NCBI GenBank assembly: GCA_003971905.1
Contig: RSEE01000070.1
Span: forward strand, 186,001 to 250,000
Reading direction: 5' to 3'
Length of the DNA stretch: 64,000 nucleotides
Source of the DNA: Moniliella sp. 'wahieum'
Taxonomy: Eukaryota
The notes under the pieces are model-generated. The model had not been told where the DNA came from and did not search any database. It was given only the letters and a program-made list of their open reading frames with translations. The position numbers and the translations under genes are program-made. Below, piece after piece: positions 1 through 64,000 of this stretch; position 1 is the first letter of the stretch, and the number at the start of each line of letters is the position of its first letter.

Positions 1-2000
1 ACTCTACAAACGCGCATCACGACAGCCGGCCCGTAGATCATCAACGCCATCCACATTAAACTCTTTGGAGGATCAAACAGTATTCAGAATCATGTCATTT
101 GGGAATGGACCTGGACGTTAAGCGTATTTGTGCTGCGAGATTCAATGAGAGCTGTTGTCCAAGGCCCTCTCCCAGTTTCCTCTTTTAGATGTTACGTTTC
201 CTCGACTCGTTACTCGTTGCCATAGTTTGGCTGATCTCGCTCCCATTTCCAATTTCTTCGTCTCGAGCGTCTCGCTCCTTCCCTGTTTCTTCCACTTCGC
301 ACCATGTCCTCTATTCTTGCTTCTTCCCCACGAACGATTGCTACACCCCTTGGCCTAGTCCGATTCTGGTCTCCCTCGCCTTAGCCCCGAGTGTGACACT
401 CGTGACTACCCTCGTTTTGCTCTCCTTTTGCTCGGAGGGGAGGGATTAATGCGGACTCCTCTGGGGTCCACTCTCTTGTTCTGCAAACACTGCTTGTTCT
501 TTGATCTCAAAATTGCGATTGCCAAAACAAAAGAGGTGTTGCTCTTCGTCGTTTTCCTTTGATTTTCTCCCCAGATATATCAGCTCTCAGGACTTGCGAC
601 GCTCTACATGGATGCAGAGCTGCGATCTCGACCTAACTCCGAGACAAGATCAGAAAGCAGCAAATGGAAATGGTGGTCGGTGGTGATCCGAATAAGGCGT
701 TTTGGCGAAACGAAGTCACTATAGTCTTTTCTTCAAGCTTCATCGACATCAAGGAATTTGGAACGCCACATGTCTGTGAACACATCACACGGACACTTTT
801 GGTCGGAGGTGACCCGGTGACGTGCACGTTACTATCGGGGACATGCCCTACTATTAGCGCTTATTTTATTTTAGCCTAAGCGCTAAAGCTTAACGCTAAG
901 CTTAGCTGCCATCGATCGCGGTGCACTTCCGGCCTCATTAATCATTAGCGCCGAGGGACCGCGGGCTCCGAGGACTGCTGATGCGCACATTACTCGCATA
1001 AGCCAACGACTAATAGCCTTGTCCTGTTTGCCCTTGTCCTGCTTCCTACCCTCAACGCGTATCTCTCGCCCGCAATCGATCGCCTACCCTACTGTCCCAA
1101 ACGCTTCAGCATCCATTGCGGTCTCCATAGCAGAGTGGACCAGGACGTCGCTACACTTCTCCACGCCCACAGGGCAAATAGGGTGCTGGCAGCACAGGCA
1201 CGGCGCCAATGCGCACAGGCCCTCATATTCCCAACGTTTCCCAACACGCCGCCTTAGAGTGACCTGTGAGGGGTTACCTTATGCGAGGCAGCACCACACG
1301 ACACTGCCCACCCCGCAAAAGCGGAATTACCTAGTTGACCCTGAGATCGACCTGAGACCCCATCTGTCTTAGCGCCGCCGCTGGTTTCAGTTGTGCAGTG
1401 CGCGGAGGTCGAAGGAGAAGTGGCCTGCAGTTATATGTGACACCACGTGACGACGATCCGCTCGTTTGGCGCGAGTAGTCGCACAAGGAGCCGCCAATCG
1501 CTCATGGCGATCACCAGTGCATGATGCGTGACCGGCGACCGGCGACCACGAGGTACACCAAGTACGAATCGATGAGTGGGTGATTAATGATTAATGATCG
1601 CTGATCGATGGGTCGGAGGGAGGGTTGCCCAAGCTTAATATATTCGCCAGCAGCAGTGGGCGGCCAGGCTTCAAACCTGCAGCAAAGCTCGCTTATAAGA
1701 TACTCATGGGCTTGGATCGAGAGTGCGTCTGGCCCGCCCGGCTGATTTGCTCACCACCAGCAGCTCTCCCTCTCGCCCTCGCCCTCCCACCTCGAGCAGC
1801 CGCCTGGCCACATGGAGCAGAATCACCGCAAGCCTACTAGCAACAACAGCAACAGGCCACAGCCATGCCCACACCGTCGCACCCCCTCTGTTTCACCTGC
1901 GAGACTGATGTTCCAATAAATACCCAGCCCCTCTCGGTCGAGCGTGCCTCCCGCACTCCCTTCCTCACACCACCACCCTGAGCTCCTCTCGCTCGCCACT

Positions 2001-3393
2001 ATGTCCTACGCACACGCGCTCAACACTCTGCCCTTGGCATTCTCCCCTGCTCCCACGGATCCCATCGCCCATGGGGAACAGCTGACCGCAAGCAGCATTC
2101 CCGCCCATCTCCCCCTTGCTCATCCCTACGAGCAGCCCCCGCCCGTTGAGTCCTTCTCCCGCCTCGAGCGCCTCGTCCAAATGCCCCCCCTCAGGCAAGC
2201 ACCAACGCACTCATCGTTGGCAATTGGCGATTGGCTTCCGTGGTGGCCAACTCTGTCCTTGTGGAACCGTTTCTCTCCCACCAGGCCATGTCGAGGGCAG
2301 TCAATACACTCTGCTTGATTTTGGACAATATGTGGCCCATCACGTCGCACGAACAAAGGGAGCTGCACCGCTACGTCGCCTCGCTCATGCGAGAAGTCTC
2401 CTCGCTGCCGATTCGGGGTGAGGGCGAGGCTTTGGCACCCAGCCCGCCCGCGCTCGCACCCCAGATCGGATTGATCGCCCCAACCAACCCCACCCTCATT
2501 CCTCCGCTCTGGTTTGACGCACCTACCACAGGCGCAAATGGTAAGTTTTCCCTCCTCTCTTATCTTTCTTTTTGAACAGGATTCTGACCGTGTTTAGACT
2601 CCCTTTCACCAGTGGGCAGTACTGCTTTGGCTCCGGAGTACGCGACTACGTTGACGAATGGAAAAGTGCCTACAGTTGCACTCTCACGCCGGGAGGCATC
2701 AAGACCTCTCCCAATGCTGGTTTCGAAGAACTATGCGGGTACACCTCTTCCAGGCCTTCTTCTTCTTCCCCACATCAACCCCTGCTCAGGGCGGGGCCAG
2801 CCACCCCACAAGAATACGGTGACAAAGGGTACCCCTCCGTCGCCACCTAAGAAAAGGGGACGGCCTCCGAAAGCTGCTGCGCAGAAAGCAGCCAAGCCCG
2901 TGCCTAAGCGGCCCCGCGGCCGTCCTCGCAAGCTCCAGACGAGCTCTTCTTTGTCTTCCTCGCCTCCTACCGCATCGGGTCAGGGAAGTGTTTCCAACCC
3001 CCCTGACAAGCCTGTGCCTAAGCGGCCCCGTGGTCGTCCCCCCAAGCGTCTTCAGTCGAGCTCTTCCGTGTCCGAATCCCCCCCGCGGTCCCAGGTCTGG
3101 AAGCAGATTCCATCCCCCTCATCGACGACCCTGTGGTCATTGCTCTAACTGAGCATCTGCTCCGTTCCCTTGACGCCACCGCTTCGCCACCGACGGACCT
3201 AGGCACGGTAGCAGCCTCTAACCCGCTCCATTCGACTTTAACCGTCGCTTCGACTGAGACTCTTCTCAACTTTGGCTCATTGGCCACCACCACGGATGTA
3301 CTGACCCCCCCCCTCTCTCGGACCCCATGCAAGAGATGGAGCTTGCCTGGGATCAGTTTGGCCTCCCGGCGCTCTTCCCGACGGAGTTCGTAA
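2001..3393 (+). CDS. Orphan AT-hook protein (frameshifted, one intron ~2541-2597)
   Basis: Starts MSYAHALNTL at 2001. GTAAGT...CTGAC...TTTAG intron. Three AT-hook motifs (KKRGRPPK, PKRPRGRPRK, PKRPRGRPPKR) at ~2850-3050. TATA-like TTATAA at ~1693. End approximate. Confidence 0.6.
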
Positions 3394-3587
3394 GGGACGA
3401 CGCGGGCATGCCCCCTTGATCGCACGGCTGCATCCGTGGGTGCGATAACAATCGCCTCACCCCCCCTTTTACAATATGGCTGAGAGATATGCGACCGAGA
3501 CCCAAGCAAGTTTGTTTGACTGATTCGGCTTGAATGAGGCTCAAAAAAAAGAAGAAGAAGAGAAGAAGAAAACGGCGAAGAAAAACT

Positions 3588-3870
3588 TGGTTCTTATCGA
3601 TGGTTCTCTTCCTTTCGTATCCTTCTTCAATCCTGGGTTCAAGACTCGTCTCACCCATAGCGGCATATGTCCTTCCCTTTCTAACTTATATTGATGCATG
3701 TAAATAGTGTTGGCTTTTTTGGCTCATAGAATGCGGGTCTCTGTATAGGCCACACTCCGACTTGCCAGTGTGTTGATTTTTGCGAACCCTTACGATATAT
3801 GCATCTCTCCGTCTCCATCCATGCATTCGTACGAGATGCTTATATCAGTGCCACCCCTATTATACACCAG
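3588..3870. repeat. Diverged direct repeat, copy 1 (partner at 6223-6479)
   Basis: Shared blocks in the same order: TGGTTCTTATCGATGGTTCTC, CCTTCTTCAATC, ATTGATG, CATAGAATG, TGTATAGGCCACACTC, AGTGTG, GATTTTTGCGAACC, GTACGAGATG, TATCAGT, TATTATAC.CCAG. Confidence 0.9.
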
Positions 3871-5016
3871 TATTAGTATCTGCACACATTTTGTTCCCAC
3901 AACTCTCCCCCCTTTTCATTCACATCTCATGCCTCAGATGTGTGTCCCAATGAGCAGACACAGCGGACAAAGTCTCCTATGACAGTCAGGCGAAGACATA
4001 GGGTCAGTGAAAATGTATGCCTACTGCAGTGGTGCTATACCCTTGTCACCAACGTACCTGTCCAATGCCGAGAAAAGAGGGAGGGGGAGAGGGGCCGTCA
4101 ATTTCCCTACTTCATATTATCTCCCTCGAAAAGCGACTCCGTGTGCAGTGTGCAGCACACGATATGGATCGGACTACAAAGTAGGGTCAGGAGCTCACAA
4201 GAGCTTTCTCTGACTTTCCCTTCTCTTCTCGAGCACAATTTGTGCACATAGGTGCTTAGCCTATTGGAAGCTGTAGCTATCCCGGCGCTAACGGTCAACC
4301 AACACCTTCAGCTCTTTTAAACCCATTGGCAGCTCGCAGCTATCCCGGGGTTAACGGGCACCCTAATTCCGAGAGCTCTTCGGTCACTATATAGCAGTGC
4401 TGACCTCCTCTTCGTCCTCAGCCTCACTCTCCCCCAGCAGCTCATACCCCTTGTATTTCTCCAGTCTCTTTGCCCCATTAATAACCATTCTTAATACCTT
4501 CTGGCCGCACCAGTCACTATAGTCAGCGTAAGCGCTCAAGCGCCCCGTCTTCAAGCATGGATCCAGCCCAAGTAGGGTCGTGAGACGGGGTGGTAGTCCA
4601 GGGCAGGTCTCACTAATCCATTTGAGCTTCCACTCAGACAAGACTAGGTCTCAGTACTTATACTTCAGTGCTGAGGCTGAGGCTGCCCCGCTGCCAGCTG
4701 CCTGCTTCGCATGCGCGTATAAGCACCCACGCGCCACGATCGATGATGAAGGGCATGACCGATGATCTCGATGATGCATGATGCATGATGCACCATGCAT
4801 GATAAACTGATGCTGGATGCTCCTTGTGGCCCAGTGCCTACCCCCCGCAATCAACTACAACACTGGTCCCCTGCCATATCCACCCCGCGCCCACGGACCC
4901 AAGGCGTCCGATCGGGATGTCTGACATGGGCGAGGCATCACATGCATCACATGTCGCACATCACCAGGCCCGCCTCTGTCCGCACTTCGCCATCTCATGT
5001 GGTTATTTTTGGCCAA

Positions 5017-6141
5017 ATGGCACCCCAACCCAACCCCCCGATCCATTTAACAGCACCCACACCTGCCCGCCACCTTTCTCCTCCTCTCCACCACCGTATC
5101 CGTCTCTTCAACAGCGTATCCGCCTCTCCAGCCGCATCTCTTCCTCCCCACCGCCCGCGTCTCCTCCGCTCAAGCATCGACCATGCCAGCCGCGAACCAC
5201 GCAGCTCACACCACGACGCCAGCGGTGCTCCGCTTCGCAGCAGCATGAAACGCCGCAGTGAACATGTGGGGGCCGATGACATTGAAGTCCAAGGTGCCGC
5301 CCGTACTCCCAAGCGAGTCCGTTTTTCCTCTTTCGATCCACCGGCCCAAGAGCAGGCCGATGGCATTGAAGCTCAAGGTGCCGACCGGCCTCCCAAGCGA
5401 GTCCGCTTTTCCTTCTTCGACGCACGGGACCAAGTCGCCGACGTCAACAAGGAACAGCCGCTGGGGCCCAATCCAAGCTCCGCACCTGACCATTCGGCCA
5501 CGTCGCCCCTCGGGACGAAGCGCTCATTAACACACATGGCTGAGCAACACGAGGACCAGGCGGACGAGCCCCGCCCAGCCAAGCGCGTTCACTTTTCCTC
5601 TCCTTCTAAGGATACGGATGCGGTGGAAAACCCCGCTCGCAGCCGCCGCCGTTGCCACCGCACCGTGCCCAAGTGGACGTCCAAGCTCCGCACTCTCTTC
5701 CGCTACCAGCCAGCAAATCAAACTGCCCTACTGGGGGTGGCAATGACGCAAGAAGAGCAGGTCAAAAGGGAAAAGAAGGAGCATAAACGTGAAGAACGCT
5801 TCAACTTCCGCCTCGACATGGCGATTGGCCTCTTGGAGCAAGAGCTGAGCCTGATCCGGTCCGAAACGTGGCCCGGTCTCTCGAGCAATGAGTACGACTC
5901 GTCGGATGAAGAGCAAGAACCGGTCAACGACGAAGAAGCACCCCCTGAGCACCACATCCCCACATCTCTGTTCGACGTGCTGATGGATGTTGGAGGCAAC
6001 GGGGACGAGCAGGAGGACGGTGCAGTGGACAGTGCCTTTGACCTCCCCTTCTCTCCCCCGTCTCCATCGCTTTTCAGCCCCCCATCCAGTGGGCCCTTTG
6101 TCGCACGAGATGTGGACGAGGAGGTTGTATCGATCCCGTAA
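5017..6141 (+). CDS. Orphan protein with three K-R-V-x-F motifs and an acidic C-terminus
   Basis: Uninterrupted ORF (open from 4795; ATGs at 5017 and ~5245). Contains PKRVRFSSFD, PKRVRFSFFD and PAKRVHFSSP, an internal DNA duplication at ~5272-5420, and a coiled segment EEQVKREKKEHKREERF. Confidence 0.65.
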   Translation: MAPQPNPPIHLTAPTPARHLSPPLHHRIRLFNSVSASPAASLPPHRPRLLRSSIDHASREPRSSHHDASGAPLRSSMKRRSEHVGADDIEVQGAARTPKRVRFSSFDPPAQEQADGIEAQGADRPPKRVRFSFFDARDQVADVNKEQPLGPNPSSAPDHSATSPLGTKRSLTHMAEQHEDQADEPRPAKRVHFSSPSKDTDAVENPARSRRRCHRTVPKWTSKLRTLFRYQPANQTALLGVAMTQEEQVKREKKEHKREERFNFRLDMAIGLLEQELSLIRSETWPGLSSNEYDSSDEEQEPVNDEEAPPEHHIPTSLFDVLMDVGGNGDEQEDGAVDSAFDLPFSPPSPSLFSPPSSGPFVARDVDEEVVSIP

Positions 6142-6222
6142 CTTGGCTCTCACATCCTCTCCACCCATCTGGCCTGCTCATGCGTCCTGAGCAAAAAAAA
6201 AAAAAGGTGCAAACAAAAAATC

Positions 6223-6479
6223 TGGTTCTTATCGATGGTTCTCATCTTCCTTTCGCATCCTTCTTCAATCTTGGGCTCGAAACTCGTCTCGCTCGCCCAT
6301 AGCGAAGTCTCCTTACTTTGCGAACTGATATTGATGTTCGTCATTGTTGGTTTTTGGGTCATAGAATGAGGTTGTATAGGCCACACTCTTTGCTAGTGTG
6401 ATGATTTTTGCGAACCTCCGGCTTCATCCGTGCCTTTGTACGAGATGTTCGTATCAGTACCACACTTATTATACGCCAG
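6223..6479. repeat. Diverged direct repeat, copy 2 (partner at 3588-3870)
   Basis: Same blocks as copy 1. Both copies are preceded by an A-rich tract. Confidence 0.9.
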
Positions 6480-6778
6480 CAGGTCTGGCTACTCCGAAGC
6501 TTGCTCACCGGTGAGACGTTGAGTGGCGCCACCTCATCGAGAATATACTCGAGGGCCGTCGAAAGCCTCGTCTCAACACAATAATGTAGTGAATGCATAA
6601 AACAAGCAAGGCAGGTAATGGTACAGAGAAATAAGGAGTACATGAAAAACAGAAATAGCACTGGAGTAAAAGGCATGATGCACATGACGGGGATGGGAGG
6701 AAGCAAGACTCGCCCACAGAGAGGGAGAGGTACTGGACCCACAACAGGCATCGGTATCGGCACGGGAGGTTGTGTATA

Positions 6779-8913
6779 TCAAGAGGACAGTCCCACCGCC
6801 CAAAGTTCCACTTGAAAGCACTCAAAGTATTCCTCCTCCTTGCCCCCGGGCGCAGGGGAAAGGTAGGTACGGCGGACGAACACAAAATGTCATTATCAAA
6901 CGTCGCGCACCGCGCCGACGATCCTCGTGCAAATGCATCGTCGAGCCACAGACCGTACCCTCCTTGGCTCTTGGACGACGCACCAAACCGATACTGAGAA
7001 AGCGGGCTTCGGACAGGACGATAAAGTCGTTCTGACCTGTCCAAGGGTAGACCACCAGTCGTTCCCCACCTTCGCCTTCGCTTTCGCCTTCGCCTTCTGC
7101 GCAGCCTCAGGTTGACGATCGGTCGTGTCTGCTGGTGTGGGCACAGCCTTCCAGAGAAAACTTTCTCCCGACCCATAGTAGTGCGACTGGATGTGGAGGT
7201 GAGTGTGGAGGTAGGCGCCAAACACGTGCCCTTCCATATCGCGAATCGCAAGGACCAGACCTGCATCGTTGCGGTTCGTCATGGCACCCAGGTGAGGATG
7301 GTGGGGGTGTGGTGATGAAGTGGTGGGCGGGGCACTAGGATGAGGGTGAGCAGGAGCGTGGAGACTAGCAGATGGGTAGATGGGCTCCGTCCCGTGCTTG
7401 TCAAGACAGGACGGTCGTCCTCTTGGGCCGAGGGAGAGGGGAAGTAGATAGTGTTGGCACCGCACCCTGCACATGAGAAGCCAGTTCCTTCCAAAAGCGC
7501 AAAGGGACCCGGGGTATTTTCAAACGTGTCCCGAGCGGGAGCGTAGGCGAAAAACTTGTCTGCCAAGGCATACATTGTCTTTAAGCTGACTCCATGCTGG
7601 TCCAAACTGTAGATCAACTGCCACTTGTCTCCCAACCGCAGTCGGGGAGGCAATCGAGCTTGAAGATGCGCAGCGAGGGAGGCGCTCACCACACCCTTTA
7701 CGTCCGATTTAGCGTCGCCTGCACCCGGTTCAGACGAACCTTCATCCGTGTGCGCCCCACGAGCTTGACGGGAATGCCTCGCTTGCGTTGTGCAGAGCGG
7801 GCAAGTTCCTGGGCCGCCCATACGGCAGCCGTGGCGCCCCCTAGCGTACCCTCGTTTCGGGGATTGAAGCCCGGTGCGCCATTGATAGGAAGCGTGCTTT
7901 GACGATGGAGAGACTTTCCAAACCGGATGGGGGTGATCCCCAATTCGCTCGGGAGGGTGTGCGTGGGAAACTAGGCGAGGCTTCGGAGACGAGCGACGGC
8001 GTTCGTACGGCGTGCTGCTTCCGGCATAGCCGGAGAAGCCACTGTCGTTTCCAACAGATGGGCTACGGCGGTGACGTCCCCCCCACCAGACCCCATAAAT
8101 TGAGACGAATCCTCTTGATCGCCCCCTCCGTTGGCGTGGGAGAATGATCCGAGGCGCTGACGGATCTTAGACCAGGGCGATGGCGGCGGTGAAGCGGGGG
8201 CATGCATCCCTCTGTGTAGGAACGGGCCAAGGCAGGGATGGGACGTGGCGATGATTTTCCTTCTTTGGCCTTGGCCCAGGGAGTGTTGTGATTCGTTTCA
8301 GGAGCAGGATGCGGATCGTTCGCCGCCTCATGGAATACGATGCCTCGCCAGGACCGCCGCTGGGACGAGGGATCTGGTTTGCCTTGCTCGGCTAGGGCAG
8401 TCAGGCTGTGGACCAGATCAGAGTGGGCCTTATCGCTCGACCGGCCCGAGCGGGCGGCTGGCGGGGGGTGGGAGGCATGCATGGATGGAAGAGACGAGGC
8501 ATAGTGGGTTCGTACCGCACTTGGTGCATGTCGGCCTGGGGGGGAGCCGGGCTGGGGCGCATGAGGCCCAGCACTTTGGCTTCTTCCTGGAGCAGCTTGA
8601 GCGACGAGCGATGGTGGTCCCATGCCGGATAGCCCGACTGGGTATGGCTGCGCTTGGAACGGGGCGAGAGCGGCGCGGCGCGTGGGGCGGGAGAGCGGCG
8701 CAGTTCGGGTGACGCGGGTGGCGGGGGGACTGGGTGGAAGAGAAGGCACGGCAGCCACGGCGGCTCGGTAGGAGGAGGAGAGGAGGAGCAGCAGCAGCGC
8801 AGCGCTGTTCGACACGCCACCGCGGGAGGGTGATGCGCAAGATGGGCTGGACGCGGACGGCGGCCGGATGGCACGGTCGCCGCCCTGATTGCCGGCGTGG
8901 GCGATGGGGGCAT
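6779..8913 (-). CDS. OXR1: Oxidation resistance protein 1 (TLDc domain)
   Basis: LPPRLRLGDKWQLIYSLDQHGVSLKTMY, LVLAIRDMEGHVFGAYL, YYGSGESFLWK, VYPWTGQNDFIVLS, GGYGLWLDD...SARCATFDNDILC, FECFQVELWAVG-stop. Several frameshifts; start approximate. Confidence 0.9.
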
Positions 8914-9230
8914 GGCGAGGCAGGGGGAGGCGAAGGGGAGCGGGGCGGGCGTGTGTGGTTAGTTAGGCCATGGATCGGTGGGTTGCTGATGGCACAGATT
9001 CGTCTTTCTGATCTCCGATCTCAGACGTCCGTGGCTGCCGCCGCGCACAGACCAGTGTGGGAGCCAGTCTTACACGAGGGCGTGCATCTGACGTAACAGG
9101 GACGAGCGCTGGTTAGGAGCGGCGGCTGCCGATTGATTGGCTGCGCTTTCCGCTCTGTCTGAACAGCTGCGCTGCGCTCCGCCGCTCCAGCCCGCCGGCG
9201 TCGACCGCAGCCATCCGACAGCCTCGCTCC

Positions 9231-11255
9231 ATGCGCTGGTCTGCGCACCACGCCCTGCGGCTCCTCGTCGCCGCCGCGGCCCTCGTCGGCGTCGCGCACG
9301 CATTCGACGTGCGTGTCAGCCATGCCGATGGCCTCCTCCAGACATGCAGTGGCATGTGGGCCGGCAAGAACACCAGCATCTCCCTCACCTTCTCCCCCGC
9401 CGACAGCGACGCCAAGGTCGCCGTCATCATCTACGAGTGGTCCGACTTTGCCCGCCTCGGCGCCCGCTCTACCATCACCCCCCCCGATGCGGGCAACCAG
9501 CTGGCCGCCCCTGTCTTCACCCCCACCGAGTACATTTGCAACCCTTCGGCCATTGCCAGCCAGCTCTGTCCCCCATCCGACGTGGGCAACTGGATCGCCC
9601 CTGACAATGGCTCCTTCTCCCGCCACCTGGTCGCAGTCAGTCCTCAACAGGTACCTGAACCTATTGTGTGTGCCATTTCCCCACCTGCGCCTGTGCTGAG
9701 CGCACCCGCTTACCCCTCCCCTGTCTCGGTTTGTAGCACTACGAGGTGTCCAAGAAGGGGTACTACTGCGTCGGCGCTGTCACAGTGGCGCGGGCGATGG
9801 CAACCCCGGCTTGGCCGAGGCCGATACGGATGCTCCCTTCAGTGGCCTGGTGCACTTTGAGAATAAGTTCGAGGGCACCTTGCCTGCTGCCGAGTACCCA
9901 AACTTGGCTTTTACTTTTGGATGACTGTTGTGTATGCCTGATGGCCGGCGGCTGGGGCTACTTGTGCTTTGTACATCAGGACGAGCTGTTGCCCATCCAG
10001 CACATGATTTCGGCCATTATGGTCTTTCTTGTGGTTGACATGGCCATCCAGTGGGGATACTTGCGGTATCAGAACACCCACGCAATTGATTACTGGCACA
10101 TGCGCGCTGTCCTTCCCGGGCACGCAGGTGAGACGGCTGCCCTGCGCGCTCTACTTGCTTTGACGGCACTGATGGATGCAGCCAAGACGACGCTGTCCCT
10201 GTTTTTGCTGCTGGTGGTTTCTCTCGGGTACGGCGTGGTGCGCCCCAGCTTGGGCCCCATTATGCGCCGTGCCCAGGCCTTGGGCCTGGCTCACTTCATC
10301 TGTGGTATGCTCTACACGATCGGGATCATCATGCTCCTCACTGAATCCTCCACCACCTGGCCGCTCCTCTTCATCTTGCCCCTCGCCCTGACCCTGGCCG
10401 TGTTTTTGCTCTGGATTCTCCATGCACTCACCTCGACCATCGCTACGCTCGAACGTCGACGCCAGACATTCAAACAGCAAGTGTTTACCAAGCTCCATCG
10501 TCTTCTTGTGGGCACAGCCGTGTCGATTATGGTTTACTTTGTGGTTGCTGGCATTGTGTTTGGCCAGGCGGGGAGAATTCGGACCCGGGACATGGACCTA
10601 CCGCTGGTTCATGCTCGATGGTTGGCTTTCCATCTTGTACCTTGTGGCCTTTATGGGGATCGCGTATCTGTGGCGCCCAACAGGACAGAACTTGCGTTTG
10701 TCCATGTCGGATGAAGTGGCGACCGACGATCTGGGTGCGCCCGATGACTATGAGATCAACGAGTTTGCCCCACCCAGACGATGGAGAGGAGGAGGAGGAC
10801 CACCACCCCAGGGGGCGCAGTCGAACCAAGGTTTCTTCTCCGGTCTCTTTGGTGCACTGGGACGAGCAGCAGAGGAACAAGCTGGTCTTGATGGTCCTCG
10901 TGCCCAAGCGGCAACTGCCGCACGGACTGCTGCTACCCCACCCCCAGAGGAGTCAGCGCCCCGCGCACCCGCACCCCAGGGACCTTCCCCTCCTTCTCCA
11001 GTGCTCCACGACAGCGGGGACGCATTTACCATTGGTGAGGGGGACGATGACGAGGGAGAGGGCTCGTCGAAAGTACATGCATCTGCTGAGGATGACAGTT
11101 CAACGATCCATGTTGGTCCCGTGAAGGCGTACGAAGGCACGGCGGCCGAGCGTAAGGGCCTGTTTACTTCCTCCTCCGATGACGAGGACGACGATGGGTT
11201 CTCGGACATTGCCAAAGACCTGCCGTCGGGTGATCTTAGGAAGAAACACGATTAA
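9231..11255 (+). CDS. PTM1: PTM1 / GOST (TMEM87-GPR107-like) seven-TM membrane protein
   Basis: Signal peptide, CSGMWAG, VIIYEW, YEVSKKGYYCV, LPAAEYPKL, ELLPIQHMIS, LLVVSLGYGVVRPSLG, RWFMLDGWLSILYL...LWRPT. Intron ~9668-9737; frameshifts. Confidence 0.88.
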
Positions 11256-11392
11256 TTGATCAGTCGAGGGGGCCTGCATCAGGACTACGACGGACTTGAT
11301 TTTTCTTGGTAGTTCTGCCCCCCGCATGAATTCCCGTTTGACCACCCCCTTCCCGTCTCACGGTCACGCAGTCAGGTTCAGGAGCTTGGGAG

Positions 11393-13129
11393 TTATAGCA
11401 GTCCCCGTTGTGTAGCCGCCTGGACCAAAGACAAAACCCGGGCATACCGCGCATCGAGCTGAGCCAACGCCGGGTCAAACGCGACTCGGTCCCGACCCAC
11501 GATAGACCGATGACACAGTTCCACACTCGCTCCTACCTTTCCCTGGCCCGGCGCAGCCCAAGGAACGCACGGGCCGCGATCCCATCCCATACCCACCTGC
11601 CATCTAGTTTCCGGGGTGCAGCGGCCAGAGGGTCAAGTGGCCTAGGTGCACCACATCCCCGGCTGGAGACGTTGGGCACGGGGGCTACTGTGCGGGGACA
11701 ATGGGGCGCGTAGCTGAGCACTCTCCCGCCTTACCATCTGCACCAGCTGGTGCCGTATCCAACAACCCCATGGTAAACTCGCTGCTGTGGGCGCACTACC
11801 ACCGTCCCTACGACTCGGTCTGGCATGGCCCGAACGGTGGCCCGAGTGCCCGTCTTCTCTCGTCTCGTGCTCGAGTAGCAGCGGGACGCAGGCGCGGTCC
11901 ACCCTTGCGTGGGAGAGACAGAGCGGGTGGGACGGGCAGGAACGGGCAGAAGGGCCAGGGCTAGGGTAGGAAAATGCGAGATCGCTTGAATCTACCTCTT
12001 GGCCGCCCAGTCGCGCGCAAGGGTTCCATGTAACTCCACAGTGAGCAAAGGGCCGGTCGGGTCGACGAGGACCAACTGTGCCATCTCTTCGCTCGTGCTT
12101 TGTGCGCCAATCCCACTCGTCTTCCACGCCCGGAATGGGGTTGGCTTGCAGCGGTTCAACGTGGTGCACAAGACCAAGCAGATCAAATGTCGGGGGCAAC
12201 GCGCCGGGCGCATCGGCGCCCAGGCCCCCAAACGCGCTTGGGACCCGCGCGCCATTGCGGTACGAGCGAGCGGGGAACAAGTGTACCGCCTTCCGAACCA
12301 CCTCGGACACAGTGAGCAGGGTGGGTACAATGCGGAACCGGAGTGGTTGGGAGGGAAGGTGCAACGCAGAAACACCTGATTCGGTTCCGGTCGCATTGGG
12401 CGCCGAAGCAAACGCCGTAAGGTCGGGCCCGGTACGATCCGATCGTGGGTGGGTAGCCTTCTTCGGTGGCGGAACAGTCAGAGATCCAGCTACGTCGCTC
12501 ACACCGGGCCCCCAATTGAACCATGCCCATCTTCGTGCCGTGTCCGTACTGGAGGGGATTCGGCGGCCAAGATGGAAAGTTCGGGGGTGGAAGGAGTGTC
12601 GGGGGCCAAGAGAGGGTCATGACCCGGGCGGGCGAAGCGAGATGTGCGATGAGTATCGAGGGACGCCTCGAAAGGATCGACTGTACTCTGCCCATCCGAA
12701 TCCCCATTTAGGTGGTTCCCTATATCACCAGGGAGGGGCCGGGGCGGAGCCTGATGCCTCTGTTCCAAGGCTGGGCCTAATGGCCCAGACGAAGAAGTAG
12801 GAACGATGGGGACGCGGGGGGCCGGGAGGGTGCTCTGCGATGATCCGCCCAGCCGAGGCGTGGGGCCAGTATATGTGGCGAAGTGGGGGCGGGGACGACA
12901 GGGGGGTCGGGGATGCGAGGATCCGGCGCCTCTTCCTCGCGTCCCCTCGGGTCGGGAGGGCCTGCGGTACGGATGGGTGCAGAGGCAGAAGAGCGTCGGT
13001 CCAGGCCCAGTCGGTGGCAGTTGCGGCTGCGGCCAGATCAGCGCGGACTCGGCGCGGGGAAGGCAGCAGCAGAAACACAATGTAGCGCCCATTGCTGTCC
13101 AAGGCAGGTGGGGGTGGGTCGGGGGCCAT
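11393..13129 (-). CDS. Putative OB-fold protein resembling shieldin subunit 2 (SHLD2/FAM35A)
   Basis: N-terminal RYIVFLLLPSP strand, long disordered linker, then FDLLGLVHHVEP...AQLVLVDPTGPLLTVELHGTLARDWA (OB-like beta pattern) and C-terminal VELCHRSIV...RVLSLVQAATQRGLL-stop. Stitched across frameshifts; assignment from recalled motif resemblance only. Confidence 0.5.
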
Positions 13130-13581
13130 GCCGGGAGAGAGATGGAGGGCAGCGAGCCCAAGCCAGCAGCCGTGGTGAGTGAGTGTTAAAGTGGCTGGGG
13201 AGGTGCAGGGTCGGTTAGGCACATCACGTGACCACTCGGGCGCCCCATGTCGTTCGGCTCCTTGAAGCTTGATCGTTCTCCTCGGCTGTAACTGGGCAGG
13301 CGGACGGACGACGGGCTAGAGCAGGCAGGGTGGGATGGTGGATGGTCGATGCATATGGATTGTGGTCCTGCTAGGATCAAGAGCAGGTGGTGTACAAAGG
13401 GCAAGAATACTAGCGAGGCAGAAGGTGCAGCCGTGCGAATGCCTCTGCGATCCAGAAGGGGCGACCGACCGCTGGGTCTCCGCTTCGGCGCTGGGCTGGG
13501 CGGGCAGTCCGCTTCGATCCGTGTACAGGCACAACAAACTGGCCCTCTGCACACAGAGGGCCAGACGAGAAAAGGAGGGGA

Positions 13582-15965
13582 TCAAAGCGACCAGATCTTC
13601 ACCTGGTGGTCACGCCCGCCCGACGCAGCATACGAGTCCATGTAGCGCACTTTCTCCACTGGCGCTGTATGGCCATTGAGCGTCAAGGAGCTCGTCTCCA
13701 TCGACACGCGGTTGAACACCTTCACCCCATTCTCCCCCGTTGCGCCCACAATCTTGCGCGTGTCAAATTGGAGCGACGAGACCGGGTAATCGAACCGGAT
13801 CGTCTCGCACACCGAACCCGTACGCAAGTCCCAGATCTTGATGGTGCTGTCCAGACTCCCCGAGACGACATGCGTCTCGTCAAACTGCAGCGTTGTGACG
13901 GGAGCAGAATGGCCGAGCAGGGTGCGGTGCGCCTGGCCCGTGCGCATGTCCCACATCCGGACCGCCCCATCTGCCGAGCCCGACGCCAGAGCGTACCCCC
14001 AGAACTGAACTGCACCCACAAAGTCTTGATACATGTCCCAGCTTCCGTCTGCCAGAGGAGGAGAAGGGTAGGAAAAGTTGCCAGTAAGCGCTTGCAAGTT
14101 GAGGGTGGGAGGTAATGTTGGGCCTGCGCTTGTTAAGGGATCGGTAGCCATCCGTTTGTTCCCGCCCAAAGCTTGCATCGAGCCGGGATTGTTGATCGCC
14201 CATAGAATGTCCATGGTCAGAACACACTGTCCCGTGTTCAGGTCCCACTGCCGCAGCGTCTTGTCGGACGCACCCGACACGAGACAGGTATCGTCCAGAT
14301 AAAGCGCGGTCACCGCCTTGCTATGGCCCTCCAGCCTTAAGACAAGGGTCCGTTCGCTCCTCACCATCTTCAACTGGGGTTGGGGCGATGGAGGAGGTAT
14401 CCGGCTGTTCGTCCAGTGCATCTCGCTCTCGCCCTGGCTCCATACTCCCATTTCGCTGGAGCTGCAACCAGATCTCGTGGTCCTCCACTCGCCTCAGATC
14501 CCATAAACGGAGTGGCGTCATTGCCACCCGTAATGCACAACTCATCCTCCACCTGAAGGCACTTGACCGACCCTACCATTAGCCAAACAAGTTAGTCTCC
14601 TGCACTTACCACGCATCGAGCTGGATACGCACCACTGTGACCACGCAGCCGGCCCACTTCGTCGCCCGAGTCAAGTCCCATACCCGCACGGTATCGTCAG
14701 CTGCCGCCGACACCAACGTGCCATACGGCTCGGAAAAGTCCAGCAGCGACGTAACAGGCGCCGTGTGGCCCGAGAGGGTCATAAATGCAACTCCACGAGG
14801 CAGATCGTCATGCTCCGAGGGGAGGAACAGGGGTGCATGACTGCGTTTATTGGGCCGCATCGACGCAGGCCGTACTCCTTCTGAGGATCCCAACAACCCA
14901 CCGCCGGGCATTGAGGTATGGTAGCGTTGCAGTGCCAACGCGTCCGATACAGCCCTCTGTTCCTCATTCAGTTCGAGTTCATCTTCTTGCAAGCGCAACA
15001 GGCCTCGCTGTAAGTTCTTCTTGATCTGTTCCAGCTCATGAATTTTGGCGGTAACTGCGTCCATGTCGTCGGTGACGAGTCTCTGTCAGGTAGCACAGAA
15101 GCGGTTAGTTGATCGCCCGGTGTCCCAGCAACCAACCAACAAAAGCAAGTTACACGTACCCTCCGCACCCCGAGATTCTCCTTGTCTAGCGCAATTTCGT
15201 CCAGTTGAGCTTGGAGCTCATCGACGCCAAGAGGGACGTTGCGCTGGCGCGTGTTGGCCCTGCGCACTTTGCGCTCGTCCTTGGCGATCAGGGTTTCCAA
15301 CGAACCGCTCGCTGGGTGGTCGGTCAAAAGCCCCCGGGCCGTGTTGCCAGCCTCGAGCAACCCCAAATGCGGGGCATCGCGCCCACGCGCTTTCCGCCGG
15401 CGACTGCGACCATCCAGGGCCGAGGGCACGGTGGCCTGGAAGCCACGCAACAGAGACACGTCGGCCGCGACACCGGCCGGTTCTTGGTCCAGATCGTCCC
15501 CCAAGGTGAGAGAGAGGAGGATCTGGTTGCTGGTCTCGGCCAAGCGGAGGTCAGAAGACGTGATGGGCCCGTTCTTGACCATCTGGCGGAAGCGGAGGAA
15601 GGCACGGCCGGGGTTGGCGATACGAAGCCCGGCACTGGGGCGGCCCAGGATCATGGCCATGGTAGGATCAACGGCGGAACGGGCAGTGGCGATGGAGGCG
15701 CTGGCGCTAGCAGCAGCTGGAGGGTGCGCGGATGCATAATATGAGGAGCCAGGTCGGCCAGCAGCCGATTCGTCTCGGCCTGCTGGCCCTCGCGCAGCGC
15801 CGAGTCGGACTGGGTAGCGGCCGTGGCAAAGGGAGAGAGGTAGGCGGCGGCCTCGCTGAGGCGGGGCTTGATGCTGAGCGAGAGATCGGCAGAGGAGGAG
15901 GGGCGTGGAGGACGATGGCCGCGGGGCTCGGCGTGCCCGCCGCGGGCGGGTTGGGGAGCAGGCAT
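13582..15965 (-). CDS. MDV1: Mitochondrial division WD40 adaptor Mdv1/Caf4
   Basis: Coiled coil (KIHELEQIKKNLQRGLLRLQEDELEL), PLFLPSEHDDLPRGVAFMTLSGHTAPVT, DFSEPYGTLVSA, FVGAVQFWGYALASGSADGAVRMWDMRTGQAHRTL. Introns near 15083-15159 and ~14580-14630. Confidence 0.9.
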
Positions 15966-16465
15966 GCGGTGGCGGCGGCTGGCGACCAGGCAGGGCGATG
16001 TTGATGTTGATGAGCGCCAGATTGTTCTTTTGCTGTGGGCAGCACCGGCCGCAGCCAACCAGGCGAGCCGACGGCGCATGAGCGATCACCCACCATCCAA
16101 CACACTCACACCGGCTGACCGGCCCGCTGACCTCAGCCGTTTTGCTGATTTCAAATCGACGCGTGGCTTACCTAAGGTGCCCTGACGCGCTGCGACAGCC
16201 CAAGACAGGCCAAGACAGGCCAAGGCTGGCACGTGACGCGCGGGGACCGCACAGATGCCGCGCCAGCGGCCGACGCTCGGAGCAAAGCGGCGCCCCGCAC
16301 TGCAGCACTCTGCCTCGGCACCAACAACACCAACACCGGCCGTCGAACCAGCCGCCGATCCAGCATCTCAGACCAAACCCCCTCCATTGTTCCACCGCCC
16401 ACGCCCCCTCGGCCCGCCTTCTCCGGCACCTGCTTCACCACTACCATCGTCCCTCCCCCTCCTCC

Positions 16466-18620
16466 ATGGCCCACCCACCGTCGCCCACCAAGCGTGGCCC
16501 CACCCTCGACCAGCTCGCCCACCGCTTCCACCCCCCCGGCCGCGCCCCTGCCCGCCTCGCCCGACCGCCCAAAGCGACGCCTCGAGCTCGCCGGTCGTCT
16601 CGCGCCCGACGCAGCCCATCCATCGTCCGCCACTGCCCCATCTGCTCCCCTCTCGCCCACACGTGCTTTCCCCCCCACCTCAACAGCTCCGCCCCGCCGA
16701 CGGGCTTGACGGCAGCCAGCCGTCCATTGCCTCTCGCCGCGTAGGCAACTCCTTGGCCCTGGATCTGGCGGACCACAACGTACCCCCGAGGCACAATCTC
16801 CTGCCTCTTCTACATCCCCGCTTCCCCCCGGCCTTCTTCGCCCGTCAAGCCCACCAAGACGAACGAGGGTGAGGTTGGCCCGGATGGATCGGTCTCGCAT
16901 CCTCTTACGGAACCTTGGTATTTTTTTTTCCTTTTTCTTGTTTCCCTTTTGGTTTGGTAGATGAGGCTTTGGTCCCAGTGGGCAAGTGTCCCACGGCTGG
17001 CGAGCAGTTCTGTTTGCCTCAGAGTAGGCTTAACCCCATCTCCCCACTTTCTGTTGAGAGACGGCAATCATATCCGACTGCGCGCACACTCTCCATGCCG
17101 TGCAGTGCGGTGAATGCTAATGTCCACGTTTTGGGTTTCTTCTTTCGTCTAAATACTGATTTCCCTTGTTTTGTTGCTTTTTCTTCTTTCTGTTACATGT
17201 TGGGTGACTGGGCTGGACTCTCGTTTTCTTGTGCTGCCTCAACCCTCCCCCTCCCCCTCGCTTCGTTTGGGCTACGTGTACGCGATGATGTGAACCACGC
17301 CTCTTGCCGTTGTTTTTTCTCTGCTCTACTCTGTTGCCGACTTTGCAGGACGTTGTACTTTGATTCAACTGGATGGAACCCTTCGCAAGCGGCGCCTGCC
17401 CCCTCTGCCACAGCCGTCGGCCTAACAAGTCCTCGTCTGCCCTACCCGGACGTGACCAGCGCACCGCGTTCGGCCTCGGCCTCGACCGCCGATGCCTCCG
17501 AGGGGCAGGAAGCACGCAGCGCCAAAGGCCAAGGACACTGGGCTGCGTCCCTCAAGAACCTAGGCACGTTCGACACGGTCGAAAGTTTTATGGCTACATT
17601 CAAATCGCTCCGTCGACCATCTACGTTGGGCAACGCGGATACCTCGGGCCAGACCAACTCCAGCTCCAGTTCCAGTTCCAGTTCTAGCGGAAGCTCCTTC
17701 TCCTACCACCTGTTTAAGCGCGGTGTCACGCCGGCATGGGAGGACCGGGCCAACGCGCAAGGTGGTCGATGGACCGTTACTTTGCCCGTATCCAATCCGG
17801 CGCTGCTGGATCGGTCCTGGACCTGGCTCGTGCTCGCTTTGATTGGGGAACAGTTGGCGCCGGAAACTGTGACGGAAGACGAGGATGATATGGACTTGGT
17901 AACCGGTGCCGTCGTCACTGTTCGTCCGGGTCTGCACCGCCTCGCGCTCGGGTTCGAAGGTACGACGCAGCGTCGGTTGGTGCGCTGAACCGGTTGGCGC
18001 ATAAAGCGGTGGAGGCAATGGACCTTGCTTCGGTCCCCGGCGTGCGCGTACAATTCACCCCCCACACCAAGCGGGCTTCGTGGGCAACGGACAAGGCGGC
18101 TTTTGGTCCTTGGTCACGGCCACGCCTGAGGATGCCACGATCGTACGGCTGGCTCGTGGCGGTCGGGACACAAGTAAATTCTCTGAGCGTAGTAGTCGTG
18201 CCGACGGAAACCTTCCCCCCCAAGCGGGCTCCGATGGACATTGATGCCCCTGCCTACCTGGTTACCTGCCCTGCCATACCTTCCCTGAAACGTCGATCCG
18301 ACTTGCGAGGACCGAACCGTTCATCTCCATCCATGCCAAGGGGGCTGCGTGCCAATCTAATCAAGCCGACGCGCTGTACGTCCAGGCTCAATGGCCTCGG
18401 CTCTTACCCCATGCATTCCTACTATTTCTCTCGGTTTCACAACGGACACTCATCTCTCTCTTTCTCTTGCTCTTGGCCCCTCTCTACCTATCTTGTTTCT
18501 TGTCGTTGGCTGGTCCGTGATGCACCTAATAGCACATCTATTTGTCTGCACATCCTCCGCAGTCTTGCCTTCGACTTTCGATCCAAGATGTCGACCACCG
18601 TAGCTATAATCATGCTCTGA
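16466..18620 (+). CDS. eIF4E-family cap-binding protein (non-canonical paralog)
   Basis: HPLTEPW|TLYFDS across intron 16918-17348, FDTVESF, YHLFKRGVTPAWEDRANAQGGRW, LDRSWTWLVLALIGEQL, VTGAVVTVR. C-terminal end uncertain because of frameshifts. Confidence 0.88.
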
Positions 18621-18692
18621 TGCAGTCGATCCTCCAGTCCCACTATACCACCTTACCGGTCTTACCCGTTCCGACCCTCCCACGGCATGCAG

Positions 18693-18770
18693 GCATGAAC
18701 AGCATGAACAGCATGAACAATGACAGCATGAACAGCATGAACAGATGACCAGCATCAACAGCATCAACAG
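18693..18770. repeat. Degenerate nonamer tandem repeat (CAGCATGAA/CAGCATCAA)
   Basis: GCATGAACAGCATGAACAGCATGAACAATGACAGCATGAACAGCATGAACAGATGACCAGCATCAACAGCATCAACAG. Confidence 0.85.
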
Positions 18771-18997
18771 TAACGGACCTAGCTGAATTCTTCCCTATCG
18801 TTATCCTGCTCAGGTTCGTGAGAACCAACTCCCCCACGTATGCTACAGTCCCCCGGACCCACTATGGACCGCAGGACGCGTCGCAAGGGACAGTGTGCAT
18901 TGTCATGCCAAGAGTGTGGCGCGGATGCTACTAATTGAATGAGCATGCGGATGGGAGAGGATGGGGTACAATTGCACAGTCGCGTGGCTTCGTCTGT

Positions 18998-21900
18998 TTA
19001 GCTAGCCGGTAAGCGGTCGGGTGCCGAGGGCGAAGGAGACGAAGGGGACGGTGGTGCGTCAGAGGGAGGGAGGGGCGATGAGGGTGACGGTGAAGTCGAC
19101 GGTGAGGTCGACGGCGATGGCGATGGCGATGGTGACAGGGACGCAGTGGAAGCACGTTGCTCTGCCAACTTGTCAGCCTCGGCGGACCAAGGGCCGGGGC
19201 CAAAGGCCACCTGAAGCGCGGCGAACACATCGTGGACATAATGGATCTGCATAGCGTCTCGAATTGGTTTCGCCACGTCCGTTTCCACTTGCGGCTGCAC
19301 TGCCGCAGGCAAAATCAGTTGTTTCATCCCGTTGCGATGGGCTGCAATCAGTTTCTCCTTCAGCCCACCTACGGGCAACACCATTCCGCGCAACGACGCT
19401 TCGCCCGTCATGGCCAACGTGTGGGGCACAGGTTTGTTCAGCACCAGCGATACCAAGCATGTGATGAGCGCCACTCCGGCCGACGGACCGTCCTTGGGCG
19501 TTTGGCCATCGGGCATGTGCAAGTGTAAGTCCTTCTTGTCCATCCACCCCTTTTCCACACCCAGCAAACTCGCATTCGACTTGACCCAGCTCAGGGCGAG
19601 CTGCGCCGACTCTTGGATCACCTGCCCCAAGTGGCCCGTTAAGCGTACCTGGCCCGTACCGGGCAACAGTGTGGCCTCAATGGGCGTGAGCGTACCAGCT
19701 CCCGTGTTGGTAAATGCCAGTCCGTTCGATACCCCGGACGGCATGACCGCCGGGAAGAGCCGGTCGGTGTTGGGGTACGGCGGGCCCAAAAAGTCGTGCA
19801 CGTCCTCCTCGCTGATCACCAACTTGAAATCCTTGGGCAAGTGGAGCCGTTCAATCAAGGGTTTGGTTACCTTGTCTTCTTTCGCCTTGAGCACCGCCTC
19901 GCCCGCTTGGATTTCCGCCTGTTGGGAAGACCCGGTGGCCTTGGCGGCGTCCTCGGCGGCGTCTTGGACCAATTTGTGTTCCGCTGCTTCCTGCTCGGGC
20001 GGTTCCGGCTGGATTTCGTCTACCACATCGCCGTACTGGGTCACCAAACGGAACGCGATCTTGCGGTACACCTTATTGAGCGTCTTTTGCAGCCCACGAA
20101 CGCCCGACTCGCGAATGTAGCCTTGGAGCAGATGCGTAATGACCGAATCGGGCATGGAGATGTCGCCTCCCGTCAACCCATTCTCTTCCATCGCATTGGG
20201 GATCAGGTACCCTTGGCGATCTGGAACTGCTCGGCCGGGGTGTAGGAGGTGACTTCAATCGCTTCCATCCGGTCCCACAGCGGCCGCGGGATGCGTGAAG
20301 GGTCGTTGGCCGTGCAGACAAACAAGACACGCGACAAATCAATCGGTACATCCAGGTACAAATCCAAAAAGTTATGGTTCTGTTCCGGGTCCAGCATCTC
20401 GAGCAGCGCGGCCGCTGGGTCTCCGCCGTGCGCGCGACCTTCGCCAACCTTGTCCACCTCGTCCAGCAGAATCACAGGGTTCTCCGACTGAGTTGCCTTG
20501 AGCGCCTGCACCGCCTTGCCCGGCATGGCCGCCACGTACGTGCGGCGGTGGCCCTTGATCTCAGCATAGTCCCCCAGACCACCCAAGGAGAAGCGGAAGA
20601 ACTTGCGATCGGTCGCACGCGCAATCGATTTGCCAATCGACGTTTTGCCCACGCCTGGCGGACCATGGAGACAGATGATTTTGCCTTGGATGGAGCCCTT
20701 GAGTTGGCCTACGGCCAAGAACTCGAGGATGCGGTCCTTGACATCTTTCAAACCAAAGTGATCCTTGTCCAAGACCGCCTTGGCATTCTTGGTAGACAAG
20801 CGCTCTTTGGTTGTGATCCCCCAGGGAAGAGAGGTGAGCCACTCGAGGTAGTTGCGCGTGACGTTTTGGTCGTAGCTTTGGGACTCGGGGGAACGGAACT
20901 TGCTCAGTTCTTCGTCGAATACCTTGCGTACCTCGTCGGGCATGGCCAGTGTATCCGCCTTGGCTTGGAACTTGGCAGCCACCGTTTCACGTTCGGCTTC
21001 GGAACCCAGCTCCTTCTTGATCTGTTTCATCTGCTCTTGCAGGACAAACTCCTTGTTACGCTGTTGGGTCTTTTGGTCCGTCTCGCGCATAAACCGGATC
21101 TGCATCTCAAGGTTCAGCAAGTCTTTCTGTGCTGTCGACAGCGCCAAGTCCAACCGTTCTTCAATCGTTCGCGCTTCAAGCAAATGCTGCAGCTCATGGC
21201 CCGACTCGATCCCGCTGATCGCAGCAACAAAGTCGGACAATTGTTCGGGGTTGGCCAACATCTTGGCGACACACGGCTCTTGTAGATGGCCAAGTTGGAC
21301 TCGGTGGGCGAACGGGCAGTCAAGGTCCAGAACGAATTGAGCGTCGAGATGATCTCGTTCATCTTGGTCTTGAGCGGCGTCGTCAACTCGTACGGCTCAA
21401 CAGGGTAGTTGTGCACCTGCACCATTGACACTTGCAAATCATGCAGCACTTCCGCTTGAGCGGACTCGGCCTGGCGAGGATGCACCCCTTCCACCGCCGT
21501 TTCCGTCTCGCGCTCAACGGACGAAGTCACCTCGGCAGGCTCGGGCGCTTGCGCAGCCTCGCGTTCCGTTAGCTCGGCAGGCGTGATCTTCTTGCCCTCC
21601 ACCTCTGGCTCATCGACCACCCTAGACCCGGATCCCTCAGCCTTGGCACCCGTGGGGGCCGAATCAGCCGACGCAGGCTCAACAGGGGCCGTCGGCGTGG
21701 GAGCCTTGGGTGCCACCTCACCGTGTTGGGCTGAAACACATCCTCAATCGAGATCCTGCGCACAGGCACAAGCAAGACGGAGAGACGGTCGCCCTCGGAG
21801 CTCGCAGGACCATCGGTCCCTCCCTCGGGGCCAACGGGCGGGAACGCCAGGTAGAAACAATCCGACAAAACACACCCACTTGGTGCACCTGTTCGGCCGA

Positions 21901-22870
21901 AGTGAGAATCGGCATCTTCGTGCCCGTCTTTGAGGAGGAACGCGCCTACCCACGGCTCACCAGCCTGGATCACCTTGTCAATCGCCGCCATCGCCTTGGG
22001 GTCCGTCACCACCACCACCTTGCGGTGGTCCGGGAAGAGCGGCCGGCCGGCAATCGGAAGCGCGAGTACTTGGGGGTAGGTTTCAGGGGGCGGAGGAGGA
22101 CCAGAGGGAGGAGGTGGCGGCGCGTCCCCGTCCGAGTTGCCGTTGGTGCCCGAGGCGGAATCCGGTCCGGCCGCCGCCCCGTTCGCGGCCGCCGCGGACG
22201 AGTCTGGAGCCGTCTCGACGGCCTTGCTGGACGGGCGGCGACGGGAGGTAGGGGAGGGAGCGTTGGGTGCCTCGGGGGTAGATGCCGGTTTCTTCTTGCG
22301 CGTGCGGCGGGGCTTGTCGCTGGGCTCTGAGGGAGCGGCAGGCTCGTCGGGAGCGGTAGAGATGGGCTGGAAGGGCGAGGGGGGGTTGTGGCGCACAACG
22401 ACGATGCGGGTCTGGCCGTTAGGACCGCCAATGGTCACTGATTGCTGGCCCTCGTCCAGGTCAAAGTCGGCATCATCAATGTCCAAGTCAATTTCGATGG
22501 GGTGGTCGCGGTCGTTGGCATTGGCGTTGGCATCGGCAGCGGCAGCGGCATGGGTGCGGGCCGAGCGGCGGGGCCGGTGGCGGTCGAGCCGGACACCGTC
22601 CTGGTCGTCGTCCTGGTCGGCGGCGGGCGTGCTTGTCGGAGTGCTGGCCGTCGCGCGAGGCGGGTCGGCGCTTCCTGCGCGGAGGGGGGGGGCGGCGCGG
22701 AGGTGGCGAGCAGGCGGCGGGCGACGGCAACGGACGCGGGGCGTGGCGAGCGGAGGGCGCGGGGCAGCGAGCGGGGCAGCGAGCGGACAGCGGAGCACCG
22801 GCAGCCGCACCGCCGCAGCACCCATTGCGCCCACAGCCGAGCGCACTCCAGACGCTCGCGTGGGGAGCAT
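18998..22870 (-). CDS. PIM1: Mitochondrial Lon protease
   Basis: Arg/Ala-rich presequence, YPQVLALPIAGRPLFP, TRNYLEWLTSLPWG, DHFGLKDVKDRILEFLAV, Walker A GPPGVGKTS, ILLDEVDK, catalytic PKDGPSAG and VLPVGGLKEK. Confidence 0.97.
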
Positions 22871-23117
22871 CGCAGTCGAGATGGCGTTCGCTTGTAGCAG
22901 ATGGACCTACCGCTTCCAGCTGCTTAGCGGACTTTACATTCGTCATCGGCCATTGGCATCCTCTTCTCGCCGCCACTCTTCCGCTCCCCCGCTGAGGTAA
23001 GCCCAGCCATCACGTGCACGCCCTGCCTTCTGTATCTGTGCGCTGCAGCTCCACTCGATTCAGTTTTCTAGATTAAATCACCTTGAGTAGTGCAGTCCGT
23101 GCATCTCCCCCCCCCGC

Positions 23118-23379
23118 CTACCCCCACTCACCGGCGGCAACAGCGCCGCCGTCTGCCCCGTGTGCAGCACCGTCGACCCCATTCCCTCGGGCTCCACCAG
23201 CTCCTCATCCACCGCCCAGCGCGACGACGCGAACCTGGACGAACGCCGGATCGGAGCGGTGACGATGCTCCACTTCCCGCGCCAACGTCGCGACCGAGTG
23301 CGGCGGCGGCACACGCATCTTCTTCCCCCTTGCCCAACGCAGTACGCGCCGCAGCAAAGTACAGCACCGAAACCACCAC
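23118..23379 (-). CDS. MoaD/MOCS2A-type ubiquitin-like sulfur-carrier domain (no own ATG; apparently the C-terminus of the Sec14 protein)
   Basis: Stitched across indels: VVVSVLYFAAARTALGKGEE..MRVPPPHSVATLAREVEHRHRSDPAFVQV.ASSRWAVDEELVEPEGMGSTVLHTGQTAALLPPVSGG. DNA AGT GGGGG TAG gives SGG-stop if one G of the homopolymer is restored. Confidence 0.85.
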
Positions 23380-25888
23380 CGCCCCGTCCTCCTTCGTCCC
23401 ACTCGTCCCGCTCGTAGCCGTCGCTGCACCCGCAACGCCAGCGCCAACGCCAGGCCCTGCTTGCCAACCAACTTGGTCAGCGCATCGTGCGTCGCGCGCG
23501 CTTTCCGCTCCTCGGGTTCCTTGGCCCGCACCGCCGCGGCATGCGCGACCAAATCGTCCGACTCGCTCCGTCTGGGACGCGTCAGTTCGGTTCCGACCGA
23601 CCCGACCCTGACCCCGATCCCGATCGTGATTCTGACGCCGAGTCGGAACGCGAAGGGGCCATCGCGGGCGCGTGGGCAGTGTGCGGGCCGTGCTCTTCAG
23701 ACGAAGGCGTATCGTGCGAACCGGTCCGCCTGCGCAGCATCCGGCTCAGACGATGCCGGCCAGGGGAGAAGGAGCGACGCGAATGAGAATGGCCTAGCGA
23801 TGGCGAGGCCGGTGTAGCTGCAGCTGCAGCCGCAGCCGCTTCCTGCTCGTTAGGGACAAGGACTCACGCGAGCGAAGTGAGGCGCGCGATGCCGTTTCCC
23901 CACCAGCCGACGCACCGGACGAATTGGAATTGCGCGGCGCACGCGGATGGTGGTGAAGTAGATGCGAGCCATGGCGGACGATACCTTGCAAGCTGCCACG
24001 GAACGTGTCCCCCGAGCGGGACTTGGACGTGCGGGACGAAGCCGTGTCGCGCGTGTCTGTTAGAGTAGGGACAACAGGCTTGCTCACGGACGAGCCGGAC
24101 GACGCGCGGGTATCGCTGGATCCGGTGGACCGCTGGCTCCCCGACCGAGCTATCCTGCTTGGGCGGCGCAAGGCCGGTTGCCTTGGTCAGAGGGCGCGTC
24201 GGACAAGTTCTTGGAACGAGACGCGACCGGTGTCGCCCGGGTGTCCCCCGGGGTGGAAAAGTCCAGATGGTCCATCTCGTTGCCTGGGGAGGCCACCAGT
24301 GGTTGTGCATGGGGTGCAGCGGCTCTAGGTAGGTCCGAGCCGACACGTACCGCTCCAGATCGTTGTCCCCGTCGTCTTCCACAGACAAGATGGGAGGTTG
24401 AGCCGGGGCTGGTGGTTCCGCTGCGGCAGGGGCAGGAGCAGGCGTAGGGGCAGGTTCAGGCACAGATGCAGGAGGGATCGAGGAGGAAGGAGTGTCGTTC
24501 TTGGACGGGGTGTCGACCGCGACTGAATCCCGTGTGGAAGAGGAGATGGAAGATAAGCTGGGCCGGGCGAGGTCCGAGTGCGGGTTGGGGACGTGCCGTG
24601 GCACATCGGGAGGCGAGCTGGCGCCGATCCAGGCCAAGCATCCTCGCCCCCTCGAATGATGTACTCGGACGCACCCACTTTGCCCCCGCACACGGTTAAG
24701 AAACGGGCATCATTTCTTTTTGCGTTCGGTCAGGGTGTGCAGCAGGGCGGGCCAGTACGTGCTGTGGTGATAAACAGGGTCAAGGTCGCCCCCGCTGCGT
24801 AGAGAGAAACATGGGAATCAGCGGTTGGTCAGCATAGTTGCAGAGAAAAGAGGGGAGGGGGGGGGGGTGAAATGGGATGAGTGTAGAGGCAAGAAGAAAG
24901 AAAGAGCACGTACAAGTCCCCCAGCAATTGCGAAGCAACTACTTCGCCCATAATTGCCTCGTCAAACATGCACTTGGTGGTATTGGGGTCGATAAACGAC
25001 TGGATCGCGTTCCAAAAGAGTTTAAAGATCCATGGGACTGCCAGAGGGTAGTGAAAAGGAACAAGGAGGTTAGAGGGTTGGTACGTCGATCGATAGGCCA
25101 GCACCGAGGAAAGAGGGAGACAAGGACGCACCATTGATGCACATTGCAACGCCCAATCGTTCGACGTAGTGGTTCTGGAGAATGTAGAGCATGAGCTTGG
25201 CATTGGAAATTGAAGTGGGGTTGCGCGACTTGTTTTCAAAGTTGATCAGCGCCAACTGTTCCACCCCGGGCGGCATCAAGTCAATGCACGCATCCAAGAT
25301 CCACACCGCATACTTCATCTGTCGTTCGGTTTCGGGGGTATCGCTGCGGTGGGGGTGCATGTAGTGCAAGGGCCGACCATGTCGGTCGAAGCCAAGAACC
25401 GTCTCCTTGCCCGACTTGGCCTCCGGTTCGACATAGGCGGCCGAAATCGCATCGGCACCAAACTCGCGCCGCCAGGCAATCGTTTCAGTCAACCGTTTCT
25501 TGGCCTGCTCCACGTCCCACTTGGTCGCACGCAGGTAGCGCAGAATACTTTCGCGCGTCATCAGGCGCATCTTCTCCACGTCGGTCAGTGGCGCCAGGGG
25601 AAGCGGGGCCTTGCCTTTTCCGGGGAGCTGTTGGGGGTAGGCTTCGGTGCTGGTAAAGTAGGCGAGGCACGTGTCGTACTTGTCGCGCTGCTCGGGCGTG
25701 AGGGGCCGGTACGGGAAGGCGCGCGCATGGGGGTCGGGGTGGAGGAGGAGGGAGGAGGAGGAGGAGGACAGGAGGGAGCGGGCGGCAGGGTGGACGCCCC
25801 ACAGGTTGCCTTCGCTGCGGCTTGTGACGAGCTGCAGCTGGGCGGGGCCGGGTCGGGGCAGGCAAGAGGTCGGCGCTGCCGGTGGCAT
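23380..25888 (-). CDS. PDR16: PDR16/SFH3-type CRAL-TRIO (Sec14) lipid-transfer protein with a long Ser/Pro-rich C-terminal extension
   Basis: LMTRESILRYLRATKWDVEQAKKRLTETIAWRREFG, EPEAKSGKETVLGFDRHGRPL, MPPGVEQLAL, LQNHYVERLG, VPWIFKLFW...FIDP, YWPALL, CGGKVGASEYIIRGG. Introns near 25040-25130 and 24840-24913. Confidence 0.88.
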
Positions 25889-26967
25889 GGTTGGAGAGCG
25901 GGTGCACGGATGTGGGCCGGCGGGTGCGGTGTGGGTGTGGGTGGGCGCATGGAGGGGGTGGGAGTGGTGGAGGGGAGCGAGAGCGGGAGCAGGGGGGGTG
26001 GAAGGCGCAGGAGACAAGCGCAGATGCGCCGTAAGCAGCATGCCATAAAATTCAGCCTGGCAGGCACGTGACCCATCATGCTTGCAGCTGGTCGTGAAGC
26101 GTTCGAGGCTGCGCTGAGCACCGAGGCACGGCGCCAGCCTTCCGCTGCGTGGGGCGCGCTGCCGGGGGCTGCTGCCCGCGCGCCTCCCATCCGTTCCGGG
26201 CAGGCGGCGGGTGGCCTCTGGCCTCTGCCGCAGTCGGCCGTACGCATTACGCGTTACGTCACTTGTCACTCGCTCCGTCCTAGCGTGTGGACCCGAACAG
26301 CAGCCCTCGCGCCTCGCCGAACCTCCTTCGGGCAGTTCGTGTGAGATGCATGTCAGATCGCACATGCTCAGCGCAGCCCATCGCAATCTCTGAATCTGGA
26401 TTGATCTGCCAACCATGTCACGCTCAGGATGCACTACGCCCCGACCCATCCCACAACCTGCTCTGGCCACCCCTCGGCGGCTTTCCGCTCGTTCGCCACT
26501 CCATTGGCTGACACCAGCCATCCTGGCCCCCTGCTCACTACTCCTAGCTAGTCACTCCCGCCGGACCTCGGCCTCATGCCGCAGGGGGGAAATGGCAAAC
26601 GACTGGAGTACAGCCACACCAGGCCAGATGCAGGCAGAACGACAAAGAAGCCACAGAGCAGCCCAGAGATGCAAGGGGAAAGGGGCAGTATCACCAGTGT
26701 GGGCGAGTTGCAAGCGGCTCTACGCAGCAACTCCCGTCACCAGTGTCGGTCCAGCAGTCTCGCTTCAACTTCAAACTTCAAGCTTCAAGCTTCTAGTTCC
26801 CAGCCTTCCCATTCGACAGGACAATGATGGACATGTGGCATGAGAGGGAAAGGGTCTAAGATCTAAGCGCTAACCGACCCGGCACTGACGCGGACGGGAG
26901 ATGAGAGCATGACAAAGAAGAAGAGAAAGGCGTCAACCAGAGAGGGAGAGCAGAGCACCAGTGTCTG

Positions 26968-29009
26968 TCAGACCAGGGTATCGATGTTTGGCCACCCATC
27001 TGAGATGTACGTGTGCCCATCACGGCGCGGTGATTCGAACCAAGAGATCTGGGGCCTAGGATATGGACGTTCAAATCCAACCTCCAGCCTCAGGTCCCCC
27101 AGACCTCCAACCAGATCTGAGCACAGCCAACGGGGGGTGGGGAGGACGCGGACAAGGCGAACAAGTAGCACGGTGCCACGAGAGAACGGATGGGGAGCCT
27201 CAGTATGCAAAAAGAGACAAGACAGGGGTGGGTGGCAGTCTACACCTTGCGACCAACGCACCCACCACGTACCCACCACGCTTACCTCGCCACTGCACCC
27301 GCATACGCCCCTACCACGCCGTCTTCCCCAGCAGACCTTGCTGGAACAGCACCGGCACCGGACGCGGGCCAGTGCCCTGCACCCGCGCTCGACCCGCCGT
27401 GCTGGTCGGGCAAGGAGCCTGGGCGGGAAGAATGGGAAGGAGCATGGGAGGCGGGACGCGAGGCGGTCGAAGGCGGGTAAGTAGGTCCACTTAGTTTGCC
27501 CGTTCTAGGGGTTTGCAGTACCGAGCTCATTCCTGTGGGGGCGCACCAAGGCCATTGCCATGGGCGTACATTTGCCCCGGTGGCGAGGCAGAGGCAGCAA
27601 TGGTCATTGGAGTTGTTTCGCCCAGAGGTTGGTCGACTTGGGAGCTATTGGCGCGGCTCATGTCCGAGCTGGGGGGGAAATAGGATTTGCGACGTTGCTT
27701 GAGATGGTCAAAGGGCAAAAAGTGTTCTTCCATGTAGCGCATTTCGGGCGACAAGGAGTCCAGGTCGACATCTTCTTTTCTTCGACGCGCCTTGAGTGGG
27801 TTTTCTTCCAGCAACAGTTCTTCCAGCTCGTGGGACGCGTCAAAGTTGGCCCGCTTGTTCTGTGGGCCAAGGCGGGTGGGTAGGTCAGTACATCATGCAA
27901 GAAACAGGACAGAGCGCAGGAGGGAACGACGTACGTCAGGCTGAAAAGGTGGTGTCACTTCTTTCTTGGCAATGGCGGTCCAGTCCATACCGGAAAACCA
28001 CGGGTGCGCCTGAAGCTCGGCGAGACCGCCTGCGCTAGCCGTTTGGCCGGGTCGCGTTCAAGGCAGCCCTTGACGAATGACACGGCTTCAGGAGAGACAA
28101 TTTCGGAGATGTTGTCCGGGAAGACGTACCGAGCGTGTAAGATCGCGTTGGTAAGGGACGAGTTGGTCTTGCCCTTGAACGGTCGATGACCAAACAACAT
28201 TTCATACACCATCACGCCTAACGACCACCAATCGACGGCAGAAAGGTAGCCGCGTTTGGCCAGCACTTCCGGCGCCATGTACGCCATGCTCCCAGCGACC
28301 GAGGTGAGCATCCGGCGGGAAGAGTAGTGCACAGCAATGTTAAAGTCGGTCAAAGCTACATGCCCCTGGTCATCCAGCAAGACATTGTCGGGCTTGAGAT
28401 CACGATGCACAATTTGCATGCCGTGCAGATAGTCCAGTGCAAGGGACAGCTCGGCAACATAGAAGCGGACGATATCTTCGCGCATGTTGCCATTCCGGTC
28501 GAGGTGGAAGCGCAGGTCACCACCCAGCATTAGGTCCAGCACCATAAAGAGGTTCTCGTCATCTTGGAATGCATACTGGGAGGTGGGAGGGGAAAGAAAA
28601 GCGAGAACGAAGACCGGGTCAGAGACCTGCCTGCTCGTGCACAAGGAGAGAAAAGAAGAATACGTACACGCAAGTTGCAGATAAAGGGGCTTTCGATCTC
28701 CTCCAGCATGCGGCGTTCCTGGATGACGTTGGAGACCGCGTGCATTTTGATGCACTTGGCTTTGTTGATGTACTTGAGCGCGTACAGGTTCTGTGGAGCA
28801 GGACAAGAACGAGGATAAGGGAGGGAGGGGTCAGTGGTGTGCATGAGGGGGTAGGCAAAGGGAGGCGGACGTGCCTTGGTCTGCTTGTGTTGGACAACGC
28901 GGACCTTGCCAAAGGCGCCGCGGCCAACGGCGCGGAGGAGGTTGAAGTGGTAGAGGTCGACAGGGCCATCGTAGTTGACAGGGTCGGGCTTGCAGCACAG
29001 GATGCCCAT
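26968..29009 (-). CDS. AGC-group YANK/STK32-like Ser/Thr kinase
   Basis: MGILCCKP (candidate myristoylation/palmitoylation), HFNLLRAVGRGAFGKV, YALKYINK, YAFQDDENLFMVLDLMLGGDLRFHL, HRDLKPDN, TDFNIA, GSMAYMAPE, ELEELLLEENPLKAR. Several introns; 3' end approximate. Confidence 0.92.
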
Positions 29010-29480
29010 GGCGCAGCAGAATGCAAAGAGGGGGGCAGGGGAGGCAAGACGAGACAGCAGGGCAGGCAGGGCAAGCAGCAGCTCAAAGCACTTGCATGAC
29101 TGGCGACAGGGTTGCAATGCGACGTGCGGACAGACACCAGGCAGCCGGGCCGGGCGGGTGAGGAGAGGTGGGGGAGTGGGAGTGGGGAAACGAGTGTCGG
29201 GCACCGCGGGCGGGCGCGGTGGCCGTCAAGAGGGGCGGAGGTGGGGTGGGGGGGGGGCAGCCAGAGCAGAGCACCTGGGGGGCTGGCTGGCTGGGCGGCT
29301 GGGGCCCAGTGGGGCGGCAATGGGGGAGACGCTCTGGGGCGCGCTTGTCTGCGACTGCGGCGTACTGCCTGCGGTCCAGACAGCACCCGCCCATTAAAAT
29401 GTTGCCCAACAGATTCCTGCCCAGTCCAGTCCAGACGACTGCGTCTGAATATCTGAAGCCGCCGCCCTAGTAGCTCCTCC

Positions 29481-31286
29481 ATGCCGGCCCCTCTCCCCAC
29501 TGCGCTTGCCCTCACCGCCGTGCGCGCCGCCGCCAGCACAGACACCCTCCCCACACCCTCGCCTCTATCCCCCAGCCGTCCCCGTGCCACCTGCGCTTCC
29601 CCCGCGCCGCCGCTGGTCGCCCGATGGCGGCTCCCACCTCCTCCAGCGCGACGACCATCGGGTAGTGTGTACCGCGTCGGCCAGGCCGACGGCCACACGT
29701 CTCTGTCTTGGATCTGACCATGGAGCTCGCCAGCCATCGCCGCTGCTCACCACCCAGTGGTATCCTTTGCCTATGGCGGCGCCTCGGACGAGCCATCCTG
29801 GATGCTGCTCCTCTCGGCCCGCGACACCTTGCGTCTGGTCGATGCCCACTGGGCCAGACCAGGTACGCCTATGCGGTGCCGAGCCACACCGAAACACGCT
29901 GCTTGCGGCCTACAGTGCGCTGATTGTCCCTGCCCCGCCTGCTGCTCAGGACGTGCCTGGGCCCATGGCCGTCTTGTACGCCGGCCTGGACAATGCCACG
30001 CTCGCGCTGGTGGACGTAACCCACCCAACCACGTGCGTAGCAGCGCGGGTGCCACTTGGGCTGCGCGCTGGCCATGCTGCCTGCAGCGCATTCGGTCCCA
30101 GGCTCCGTCCTTGGCACGCACAAGGGGCCCCCTCGGACAGAGGGGAATTGTGACTTGCCTCACGTTGATCCCCCAGGGCTTGGATGACGAGTCGTCAGAG
30201 CTGCTGGCGGTCGGCACATCCGATGGGTCCATCGGGCTGTACGACACTGCGTGTCTCTGTTTGTTGGCTGGGTTTGGCAGTCGGAGCGAGTGGGACCCCC
30301 AACGGACGCAGCAAGTCGAATTGCTCGGGTTGAACGCTTGTGTCGCAGGGTGGAGGGTTGGCCTGCGCACGTTCCAGTCCCACTCCAACGGTCGGGGCGT
30401 ACCGAACCCCCCGAGGCCGTTTCGCAAATCACTCTTCTTCCTGGCTGCCCGTACCTCATGGCGGTTTCCCAACGCCGCTTTCCAGGGCGCATCTTGGTGT
30501 ACGATTTACGGTACATCCCACGCCATGCTGCACCGGCCGTTTGCTGCGTACCCCTCTCTCTCGGGACCGCCTATACTCCCGAGTTCGAAGTATGGTCCAA
30601 CAGAGCCCCCTGGACTTTACAGCGCCAGCTCCCGCCGCGGCTTTGGTCGCCGTACTTCAGCCGCCCGACCTGTTCCCGAAAAGTATGCAACCAACCAACG
30701 AATTATGTTCTCTGTCGACAGCCAAAGTACATTGCTCGCTTCGGGGGCCAAGGACGATGGGGTGGTGCATCTCTATGACGTGTCGGAAGATACACTGTTG
30801 GACCGCTCTCTCGGGCTCCTCCGCTCGCCAACGGTTTCTTTCCGTGCTCATAACGGTTCGTCTCCCACCCTTTTCCCGTTTGCAGCCCTAGGCTTCTCAC
30901 TCCTGTTTTTTTCTTTTTTCTTCTTCTTTGTGTACTTGTCTGTGCAGATGTGGTCTCATCCTGTGCGTTCCACCCTTACTATCCATGCTGCTGACTACCG
31001 CAGGCTCCCGTCACTTCCCCTCCCTTTTATCCGAGTCTTCGGACAGCGATTCGGACGACAGCAGTGCCTCGTCTCAACATCCGCAACCCACCCCGGACGC
31101 AGGTGACCCCACTCCCTCCTTCCCTGTTGTCCGCCTGTGCCAAATCGCCTCCGGCTGCACCTTCTCCCTCTTCCTCGTCAGACACATCGCCTTCTGCCAT
31201 CTCCTCCAACTCGGATGCAGAAGCTGGCGAATGGAGTAGGACGTTCGCCCGGGATGCCAGCGTAAAGCTATGGGACATGCGTTGAT
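29481..31286 (+). CDS. WD40 protein, WRAP53/TCAB1 (Swt21)-like
   Basis: QWYPFAYGG...WMLLLSARDTLRLVDA, GQRGIVTCL, LLAVGTSDGSIGLYD, ATNQRIMFSVD...LLASG, RDASVKLWDM-stop. Heavily frameshifted; intron ~30855-30947. Confidence 0.72.
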
Positions 31287-31475
31287 CGCGGAGGTCATTA
31301 TGATCCTTGGCCAATCTACTGAGGGTGAGTGTCATGCACGGTCATGCAGTGGTGTTGGTTTTTTTTGGTCCCGGAAATCTAGTCTTTGCTCTCTATGCTT
31401 CCCTAAAGCTTGACCATGGCTGTATAGGTGAGATACGAGAGACAGGTCGGGGCAGGAACGATGGGGTTCCGTCAA

Positions 31476-34313
31476 TTAAGATGCTAGCGGCTCGCTTTCA
31501 GGGCGGGGAGGCTCGGTAGAAAGTTGTGTGGCACCCTGTTCTGGGTCCTTGTCCGACTCGTCCTTGAGGTGGGCATCCTGGCCCATCCCACGATACTTGC
31601 GATCGGCGCCGCTGAGCGTGAGCAAGCGCTGCACTTCGGGCGATGTGTCGGACTTGAGCACCTCTCGCAGCACCATGGTCGCATACGTCGACACGGGGAG
31701 CTCAAACACCAACTGCAACGCCAAGAAGGGCCCTTGACCCTCTGTGACCAGCTCGGCTTGGCCCAGCGGCGGCGGCGCCAACGCAGCGGCTGTCGTGGGG
31801 TCAATGGGGGGGTTGGACGGGCCCCTGAGCCCGTCCTGCCATAACTGTGCCAGCGCCGCATCTTCGTCCGAGACGGTCAAGTCGACTTCGGGATCGGTGT
31901 AGCGAATGAGTTTGGCGCGCACGTTGCGAGGTCGAGTGACCATGTGGCGGTACACACCAGCATACGGTACTCTTTCCAATCGGACGAGTACATGCTCTGT
32001 TGCGACAGCCCATCCGACGCATAAATCCGACCCAGTTCTTGGCCTAGCCACGTATCCTCGGGATCCGCACCTCGCTCCCGGGCATGGGCATCACCACGTC
32101 CGCCAACGTGTATTGCGTCAGGTCATCTTGCTCTGTCAACACCTTGACTGCCGGGAGCGAGGGACGGTCGGTTTTCTTGGCATTGGGATTGACTGGTCAG
32201 GACCTGTTGGTTCCTCCCGTCCTCCCCCTCCTCTTCGTCCGGCGGCAGCGTCGTCCCCCATCGACATCCTCCTCAGACAAGGACGCGTGCTTGTCGGCCA
32301 AGACGTAGTCCCCGACCATCACCTTGCGCCCCCGTCGCAGACGAGCGGAGACGCACTTGTTCCACACGTACGACTGGTACGCATGGCAGTACATGATGCG
32401 CAAATTGCGCGCGACGCCCTGGAGGATCAAGAACCAATCGTGTTCCCGTCCTGTGCGCTCATTGTCAATCATGCGTCCTACGATCGCCGCTCGCCCACGT
32501 ACGAGCGAGGTAGCCATAGTACGCCTTCTGCAAGTTGCCTGCGCGGAACTCGGCGCGGGCCTGGGCGGTGGTAGGGTTGTCGGTGATCCGGTCGGCCATG
32601 ATGAGATCCACCACGCCTTGTAGTCGCCCTTGAAGATCAGCACGCCAATCGCATGGGTCGAAACGTTGGTCGCCAAACCGCTGCAAGCCAAAGTAATTGA
32701 TGCACCCTTGTTCTCCCAGTGCGTGGATCGCTTGGGCCACCAACCCTTCCAACTCGGGGTCCGACGCCGCCGCTCCTTCCGATCCTGACCTCGGTTGTGG
32801 TTCGGCCTCGGCATTGGCATCGGGGTTAGCGTCGGCAGTGGCGCCCAGTCCACCCGGCTGGACGCGGCTCACATTGCGCAGCGTAATACAAACTCGTTAC
32901 CTTGCAGAAACCCAAGACGAAGTTCTTGGTGCACATAGGCCAAGCGGCCAACCCGGACCGCATTGGGCGCCCGCCGCGTCAGGGCATCCAACAAGCTCGT
33001 TCGATCCTTGTCCCAATTGTCCGAGGGACCGGTACCTTTCCTTTGTGGCTCGTCGGTCGCCCGCCGAGTCGCGGCCGGCCTGGCCAGCACGGTAATGCTG
33101 CGGCGCAAGAATCCGGTTCAGCGCCAGGTACACATCTTCCACCGTCTTCTTGCCCCGTTTGAATGTGACGGCCTGTGTGGTCACCGCTCGCTTGTCCTTC
33201 GTGCCCGCAAAGGCGAGAGCAGGGGTGACTGTACCGCTCTTGTGCTGCATGCCCAAGTTGCGCGTCAAGATGCCCGCTGCGTCGTACAGTTCCCGATTGG
33301 TCTTTTGCAGCAAAAACGTGATAAATGGCGGGTGGGCTTGGTTGGCCGCCAGTTCGTCAGACGAGGTGACACGACGGTTGTCCACTTTCCCCTTGGTCCA
33401 TCGCAGTGTCAAAAAGGGTTGGGGCACATTGCCATTGTCCGCTGGTGCATTCAGAATCGCATCCTCCACTTCCATCTCTGGATCCAACTTCTTGGCTTGC
33501 TGCGCCGTGACGGCCGACGAAGTCAAGTGTTCTCGGAACAGGCTCCGGATCGTCATGCGCCGCAGTCCGCATGTCCCGGTCCATGTACGTGCGACAGAGC
33601 ACGACACGCGTATCGACAGGAGCAGAGGGTTTGCGTTGACCTTTGCCTTTGTTGGTGCGTTTCCCCCGTGCGTCCGGCGCGGCAGCAGCCGAGGGGGCCG
33701 TCGTCGTGCTTTCCTTCCTTTTTGGATCGCCCGCCCCATTCGCTCCTTGGCCTTGACCGGTTTGAGTGGCCCCGCAAGCCAAAGGTCATGGATCTGCTGG
33801 ATCTCCCGCTCGCTCCACCCGTCCGCGGCGAGGCGGGCCGGTGCGTCGTCAGGCCAAGCCCGTTGGTGGAGGAAAGATTGGGTAGCAGAAAGACGAGCGT
33901 CGCGTTCGGCCTGTTCCTTGGCCAAGCGCTCCTGGACCAGTTCAGGGTGCAGAAACTCAGCCTGTTCGCGCTCGAGGCGCTGGCGCAGCGGCGGCGGGGG
34001 AAGCAGATCGTCCGCTGTCAGACGACAGATTTGCCCATCAAGGTAATCTCGCGCACTTGAAAGTCGGAAAAACGCTGCTTGATCACAGCGTGGAACGGCG
34101 CGAGCTGGGAGGAGAGGTATTCCTCCACGCCCACGTCCGTTTCGTGCACAGCCTTCTTGTCGGCCTGGCGGGTGAGCGCAGCGGCCATGGCGCCGCCCTG
34201 GGCGTCGGGAGGAGGTGCGGGAGATGCCGGAGACGCGGGCTGCGGGGAGCCGATGCGCAGCGCTTCGACGGCTCGGCGGCGGGGGTGGGCGAGTGGGGGG
34301 GCGGATGGTCCAT
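31476..34313 (-). CDS. PUS7: TruD-family multisubstrate pseudouridine synthase
   Basis: ETDVGVEEYL, IKQRFSDFQVREI, catalytic FAGTKDKRAVTTQ, LRLGFLQGNEF, INYFGLQRFG, RIMYCHAYQSYVWN, FELPVSTYATMVLREVLK. Confidence 0.95.
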
Positions 34314-34664
34314 GGGGGGTGGGAATGCAGGCAGATGGATGGGAACGGATGGCCAGCGTGCGCTTGCCTGTTGGCTGTGGAGCGTGGGCTCTCGCGGGCA
34401 GCAAAAAAATATCCAGATGGGGGGAATCCACTTGCACCGCAACTGAAATTGGTACGGCCACAGCCAAAGCGGGTCACGTGCCGCTCCGGCGGGGCGGAAT
34501 GGGATGAAGGATGAACATTTGAATGCGAGCGCATGCCGTGTGCCACGGCTGCTGACGACTGCAATCTCTTCGGACAGGTAATCCTACGCGGTTGGCAGTC
34601 AGGTGGCGCGCCGCGTCGGTCCGCCCGTCCTTGGCCCCTCGCCCTCCACCACCACCATCAGCCC

Positions 34665-37310
34665 ATGAGCGCCGTCCGTGGCGGCACCAAGCGGGTCGCC
34701 CGCCTGCCACCCAGGCTGCGCCCGCGGCACCCACTGCACCCACGGCACCCACGGCACCCACTGCACCACTGCACCCGCTCCGCCCAGACCCGCCTTCACT
34801 GGCTGGTCCCTCGTCGAAGTTCCGCTAAACCTCCTCGCAGCCTCCCATTCGAGCACTTGGTATCGCTGGAATCTACGCTCTTCAGTTTGCGCATCCCCCA
34901 GCTCCAAGCCGTCATCCGCGCTTCTCAGAGCCTTGGATACCGTATCAGCGCTAATGGTCGCAAGGCAGTCTTGATCCACGCATCATCAACGTCACTGAAC
35001 GCTTGGAAGAGATGGGGCCATCGGGCGACAATGCGATGATGTACCTTCTCAAAATGGTGGATGTCCAAATGACCTTTGACAGGGCTGTTCCTGTCACTTA
35101 CCACCCCACCACCCCGGGCTACATCCAAATCCTTGTACCCGAAGCCAGTGGACAACCAGTCACTGTCTCCCCAACCGCCACCAACATCGCCCTGGGTATT
35201 GTCTCTATAAACACTCGTCTTCCTCCTCTCCCACCCGAAACTAGGCCACCAAATCCCAGCCGTGCCCTAGCCACCTCAGTGAGAGGTTGTGAGGTGCCTG
35301 ACACAACCCACGTGTTCACTCCTCCGTCGGCCCCCCCGCCTGGCCCCATTCGCCGGACGATTCCCGCACAGTCAGGCGCCCATGTGATGCCTTGGCATAT
35401 TGATTTATCCGACATGCCCTTCAAGCCCTTTCCTCTGTTCAAGCCACTGCGCTTCCTCGCGCCGGCGGCCCGGTGCCCCCCGGCTAAGGAGCCGCGTACG
35501 GCTCGGTTCACTTCATTTTGACCGAGCCGATGGTCCGCCAAATCATGGGCGAAAATCCGACACATGTCATCTACCTCGTTTCTGCCCCTCATCGTTCGCT
35601 GTTGTACGCCGAGTACAACAAGACCAAAGCACCTGTGCTTTTTCCCTCCACTGCCGAACTCCAAATCAATAACCGCCGCACTCCGTTCTCGTTCAAGGGG
35701 AATAAGAAGCATCCAGGACAAGTTGGAATGCCTCAGCTGGCCAAGCTGGCTCCTCCTACAATAGGTTCTTCTGTGGTAACAGGCCACATCAAACCCGGCA
35801 CCAATCACGCAGAGTTTGTCTACCGATACACTGCGCGCCGAATTCGACTTAGGTCTTGTTTGGGCCGAGGTGATCCCCCCTGCCGAGATTCTCGCCACTC
35901 TCAAACCAAAGTCTTGCCCAAAGAAGAGGAGCTGAAACTGATGCGCTCCCTCGCTGATGACGACGATGTTATTACCGAGCAGTGGAAATGCCGTGACTTG
36001 TCCAGTATGTCCTTTCCCCCCCCCCATGTTTGAATGCGCGCGTCTGACGTGTGCTCGCTTTGCGCTGTCCAGCTGAGCCTTGAGCGCCTCAGTGTGCCCG
36101 CCCGGTCGTACAAGTGCACCCATACGCAATGTTTTGACCCATCGCGTTTTTGCGGTCGAATGAGGCTCGCCCAACTGGCAATGCCCCGTATGCAACAAGG
36201 TGATCGACTGGGACGATGTCCGGGTCGACGAGTATGTCCAAGAGATTATCGAGAAGCTGGATCCTAATGTGGACAGTGTAATTATCGAGCCCGATGGCCA
36301 GTGGCACTTGCCCAACCGAGATGAGATTGCCCTGGGAGACGATTCAGATGAGGAGGAGCACCCGGCAGTCGCACCGCCCAATACGTCGGCTTCTGTCGTT
36401 CCAGCAGAGCCTGGCCTGCTAGTGGGCAAGATGGACCAAGAGACCAGAGGTGCGATTGCCATTTCCACCCCCCCACGACCTTCACAAGCTCCAAGAGCAC
36501 GTCCAAGTGGGGGACGAGCGGCGTGATCGATCTGACTCTGGACGACAGCGATGAAGAAGGTCCCCCACCACCTCCGCCCCCACTTACGGTGCCACCCCCT
36601 GGTCCTATGGCTGCGCCTTCCCCTGCTGAACCGTGGCCTGTCCCTCGCCCTCCTGCTCCCACCACCGCCGCACGGCCCGACCTCGACCCGATTCAAACGC
36701 ACAGCCCATCTCCTGCGCTGGGATCTACGGCCGCAGCTACCGCAGCCACGTGCGCCCACCATGCAGGGTCAAAAGCGATCTAACGACTCGGACCCGTCCG
36801 AAATCCGTCGGTCCTCACCCGCCCAAGCGGCCGCGCCCCACCATCGCCACCACACCAGACACAGCTTCAGCGTCCCCTCCTAACCCGCCAATGGGGCCTG
36901 CTGACCAGCAAGCTCAACCCGGACCTTGGACCGCTCCTCGGACCGCAGGCCCCAGTCCCCTCGTACGCCTCCATCTAGGGAACCGAGCTTACGCCCGCCA
37001 GTCACCCCACCACGAGGCCTCGATCTTCCTGGCTCGCGATCGGGATCGGGCTCCTATCCATCTGCTGCGTCTTCGTCACGCGTGCCGTCCGCGCAGTCGG
37101 GGACGACAAGGCCCTTCCACCCTTGGTGGTCCGGCTTTCCGCCCCGCGCCTCCGCCTCCCCCCCGCACCCGCCCGCACGAACCAGGAGTCGCAATCGGCG
37201 CGCCCCCGCTCTCACAAGGATCTATCCAGTTACCCGATGGGACCGAGATTGAGACCGAGATGCTCGCTCCGTTTTTGACGGACGACTATGATTCGTTGGA
37301 TGACTTGTGA
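34665..37310 (+). CDS. SIZ1: Siz/PIAS SUMO E3 ligase (SAP-like, PINIT, SP-RING, SIM)
   Basis: LRIPQLQAVI...SANGRKAVLI, FKPFPLFKPL, FPSTAELQINN...KGNKKHPG, RLSVPARSYKCTHTQCFD...WQCPVCNK...VDEYVQEII, SIM VIDLTLDDSDEE. Confidence 0.88.
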
Positions 37311-38555
37311 GGGAACGTCTGGCGCCGGCGCCGGCGCTGGGTGCGCCGATCGCGGTGGTGAGCGTGTGGATGGTGGATGGGGTGGATGAACGGGCCACCT
37401 CCCGCGCGTGTGTGACTCCGTCCTGTCGCTCGTACCGTTCGTTGTAGTACCGCCAGGATGTGGTCTTGGGTCGCCTGGGTCACCCCATGCATTTCCTCCC
37501 CTTATCGGTTCTCCTTGTACCTTTGGACTGCTTGGGCCAACGAGCCCAGCGGGTATACATAAGCAGAGTTACTTCGTCGTGTATACAGCTTGTACAAGTG
37601 ATGCTTACATCCGTCCGTGTTCAGGTCCTTGCGCTGCCTGCTTTGCAGCACCCGGTCTTACCTCTCTGATGTGGCGGCCATACATTGATACATTGAGTGA
37701 GTAGGAACGTTGGAATCCGTTCCCGAACACTTGGCAGTCATCTAGTCACGTAGTCATCGACCATCAGCCAACCGCGCAACCTACCCTTCGCCTCCCGGCG
37801 GCACCGCTTGCGGCACCGCCGATGACGTATCCTATATCCGTCCGCCTACGCTCTGTGGTATAGTATGTTGTTGGCAGATTCAGGTCCCCTCGGCAACAGT
37901 ATACGACACGCATAGTAGTACTAGCAGGGCCTATTATAGGGTTTCATCCTGTGTTCCCGTTCCTGACTCCCCCATCAACGCCTCAGCGCCACAGCGCCTC
38001 AGCGCCTCAGCCTAGATGGGCCGCAACCTGGACCGTCTCTGTTGCCACTCGTAGGCGCCAAGAGGAGGGAGGGGAGTGGGGGGGGGTAAGGCCACCAAGG
38101 TGAAGTCTGACATCTGTTGAGAGGTGGGATGATCGGTTGGCTGGGTAGTGGGCGGAGCGGGGAAGTGCGAAGGATGAGGAAGCTGGCAGCTGCGCCAGGA
38201 GATTGCAGGGTCCCTTTGCTTATCTCTCGGGCCAACGGCAGGAGAAAAGCCACAGGGCGCAGGAGAAGTGCCTGGGTGCGCTGCTGTCCTGCCTGGGCCC
38301 TGCCACCAGCCACGCCAGCGCACAGCGGCAGTGTCTACGCCGATTCCTATCTCCAATCTGGTAATAGTCAATTGGCCACGCCCAGCCAGGTTGCTCCGCC
38401 ACACCGCTGCCCTTCTCCGCTGCCAGGCACACCACACGCCCATGGGGCGTAGCCTGGCGTAGCAGCTCCTCGCGTCTGTCGCTCTGGTTCTGTCGAATGC
38501 CACCACCACCACTCTGCCTTCTACCGCAGCCTCTCTCCCCCCCGTGGCACACCCC

Positions 38556-40561
38556 ATGGGTCTCTACAAGCACCTCGCCTGGCTCGAGGTCAAGGGCACC
38601 GACCCCACCAGCGGCTTTCTCTACAACAACAACCTTGCCCCCGTCCCCCCCCACAAGCGCAAGTGGACCGCATGGACCTTTTTCATCTTTTGGTGGAGCT
38701 CCGGTGTGTCTTTTGCCATCTCCTCTACTTGTCTGGCGCCTCCTGACCTCCCTTCCTCTTCTTTAATTTCTCCAGGCTGCAACATCTCCACCCTTCAGCT
38801 GGCCACAACCGGCATGATCCTCGGCCTGACGTGGTGGCAAGCCTTTCTCGCCGTCTTTGTAGGGTTTGAGTTTGTGGGCATGTTTGTGGTGCTCAATTCG
38901 CATGGCGGCTGTCTACCACATCGGGTTCCCCGTATCGATGCGTACCTGCTTTGGCCTGTTTGGGGGCTTCCTTCCGATCTGCGAGCGTCTGTTGATGGGC
39001 TGTGTGTGGCAAGGTGTGCAAGCGTGGTTAGGTGGGCTCTGTGTCGATTTGATGATCCGCTCCATCTGGCCCTCCTTTGGCCACCTGCACGATACACTTC
39101 ACAACCCGTATATCAACACGGAACAGTTGGTCTCGTTTATCATCTTTGTCTTTTTCAATGCGTTGATGATGCTTCCCTCGCCGCAAAAAATTCGCTACCT
39201 CTTCCAGGTCAAGGTGGTGGTCATTCCCATCGCCCTCTTCTCTCTGCTGGGTTGGATGTGCGGAGGCGCAGACGCACACCAACTGTCCATGGCCTTGCAG
39301 GCCAAGGGCAAGTTGCATGGAAGCAAACTTGCTTGGGTATGGTTGTCCACCTGCACTTCCAGCTTGGGTAACATGTAAGTTGTGTGCCTCCCAAGGTCTT
39401 GGTGTGGTACCATTGAACTAACCCTTTCTTCTCATTTTTTCTCAGGGCTACACTGGTGGGTACAGCTCCTTCCCATTTCCCTCCTGCCCCTCTTGCCCGT
39501 TGGAGGCTGTACTGACTTCATTTCTTCCCCACTCCTCCTATGTGCAGATCTGCAACGCTTCCGATTTTGCTCGCATGGCCAACAAGCCCTCTGCTGTCAT
39601 CTGGCCGCAAATGGCCGGGGTGACATTCACGTACCTGATCACGACCTTGGTTGGTGTGCTGATAGCTGTGGCGGCGCAAGTCAAATTTGACCAACAAATT
39701 TGGACGCCGATTGACGCTATGAAGTACCAGCTGGACTCCAATCCACACCACTCTACCACCCGCGCCGGGGTATTCTTTATCGCTCTCGGCTGGGCCATCA
39801 TCACATTGGGTGTCAATGTCAGTGCCAATTCCATCTCGACCGGATCGGACTTGACGGCGCTCTTGCCTCGGTGGATCAACATTCGTCGTGGTCAATTCGT
39901 TGCGCTGATCGTGGGCACCGTATACAATCCTTGGATTGTGCTCAACTCGACTAGCAACTTTACCACGGTCATCTCCTCCTTTGCTGTGTTCCTTTCGAGT
40001 TGTGCCGGGGTCCAATTTGCCGACTACTTTTTCGTCGCCCGAGGCTTTGTTCATATCCCTTCGCTGTACCATATCCACCTGCCCAACGGACACAAGTCAC
40101 GCTACTACCACTTTTACGGCATCTCGCTCAAAGCGTTTGCCAGCTACTTTGCCGGCGTCGCCGTCAACTTGCCTGGGTTCATCGGCGTGTGTCGGAGCAA
40201 GTACGTCTCGACGGGCATCCAGCATGAGTTCACCTTGGCCTACTTGGTTGGCTTTTTGATCTCGTTTGTCGTCTACCTCTTGCTCCACATCCCGTTCTTT
40301 TGGAGCCACTACCGCTCCAAAACCCCGTTGGGATGGTACGAACCCCCGGATGGATCTTGGGAGGCTCACGATTGGTCCGCCCCCGTGCGCGAAATTGTTG
40401 CTGAAGATCGACATTGGGGGGCGGGGGAGCACCCACCCGTACCTCCCCCCTCTCGACCGGACCATGTGTCCGACTCCACCCCCGATCCCGATCCCGATCA
40501 CAAATCTGTTCACTTGGGCGACGAGGAAAAGGCGCCGGCGCACACGACCATGCTGTACTGA
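38556..40561 (+). CDS. NCS1 nucleobase:cation symporter (Fur4/Dal4-like uracil/allantoin permease)
   Basis: NNNLAPVPPHKRKWT, LGLTWWQA, YHIGFPVSMRTCFGLFG, NMATLICNASDFAR (via a 10-nt microexon), GVNVSANSISTGSDLTALLPRWINIRRGQ, NPW. Introns ~38704-38775, 39375-39445 and 39456-39547. Confidence 0.93.
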
Positions 40562-42848
40562 GCCTGAGCGCTCAACTGAGCACTGATTTTTCCTTGGTGG
40601 GTTTCCTCCTCGTGCCCTTCCGCCTTCCGCCTTCCGCATTCTCTTCTGCCATTGCAACAGGTCGATGAAGCGATCTTTTTCCCCCTTCCTTTCTCCTCCA
40701 CCCTGAGTTTCTCAGGGATGACGTCGGACACCCTCCCCCCCCCTTCCTCCCATATCTTTACGACCAGCCATGATGCCATGAACGTGCGACGAGCAACGTT
40801 GAACGTTGAACGTGCAAGTTAAAGTGAACGTTGATGGGGAACGTGTTGAGTTGCGCCACTCCCATTTTTGTTTCTTGGGTTTTGGCCCTCTCTCATTTCC
40901 ATACTCGCGTACGTGCCATCGGTGCTCGCCGCGCCCCCCTTTCGTACATGCTTTCTCCTCGAAACAGATCTTGGCATTCCCTCGCGCCGGCCTCGCGCTC
41001 GTTTGTGATCTGATCGACCATCGAGCATCGAGCCTCGGCACCGTGACCACATGCTCCTTGACTCCCGCCCATGTGGACTTAGTTGTTGCGGCAGTATAGC
41101 TATAGTCTCTGGTGTGTGGGGTGTGTCGGAGACAGCGTGACATGTGAGATCTGAGATGTGATGCATGTGAGATGTGAGAAAAACGACACAAAAAAGCTGA
41201 AGGCTCTGTGTACAGCATGCAATGCTGTGTGCTGTCCATTGTTGTGTGCCATGAGCGCCTGTTCTGCAGGTCGAGCATACTGAGTACTGAGCAAGGCTGC
41301 GCTGCGCGAACGGCGTGTCAAAACACGATGGCCTGTTGCCGTGCGGGGGACAGAGGCCCGAAGGTAGCCGGTCCCTGCCTTTGCGGTTGTAGATGCCGGC
41401 GGGAAGGTTAACCGGCATTGTTATGGGCGAGCACAGAGAGTTTAGTTCGTTTGTTGGCCACACATGTGTTTTCCATTTTCCCTAGATTCTCACGCTCATG
41501 CAGATGCAGATCACGAGCATGACAGCTGCCCGGCATGAGAAGGCGCGCTCAGCGCGTTCAGCGCGGTTCAGTACGCAGGATCACCGTACTCTCAGCCGTG
41601 GTTGCTGAGCAGGTCCCCGGGCTGAGGCGCTGAGGGTTCCGACGTTCCAACATGCAGTGTTCAACGTTCAAAGTAAAACCGGCGTTCGCCAAGGCCATTT
41701 TAGATGGCACTTCTCTCCCTATGTCCTTGGGACGAGTTCATTAGAAGTTCGGCGCTCGGCTCTCCTCGCTCGGGTACGCGGGTACGCGTTATGCAGTCGG
41801 ATTGTTGACGGGTGGATGTGGATACAATGTGGAGATGGACGTTTCTTCTGTGGGGTAGATACAGGAGTTACGTGGTTACACGATTGCACTTTATTGTGTT
41901 GCACTGGTTCGGTAACTCGTTCTGCACTGGTTCCGGCTACTCGCTCATGCACTGACGTTTGGCCGAGGGGCGCGGGCGGAGAGAGGTCTGAGATCTGAGA
42001 GTATACGCAGCTCCCGGTGGACCGTATCCGGTGGTGACTGGCTGTGGCTTGTGCCGGGCTGGGATTGAATAGTGAGCTCTGAGCGTGTTGGAAGGACAGT
42101 GTGAAAAGGGAGCGAGTGTCGGTGCACAGCTGGCCTACGAACAGCATGGATATTGGCTCTGACTGAGGGCGTGAGCGCTGAGACGCTGGTTCATGGCCCG
42201 ATGGGTCACAGCAATGACAGACACGCAATGCGGCGATGTGGTGAAATGAGGGGTGATATAGATGTGTGGTGGTGGTGTGGAGGGCGTGTGGAGGCCATGG
42301 GAGAGGCATGGGCATCGCATGGACGGCTGAATGCATCGGGCGATCGGCGGCAGAAGAGCAGAGCAGGGACAACAGCAGCGTGCCTGCCCGTGTGGGCTGC
42401 AAGGGGCAGGCGCGGCGCAGGCCAGGCCCAGCGCCAGCCAACGCCACACTGCTTGTCCTGCGACCGACCCACCGCCGGCATCACCCATCCCCTGCACAGC
42501 TCAGGCCCAGGCGCTCAGGTTGGCTGACCCCGTGCGCCATGCGCTGCAGTGCCCCTGCGCAGCGCTCTGGCTCAGCATGCATCATGCATCTCTCCATCCA
42601 CCACCTGTTGCTGCCCAGCACACACAGATGGCGCCCGATGGCACTCTGAGTCAAGCACCCGCGTCGTACCCAGCCCACCCGCCAACCCCGCGTGCAGACA
42701 CGGCCCATTTATAACGCCCCTGCGCCCCCCTGCGCCACACACCATCCCCGCTCATCCTCCCTCTCCTCTTCTCCTCTCCTCTTCCGCACCCCCACCACCA
42801 CCAACGCCCCCCCCCACCTCTGCCCTTGACTGCTACCACACGACCAGC

Positions 42849-43098
42849 ATGACTGCCTGCACCTTCATCATCAACAAGCGTACGTCTTGATTCGCTTCCC
42901 ATTCTCCCCTGCATGCCTTTTGGCGCTGGTCCGTCGGCTCACCTATTGCTTTTCTCCTCTTCTTTTTCTCCAGCCCCCGTCAACATGGCGCTGGGCCCGT
43001 ACGTGCGCTGCCCATACTGCGACAACATCATTGTCCGCCTCAACGAATGCACCTCCTGTCACCACTCCCTCATTGGCGTACGTTGCCTCGAGCCGTAA
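42849..43098 (+). CDS. Predicted spliced 51-aa Cys-rich (CxxC-x9-CxxC) microprotein
   Basis: ATG 42849; intron GTACGT(42880)...GCTCAC...TTCTCCAG(42973); spliced product MTACTFIINKPPVNMALGPYVRCPYCDNIIVRLNECTSCHHSLIGVRCLEP-stop. Strongly C-ending codons. TTTATAA at ~42708 followed by a CT-rich tract. Confidence 0.6.
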
Positions 43099-46093
43099 GG
43101 TGAACAGAGGTGCATGGGTGTGTGTGTACCAGCGGCGCCCCGTCACTCTTCGCAGTTGGATGTTCATGCGCGCTTTGTCGTGATGCGCCGCGGTCCGACC
43201 CCCCGCCCCACCCCCTGTGCTACAAGTACAACTGCAATAACGTCTACGCCACCCTCCCCTGTTCCTTCTGTTTCTCTTGTTCTTTTGTTCGTTTGGCGCT
43301 TGAACATGAACGCCCCCTCGCCTCCGCCCGCTGCATATCATCCCCCTCGGACGCTTTACCCTTCCTACCCAAAGGGTTCAAAAACGCCAACGACTTCGCT
43401 CAACGTTCAACCTTTCCACTGCATCTGCATCTGCATACCCCCTCCCCTGCCCTGCCCTACCTGAATCCAACTTGTTGTTCTCCCCGTTGACCTGCCTCTG
43501 CCCCTCTTCGGCGACGATGCCATTGCCCACACTCGTTTGTTCCCTCTTCTGCTGCCTTTGCTGGTTTTGCAAGGTGGGTGGCCATAAACGTAATGTTAAA
43601 CCTGGCCTCGACCTAATCAACCGACCTTTCTGGTTGTCTCCGCTTAAGCCTCAGGGTCTTGTCCATCGAGACAGGCAGTACGGTAGGACAAGGGTGTAGC
43701 GCACCATAGATCAGCGCATTTCGAGATCAGTGCTCTGTACTCAGTCAGGAAAGGGATCAGGTGCGGATCACCGATCCTCAGACCCACCAGGTGCCTCTAT
43801 TGGATGGGAGCGACGTGCTTTTCTTAGTTCTGCCATCTGGCCCGGATGTGGCACGAGTTGGGAGGACTTATCGATTATCCCGGGTCTACTGAATGAATCC
43901 ATTTTGACATTGTCGTGTGCATATTCACGTGGAGCCAGCCGCGGCCCCACAGGCCAAGACAGACAGCCAGCAGACCATATATATACACGCACAGCTCCCT
44001 AGTGCTTCCCCCCCTCTCTGGAGATATATGGCTGGCTGCGCTGGTCCCGTTCGCAAGCGGCTTGACATGTGAGCGCATGTGAGCATGTCAGCTTCAGGCC
44101 CTCAGCCTCCGTCCCAATCTCGACCCAGTCTGGGTTGGTTACCTCGCGAAAATAGCCGACTCGGCAGGTACCGTAGTATATTCACCGTACTCAGTCGCAG
44201 TCCTCACCCATCTCCATCAATGAACATGTCCCAGAGCCACAACGCATTTTGCAACCAACACAAACCCCGCCGATTCTCAACTGGCGCCAACCCGCGCTCG
44301 TTGAAAAAAGACGGGGTTTTAGTGGTCGGTCCCTGTGGCTTGTGGCTTGAAGCTTGAAGCTTGAGCGCGAGCCTGCTGAAGCTCTTGAAGCTCTTGAAGC
44401 GTGAACGGTGAATGGCGCTTCGACCCTTTGCTATTACGAAAGTAGGAACACTGTGCATCAACTCCGATCTGCAGACCGCTCCGCCCGACTTGAAGCTTGA
44501 CGCGCGGAGCTGAGCCGAGCAAAGCAACAGCAACATGGGGCTGGTATATGACGTTGAGCTCAACGCTGAGGCTCAGCGCTCACTGAGCTAGCAATATGCG
44601 CTCCGTGGCGCATCCCCCACCTGCTTTCGACGGGCTCGTCTCTCCATTTGTTCTGACAACGGTGTGAAGAAGCGGGGCAGAGATCCGACGGGCATCGAGC
44701 TGGGGTTCGATAATGGATGACTCGATGACTGCAGACAAGCTCAGGGGCTTAGCGGTAGATGGTAATAGACTTTAGCTATTAGGCGTTACGCGTTACGCGT
44801 AGCATCCACGGGTTCTCAAAAGTAGCCGCGCCAGTGCCGCGCCAATGCTGCGCAATAGTCTCTTCTCCGCACGGTGCCTGCTGCCTGACACATGGGCTCA
44901 GGCAGTAGCAACACAAAAAGATGCACACAACTGCTGTTGGGTGAGATGAAGTGATTCTCTGTACACAGTACGGAGGGACTCAATAGCAGTAAGACCCTCT
45001 CCTCATACTCCAAGCAAGACCCTCTCCCCCATACTCCGAAAGGCTTCCCCTGTGAGCCTAGGGCCTAACGGCAGCTCTGTACCACCGATCTCGAGCCGGA
45101 ACAGCTTCCGTGCTGGCAGGGCAAGGGCTTGCAGGGACTGAAAACTCGGGGCAACAACAGTACGTGGTGAGTGCTGGGAGTTGGAAGTTGAACGTTGACC
45201 TAATAAGGCCTAAGGTGCCTCGGTTGGGGTGGGAGCACCGGAAAGTATCCGCCCGTATGGAACCGAACCCAACTAGAACAACACACACATCTCCGGCGCG
45301 CGTCGGTGGGACAGAATATTCTGCCAGGGGCTCAGAGCCCCGACCGGTTTCGTATTGTGTGCTTACAGCTTTTTGACATGTTTTACTGGGCGAGGGAGAA
45401 ACGTGGAAGCTCTTGAGCGAGAAGCACCACATCTCGGCTTCGTTCCTTGGTCCCAATAATCGTTGGAGTGTGAGTGTTGGCGCGACCTTCTTTTTTCTCT
45501 TTTTTTCGCTCTGATGCGGATGCTCTATGCGGGGGTGGGACGTGGAGGTGAGACAGGCCCCACGGATGTGCGCCACCGGCTGGGGGGTGGGTTTACATTT
45601 CAAGTGTTCCAAGCGATGGTCGTCCCATCACGTGATGCCTGAAGGCAGGATCGGTGCAATACGTGCCAATTGAAACTTGAAGTCGGAAAGTTGAACGTTG
45701 ACGGGTGGCCCTTGCATGTGTTGAACGTTTGAACGTTGAACGTTGAACGTACATTGAATGCTGGAGGCGAGGGAAAGTGTTACGTAAGAGCATCGGCTGG
45801 TGGATGCCTCCACGTGTGGGTGGGGGCGGGGGCAGGAGGGCTGTGTGGACGTGGCGGGCGAGGCTGGCAGGAGAGCAGAGGGTGGGAACAGATGCGGCTG
45901 CTCATCTGCTGTCCCCCGCCGCCTCGTCCTGCTGGTTGCTGCCTGGCCACCGCGAGCCACTCGCCTCCCGCATCTCCACCCGCACCGTCGCCATCGCCAC
46001 CACCACCACCACCACCACCACCGCTCCCTCCACCACCACCCTCCCCATCGTCCACACCAGCCCCCGCCGCTGTGCTGCTCCCGCTTGCCTGCC

Positions 46094-49000
46094 ATGCAGC
46101 GTGCGTGTCACCTCCCCCTGTCTCCCCCGCCCCCGCTGACCCCGTCTCCAGAGCCCCCTCCCTTTGCTCGGCCCCCGCCGCCCACCATCCGCGCCAGCCC
46201 CGCTCCACCCGGTGCTCCTCGTGCGCTTGGCCCGCATCCCCATCCGCCCCCCCACCCCCACCCGCAGTCCGGCCCCCGCCTCATGCCCGCTGGCGCTGCG
46301 GCCGGAACCCGCTCCCCTGCCCCTCCCGGCGCCCGGTCGCCTGTGCCCCCAGGCGCACGCTTGCCGATGCCCCCGGCAGCACGATCGCCGATGATGCGCC
46401 CAGCCGGCGCTCCCTTGCCGCCAAACGCCGCGCACCAGCCCCAGCCCCATCCGCATCCGCGTCCGCCCTCGGCCAACCCCATGCTCGCCCCCCGGCCACC
46501 TTCGGCCGCTGGCGCTCCCTTTGCCCGCCCTGCCAGCGCTGCGCCGCCAGGAGCTCCTGTCCGCCCTCCTTCGACTAACCCACTTGTTCGTCCGCCTTCG
46601 GCTGCCCCGCTTGGCAGGCCCGCGTCGGCAGCGCCGCCCGGGGCCGCCAACAGTCCCCTGCATGCTCGGATGGCCCCTCCTCCCTTTGCAGCTGGCGCGC
46701 GGGGGCCTGCGCCTCCGCCTGGCTCCCGCTCTCCCTTGTTCCCTGCCGCTCGTCCTGGCCCAGGACCAGGTCCAGGCCAAGCTCCCGGTTCTGGCACTCC
46801 AACTCGCCCTGTTATGAGCCCAGGCCAAGCGCCCGGTTCTGGCACTCCAACTCGCCCTGTTATGTCGCCTCCGGCTGTTATGGGCCCAGGCCACCCTCCC
46901 GGCTCTGGCACTCCAACTCGCCCTGTTATGTCACCTCCGGCTGTTATGGGCCCCAGGCCGATGGCTCCTCCATCTGGCGCGGCTTCACCGCAACGAAATG
47001 GGGCTGGACCCGGTGCTGCTCTTCCTCCTGCGCCCATCATCCCCCCCGGTGCACGCAACCCGGCGCTGCGTCCGAGCGCGCCAACTCGCAAGGGCCACCA
47101 CGCGATGCAAAGCATTGACATTGGCGTGGCAGGCATTGACCTTAACAGCCAGGCGGGTCCTCACAAGACCAAGCGTGCTGCTCGTGCTTACCATACCGAT
47201 GCTACCCCGCCCGTTCAAGCGGGGGCGAATGGTGCACCGATGCCCCCTTCTGCCGCTGCAGCCGCAGCCGCAGCGGCAGCAGGCGCCCCATCGGCGGGCC
47301 AGGCTTGGCAACAGGAAGCTGCTGCCCGCGCGGCTGCCAGCGGACTTGAAGCTTGGTTGGCAGGCGAGTCGGATGCAGCCATGGACCAACTACCCGGGGA
47401 GAAAAATCTCATCTCGCAGCGCCACGCCGCTACAACCAAGCTGCCGTTGCTGGCGGGCCCAACTACCACCCTGACCTGAACGGTTCCTCGGGTATGGCTG
47501 GCCCAGCTGGGGTGGCCCAGGCTCCGCGTCCAAAGATCAACCCGGACATGATCCCGGCGCCCGTCGGCACACACGATGAAGATCAAGAGTTTTTCGACAA
47601 GGAATGGTTTGGTACCTGCTCCCGCACCATGTTGCCTCTTTCCACGACGGATTTCGCGGCGGTGGATCAAGGGAATGCGAATCCCAAGTTTATGCGCTTG
47701 TCGACTTACAATGTCCCTGCCACAGACGAACTGGCCACCCAGGCCAAGTTCCCCTCGCTCTGGTGGTGCAGCCGTTGGCCCAACTGCGGCAGGACGAGTC
47801 AGCGGTTCCCGTCATTGCCTGTACGGAGAAAGGGCCGCCGCGATGCAAGCGCTGCCGGGCGTACGTCAACCCTTGGTTTGTGTTTATCGAGGGAGGGCAG
47901 AAGATGGTATGCAACCTCTGCGGCCAAGGGTCCGAGGTGCCGCCAGAGTACTTCTGCAACCTCGATATGAACGGTCGGCGCGCCGATATTGACATGCGCC
48001 CCGAGTTGCAATGCGGCGCAGTGGACTTTGAAGTGCCTGCTGAGTACTGGGCGATCCAGGCCAAGCGTCCGTCCGACTCGCTTTTGCCCGTCCCCGACCT
48101 GCCTCCGCCCGCTAGCTCGTCGGCCCAGCTTCCAGGGTCGGAGCCTAAGGAAGCCACAGGGACCACGCTGGGCATGTCGGGCCAGGCTGGTGCCGCGGCC
48201 AAGGCCGCTACTAAAACTGCCTCGGGCGCCCTGAGCAACCTCAATTCGTTCGCCCTGGGCGGAGACGGACAAGGTCCGCGTACGGTCGTGCGTGTTCCCA
48301 AGCCCATGAATTACTTTTTCGCATTGGATGTCTCCTTCTCGGCCGTTCGCTCTGGTGCGCTCAAGGCGGCGGTGGATGGGATTCGGGAGTGCCTGTACGG
48401 CCCTCCGTCGGATCCCAAGACGGAAGAAGGCGAGGAGACCAGCAAGCCCCCCGATTCGGCCGCTGCTGGGTTCGGTCTGCCGCACGGGAGCAAAGTGGCC
48501 ATCTTGACGTTTGATCGGGCGCTGCACTTTTGGAACTTGCATCCGACATTGGAGGCGGCGCAGATGTTGGTGATTGGGGATGTGGACGAGCCGTTTGTGC
48601 CCTTGTCCGAAGGGCTGTTGGTAGATCCCTGGGAGAGTCGCAAGGCGATCGAGACGCTGCTGACCCAACTTCCTGACTACTTTGCCGAGTCGATGGTGGC
48701 CGAGGCGTGTCTTGGTTCGGCGGTGCTGGCGGCCCAAGCGTCGTTGGCGGCTGTCGGTGGTAAACTGAGCATTTTCCTCTCTACCATCCCGACCCGACCT
48801 TGGGTCCGGGCAAGCTCAAGCACCGCGAAGATACCAAGCTGTACGGCACGCCCGACGAAAGAAACTCTTTGTCACGGCCGACCCCTTTTGGCGGACGACG
48901 GGGGAGAGTTGGCGGATGCAGGCGTGGGCGTGGACGTGTTCTTCTTCCCTGCGCAGTACATTGACGTGGCGTCGATTGGCACGCTTTCCGGTCTGACGGG

Positions 49001-50236
49001 CGGCGAGGTCTTTTTCCACCCTCGGTTTGACGCGCACCGGGACACGCTGCGCTTGCACGCCCAGTTGCAACGTACCCTCTTGCGCGAGACGGGGTACAAC
49101 GTGTCGCTCCGCGTGCGCGCGAGCAATGGCCTGTACATCAAGGACTACCTCGGTAACTTTAGCCAGCCAACGTGACGGATATTGAGGCCGGCACGGTGGA
49201 TGCAGACAAGACGATTACCTGTCTGATCAAGCACGATGCAAGCTGGACGACAAGCAGGAAGCTCATTTCCAAGTGCCATGCTCTACACCACGGCCTCGGG
49301 CCAGCGCCGCGTACGCTGCCTCAACCTCGCTGTGCCCATCACCAACCAACTGGGCAACGTGTTCCGCTACGCGCACATGGACGCTGTCGTGGCGTACTAC
49401 GCCAAGGAAGCTATCGTGATGGCGATCACCAAGCCATTGAACAAGTGCGGCAGTACCTGACCAACAAGGCCGTCAGATCCTCTTGTCGTACCGCGTGCAC
49501 TGCGCTTCCGCCACCTCGCCAGGCCAACTGATCCTACCCGAATCGTTCAAGCTCTTACCGCTCTACACGCTGGGCATGCTCAAGACCAAAGCGCTCAAGG
49601 GCGGTAACGTGACATCGGACGTACGCGCAGTCTCGATGCGGTCCATTGTCCCTATCGGTGGGAGGCATCATGACTCTTCTCTACCCGCGCATGGTGGCGC
49701 TGCACAAGATGACCGAAGCGATGGGTTCCCGATCAAGGTGTTGGACGACCAGGGTCGAGCACCAAGGGTGGCGCATCAAGATCCCCGCCTTGGTCGGCCC
49801 CCTTTGCTCGGCTCGATGCGCACGGCGCGTACGTGCTGGACAATGGCGAGATGGCCGTGCTCTGGATCGGGGCCGAAGCGCAGCCCCGGCTATTGGAAGA
49901 TTTGTGGGGGGTGCAAAGTCTAGACGAAGTGGACGCACGTGCGACCCAAGTACCCGTCCTACCCTCGCGCCTGTCGCAACAGACACGTAACTTGCTCCGG
50001 TGCTTTGCGCAGCAACGGGGCAAGAAGGCGCTCCCGCTGCTCGTCGCGCGGCACGGCCGCGACGGTGCCGAAGTAGAGTTTGCAAGCCAACTCGTCGAGG
50101 ACGTCAATAACGACGCGATGAATTATGTCGATTACCTCTGCACCGTGCACCGCAAAATTACCCAGGAGGTCTCGGGCCAAGGCGCGGGCAAGGAGGAGGA
50201 GGATGCGGTATCGGCGTCTATTTGGAAAGGTGGTAA
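46094..50236 (+). CDS. SEC24: COPII coat subunit Sec24C/D (Sfb3/Lst1-like)
   Basis: Pro-rich N-terminus, PKINPDMIPAP, DQGNANPKFMRLS, zinc finger PPRCKRCRAYVNP...CNLC, YFFALDVS, GLTGGEVFFHPRF, GQLILPESFKLLPLY, gelsolin-like LDNGE, LVEDVNNDAMNYVDYLC. Probable intron 46101-46151. Confidence 0.95.
46771..46951 (+). repeat. Three coding tandem repeats PGSGTPTRPVMSP in the Sec24 N-terminus
   Basis: CCGG(T/C)TCTGGCACTCCAACTCGCCCTGTTATG occurs three times. Confidence 0.9.
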
Positions 50237-50937
50237 TGGGAGACTGCGCAATGGGCAATGGGGCACGGGGAGCTCGCCTCCCGTAATTGTCTTCCCTTGT
50301 CCTTGCCTTGCCTTGTCCTTGTCCTTGTCCTTGTCTTTGCTCGCTGCACCCTGCACATGAAAATCTATCCCCCTTTCTTCCCCAGGTGGACAATCAGGTC
50401 AATCAGATTCCTATATGCTTACTAGTCCCTGTGCGATGGCGCGATGCGATGGGACTGCAATGGACAGTGCTGTGCTCTGCGCTCCGGTTGGCTCGCTGAG
50501 CGCAGTGGACGGAGAGGTGGAGAGGGTTAACCCAGAGCACATCCGCGGTAGGCGCTCGGCCATGGAAGAGGATCCAGTTGGATTGCGCACCGGACATAGA
50601 GACAACGTCGGCCAGCAACTTGCTCGGCCTACTCCGGCCTGTGTCGGCCCTTGCAGCTGCGGCCGCAGCGCAAGGCGTGCCCAACGCATGCTCCCGCACA
50701 GCGCCAGTATCCGGGTGTAAACATGTGCTCGATGCTGGGTGCCGGATGTGACAGATGTGTGATGTGTGGACACGTGACGTGATGGGGCGAGTGGCCGAGA
50801 CACCGCACTCCCGGCGTCATCACTTCCGGGCCCTGCTTTCTTACGTCCGGCGGCCTCCTTTTGCCGCTCGCCGCTTGTCGCCGACAGTCTCCACAGGTCT
50901 CCACCTCAGCCGGCCCTCCGCTCCGCTTTTCCTTTCC

Positions 50938-53760
50938 ATGGCCACTGCCTCTGTCGCTCCCAATCTCTCATCGCCACACACCACCGCCACCCCTTCCTCC
51001 TGCTCCCCCGGCTGCTCCTGCCTCTGCACCATGCCCGGCGCCCCCCCGCGCGCGCGCCACCCGACCCCAACCCCGACCCGCCACCAGCCCAGCCCCGCCC
51101 TCCTCCGTCTCGAGCTCCCATTCCGCCTGCCTCATCCAAGGCGCATACAACAAACTCCTCTCCTTAGGTCGTCGCGGTCCCTCTAGTGCCTCCAGCAGCA
51201 CTAGTTCTACCAGCGCCAGTGCCATCCCTACCACCACTGTACCGGCCGATGGTCCGCGCACAACCGACCTTCACCCTGTGGCCTCCACGGAGACCCCGGT
51301 GCCCGATTGGGATCCAAACGCAAGCATTTGGTCCAGTCTGCTAGCTGGTCCAGCATGGTCCTCTCGGGCTCCCTCTCCCTCTCGCCCCCTCCCAAGCGTC
51401 TGCTTCCACACGATCGACAGGCCACTGCGTCCGAGACGCTCCACCAGTCCTCTTCCTCCGGCTCCGGCGGGGCGCGCACCAAAAAGACATGTACCAAGTC
51501 GCGGCGCGAATTTGGCCCTGTCGTACGTGTGCCCCGACCCACCACCATCCGCCCCCTCGATCCCTGTCTGTTGACCAAGTCCACCCATGTCCTCGTCCCT
51601 CCCCCTGCCGACCCGCCTGTTCCCGCCCACTCTGCTTCGGCCCGGTTTCAGAACCCCTGCAGCGCTGGGACATCTACCATGTCCGCAGCATGCGGTGCCT
51701 CTTCCTCTGCTAGAATGGCCGATGAGGATATGGACTGCGAGGCAGCTGACCCCATCAGCTCTGACGCTGGTCCAGCACGGACCACCGAGAAGAGTGTTGC
51801 TTCGCCACCGTCGCGCACAGTGTGGCGGGCACTCAAATCTGTGGTTGTCAACACGGATGCCTGGTCCAGCTGTCCCCATCGATGTACTGCTGACGGACCT
51901 GCGCCGACGCCGAAAACCAAAGTGCCTGTCATGGTGCGTTCTGCTTTGACGCCCAGGCCGACTTGGACATTGAGGCAAGCATGAACAAGTTGGACCTTGG
52001 TGCCCCCTCTGTCCCGTCCCATGGGAACGATAAAAGTTCCCACTCGGTCCTTACCCCACCAGCTGAACCGTTGATTCACTCTCCCTTTTTGCGGATCGAA
52101 CACTTTATGATTCCCAATCCTGCCTTGTGCCCCGCCCCTGAGGCCGGCACCCCCAACCAAGACGATGCCTCCCCCCAGGACGGGGGAAACGGTCACGGCG
52201 TTCCCTACCACCCCGGCGCGCGGGTTCATGATGCTGATCTACCTCTTCACTGGCTCGATGGAATGTGTGGATTCACGAAGAAGTGCTTGTCCCTCGCTTG
52301 CGCCTCCTGCCGAGGAAGAGAAAGAGAAACCGTGGCCCTTGACCCACACCATGTTGCGCAGGGGCAATGGTTTGTGTTTGTCCATGGGACGCGGTCTGAT
52401 CTATACGCTCAAAGCTGTCTTCCCACCTCCCCCTCCGACCCAAGTGGCGCCACAACCGCCATTACGCTCCCCGCTGTGTGCACACGCGCTTACGCTGCGC
52501 CAAGGTCTTAAGGCCAAGTTGGCTGCGCTTGCCCTAACGACTCCTCACCTTGCTCGTCCGGCAGTCGGGGGGGAGCACCGCACACTCTGCCCACCTCGGT
52601 GAGCCATGCGCGTCCACGAAGCCACGCAGAGATGGAAGATTACCGCTACGTGTCTGGCGTGCGCATTTGGCTCGACATTCCCCGCTGGGCCAAATTTTCG
52701 AGCCGAGCGGGCTGCTGTTCAATCGGTTAGACCGCTTTCCCTGCCACGACCGACTTGCCTTGTTCCTCCCCGTTTGCCGCAGAAACCATTTGCGATGCGC
52801 CACCCGCCTCCGAGGCCCAGGAGGAGGAGGCGAAATGTAATGCCAGCATGCTGCTGCTTCGTCCTCGGCCTGGGGTGAGCGAAGCGGTGCAAGGTTCCGG
52901 TTGGTCCGTCAAGGTCGTGTGCGATGTGGATGCAATACGTCCAGTCGGGTGTTGGGTCCGGCGGCAGCGAAGCACGCCACCACCACTGCCATCGCCATGC
53001 TACCTCTCCCTTGAGTCAGTGCATCCCCCCGTCCCCGCCACCCGCGTTCTCGTTGTTTGACCTCGCCCTCGCCCCGGGCGGACGGTACTTCCTCGCCCAT
53101 CCCGCCCGACCGCGCAGCCTGCGTGTACACCCTCGGCCCAGGCCTCATCTCTATCGGCGACGCCCCGCAGGCCAAGGCAAACCGTACCGAGTTGCCCGTG
53201 TATGGGAAACACGTTACGCTCCTGTTACACCACCCCGTGCCGACGACGGACCCTACTGGCACACCGGTCCCGCCCACCACTCACCCCCAGGGGCGTGTGG
53301 ATCAACCATGCCCCCCCACCTGGCGGTGGTTCCGGCGGTGGCACCTGCGGTGGTAATGAGGCTAAACCCGTTCGCGCAATCATATTTACTGCCCGTCCTA
53401 CCCCTCCAGACCAGACGGTCTGTTGGCCCTCGCCCCGATCCACTACCGTCGCTGCCGGTCGGCCGGGCGAGTGCACCCGCCTCTAACTCTGCCTCTGCAT
53501 CTGCCTCTGCTTTGCGCACCTCTACCGCCTCATCGCCTGCCCCTGTACCTGTACCCGCCCCCATGGAAGTGAGAAGGAGCAGGAGAAGGAGAAGGAGAAG
53601 GAAGTACCCGCAGTGTCCCCTTCGAGCGCAGTACGAGCGCATGTTGGCTGAGGAACAGTTCATCCTCACCTGTCCCACCGAACGCGCTATGACCATTCAA
53701 GATTGGCGCTTGGGCCGGAACGGGTTTGAGAACCGGCGGCGTTTACCGTGTAGTGCCAAG
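50938..53760 (+). CDS. Hypothetical protein (frameshifted orphan)
   Basis: Promoter-like CACGTGA and CT-rich tract before ATG 50938. Chain of overlapping plus-strand ORFs with globular-looking segments (LRVWRAHLARHSPLGQIFEPSGLLFNR; CPLRAQYERMLAEEQFILTCPTERAMTIQDWRLG). No family recognised; boundaries uncertain. Confidence 0.45.
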
Positions 53761-55009
53761 GGTGTGGTGCAAGGTTCCGTTCTCGCTCGTGAGCTCACTT
53801 TGACTTTGGCTTTCTTATCTATGCATCCGCTCCTTTCTCGGTTTTTTGCTCCACGGAGACGGGGGCATGAACTTTCTTCCCTCCTCCGCCTCCCCTCGAG
53901 CCTCACTCGTACCGATAAATCCTTACCTCCCACTGTCGTTCGCCTTTCTCCTTGTCGGCTAGTTCGTCCCCGATGGGAGTGACCCTCCTTCTGGTCTCCC
54001 CGTTTCCCGTCTTCCGCCTTCCTTCACCGCCCGGCCCCGCCTTTCTTCTGATCGATCTGAGATCTGTCGATCTGATTGTACATACCACCACCATATCTTT
54101 GTTTGTACCTACCCACAACGTCGCTTTGTACCTCCTTCCCCCTGGCCTACCATGGCCCTTATTTGCACATTCCTTTCCCCGTTGGGCTTCCTATTCTGCA
54201 CTCCCTCTGAGGTTAATTCTCCTAGGTACTAGGTCCGCTCTGGGCCCGGAGGGTCTTCTTCGTCTCAGTTGGTTGCTGCTAGTAGCTAGTAAAGCTAGTA
54301 ACTAGTAACTAGTAAGTGTGGTACTATCGATGGAGGAATGTGGCCGGCCCGCTCGCGTGCAAGCCAAAAAAAATTAACGTGTGACATGTACTTGCGTCCT
54401 GCGCGGCCGTCTCCCCCCTCCCTTCTCTTGCCCAATTAATTAAGCTAGGCTGTTGCGAGCGGCGATGTGGAGGTCAAAGAGGCCCAAGCGGGGGAGGCAA
54501 GCGGGAGGAGTGCCAGGTGGGATGGGATGTGCGAGGGAAGCAGAGCGACGCTCGGGATCCCCCGGCTGCGGCGATAGCGGACCAGCCCATCGATCTCCCT
54601 CGATCCGCCTCGACACGGCAGGCGAGGCAGTCAGTGGTCGGGGATGGCCGGGTCGGGCAAGCGGCAACCGAGGCGCTTGTCTCACATCCGGGCACAGGGC
54701 AGTGTAGTTTGGACCGGATCGGCTGTCTGTCTGCCCAGAGGCGAGGCGAAACAGGCGCGGTGAATCATTTTGTCACGCTGGTCACTGGGGTCACCAATAG
54801 TCAATTCAATGGCAGCCTTCTGGTCAAAGTGCCAAGCCAGGCCAAGCCTTGGATGGCTGCTCCATCGCTCGGTTGCCTCCACCAACTGCAGATTTGGCTG
54901 CCTGACTGCACCTCCACGGCCTGCACTGGTCACCCGATCCCTCTTCTGTCGTCCTTCCGTCGATCCACCGCAGGCGCTTCCCGCCGCTTCCTCTTGCCGT
55001 TGGCTGGCC

Positions 55010-57451
55010 ATGAACCTTGCCATGGCATCCGCACGCCGCAAGGCACGCGGCCTCGTCTCTTCCGCCCCTCCCCCTCCTCCCCGACGACGACGACGTCAGC
55101 CCTCCCCCGTCCACGCTGCCGCCCACCCCAGCCCACCCAACACCACATCCATTCTTCAAAATAAACCCCACCGCCATCCTCCCGATCCCGGTACCGATCG
55201 TACCGATCCCGCCAGCCCCGGCAAACATCTCCTCTGGTCTACCCCAATTAGCCTTTGGCCCCGCGTGCCGGACCTGTGACGCCGCCCCCACTCAGTCTAG
55301 GCTGCGTCGATGGTTCAAAAAGACCACCCGCGTCCTCAAGCGTCATTGGCTCTTTGTGGGCCCCGGCATGCTTTCTGCCACGGTACGTATTTCTTCTTGT
55401 GATCAATCCTCCCCCCTCCCCCCGGACGCTCACTCACCATTTTGTGTTTTTTTCTCCAGGCATACGCAGATCCAGGTGAGTGCGCCATCGACCCAATACT
55501 CTGTTCCAACCTTACCGGTTACCCAATGTGGTCTTGCGTTCTGACCAGTTTCTTTTTTGCCAGGCAATTGGGCTGCCAACTTGTCCTCGGGCTCGGCTAC
55601 GGGGTACAAGCTACTGTTTGCCATTCTTCTCTCGAGTCTGATTGGGATTTTGCTGCAGTCGCTGTGTGTGCGACTGGGGATCGTGACCGGCATGGACCTG
55701 GCCCAGGCGTCTCGCCGCTTGATTCTGGGCGGCCTGTCGGGCAAGATTGATCCCCGAAGCTACCGCGAACTGACAACGCGCAAGAGAAAGGGTGGTACAT
55801 TTGGAAACGGGTGCTGCTTTGGTCGTTGTACGCCATTGCCGAGGTGTCCATCATTGCCACTGAATTGGCCGAGTTGACGGCAGTGCGATCGCCATCAACT
55901 TGATTATCCCCCAGGTACCACTTTGGGGCGGCGTGTTGATCACAACGGCTGATGTACTGTTGATCTTGATGGCCTATTCGCCCGAAAAGAGCACACGTGT
56001 GTTTGAAGCGTTCATTGGTCTGCTCATGCTGGTGACCTTGATCTGCTTTTGCGTGCTGGTGCACCAAGTCCATCCTGCTGGGGCGAGGTATTTTATGGAT
56101 TTGTGCCGTCGCAACCCTGATTGAGTCCCACTCGCTTTACTTGTCCGTCGGGATCATCGGAGCTACCGTCATGCCCCATTCCCTCTTTCTGGGAAGCAAG
56201 TTCAGTACGGCCAACCGGCTGGAACAGCCCATCCGCCCGCACCCGGCCGCCAACGAGCTGGAGAGCAGTGTGGAATACGTCCATGCGTCCTGGGCCAAAC
56301 GGTGGCTGCTCAAACTGCGACAGAAGCTTTATTGGGTCTGGCCGCGACCCGATCCGGCCGGCCGCTCGCTCACGCAACGCTGGGCCAAAGGGTTGGGCAA
56401 GCTGGTCCGTCCCGTTCCGAGTGACCAAGTAGCCGACTCGACAGCCCCTCGATCTCCATTGCCTGTCCACCTGATTCGCATTCACCTGCCCCACGCGACA
56501 GCGGATATTGTGCTATCGCTGCTCGTCATGGCGCTTACCATCAACTCGCTGATTCTCATTGTGGCCGGTGCGGCATTTTACTACAACTCGACCGGTGCTG
56601 GCGGAGTGGAACGAGGCAAGGAGGTGGGATCGTTGCAGGATGCATACAATTTGCTTCGATCTTACCTCGGCAAAGGATCGGCGATTGTGTTTTCCATTGC
56701 GCTCCTCGCTTCGGCCGAAGCGGCGTCGGTGACGGTCACTTTGGCTGGGCAGATTGTCTCGGAAGGATTTATTCGATGGAAAGTGCACCCGTTTACCCGT
56801 CGCTTGCTCACCCGGTTGATTGCCATGGTGCCCAGCTTGGCCGTGTGCATCGCAGTAGGGGAAGACGGACTCAACTCCTTGCTTCGCGTCCCAAGTCATT
56901 TTATCTGTTTGCCTCCCCTTCCTCATGTTGCCCCTCATCATCCTCACCGCGCTCAAGCGCATCATGCGCGTCCGCTCCGACCACCACGACAGCAGCGTTC
57001 ACCTTGCTACTACCCTCACAGCGGTGGGAACCACGACGGCCGACCAGTCCCTCAATGAAAAGGGTAAGGATATCCTCCTGCCCACTCCGGAGGAACTGAA
57101 ACTGGGTCTGGGCCAGCCGACCTGGCCTGCAGCGACAGCTACCGACCTCAGTCAGCTCCCCAACATGCCTGCTGCTACGTTGGCGGCTACGACGCCTACT
57201 GCCACTCTCTTGGACGGAGACGGAGACAAAGTGGGATGGGAGGGCGAAAGGCCGTCGTCGCGCGACGTGCTTTCCTCAGGTCTGCCCCCTTGATTGAGCA
57301 GGCCAAGCCGGACCCGACACAGGAACAGCCCCGCGCACCTCAGGACGAGTATACCACGTTTGCCAACAATTGGTTTTGGAACTTGCTCAACGCGGCCGTG
57401 TTTTTGTTCCTCTGCATTGCTGTCCTGGCAGCGCTGGTGCAGTCCCTGTGA
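55010..57451 (+). CDS. NRAMP-family divalent metal transporter (Smf-like)
   Basis: [18 protein letters not shown] (DPGN motif across introns), [11 protein letters not shown]...[65 protein letters not shown]. Start approximate. Confidence 0.95.
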
Positions 57452-57711
57452 TTGCCGATGCTCCGTGCTTCTTCTTTTTTGTTCTTGCTGAGACTCAACG
57501 CTGAGGCTCAGCTGCGCAGTGTACCTCTTTCTCCTCACCTTTTTTCGCTCGGAATTGGACCATCATCTTTCCTCTACCTCTCCTTGCACGGACCGTGTAC
57601 CAATATCCATCAACGTGCCCTTGTACAACAGAGGTCTGGAGCCCTGATGTGATAGGCAGTAGATCCACAGAGAGTTGAATAAGACGTGCATGACAATGGG
57701 GAAAGGAGAAG

Positions 57712-59099
57712 CTAAATGTCGGGAGCAAAGCCAGCAAATGCGATGCTGGCAAAGTCTTCGATCGTTGCCTCTGGGATGGAGGAGGGTACCGCGATCGGGA
57801 TCCCGGGCAAAGAGGGTGAGTCGATTGGAGGCTTGGTTGGCCACGGCGAGATAGGACGCGTTGGCATCCAAGCTAATGCTAAAGTGGCGCGGCATCTTGC
57901 CCCCCGAAGGGATCCAGTCTTGGAACGTAATCGTGCCGTCGACAGGGTTGCGAACAAAGATGGAAATGTGGTCTTCGACCTCATCCCCGCGCGTACCCAC
58001 GTAGACGTACCGTCCATCGGGACTGACGACCACTCGGACGTGGTGCGCTGCGGGCCTGCTGTAGGTGTGCCGCCTAGTTCCACACCGGGCGGTACGGCAG
58101 ATACGGCGGCGCCAAGCGGCGTCAAGCTACCCGAGCTGCCCACGCGAAACGCTTGCACGGTGCAATTCAGTTCCTGGGCCAAGTACGCGTGCTGCGCCTT
58201 ACTCGGTGCCTTGGGGGTGAGGTCATGCGCACCCAACCGGCCACCGAGGGTGCTCAGGCCCGCAGGGTAAAATGCAATGTGCCGTGGACCCGAGCCAGGA
58301 GGGCAGTCGGTATCGTGCGCCCGTTTGGCACCTACATGCCTGGTCAACGTCGGGTGCACCTTGAGCAGGTGTACCTGGTCCGTGCCCAGGTCCGGCACGT
58401 AGACGTGGGTCCCATCGGGCGCGGTAACTACCTCGTGCGCGTACGCCGCACTTTGGGGGGGAGATACGGGGCCAATCGGCGCATCTTCCGCCCGCTTGAA
58501 CTGGAACGTGAGAAGGCCATCGGATGGATCGGGTTCTTCTTGCCCTGCTGCGCCAACTGCGCCAACTGCTCCGCCGACGGCGGGGCAGGCCCATCGATCC
58601 CGCCATCCTTGCGGAGCCGGAGGAACCCAACACTACCTCCATCGTAGTTGGCCACTATCAACCCGGCAGGCCCCGAGGTCCCTTCCTTGGCTGCCGACCC
58701 AATCAGCGCCAGGGCCACCGGACCATCGCCCCGGTCGCAGCACCGCGCAAGTCGCTCGGCTCAGATCCGAGCGGCTGCAGCAACGCGCCCGTGCTGGCCC
58801 ATAGCCGCGCAAACACCCGTCCTGGCGCCGTCTCGTCGGCGGTATAGACAATACGTTCGCCCGTGCCAAGGCGAGAATGGCAATCCAAGAGACGTGGGTG
58901 CCGAGCTCGCCTACGCTGATGGAGCGGCCGGGGGTGAGGGTGGCCGGCGGGGTAAAAAAGTACTCTTGCACATCCCCTTCGTACCCGGCGAGGAGAGCAG
59001 GACGTGCCGGGGAGGGTGGCTGGGAGCCGAGGCGGTGGCGGTGCTGGTGGCGCTGCTGCGGCCGAGCAGCTTGGGTGCGTTCTTGAGGCCAAGGCCCAT
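57712..59099 (-). CDS. Lactonase-family 7-bladed beta-propeller (6-phosphogluconolactonase / 3-carboxymuconate cyclase-like)
   Basis: LIVANYDGGSV, HEVVTAPDGTHVYVPDLGTDQV, PPGSGPRHIAF, AYLAQELNCTV, VSPDGRYVYVGTRG, SGGKMPRHFSI, YLAVANQASN. Confidence 0.88.
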
Positions 59100-59635
59100 G
59101 GGGGGCAAGCGAGGATGGTGGTGAGAAGGCCTGCGATCGTCCTATCAGCCAGACTCTTCTGCCTGCTGCCAGGCACACAGGGGTGCACAGGCCATCATGC
59201 ATCACATGGCACATGGCACACATCACGCGTCACGTGCCCCTGCATCAGTCCATCAGTGCGCTGATCGATGATCGTGATCGATGATCCCAGGCAGCAGACT
59301 CAACACACGGGGTGCAACCCTAGCACATGCACACTGCCCATCTGCCTGCCCCCGCTCAGGAGCCCGAGGCAGGGGCAGCAGCAGGGCAGTGTGGCTGCGC
59401 CGGCTGCTGCTCCACGTCTGCGGTGCTTGCTGGTTGCTGGGCCTGGTTGGGAGCCTCAGCCGTCGATCATCGATCGATCATGGCCACAGCAGCTGTGAAA
59501 GCGCATGCGCTGTTGGCTCCCTTCTAACCACCCCTGCTCCCCCCCACCACCCCACCCTCGTCCTCTTCTTCTTCTCTTCTCCTCCTCCTCCTCCGTCTCC
59601 CCCACCACCCCTCCGCCTCCTCCCCAGCCCCCGTC

Positions 59636-62389
59636 ATGGCTGAGCCCAGCGCCTCCCCCGCCGCTCCCCTCGTGGCCGCGGGCTCGGCTTCCGCTGCCTC
59701 AAGCAAGCCGCCGCCTCCCTCGCCCACCCCACCGCGCCTGGCTCCGAGACTGCCTCCGCCTTGGCCCCTGCTTCTGCCCCACCCCCAGAGCGCATGCAGA
59801 TCGTCAACGAAGAGCAGGTCTTTGCCCCCGACCTGGGCTCCCACCTGGACCACTGGGGCCTACTCCACGCCGGCTTTGGCTACAACCTCATGGCCGTCAT
59901 TGGCTCCCAGTCCACCGGCAAGAGCACCCTACTCAACCGCCTCTTTGGCACCAACTTTGACACCATGAACCAGGCTGTGCGGAGTCAGACCACCAAGGGC
60001 ATCTGGCTCTCTCGTGCCGCCACCTCCCCCGTGCTTGTGATGGACGTCGAGGGCACCGATGGCCGGGAACGCGGCGAGGACCAAGACTTTGAGCGCAAGT
60101 CCGCCCTCTTCTCCATGGCCTCGGTCGAGGTGCTGCTGATGAATATGTGGGAGCACCAGTGGGGTTGTATAATGGGGCAAACATGGGTCTACTCAAGACG
60201 GTGTTTGAGGTGAATCTGGGCTTGTTCCAAGCCGCCAAGGCCTCCCATTCGTCGGCGGGTCAACCCAAGGATCGCACCATGATCCTGTTTGTCATTCGAG
60301 ACCACATTGGCGCTACCCCGCTCGACAATTTGCAGCGGACGATCCAGGCGGATCTGGACCGCATCTGGGAGGGCCTGTCCAAGCCCGAGGGGCTGGAGAA
60401 TAGCAAAATCTCTGACTTTTTCGACTTTAGCTTCACCACATTGCCCCACAAGTTGCTGCAGCCTGCCGAGTTTGACAACCAGGTAGTCGCTCTGAGGGAG
60501 TGGTTTGTCAACCCCTCCAATCCCCACTTTGTATTCAAACCCGAGTATCACAAGCGCATTCCCGCCGACGGCCTTCCCCACTACCTTGCTTCCATCTGGG
60601 AACAAGTACAGACCAACAAGGACCTCGATCTTCCTACCCAGCAAGAACTGTTGGCCCAGTTCCGTTGCGATGAAATTGCTACCGTGGTTCTAGCTACCTT
60701 TACCGCCTCTGTCAAGCCCCTGCGCCGGCCCATCGAGACTGGCGAGGTGGTGCCCGAGCTGGGCAAGCACGTGTTGGAGTTTGTTCAACTTGGCCTGGGT
60801 TCGTTTGACCGCGAAGCCGGGCGCTACCATGCCGACGTGTACCGGCGCAAACGGGCAGAGCTCTTGGCCCAGATGGACGCTGCGCTGGAACCTTTGCTGC
60901 TGGGTCAGCTTAAGAATGCACACAAGCGTACGCTGCTCGTGTTTAAGAAACGTCTGATTACGGCGCTCCGCTCTGCTTCAGACAAGGAACGCGGGTACGA
61001 CTTTGCTACCCTCGTTCCAACCAGATCCAAGCATCGCTGCAAGACTTCCGTGGGGTTTCCACGGCCTTGCGCCCGGCCACATTGGATAAATCGCTGGTCT
61101 CGGCTCCGGATACCGAAGGTGCCGAAGCGGAGCCTTGGACGTTGGCCGTGGAAGAGGAGAGCCAACTCCTAACGGAGATGAATGCTGTGGCGGACCAGGC
61201 AAGGAAAACAGACGACCAAGATGGTAGCTACCATTCAGAAGAATCTTGTTGCTGATCTTGCTGAGCCGACGGTGATTGCGCTGGACCGGCCCGGCCCGGA
61301 TATGTGGGACCGCATCCTTACTGCGTTCAAGACGGCGTTGGAAGATGCCGAGTCAACGTACCATCGCAAAGCAGCCAGTGAGTACCCCTGATGCCCTTCT
61401 GTTGATTGATCTTGTCCAAACTAACCATTGTTGGAAGACTTTGGCTGTACCCCCGTGGAGACGAGCTTGGCGCTGCACACCTCCGGATCAAGTCGTGGCA
61501 AGCGCTGCGTACCAAAATTGATGAGCAGACCACCGATGCGGCCTTGACCAGCCGGCTGCGGGACTTGTTCGAGGAGCAGTTCCGGTACGATGAGACTGGC
61601 ACCCCACGGGTATGGAAACCGGACGATGACATTGATCTCCTGTTCCGCAAAGCGTGACCATGTGTTGGACTTGATCCCGATCTATTCCAAGGTGCAACCT
61701 GAGAACGAAGGGCTGATTCCCCAGTTCCCCTCGCTCGATGAGGATGTGGCGATGGAAGTCAATGGAGGACCCATTGGGTGCAGCTGCGTCACCCGATGCG
61801 GTAGCCTCGCACCAAGATGCGTTGGCCGAGCTCGACGAGTTCGACTTGCCTTCGACCTTGGTCATCTTTACCGAGGCGCGCACCATCTCCATCTCGCAAC
61901 GTTTCCGCAAAGAGGCCGATGCGTACTACGTCGAGGCCAAGCGGTCCATGGTCTCGTCCATCTCGCAAATTCCCTACTGGGTCTACGGCGTGATCGCCGT
62001 TTTGGGGTGGAACGAGTTCATTGCGGTCTTGCGCAACCCCATTTACACCCTCTTCCTCATCGTGGCCGCCCTTGGCGCGTTTGTTGTGCATCGTTTGGGG
62101 CTTGAGGGCCCGCTGATGCAGGTCATCACCACTGTGGTCAAAGAGGTGCACACCTAGCTGACTCGAGCCTTCGCGCTCACTTCAGCCAACCGTGCCGGAA
62201 GCCCCGCACTTGGCCAAAGCAGCCTCCTTGCCCAACTCCGGAAACGTGACTTCGCGTAGCACAGGCACATCAACGAGCCTCAATGGCACGGCGGTGATTG
62301 AGCCACAGGCGCACCGGCGCTCCGCAGCAGCGCCTGCCTCGACGGAAGAGCTCGAGTTGGACACGCTGGCACGACCATCCCAGTTCTGA
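59636..62389 (+). CDS. SEY1: Sey1/RHD3 dynamin-like ER-fusion GTPase
   Basis: [112 protein letters not shown]. Intron ~61377-61437. Confidence 0.97.
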
Positions 62390-63124
62390 TCTTCTCCTCA
62401 GCCGTCCGTCTGGCTCACGGTACCCAAGGCGTGGGGCAGAGAGGTGCACGATATGTTTTTTGTCTTTCGGTCTGTGGTGCTGCAGGCTGTGACCTGCCCT
62501 ACTCTCCTCTCCTCTCCCGCCCGTGCTTCGCCCCCCTCTCTGTGCTGAACCAATGTTGATGTCATACCATTCTCCATATGCCCTTTCGTGTGTTGCTCTA
62601 GCATTGTTTTTCGTCCTATGCTTGACCAACCCACCCCTACCTCTTTCCCAGTTGCTCCTGTTCTTTCTTGCCCTGCATCATCGGGACTGTACCTTCCTGA
62701 CTCAGACCACGTACGATGAGGATGGATCGTCTTAACGCATGTGAAGTTTACTACGACTGCATTGATTTTCTTGTCCAATGCCCATGTTCTCTCACAGGGG
62801 TGACGTCGAGCATGGAAAGCGGCCCACGTAAGGCGCGTTTACACTCGGGATGGCTATGCAGTTGGGCTACCTCGGACAGAATAAGCTGGGGGTGCGTTGA
62901 TGCATATGGGGTTTTTTCGTACCTCGCCGTCCATTGCTTGTAGACGGGTAAGGCACTGGGGTGCATCCCACGCTGAACACCTACCATCAGGTGGGACGTC
63001 GCATAGCCCCTTGCCTCAGACAAGAGGCAAAGGAGGAGTAGACGCTCGGGAGGGAAGGGTTGAAGAACAGTAGTACAGCCTTCTCTCCAAGCTGAACAAG
63101 TGAACCAGGCGAAGGACGAAGGAT

Positions 63125-63516
63125 TTAGTTCTCCTCCGAACGCACCCGCGCATTGGCGTTGGTCACCTTGACGCCGAGCGCCTTGGCCTGCTCAAGGATC
63201 AGCACACGCTTCTTGGACGAAACGTTGTGCGCAATCTCCGCGGCGTAGGTGGTGTGTGCATCAACAGCAGACTGACGTCTTGCGGGTTGGAAACAACAAA
63301 GCGACGGAACCCGTTGGGCATCAGGTAGCGCGTCTTCTTGTTGGACCCGTACCCAATCTTGGGCATCTTGGTCACGTCGCGGAACCGGCGACGGACCACC
63401 GAGTCAATACCCTTTGGCTTGCGCCACGACGTGGCCAGACGCTTGTACCGGTCCGCATGGTGGCGCGTGAACTTCTTAGTCCGCTTCTTGACGATCGGGA
63501 TGGTGGTGGCCGCCAT
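63125..63516 (-). CDS. RPL32: 60S ribosomal protein L32 (eL32)
   Basis: [20 protein letters not shown]...[15 protein letters not shown]...[19 protein letters not shown]; after one indel, [14 protein letters not shown]...[21 protein letters not shown]. Confidence 0.97.
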
Positions 63517-63521
63517 GGTGA

Positions 63522-63691
63522 CTGCGACAAGCGAGCATGCAACCCAGGTTAGTCACGGCAGGAGCGAGTGAGGAGGTGGCCGCCAAGGCACAGCGCAGCG
63601 AGGGAACGCAGAGCCGGCCGAAAGGCGGGTCTGTCATGTCCAGTCCCGCCCAACCGGCCGTAGAGGAAGAATGTGGACCAGCGGAGCTTAC
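63522..63691 (-). other. 5'-UTR intron of RPL32
   Basis: Minus strand CAG|GTAAGC...GACTAAC...TCGCAG|TCACCATG. Confidence 0.75.
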
Positions 63692-64000
63692 CTGCTGTTC
63701 GCGTCTGTCGGTGGTGGGGACGACCTTCACAGCCCCCCCAGGTCAGCCCGAAGCGGAGCGGCAGCCTGGGCTGGGCTTCGGCGTGCCGCAGCACCCGCAC
63801 GAGGGCAGTTCCAAAATTCAGGCTCGGATCCGGATACACTGGCGGGTGCGGAATCAAAATTAGGGTTGTGCTCGCGCCCGCCGTGTGCAACCCTACTGCC
63901 GCCCCGCCCCCTTCCATTGGTTGCTGCTCGTCGAGCGCACCGCGAAGGGCGTCTCGACCAAAACCGGTAGTCCCTCTCAAGGTGGGTGCAGCCTCTCGGG

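What the first reader, a model, noticed from the sequence alone, without database searches (positions are those of the whole stretch)
23118..25888. Sec14/PDR16 lipid-transfer protein apparently fused to a C-terminal MoaD-type ubiquitin-like domain ending in Gly-Gly
Seen: after the CRAL-TRIO domain the minus strand continues through ~1.3 kb of Ser/Pro/Ala-rich coding-like sequence with no terminator- or promoter-like gap. It runs into VSVLYFAAARTALG...SRWAVDEELV...AALLPPVSGG-stop (one G restored in a G-run). No in-frame ATG precedes the VLYFAA strand, and the two nearest upstream ATGs hit a stop. Known: this signature is that of MoaD/MOCS2A/ThiS beta-grasp sulfur carriers, whose C-terminal GG is adenylated and thiocarboxylated by Uba4/MOCS3; relatives (Urm1, SAMPs) also conjugate to proteins. 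Inference: the organism may make a lipid-transfer protein carrying a sulfur-carrier or conjugatable tag, which could tether Moco synthesis to membranes or lipid droplets, or act as a polyprotein precursor. I know of no characterised Sec14-MoaD fusion. Alternative: a weak branch/acceptor (GCTGAC...AAGCAG at ~23481-23457) could splice the domain onto a different upstream exon.
Basis: partly seen in the sequence, partly recalled or inferred. Interest (0 to 1): 0.85.

Follow-up and report, generated by a model that had tools for sequence, protein, structure and literature searches.

The report
Lipid-transfer protein fused to MoaD sulfur carrier
This fungal gene joins a PDR16-type lipid-transfer protein, through a long floppy linker, to the small sulfur-carrier protein of molybdenum-cofactor synthesis; relatives across a whole class of smut-like fungi carry the same unreported fusion, but the copy in this window is riddled with single-base frame errors.

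Summary
The fusion is real as an architecture, but the window holds a noisy copy of it. On the minus strand, 25888-23118, a PDR16/Sfh3-type Sec14 domain (two introns, no frame break) is followed by about 400 codons of low-complexity linker. The gene ends in a complete MoaD/MOCS2A domain finishing ...PPVSGG.

As given, the last exon has at least 9 single-base frame breaks, two of them inside MoaD, and the TAG stop is one base out of frame. Conserved genes elsewhere in the window (Lon, Sey1, a permease) carry the same kind of break. Sequence error is therefore the likeliest cause.

The decisive evidence is comparative. Of 56 orthogroup proteins examined, 25 are Sec14 + linker (202-498 aa) + MoaD ending exactly in GG. 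All the named ones but one mislabelled record are Exobasidiomycetes. The 24 Ustilaginomycetes-type orthologs keep the tail but lack MoaD.

An AlphaFold model of one ortholog gives a confident beta-grasp. Its seven best PDB matches are all MoaD subunits.

The likeliest function is that of the molybdopterin-synthase sulfur carrier, working tethered or after release from the linker. Eight literature searches aimed at the fusion found no description of it.

The parts
25132..25888 (-). Exon 1. ATG at 25888-25886, then an N-terminal region, CRAL_TRIO_N, and the first two thirds of CRAL_TRIO. It ends ...GVAMCIN plus one base.
   Evidence: Pfam CRAL_TRIO_N E 6e-13 and CRAL_TRIO E 7.9e-18. Yeast PDR16 structures 4fmm/4j7q/4j7p/4m8z match at E about 1e-34, against Sec14 at 4.5e-7. 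Ortholog profile positions 84-285, E 1.3e-117. No frame break.
25038..25131 (-). Intron 1, 94 nt: GTGCGT...CAG with a CTAAC branch-like site.
   Evidence: Sequence read directly. The ortholog profile runs on from position 285 to 284-327 across it. P0195 and P0001 carry read-through residues at this same position.
24914..25037 (-). Exon 2: VPWIFKLFWNAIQSFIDP...QLLGD(F).
   Evidence: Ortholog profile positions 284-327, E 3.3e-18. The spliced translation is free of stops.
24795..24913 (-). Intron 2, 119 nt: GTACGT...CAG with a CTGAC branch-like site.
   Evidence: Sequence read directly. The ortholog profile continues from 327 to 328.
24713..24794 (-). Exon 3, first segment: (F)GGDLDPVYHHSTYWPALLHTLTERKKK. 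In the sequence as given it is followed by an in-frame TGA at 24712-24710, beside a run of five A.
   Evidence: Ortholog profile positions 328-355, E 1.6e-8. Three-frame view.
24634..24708 (-). Conserved segment after the domain, ARFLTVCGGKVGASEYIIRGGE, encoded in a different frame. This is the first frame break.
   Evidence: Ortholog profile positions 358-382, E 4e-8, only 5 nt after position 355. tblastn with P0009 places residues 356-382 in one frame and 387-440 in another.
23428..24633 (-). Low-complexity Ser/Pro/Ala-rich linker of about 400 codons, read in changing frames. It holds an acidic tract followed by LERYVSA at about 24365-24320, which resembles the FxT[PS] motif conserved in orthologs.
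   Evidence: Three-frame view. Coding-potential scan and Viterbi path. Ortholog linkers are 202-498 aa. The ortholog linker is modelled at pLDDT below 50.
23120..23427 (-). MoaD/MOCS2A-type beta-grasp domain in three frame pieces: about 23427-23326, 23324-23232 and 23230-23120. It ends in PPVSGG, with the GG codons at 23125-23120.
   Evidence: Ortholog profile E 7e-5 for the N-terminal piece and 6.6e-9 for the C-terminal piece. Read-through with X at the breaks gives 65.4 bits over profile positions 3-96 of 96. TIGR01682 moaD E 2.6e-4. Pfam ThiS 17.8 bits.
23118..23120 (-). TAG directly after the five-G run, one base out of frame with GG. As given, the frame runs on for 13 codons (RRGGEMHGLHYSR) to a TGA at 23080-23078.
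   Evidence: Sequence read directly. All 25 fused orthologs end exactly at GG.

Best explanation
The locus is this organism's copy of a gene conserved across Exobasidiomycetes. The gene encodes a PDR16/Sfh3-type Sec14 phosphatidylinositol/sterol transfer domain, then a linker of about 400 residues that is modelled as disordered in an ortholog, then a C-terminal MoaD (MOCS2A/CnxG-type) beta-grasp domain whose last two residues are Gly-Gly.

The frame breaks in the last exon are most likely single-base errors of the sequence, not biology.

Mechanism (inferred from established knowledge of MoaD, not tested here). Because MoaD sits at the extreme C-terminus, its Gly-Gly carboxylate is free. It can be adenylated and thiocarboxylated by the MOCS3/Uba4-type enzyme. 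It can then insert into MoaE (MOCS2B) to donate sulfur for converting cPMP to molybdopterin. It could do this while still tethered to the lipid-transfer protein, or after a cut somewhere in the linker.

The fusion point lies where the unfused orthologs of Ustilaginomycetes end. This fits the loss of a stop codon between two neighbouring genes, or the reverse, a fission.
For: Shown for relatives:
- 25 of 56 orthogroup proteins are Sec14 + linker + MoaD ending in VSGG.
- Pfam finds CRAL_TRIO_N, CRAL_TRIO and ThiS in 4 of 4 tested, with ThiS above the gathering score in 3 of them.
- TIGR01682 moaD is the best NCBIfam family in 7 of 7 tested, E 1.3e-12 to 2.1e-8.
- The best PDB sequence match of P0151 is human MOCS2A, 5mpo_A, aligned through to the terminal GG.
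- In the AlphaFold model of P0196, ten-residue blocks across the MoaD part average pLDDT 86-96 and most of the linker is below 50. Its seven best Foldseek matches in PDB are all MoaD subunits, with target TM-scores of 0.71-0.87, ahead of SAMP1, ThiS and Urm1.
- Only 2 of the 25 have a Met within 10 residues upstream of the MoaD core.

Shown for the window:
- The ortholog profile matches collinearly.
- The MoaD domain is complete once X is placed at the two breaks.
- The coding signal is strong and has no gap from about 23640 to 23116, then drops.
- The linker length of about 400 codons falls within the ortholog range.
- The window's Sec14 domain groups with Tilletiaria anomala, a fused species, with SH-aLRT 93.

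Frame breaks are window-wide:
- Lon residues matching 7sxo_A 615 and 616 lie in different frames with no base between them, at about 20215.
- A compensating pair of breaks sits in the Lon N-domain.
- Consecutive profile positions continue across frames in RHD3/Sey1, a purine-cytosine permease, GOST and a lactonase.

The MoaD domain is not disproportionately diverged. Its mean identity to orthologs is 36%, against 44-49% among the orthologs themselves. For the Sec14 domain the figures are 64.5% against 68-74%.
Against: - As given, the window has no continuous reading frame. There are at least 9 breaks in 1.7 kb.
- That density, about 5-8 per kb, is roughly four times that of Lon, which has about 5-7 breaks in 3.9 kb. 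The 0.96 kb of Sec14-domain coding sequence has none. Neither G/C homopolymer density nor GC content explains the difference.
- The window's MoaD matches only 14 of the 21 columns that are at least 90% conserved in orthologs. It reads TGQTA where orthologs read GGEEV.
- All the homologs are predicted proteins. No transcript or protein evidence was available.
- I could not inspect the orthologs' DNA, and I could not check whether the fused species also carry a stand-alone MoaD.
- The sulfur-carrier activity and the partnership with MoaE and MOCS3 are inferred only.
Confidence: 0.78

Rival explanations
1. The tail is decaying. In this organism the frameshifts of the last exon are real. The protein then stops after the Sec14 domain at TERKKK, and the linker plus MoaD are a pseudogenised remnant, for example after loss of molybdenum-cofactor use.
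For: The break density is about four times that of Lon, with no break in the Sec14 domain. The first break creates a stop directly after the domain. The MoaD motif GGEEV reads TGQTA, and 7 of 21 conserved columns differ. No other Moco gene lies in the window.
Against: Conserved housekeeping genes in the same window carry the same kind of break. Each segment keeps a strong codon-usage signal in its own frame, and the two MoaD-end segments score as high as the Sec14 domain. No stop lies inside any homology-supported segment. MoaD is no more diverged, relative to orthologs, than the Sec14 domain.
Confidence: 0.12
2. There are two genes. The Sec14 gene ends upstream, and MoaD is a separate small gene. 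Its start would come from an upstream exon spliced at the CTGAC...CAG site (23481-23457) or from a non-AUG codon.
For: An acceptor-like site exists. The sequence as given has no continuous frame. A cluster of 94-residue stand-alone MoaD proteins, mostly basidiomycete, is the nearest Atlas cluster (score 0.88, a lead only).
Against: 25 orthologs are fused. The putative acceptor lies inside the best-scoring coding segment of the tail, and there is no non-coding gap before MoaD. No in-frame Met exists in the window, and in orthologs only 2 of 25 have one nearby.
Confidence: 0.06
3. The fusion is an artefact of gene prediction in the relatives, with neighbouring genes merged by annotation software.
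For: All the homologs are predicted proteins. Some records are clearly faulty: P0004 and P0082 have garbled tails, and P0193 is cut short.
Against: The records come from independent sources (NCBI, JGI, Logan and ENA). P0195 was read from unspliced DNA, keeps an in-frame intron, and still runs without a stop to GG. P0151 and P0196 do the same from after or within the Sec14 domain. The fused proteins cover five orders. Apart from one truncated record (P0193), every unfused row falls in one clade.
Confidence: 0.03

Closest known systems
MoaD / MOCS2A / CnxG / Cnx7, the small subunit of molybdopterin synthase
   Same: Same beta-grasp fold: the seven best Foldseek hits are MoaD subunits. The best profile family is TIGR01682 moaD. 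The best PDB sequence match is human MOCS2A, 5mpo_A. The domain ends in PPVSGG. A double-glycine C-terminus that carries the sulfur and is activated by MoeB/MOCS3 is described in the review PMC9370521 (passages read).
   Different: Known MoaD proteins are free-standing and about 77-106 residues long in the PDB hits. Here the domain is the C-terminal end of a protein of about 630-925 residues and has no start codon of its own. NCBIfam scores stay below that model's curated cut-off of 66 bits.
Yeast Pdr16/Sfh3, a Sec14-family phosphatidylinositol transfer protein
   Same: It gives the best solved-structure matches to exon 1 (4fmm, 4j7q, 4j7p, 4m8z; E about 1e-34), far better than Sec14 itself. 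It has the same CRAL_TRIO_N + CRAL_TRIO architecture. From search listings and abstract openings only: Pdr16 transfers PI and protects against azoles (PMC4331669), and Sfh3 associates with lipid droplets (PMC3937096).
   Different: The yeast chains are 333-360 residues long and have no long tail and no MoaD domain. The Ustilaginomycotina orthologs add a tail of 200-500 residues, and the Exobasidiomycetes add MoaD as well.
Fused MoaD-MoaE synthases (M. tuberculosis MoaX, D. radiodurans MoaD-MoaE)
   Same: MoaD is encoded as part of a larger polypeptide. From titles and abstract openings in a search listing only: cleavage of MoaX is necessary for its activity (PMC4326299), and a JAMM protease is reported to cleave DRMoaD-MoaE (PMC8832034).
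   Different: In those proteins MoaD comes first and its GG is buried until it is cleaved. Here MoaD comes last, so the GG is already the free C-terminus and no cleavage at GG is needed. No MoaE domain is present: only three Pfam families were found in each of the 4 fused orthologs tested.
Bacterial proteins with an N-terminal HTH (IclR/MarR) domain and a C-terminal MoaD/ThiS domain
   Same: They show a MoaD/ThiS domain at the C-terminal end of a larger protein with an unrelated N-terminal domain. The Atlas cluster has 326-residue proteins and a query TM-score of 0.73 to the MoaD part of P0002 (a lead only).
   Different: They are bacterial, have a different N-terminal domain, and have no long disordered linker. 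Their function is not known to me.
Human MOCS2 bicistronic gene
   Same: It is another unusual way of expressing the small subunit together with a second reading frame on one mRNA (PMC9370521, passages read).
   Different: It has two overlapping reading frames that make two proteins which work together. Here there is one reading frame, and the partner has no known link to Moco.

Membership tests
MoaD/MOCS2A (Pfam PF02597 ThiS family; NCBIfam TIGR01682 moaD) | Profile match at the curated threshold | tested here: inconclusive
   The window's C-terminal piece alone scores 17.8 bits for ThiS against a cut-off of 22.5, and TIGR01682 gives E 2.6e-4. In orthologs, ThiS is above the cut-off in 3 of 4 tested, with the fourth at 22.0 bits. 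TIGR01682 is the best family in 7 of 7 but scores 35-48 bits against a cut-off of 66. The window read through with X at the breaks scores 65.4 bits end to end against the orthologs' own MoaD profile.
MoaD/MOCS2A | Beta-grasp fold of the MoaD type | tested here: met
   Tested on ortholog P0196, not on the window's broken copy. Ten-residue blocks across the MoaD part average pLDDT 86-96. Foldseek ranks 1-7 are MoaD chains (6jbz, 6jc0, 5mpo, 1nvi, 2q5w, 1fm0) with target TM-scores of 0.71-0.87. The Atlas's own model of P0002 gives TM 0.75 to a MoaD cluster.
MoaD/MOCS2A | Gly-Gly as the last two residues | tested here: inconclusive
   All 25 fused orthologs end in VSGG. The window encodes VSGG at 23131-23120, but the TAG is one base out of frame, so as given 13 more codons follow.
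MoaD/MOCS2A | Free-standing small protein with its own start codon | tested here: not met
   The window has no in-frame Met upstream of the core. Only 2 of 25 orthologs have a Met within 10 residues, and the domain sits at the end of proteins of 431-925 residues.
MoaD/MOCS2A | Adenylation and thiocarboxylation by MoeB/MOCS3, and a complex with MoaE | not testable with these tools
   The window holds no MoaE or MOCS3 gene. No eukaryotic genome collection was at hand.
Sec14 superfamily, PDR16/Sfh3 branch | CRAL_TRIO_N plus CRAL_TRIO domains, closest to PDR16 | tested here: met
   Pfam E 6e-13 and 7.9e-18 for exon 1, with the rest of CRAL_TRIO in exon 2. PDR16 structures match at E about 1e-34, against Sec14 at 4.5e-7.
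Sec14 superfamily, PDR16/Sfh3 branch | Binding and transfer of phosphatidylinositol or sterol | not testable with these tools
   This needs a biochemical assay.
Urm1/SAMP-type protein modifiers | Closer to Urm1/SAMP than to MoaD, and conjugated to target proteins | tested here: not met
   SAMP1 appears only at Foldseek ranks 11-13 and Urm1 at rank 17. NCBIfam SAMP1 gives E 8e-4 to 0.08, against moaD at 1e-12 to 2e-8. Conjugation itself cannot be tested here.
MoaX-type fused molybdopterin synthase | MoaD followed by a MoaE domain in one chain | tested here: not met
   Only CRAL_TRIO_N, CRAL_TRIO and ThiS were found in the 4 fused orthologs tested. Nothing follows GG.

The most novel reading that the evidence does not exclude
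In Exobasidiomycetes the full-length fusion is the working form. The cell's molybdopterin-synthase sulfur carrier would then be permanently tethered to a PDR16-type lipid-transfer protein. Sulfur relay and Moco synthesis would be placed at the membranes or lipid droplets where that protein sits.

The bolder version is that the lipid-transfer protein uses its activatable Gly-Gly end like Urm1, to attach itself covalently to targets.

The exact termination at GG in all 25 orthologs shows selection for a free, activatable C-terminus on a large protein.
Probability: 0.25. Interest if true: 0.8.

Novelty: new variant of a known kind. Interest (0 to 1): 0.6.

Why it matters
MoaD/MOCS2A is treated as a small free protein in bacteria, plants, animals and ascomycetes. 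A whole class of basidiomycetes, which includes the wheat and rice bunt fungi of the genus Tilletia, appears to make it only as the tail end of a lipid-transfer protein of 630-925 residues.

If the fusion works uncut, it is a natural experiment in two ways. It shows how much cargo a ubiquitin-like sulfur carrier tolerates at its N-terminus. It also raises the question of whether Moco synthesis is placed at membranes.

If the fusion is cut, an unknown processing step exists.

The architecture is visible in public protein records. Two JGI records are even named "molybdopterin converting factor small subunit". Yet none of the eight literature searches aimed at it found a description.

For annotation there are two practical points. 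The precomputed Pfam column misses the MoaD domain in several fused proteins, for example P0153, P0155 and P0162. And this window needs polishing before its genes are called.

Tried and rejected
Searches that gave nothing or could not run:
- searching the big protein collection with the window's MoaD end gave 2 candidates and no hit, so it was uninformative.
Organism names therefore come from the name column.
- the Atlas was busy.
- the 75-residue alternative-frame piece of Lon gave no PDB hit because it is too short. That frame break therefore rests on reading side by side.

Explanations tested and rejected for the uneven break density:
- G/C homopolymer runs. Runs of 4 or more occur at 14.4 per kb in the tail, against 18.5 per kb in the unbroken exon 1. 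Two of the three breaks inspected at base level, in Lon and Sey1, sit at short runs.
- GC content alone. Exon 1 has 62% GC and no break. The middle of the Lon N-terminal region also has 62% GC and has 3-4 breaks.
The unevenness stays unexplained.

Other points:
- Splice-acceptor alternative at 23481-23457: not needed.
- My by-eye match of RRSESDD (about 23570) to the C-terminal RKSESE motif of the unfused orthologs is not supported by BLAST (E at least 0.4).
- In one search the middle MoaD piece was given in the wrong frame. This was corrected.
- No MoaE, MOCS3 or other Moco gene was found among the window's open frames of 110 or more codons.
- Complex prediction was not used, because no MoaE partner sequence from this lineage was available.
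Full report
WHAT IS IN THE WINDOW

The window is GC-rich fungal DNA (54-69% GC in 2-kb steps). On the minus strand an ATG at 25888 opens a gene. Its first exon (25888-25132) carries CRAL_TRIO_N (E 6e-13) and most of CRAL_TRIO (E 7.9e-18).

Two short introns have standard fungal signals: 25131-25038 (GTGCGT...CAG) and 24913-24795 (GTACGT...CAG). They join exon 1 to exon 2 (25037-24914) and exon 3 (from 24794). The spliced translation has no stop. A profile built from orthologs runs across both junctions without a gap, covering positions 84-285, 284-327 and 328-355.

The closest solved structures are the four yeast PDR16/Sfh3 entries at E about 1e-34. Sec14 itself matches at only 4.5e-7. The first half of the finding is therefore correct: this is a PDR16-type Sec14 protein.

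THE LAST EXON IS BROKEN

The Sec14 frame ends at a TGA (24712-24710), directly after ...TERKKK and beside a run of five A. Five bases further on, the next conserved stretch of the family, ARFLTVCGGKVGASEYIIRGGE (profile positions 358-382, E 4e-8), continues in a different frame. No intron can fit in that space.

From there to the end, stop codons and homology anchors force at least 9 frame changes. A codon-usage Viterbi path, trained on 8.2 kb of confidently coding sequence from this window, gives 9 changes at a high switch penalty and 13 at a medium one.

Two of the changes lie inside the MoaD domain. One is at the five-G run at 23329-23325. The other is near 23230. The TAG at 23120-23118 is one base out of frame with the GG codons at 23125-23120.

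THE WHOLE WINDOW HAS SUCH BREAKS

In the neighbouring Lon protease gene, two open frames match the mitochondrial Lon structure 7sxo_A. One matches residues 266-615 and the other residues 616-940. The switch falls at about nt 20215, with no residue and no base missing.

In the Lon N-domain, a stretch of about 19 residues aligns poorly in the main frame. In another frame it reads ILTSAEQVHQVGVFCRIVS, opposite VITDKNDVYDVGVLAQITS of 7sxo_A. This indicates a compensating pair of breaks (compared by eye; the short piece alone gave no PDB hit).

Consecutive Pfam profile positions also continue across frames, with no room for an intron, in four other genes:
- RHD3/Sey1, at about 60165
- a purine-cytosine permease, at about 38905
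- GOST, at about 10570
- a lactonase, at about 58060
.

Broken housekeeping genes make sequence error the simplest explanation.

One thing stays unexplained. The breaks are unevenly spread:
- none in 0.96 kb of Sec14-domain coding sequence
- about 5-8 per kb in the last exon
- about 1.3-1.8 per kb in Lon
. Neither homopolymer density nor GC content accounts for this.

THE MoaD DOMAIN IS COMPLETE

The three frame pieces are:
- ...VVVSVLYFAAARTALGKG
- KKMRVPPPHSVATLAREVEHRHRSDPAFVQV
- ASSRWAVDEELVEPEGMGSTVLHTGQTAALLPPVSGG

Joined with X at each break, they align to positions 3-96 of a 96-position profile of the orthologs' MoaD domains, at 65.4 bits. On its own, the C-terminal piece gives Pfam ThiS 17.8 bits, below the 22.5 cut-off, and TIGR01682 moaD at E 2.6e-4.

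The coding signal is strong in the segment just upstream of MoaD (23640-23424) and through all three MoaD pieces. It falls after 23116. So there is no non-coding gap before MoaD, and the acceptor-like site at 23481-23457 lies inside coding sequence.

RELATIVES SETTLE THE ARCHITECTURE

An exhaustive search with exon 1 found close relatives (62-72% identity) of 585-925 residues. Four of them end in a MoaD domain. Two further searches enlarged the set.

Of the 56 orthogroup proteins I fetched and examined, 25 end in ...VSGG. Their MoaD domains are 88-124 residues long and lie 202-498 residues after the conserved ...IRGG segment.

The other 31 proteins break down as follows:
- 25 orthologs of the Ustilaginomycetes type, which end soon after an RKSESE-like motif. 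One of them (P0194) lacks its N-terminus and was left out of the tree.
- One Tilletia-group record (P0193) that is cut off just before MoaD.
- Three truncated records (P0001, P0005, P0006).
- Two records with garbled tails (P0004, P0082).

The named fused proteins come from these species:
- Tilletiaria anomala
- Sympodiomycopsis kandeliae
- Jaminaea rosea
- Jaminaea pallidilutea
- Parajaminaea phylloscopi
- Tilletiopsis washingtonensis
- Exobasidium rhododendri
- Tilletia indica
- Tilletia horrida (two proteins)

The six species I looked up belong to five orders of Exobasidiomycetes. One fused protein is labelled as coming from a fern (P0167). It sits inside a fungal clade, so it is probably contamination.

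On a tree of the Sec14 part plus tail, with the MoaD columns excluded, 24 of the 25 unfused rows form one clade (support 99). That clade includes Violaceomyces and Testicularia, which are Ustilaginomycetes. The one exception is the truncated P0193. The label needs only 2 changes on the tree.

The base of the tree is unresolved. Gain in Exobasidiomycetes cannot be told from loss in Ustilaginomycetes.

The window groups with Tilletiaria anomala (SH-aLRT 93), but on a long branch.

THE FUSIONS ARE NOT ANNOTATION ARTEFACTS

P0195 keeps a 19-residue in-frame insert exactly at the position of the window's intron 1. It was therefore read from unspliced DNA, and it still runs without a stop to GG. P0151 starts after the Sec14 domain and runs 621 residues to GG. 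P0196 does the same from within the domain.

Only 2 of the 25 have a Met within 10 residues upstream of the MoaD core.

I could not inspect the orthologs' DNA.

THE DOMAIN IS MoaD, NOT ThiS OR Urm1

TIGR01682 moaD is the best NCBIfam family in 7 of 7 orthologs tested, at E 1.3e-12 to 2.1e-8. It covers the full model in 6 of the 7 and stays below the 66-bit cut-off of that bacterial model. SAMP1 and ThiS score far weaker.

The best PDB sequence match of P0151 is human MOCS2A (5mpo_A, E 0.0035), aligned through to the terminal GG.

In an AlphaFold model of P0196, built with the 25-sequence alignment, ten-residue blocks across the MoaD part average pLDDT 86-96. Most of the linker is below 50. Foldseek ranks 1-7 are MoaD subunits of solved molybdopterin synthases, with target TM-scores of 0.71-0.87. 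These rank ahead of SAMP1, ThiS and Urm1.

The Atlas points the same way, and its nearest cluster is a group of 94-residue, mostly basidiomycete, stand-alone MoaD proteins (score 0.88, a lead only).

HOW IT MOST LIKELY WORKS

Established knowledge, taken from passages read in PMC9370521: the small subunit of molybdopterin synthase carries sulfur as a thiocarboxylate on its conserved double-glycine C-terminus. It is adenylated and sulfurated by MoeB/MOCS3, and it acts together with the large subunit.

Inference: in this fusion MoaD is the last domain, so the GG carboxylate is free without any processing. The long, probably disordered linker would let the domain reach MOCS3 and MoaE while remaining tethered. 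Release by a cut in the linker is equally possible.

The exact termination at GG in all 25 orthologs argues that activation of the C-terminus is under selection.

Whether the Sec14 part localises or regulates the carrier, or whether the fusion is merely tolerated, is open.

IS THE WINDOW'S COPY DECAYING?

The break density and the TGQTA-for-GGEEV change (14 of 21 conserved columns kept) raise this possibility.

However, the MoaD domain is diverged from the orthologs in proportion to the Sec14 domain:
- MoaD: 36% mean identity, against 44-49% among the orthologs
- Sec14: 64.5%, against 68-74%
.

The codon-usage signal is also intact in each segment. I put decay at about 0.12.

NOVELTY

Eight searches of the held literature were aimed at the fusion. 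The term sets were:
- CRAL-TRIO + MoaD
- Sec14 + molybdopterin synthase
- PDR16 + molybdopterin
- MOCS2A + fusion + fungi
- Sec14 + beta-grasp
- molybdenum cofactor + Ustilaginomycotina
- PF00650 + PF02597
- MoaX + molybdopterin synthase + cleavage
. None found a description of a Sec14-MoaD fusion.

These searches cover only the held open-access papers and preprints. Subscription journals were not searched.

The architecture is nonetheless visible in public protein records. It is a new variant of two known kinds, not a new kind.

Noticed in passing
window about 20215, about 21925 and 21868, about 21720, about 60165, about 38905, about 10570, about 58060, about 32600: Single-base frame breaks inside conserved genes: Lon protease, RHD3/Sey1, a purine-cytosine permease, GOST, a lactonase and TruD/Pus7. 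Homologous residues or profile positions continue directly in another frame with no room for an intron. The window looks like an unpolished, error-prone assembly.
   Followed up: partly
window 23118-24794 compared with 24713-25888 and 19000-22870: The frame breaks are very unevenly spread. The Sec14-domain exons have none, the last exon has about 5-8 per kb, the C-terminal 2.1 kb of Lon has about 0.5 per kb, and the middle of the Lon N-terminal region has about 5 per kb. Homopolymer density and GC content do not explain this.
   Followed up: partly
window about 24365-24320 (minus strand); orthologs P0003, P0163, P0172 and others: The linker of the whole Ustilaginomycotina orthogroup holds a conserved short motif: an acidic tract followed by L[DE][RKQ]-F-[YK]-T-[PS]. 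A strict pattern finds it in 37 of 51 proteins. The window reads DDGDNDLER-YVSA at this place. It resembles a Phospho-FFAT motif (aromatic at position 2, Ser/Thr at position 4), which binds ER VAP proteins (PMC7705450, passages read). The STARD3 core sequence I compared it with is recalled from memory. This is a lead that the lipid-transfer protein docks at ER contact sites.
   Followed up: partly
protein P0167: A fused Sec14-MoaD protein is labelled as coming from the fern Adiantum nelumboides. On the tree it sits inside a fungal clade next to P0166. It is probably fungal contamination in a plant assembly.
   Followed up: partly
orthologs P0168-P0194 compared with the fused proteins: The unfused Ustilaginomycetes orthologs end in a shared ...HRKSESE-RP-ISAS-like C-terminus. 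In Microstromatales fusions the MoaD core starts about 15-20 residues after a similar HRKS motif. This suggests that the fusion point is the ancestral stop codon. The equivalent match in the window (RRSESDD, about 23570) is not statistically supported.
   Followed up: partly
Pfam column, compared: The precomputed Pfam annotation lists PF02597 for only some of the fused proteins. P0153, P0155, P0156, P0157, P0159, P0162 and P0163 lack it, although they end in a MoaD domain with VSGG. Searches based on domain architecture would therefore undercount this fusion.
   Followed up: yes
window 22870-23117: Only about 247 nt separate the TAG of the fusion gene from the ATG of the next gene on the same strand, the mitochondrial Lon protease. 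A run of nine G (23115-23107) lies directly after the TAG.
   Followed up: no
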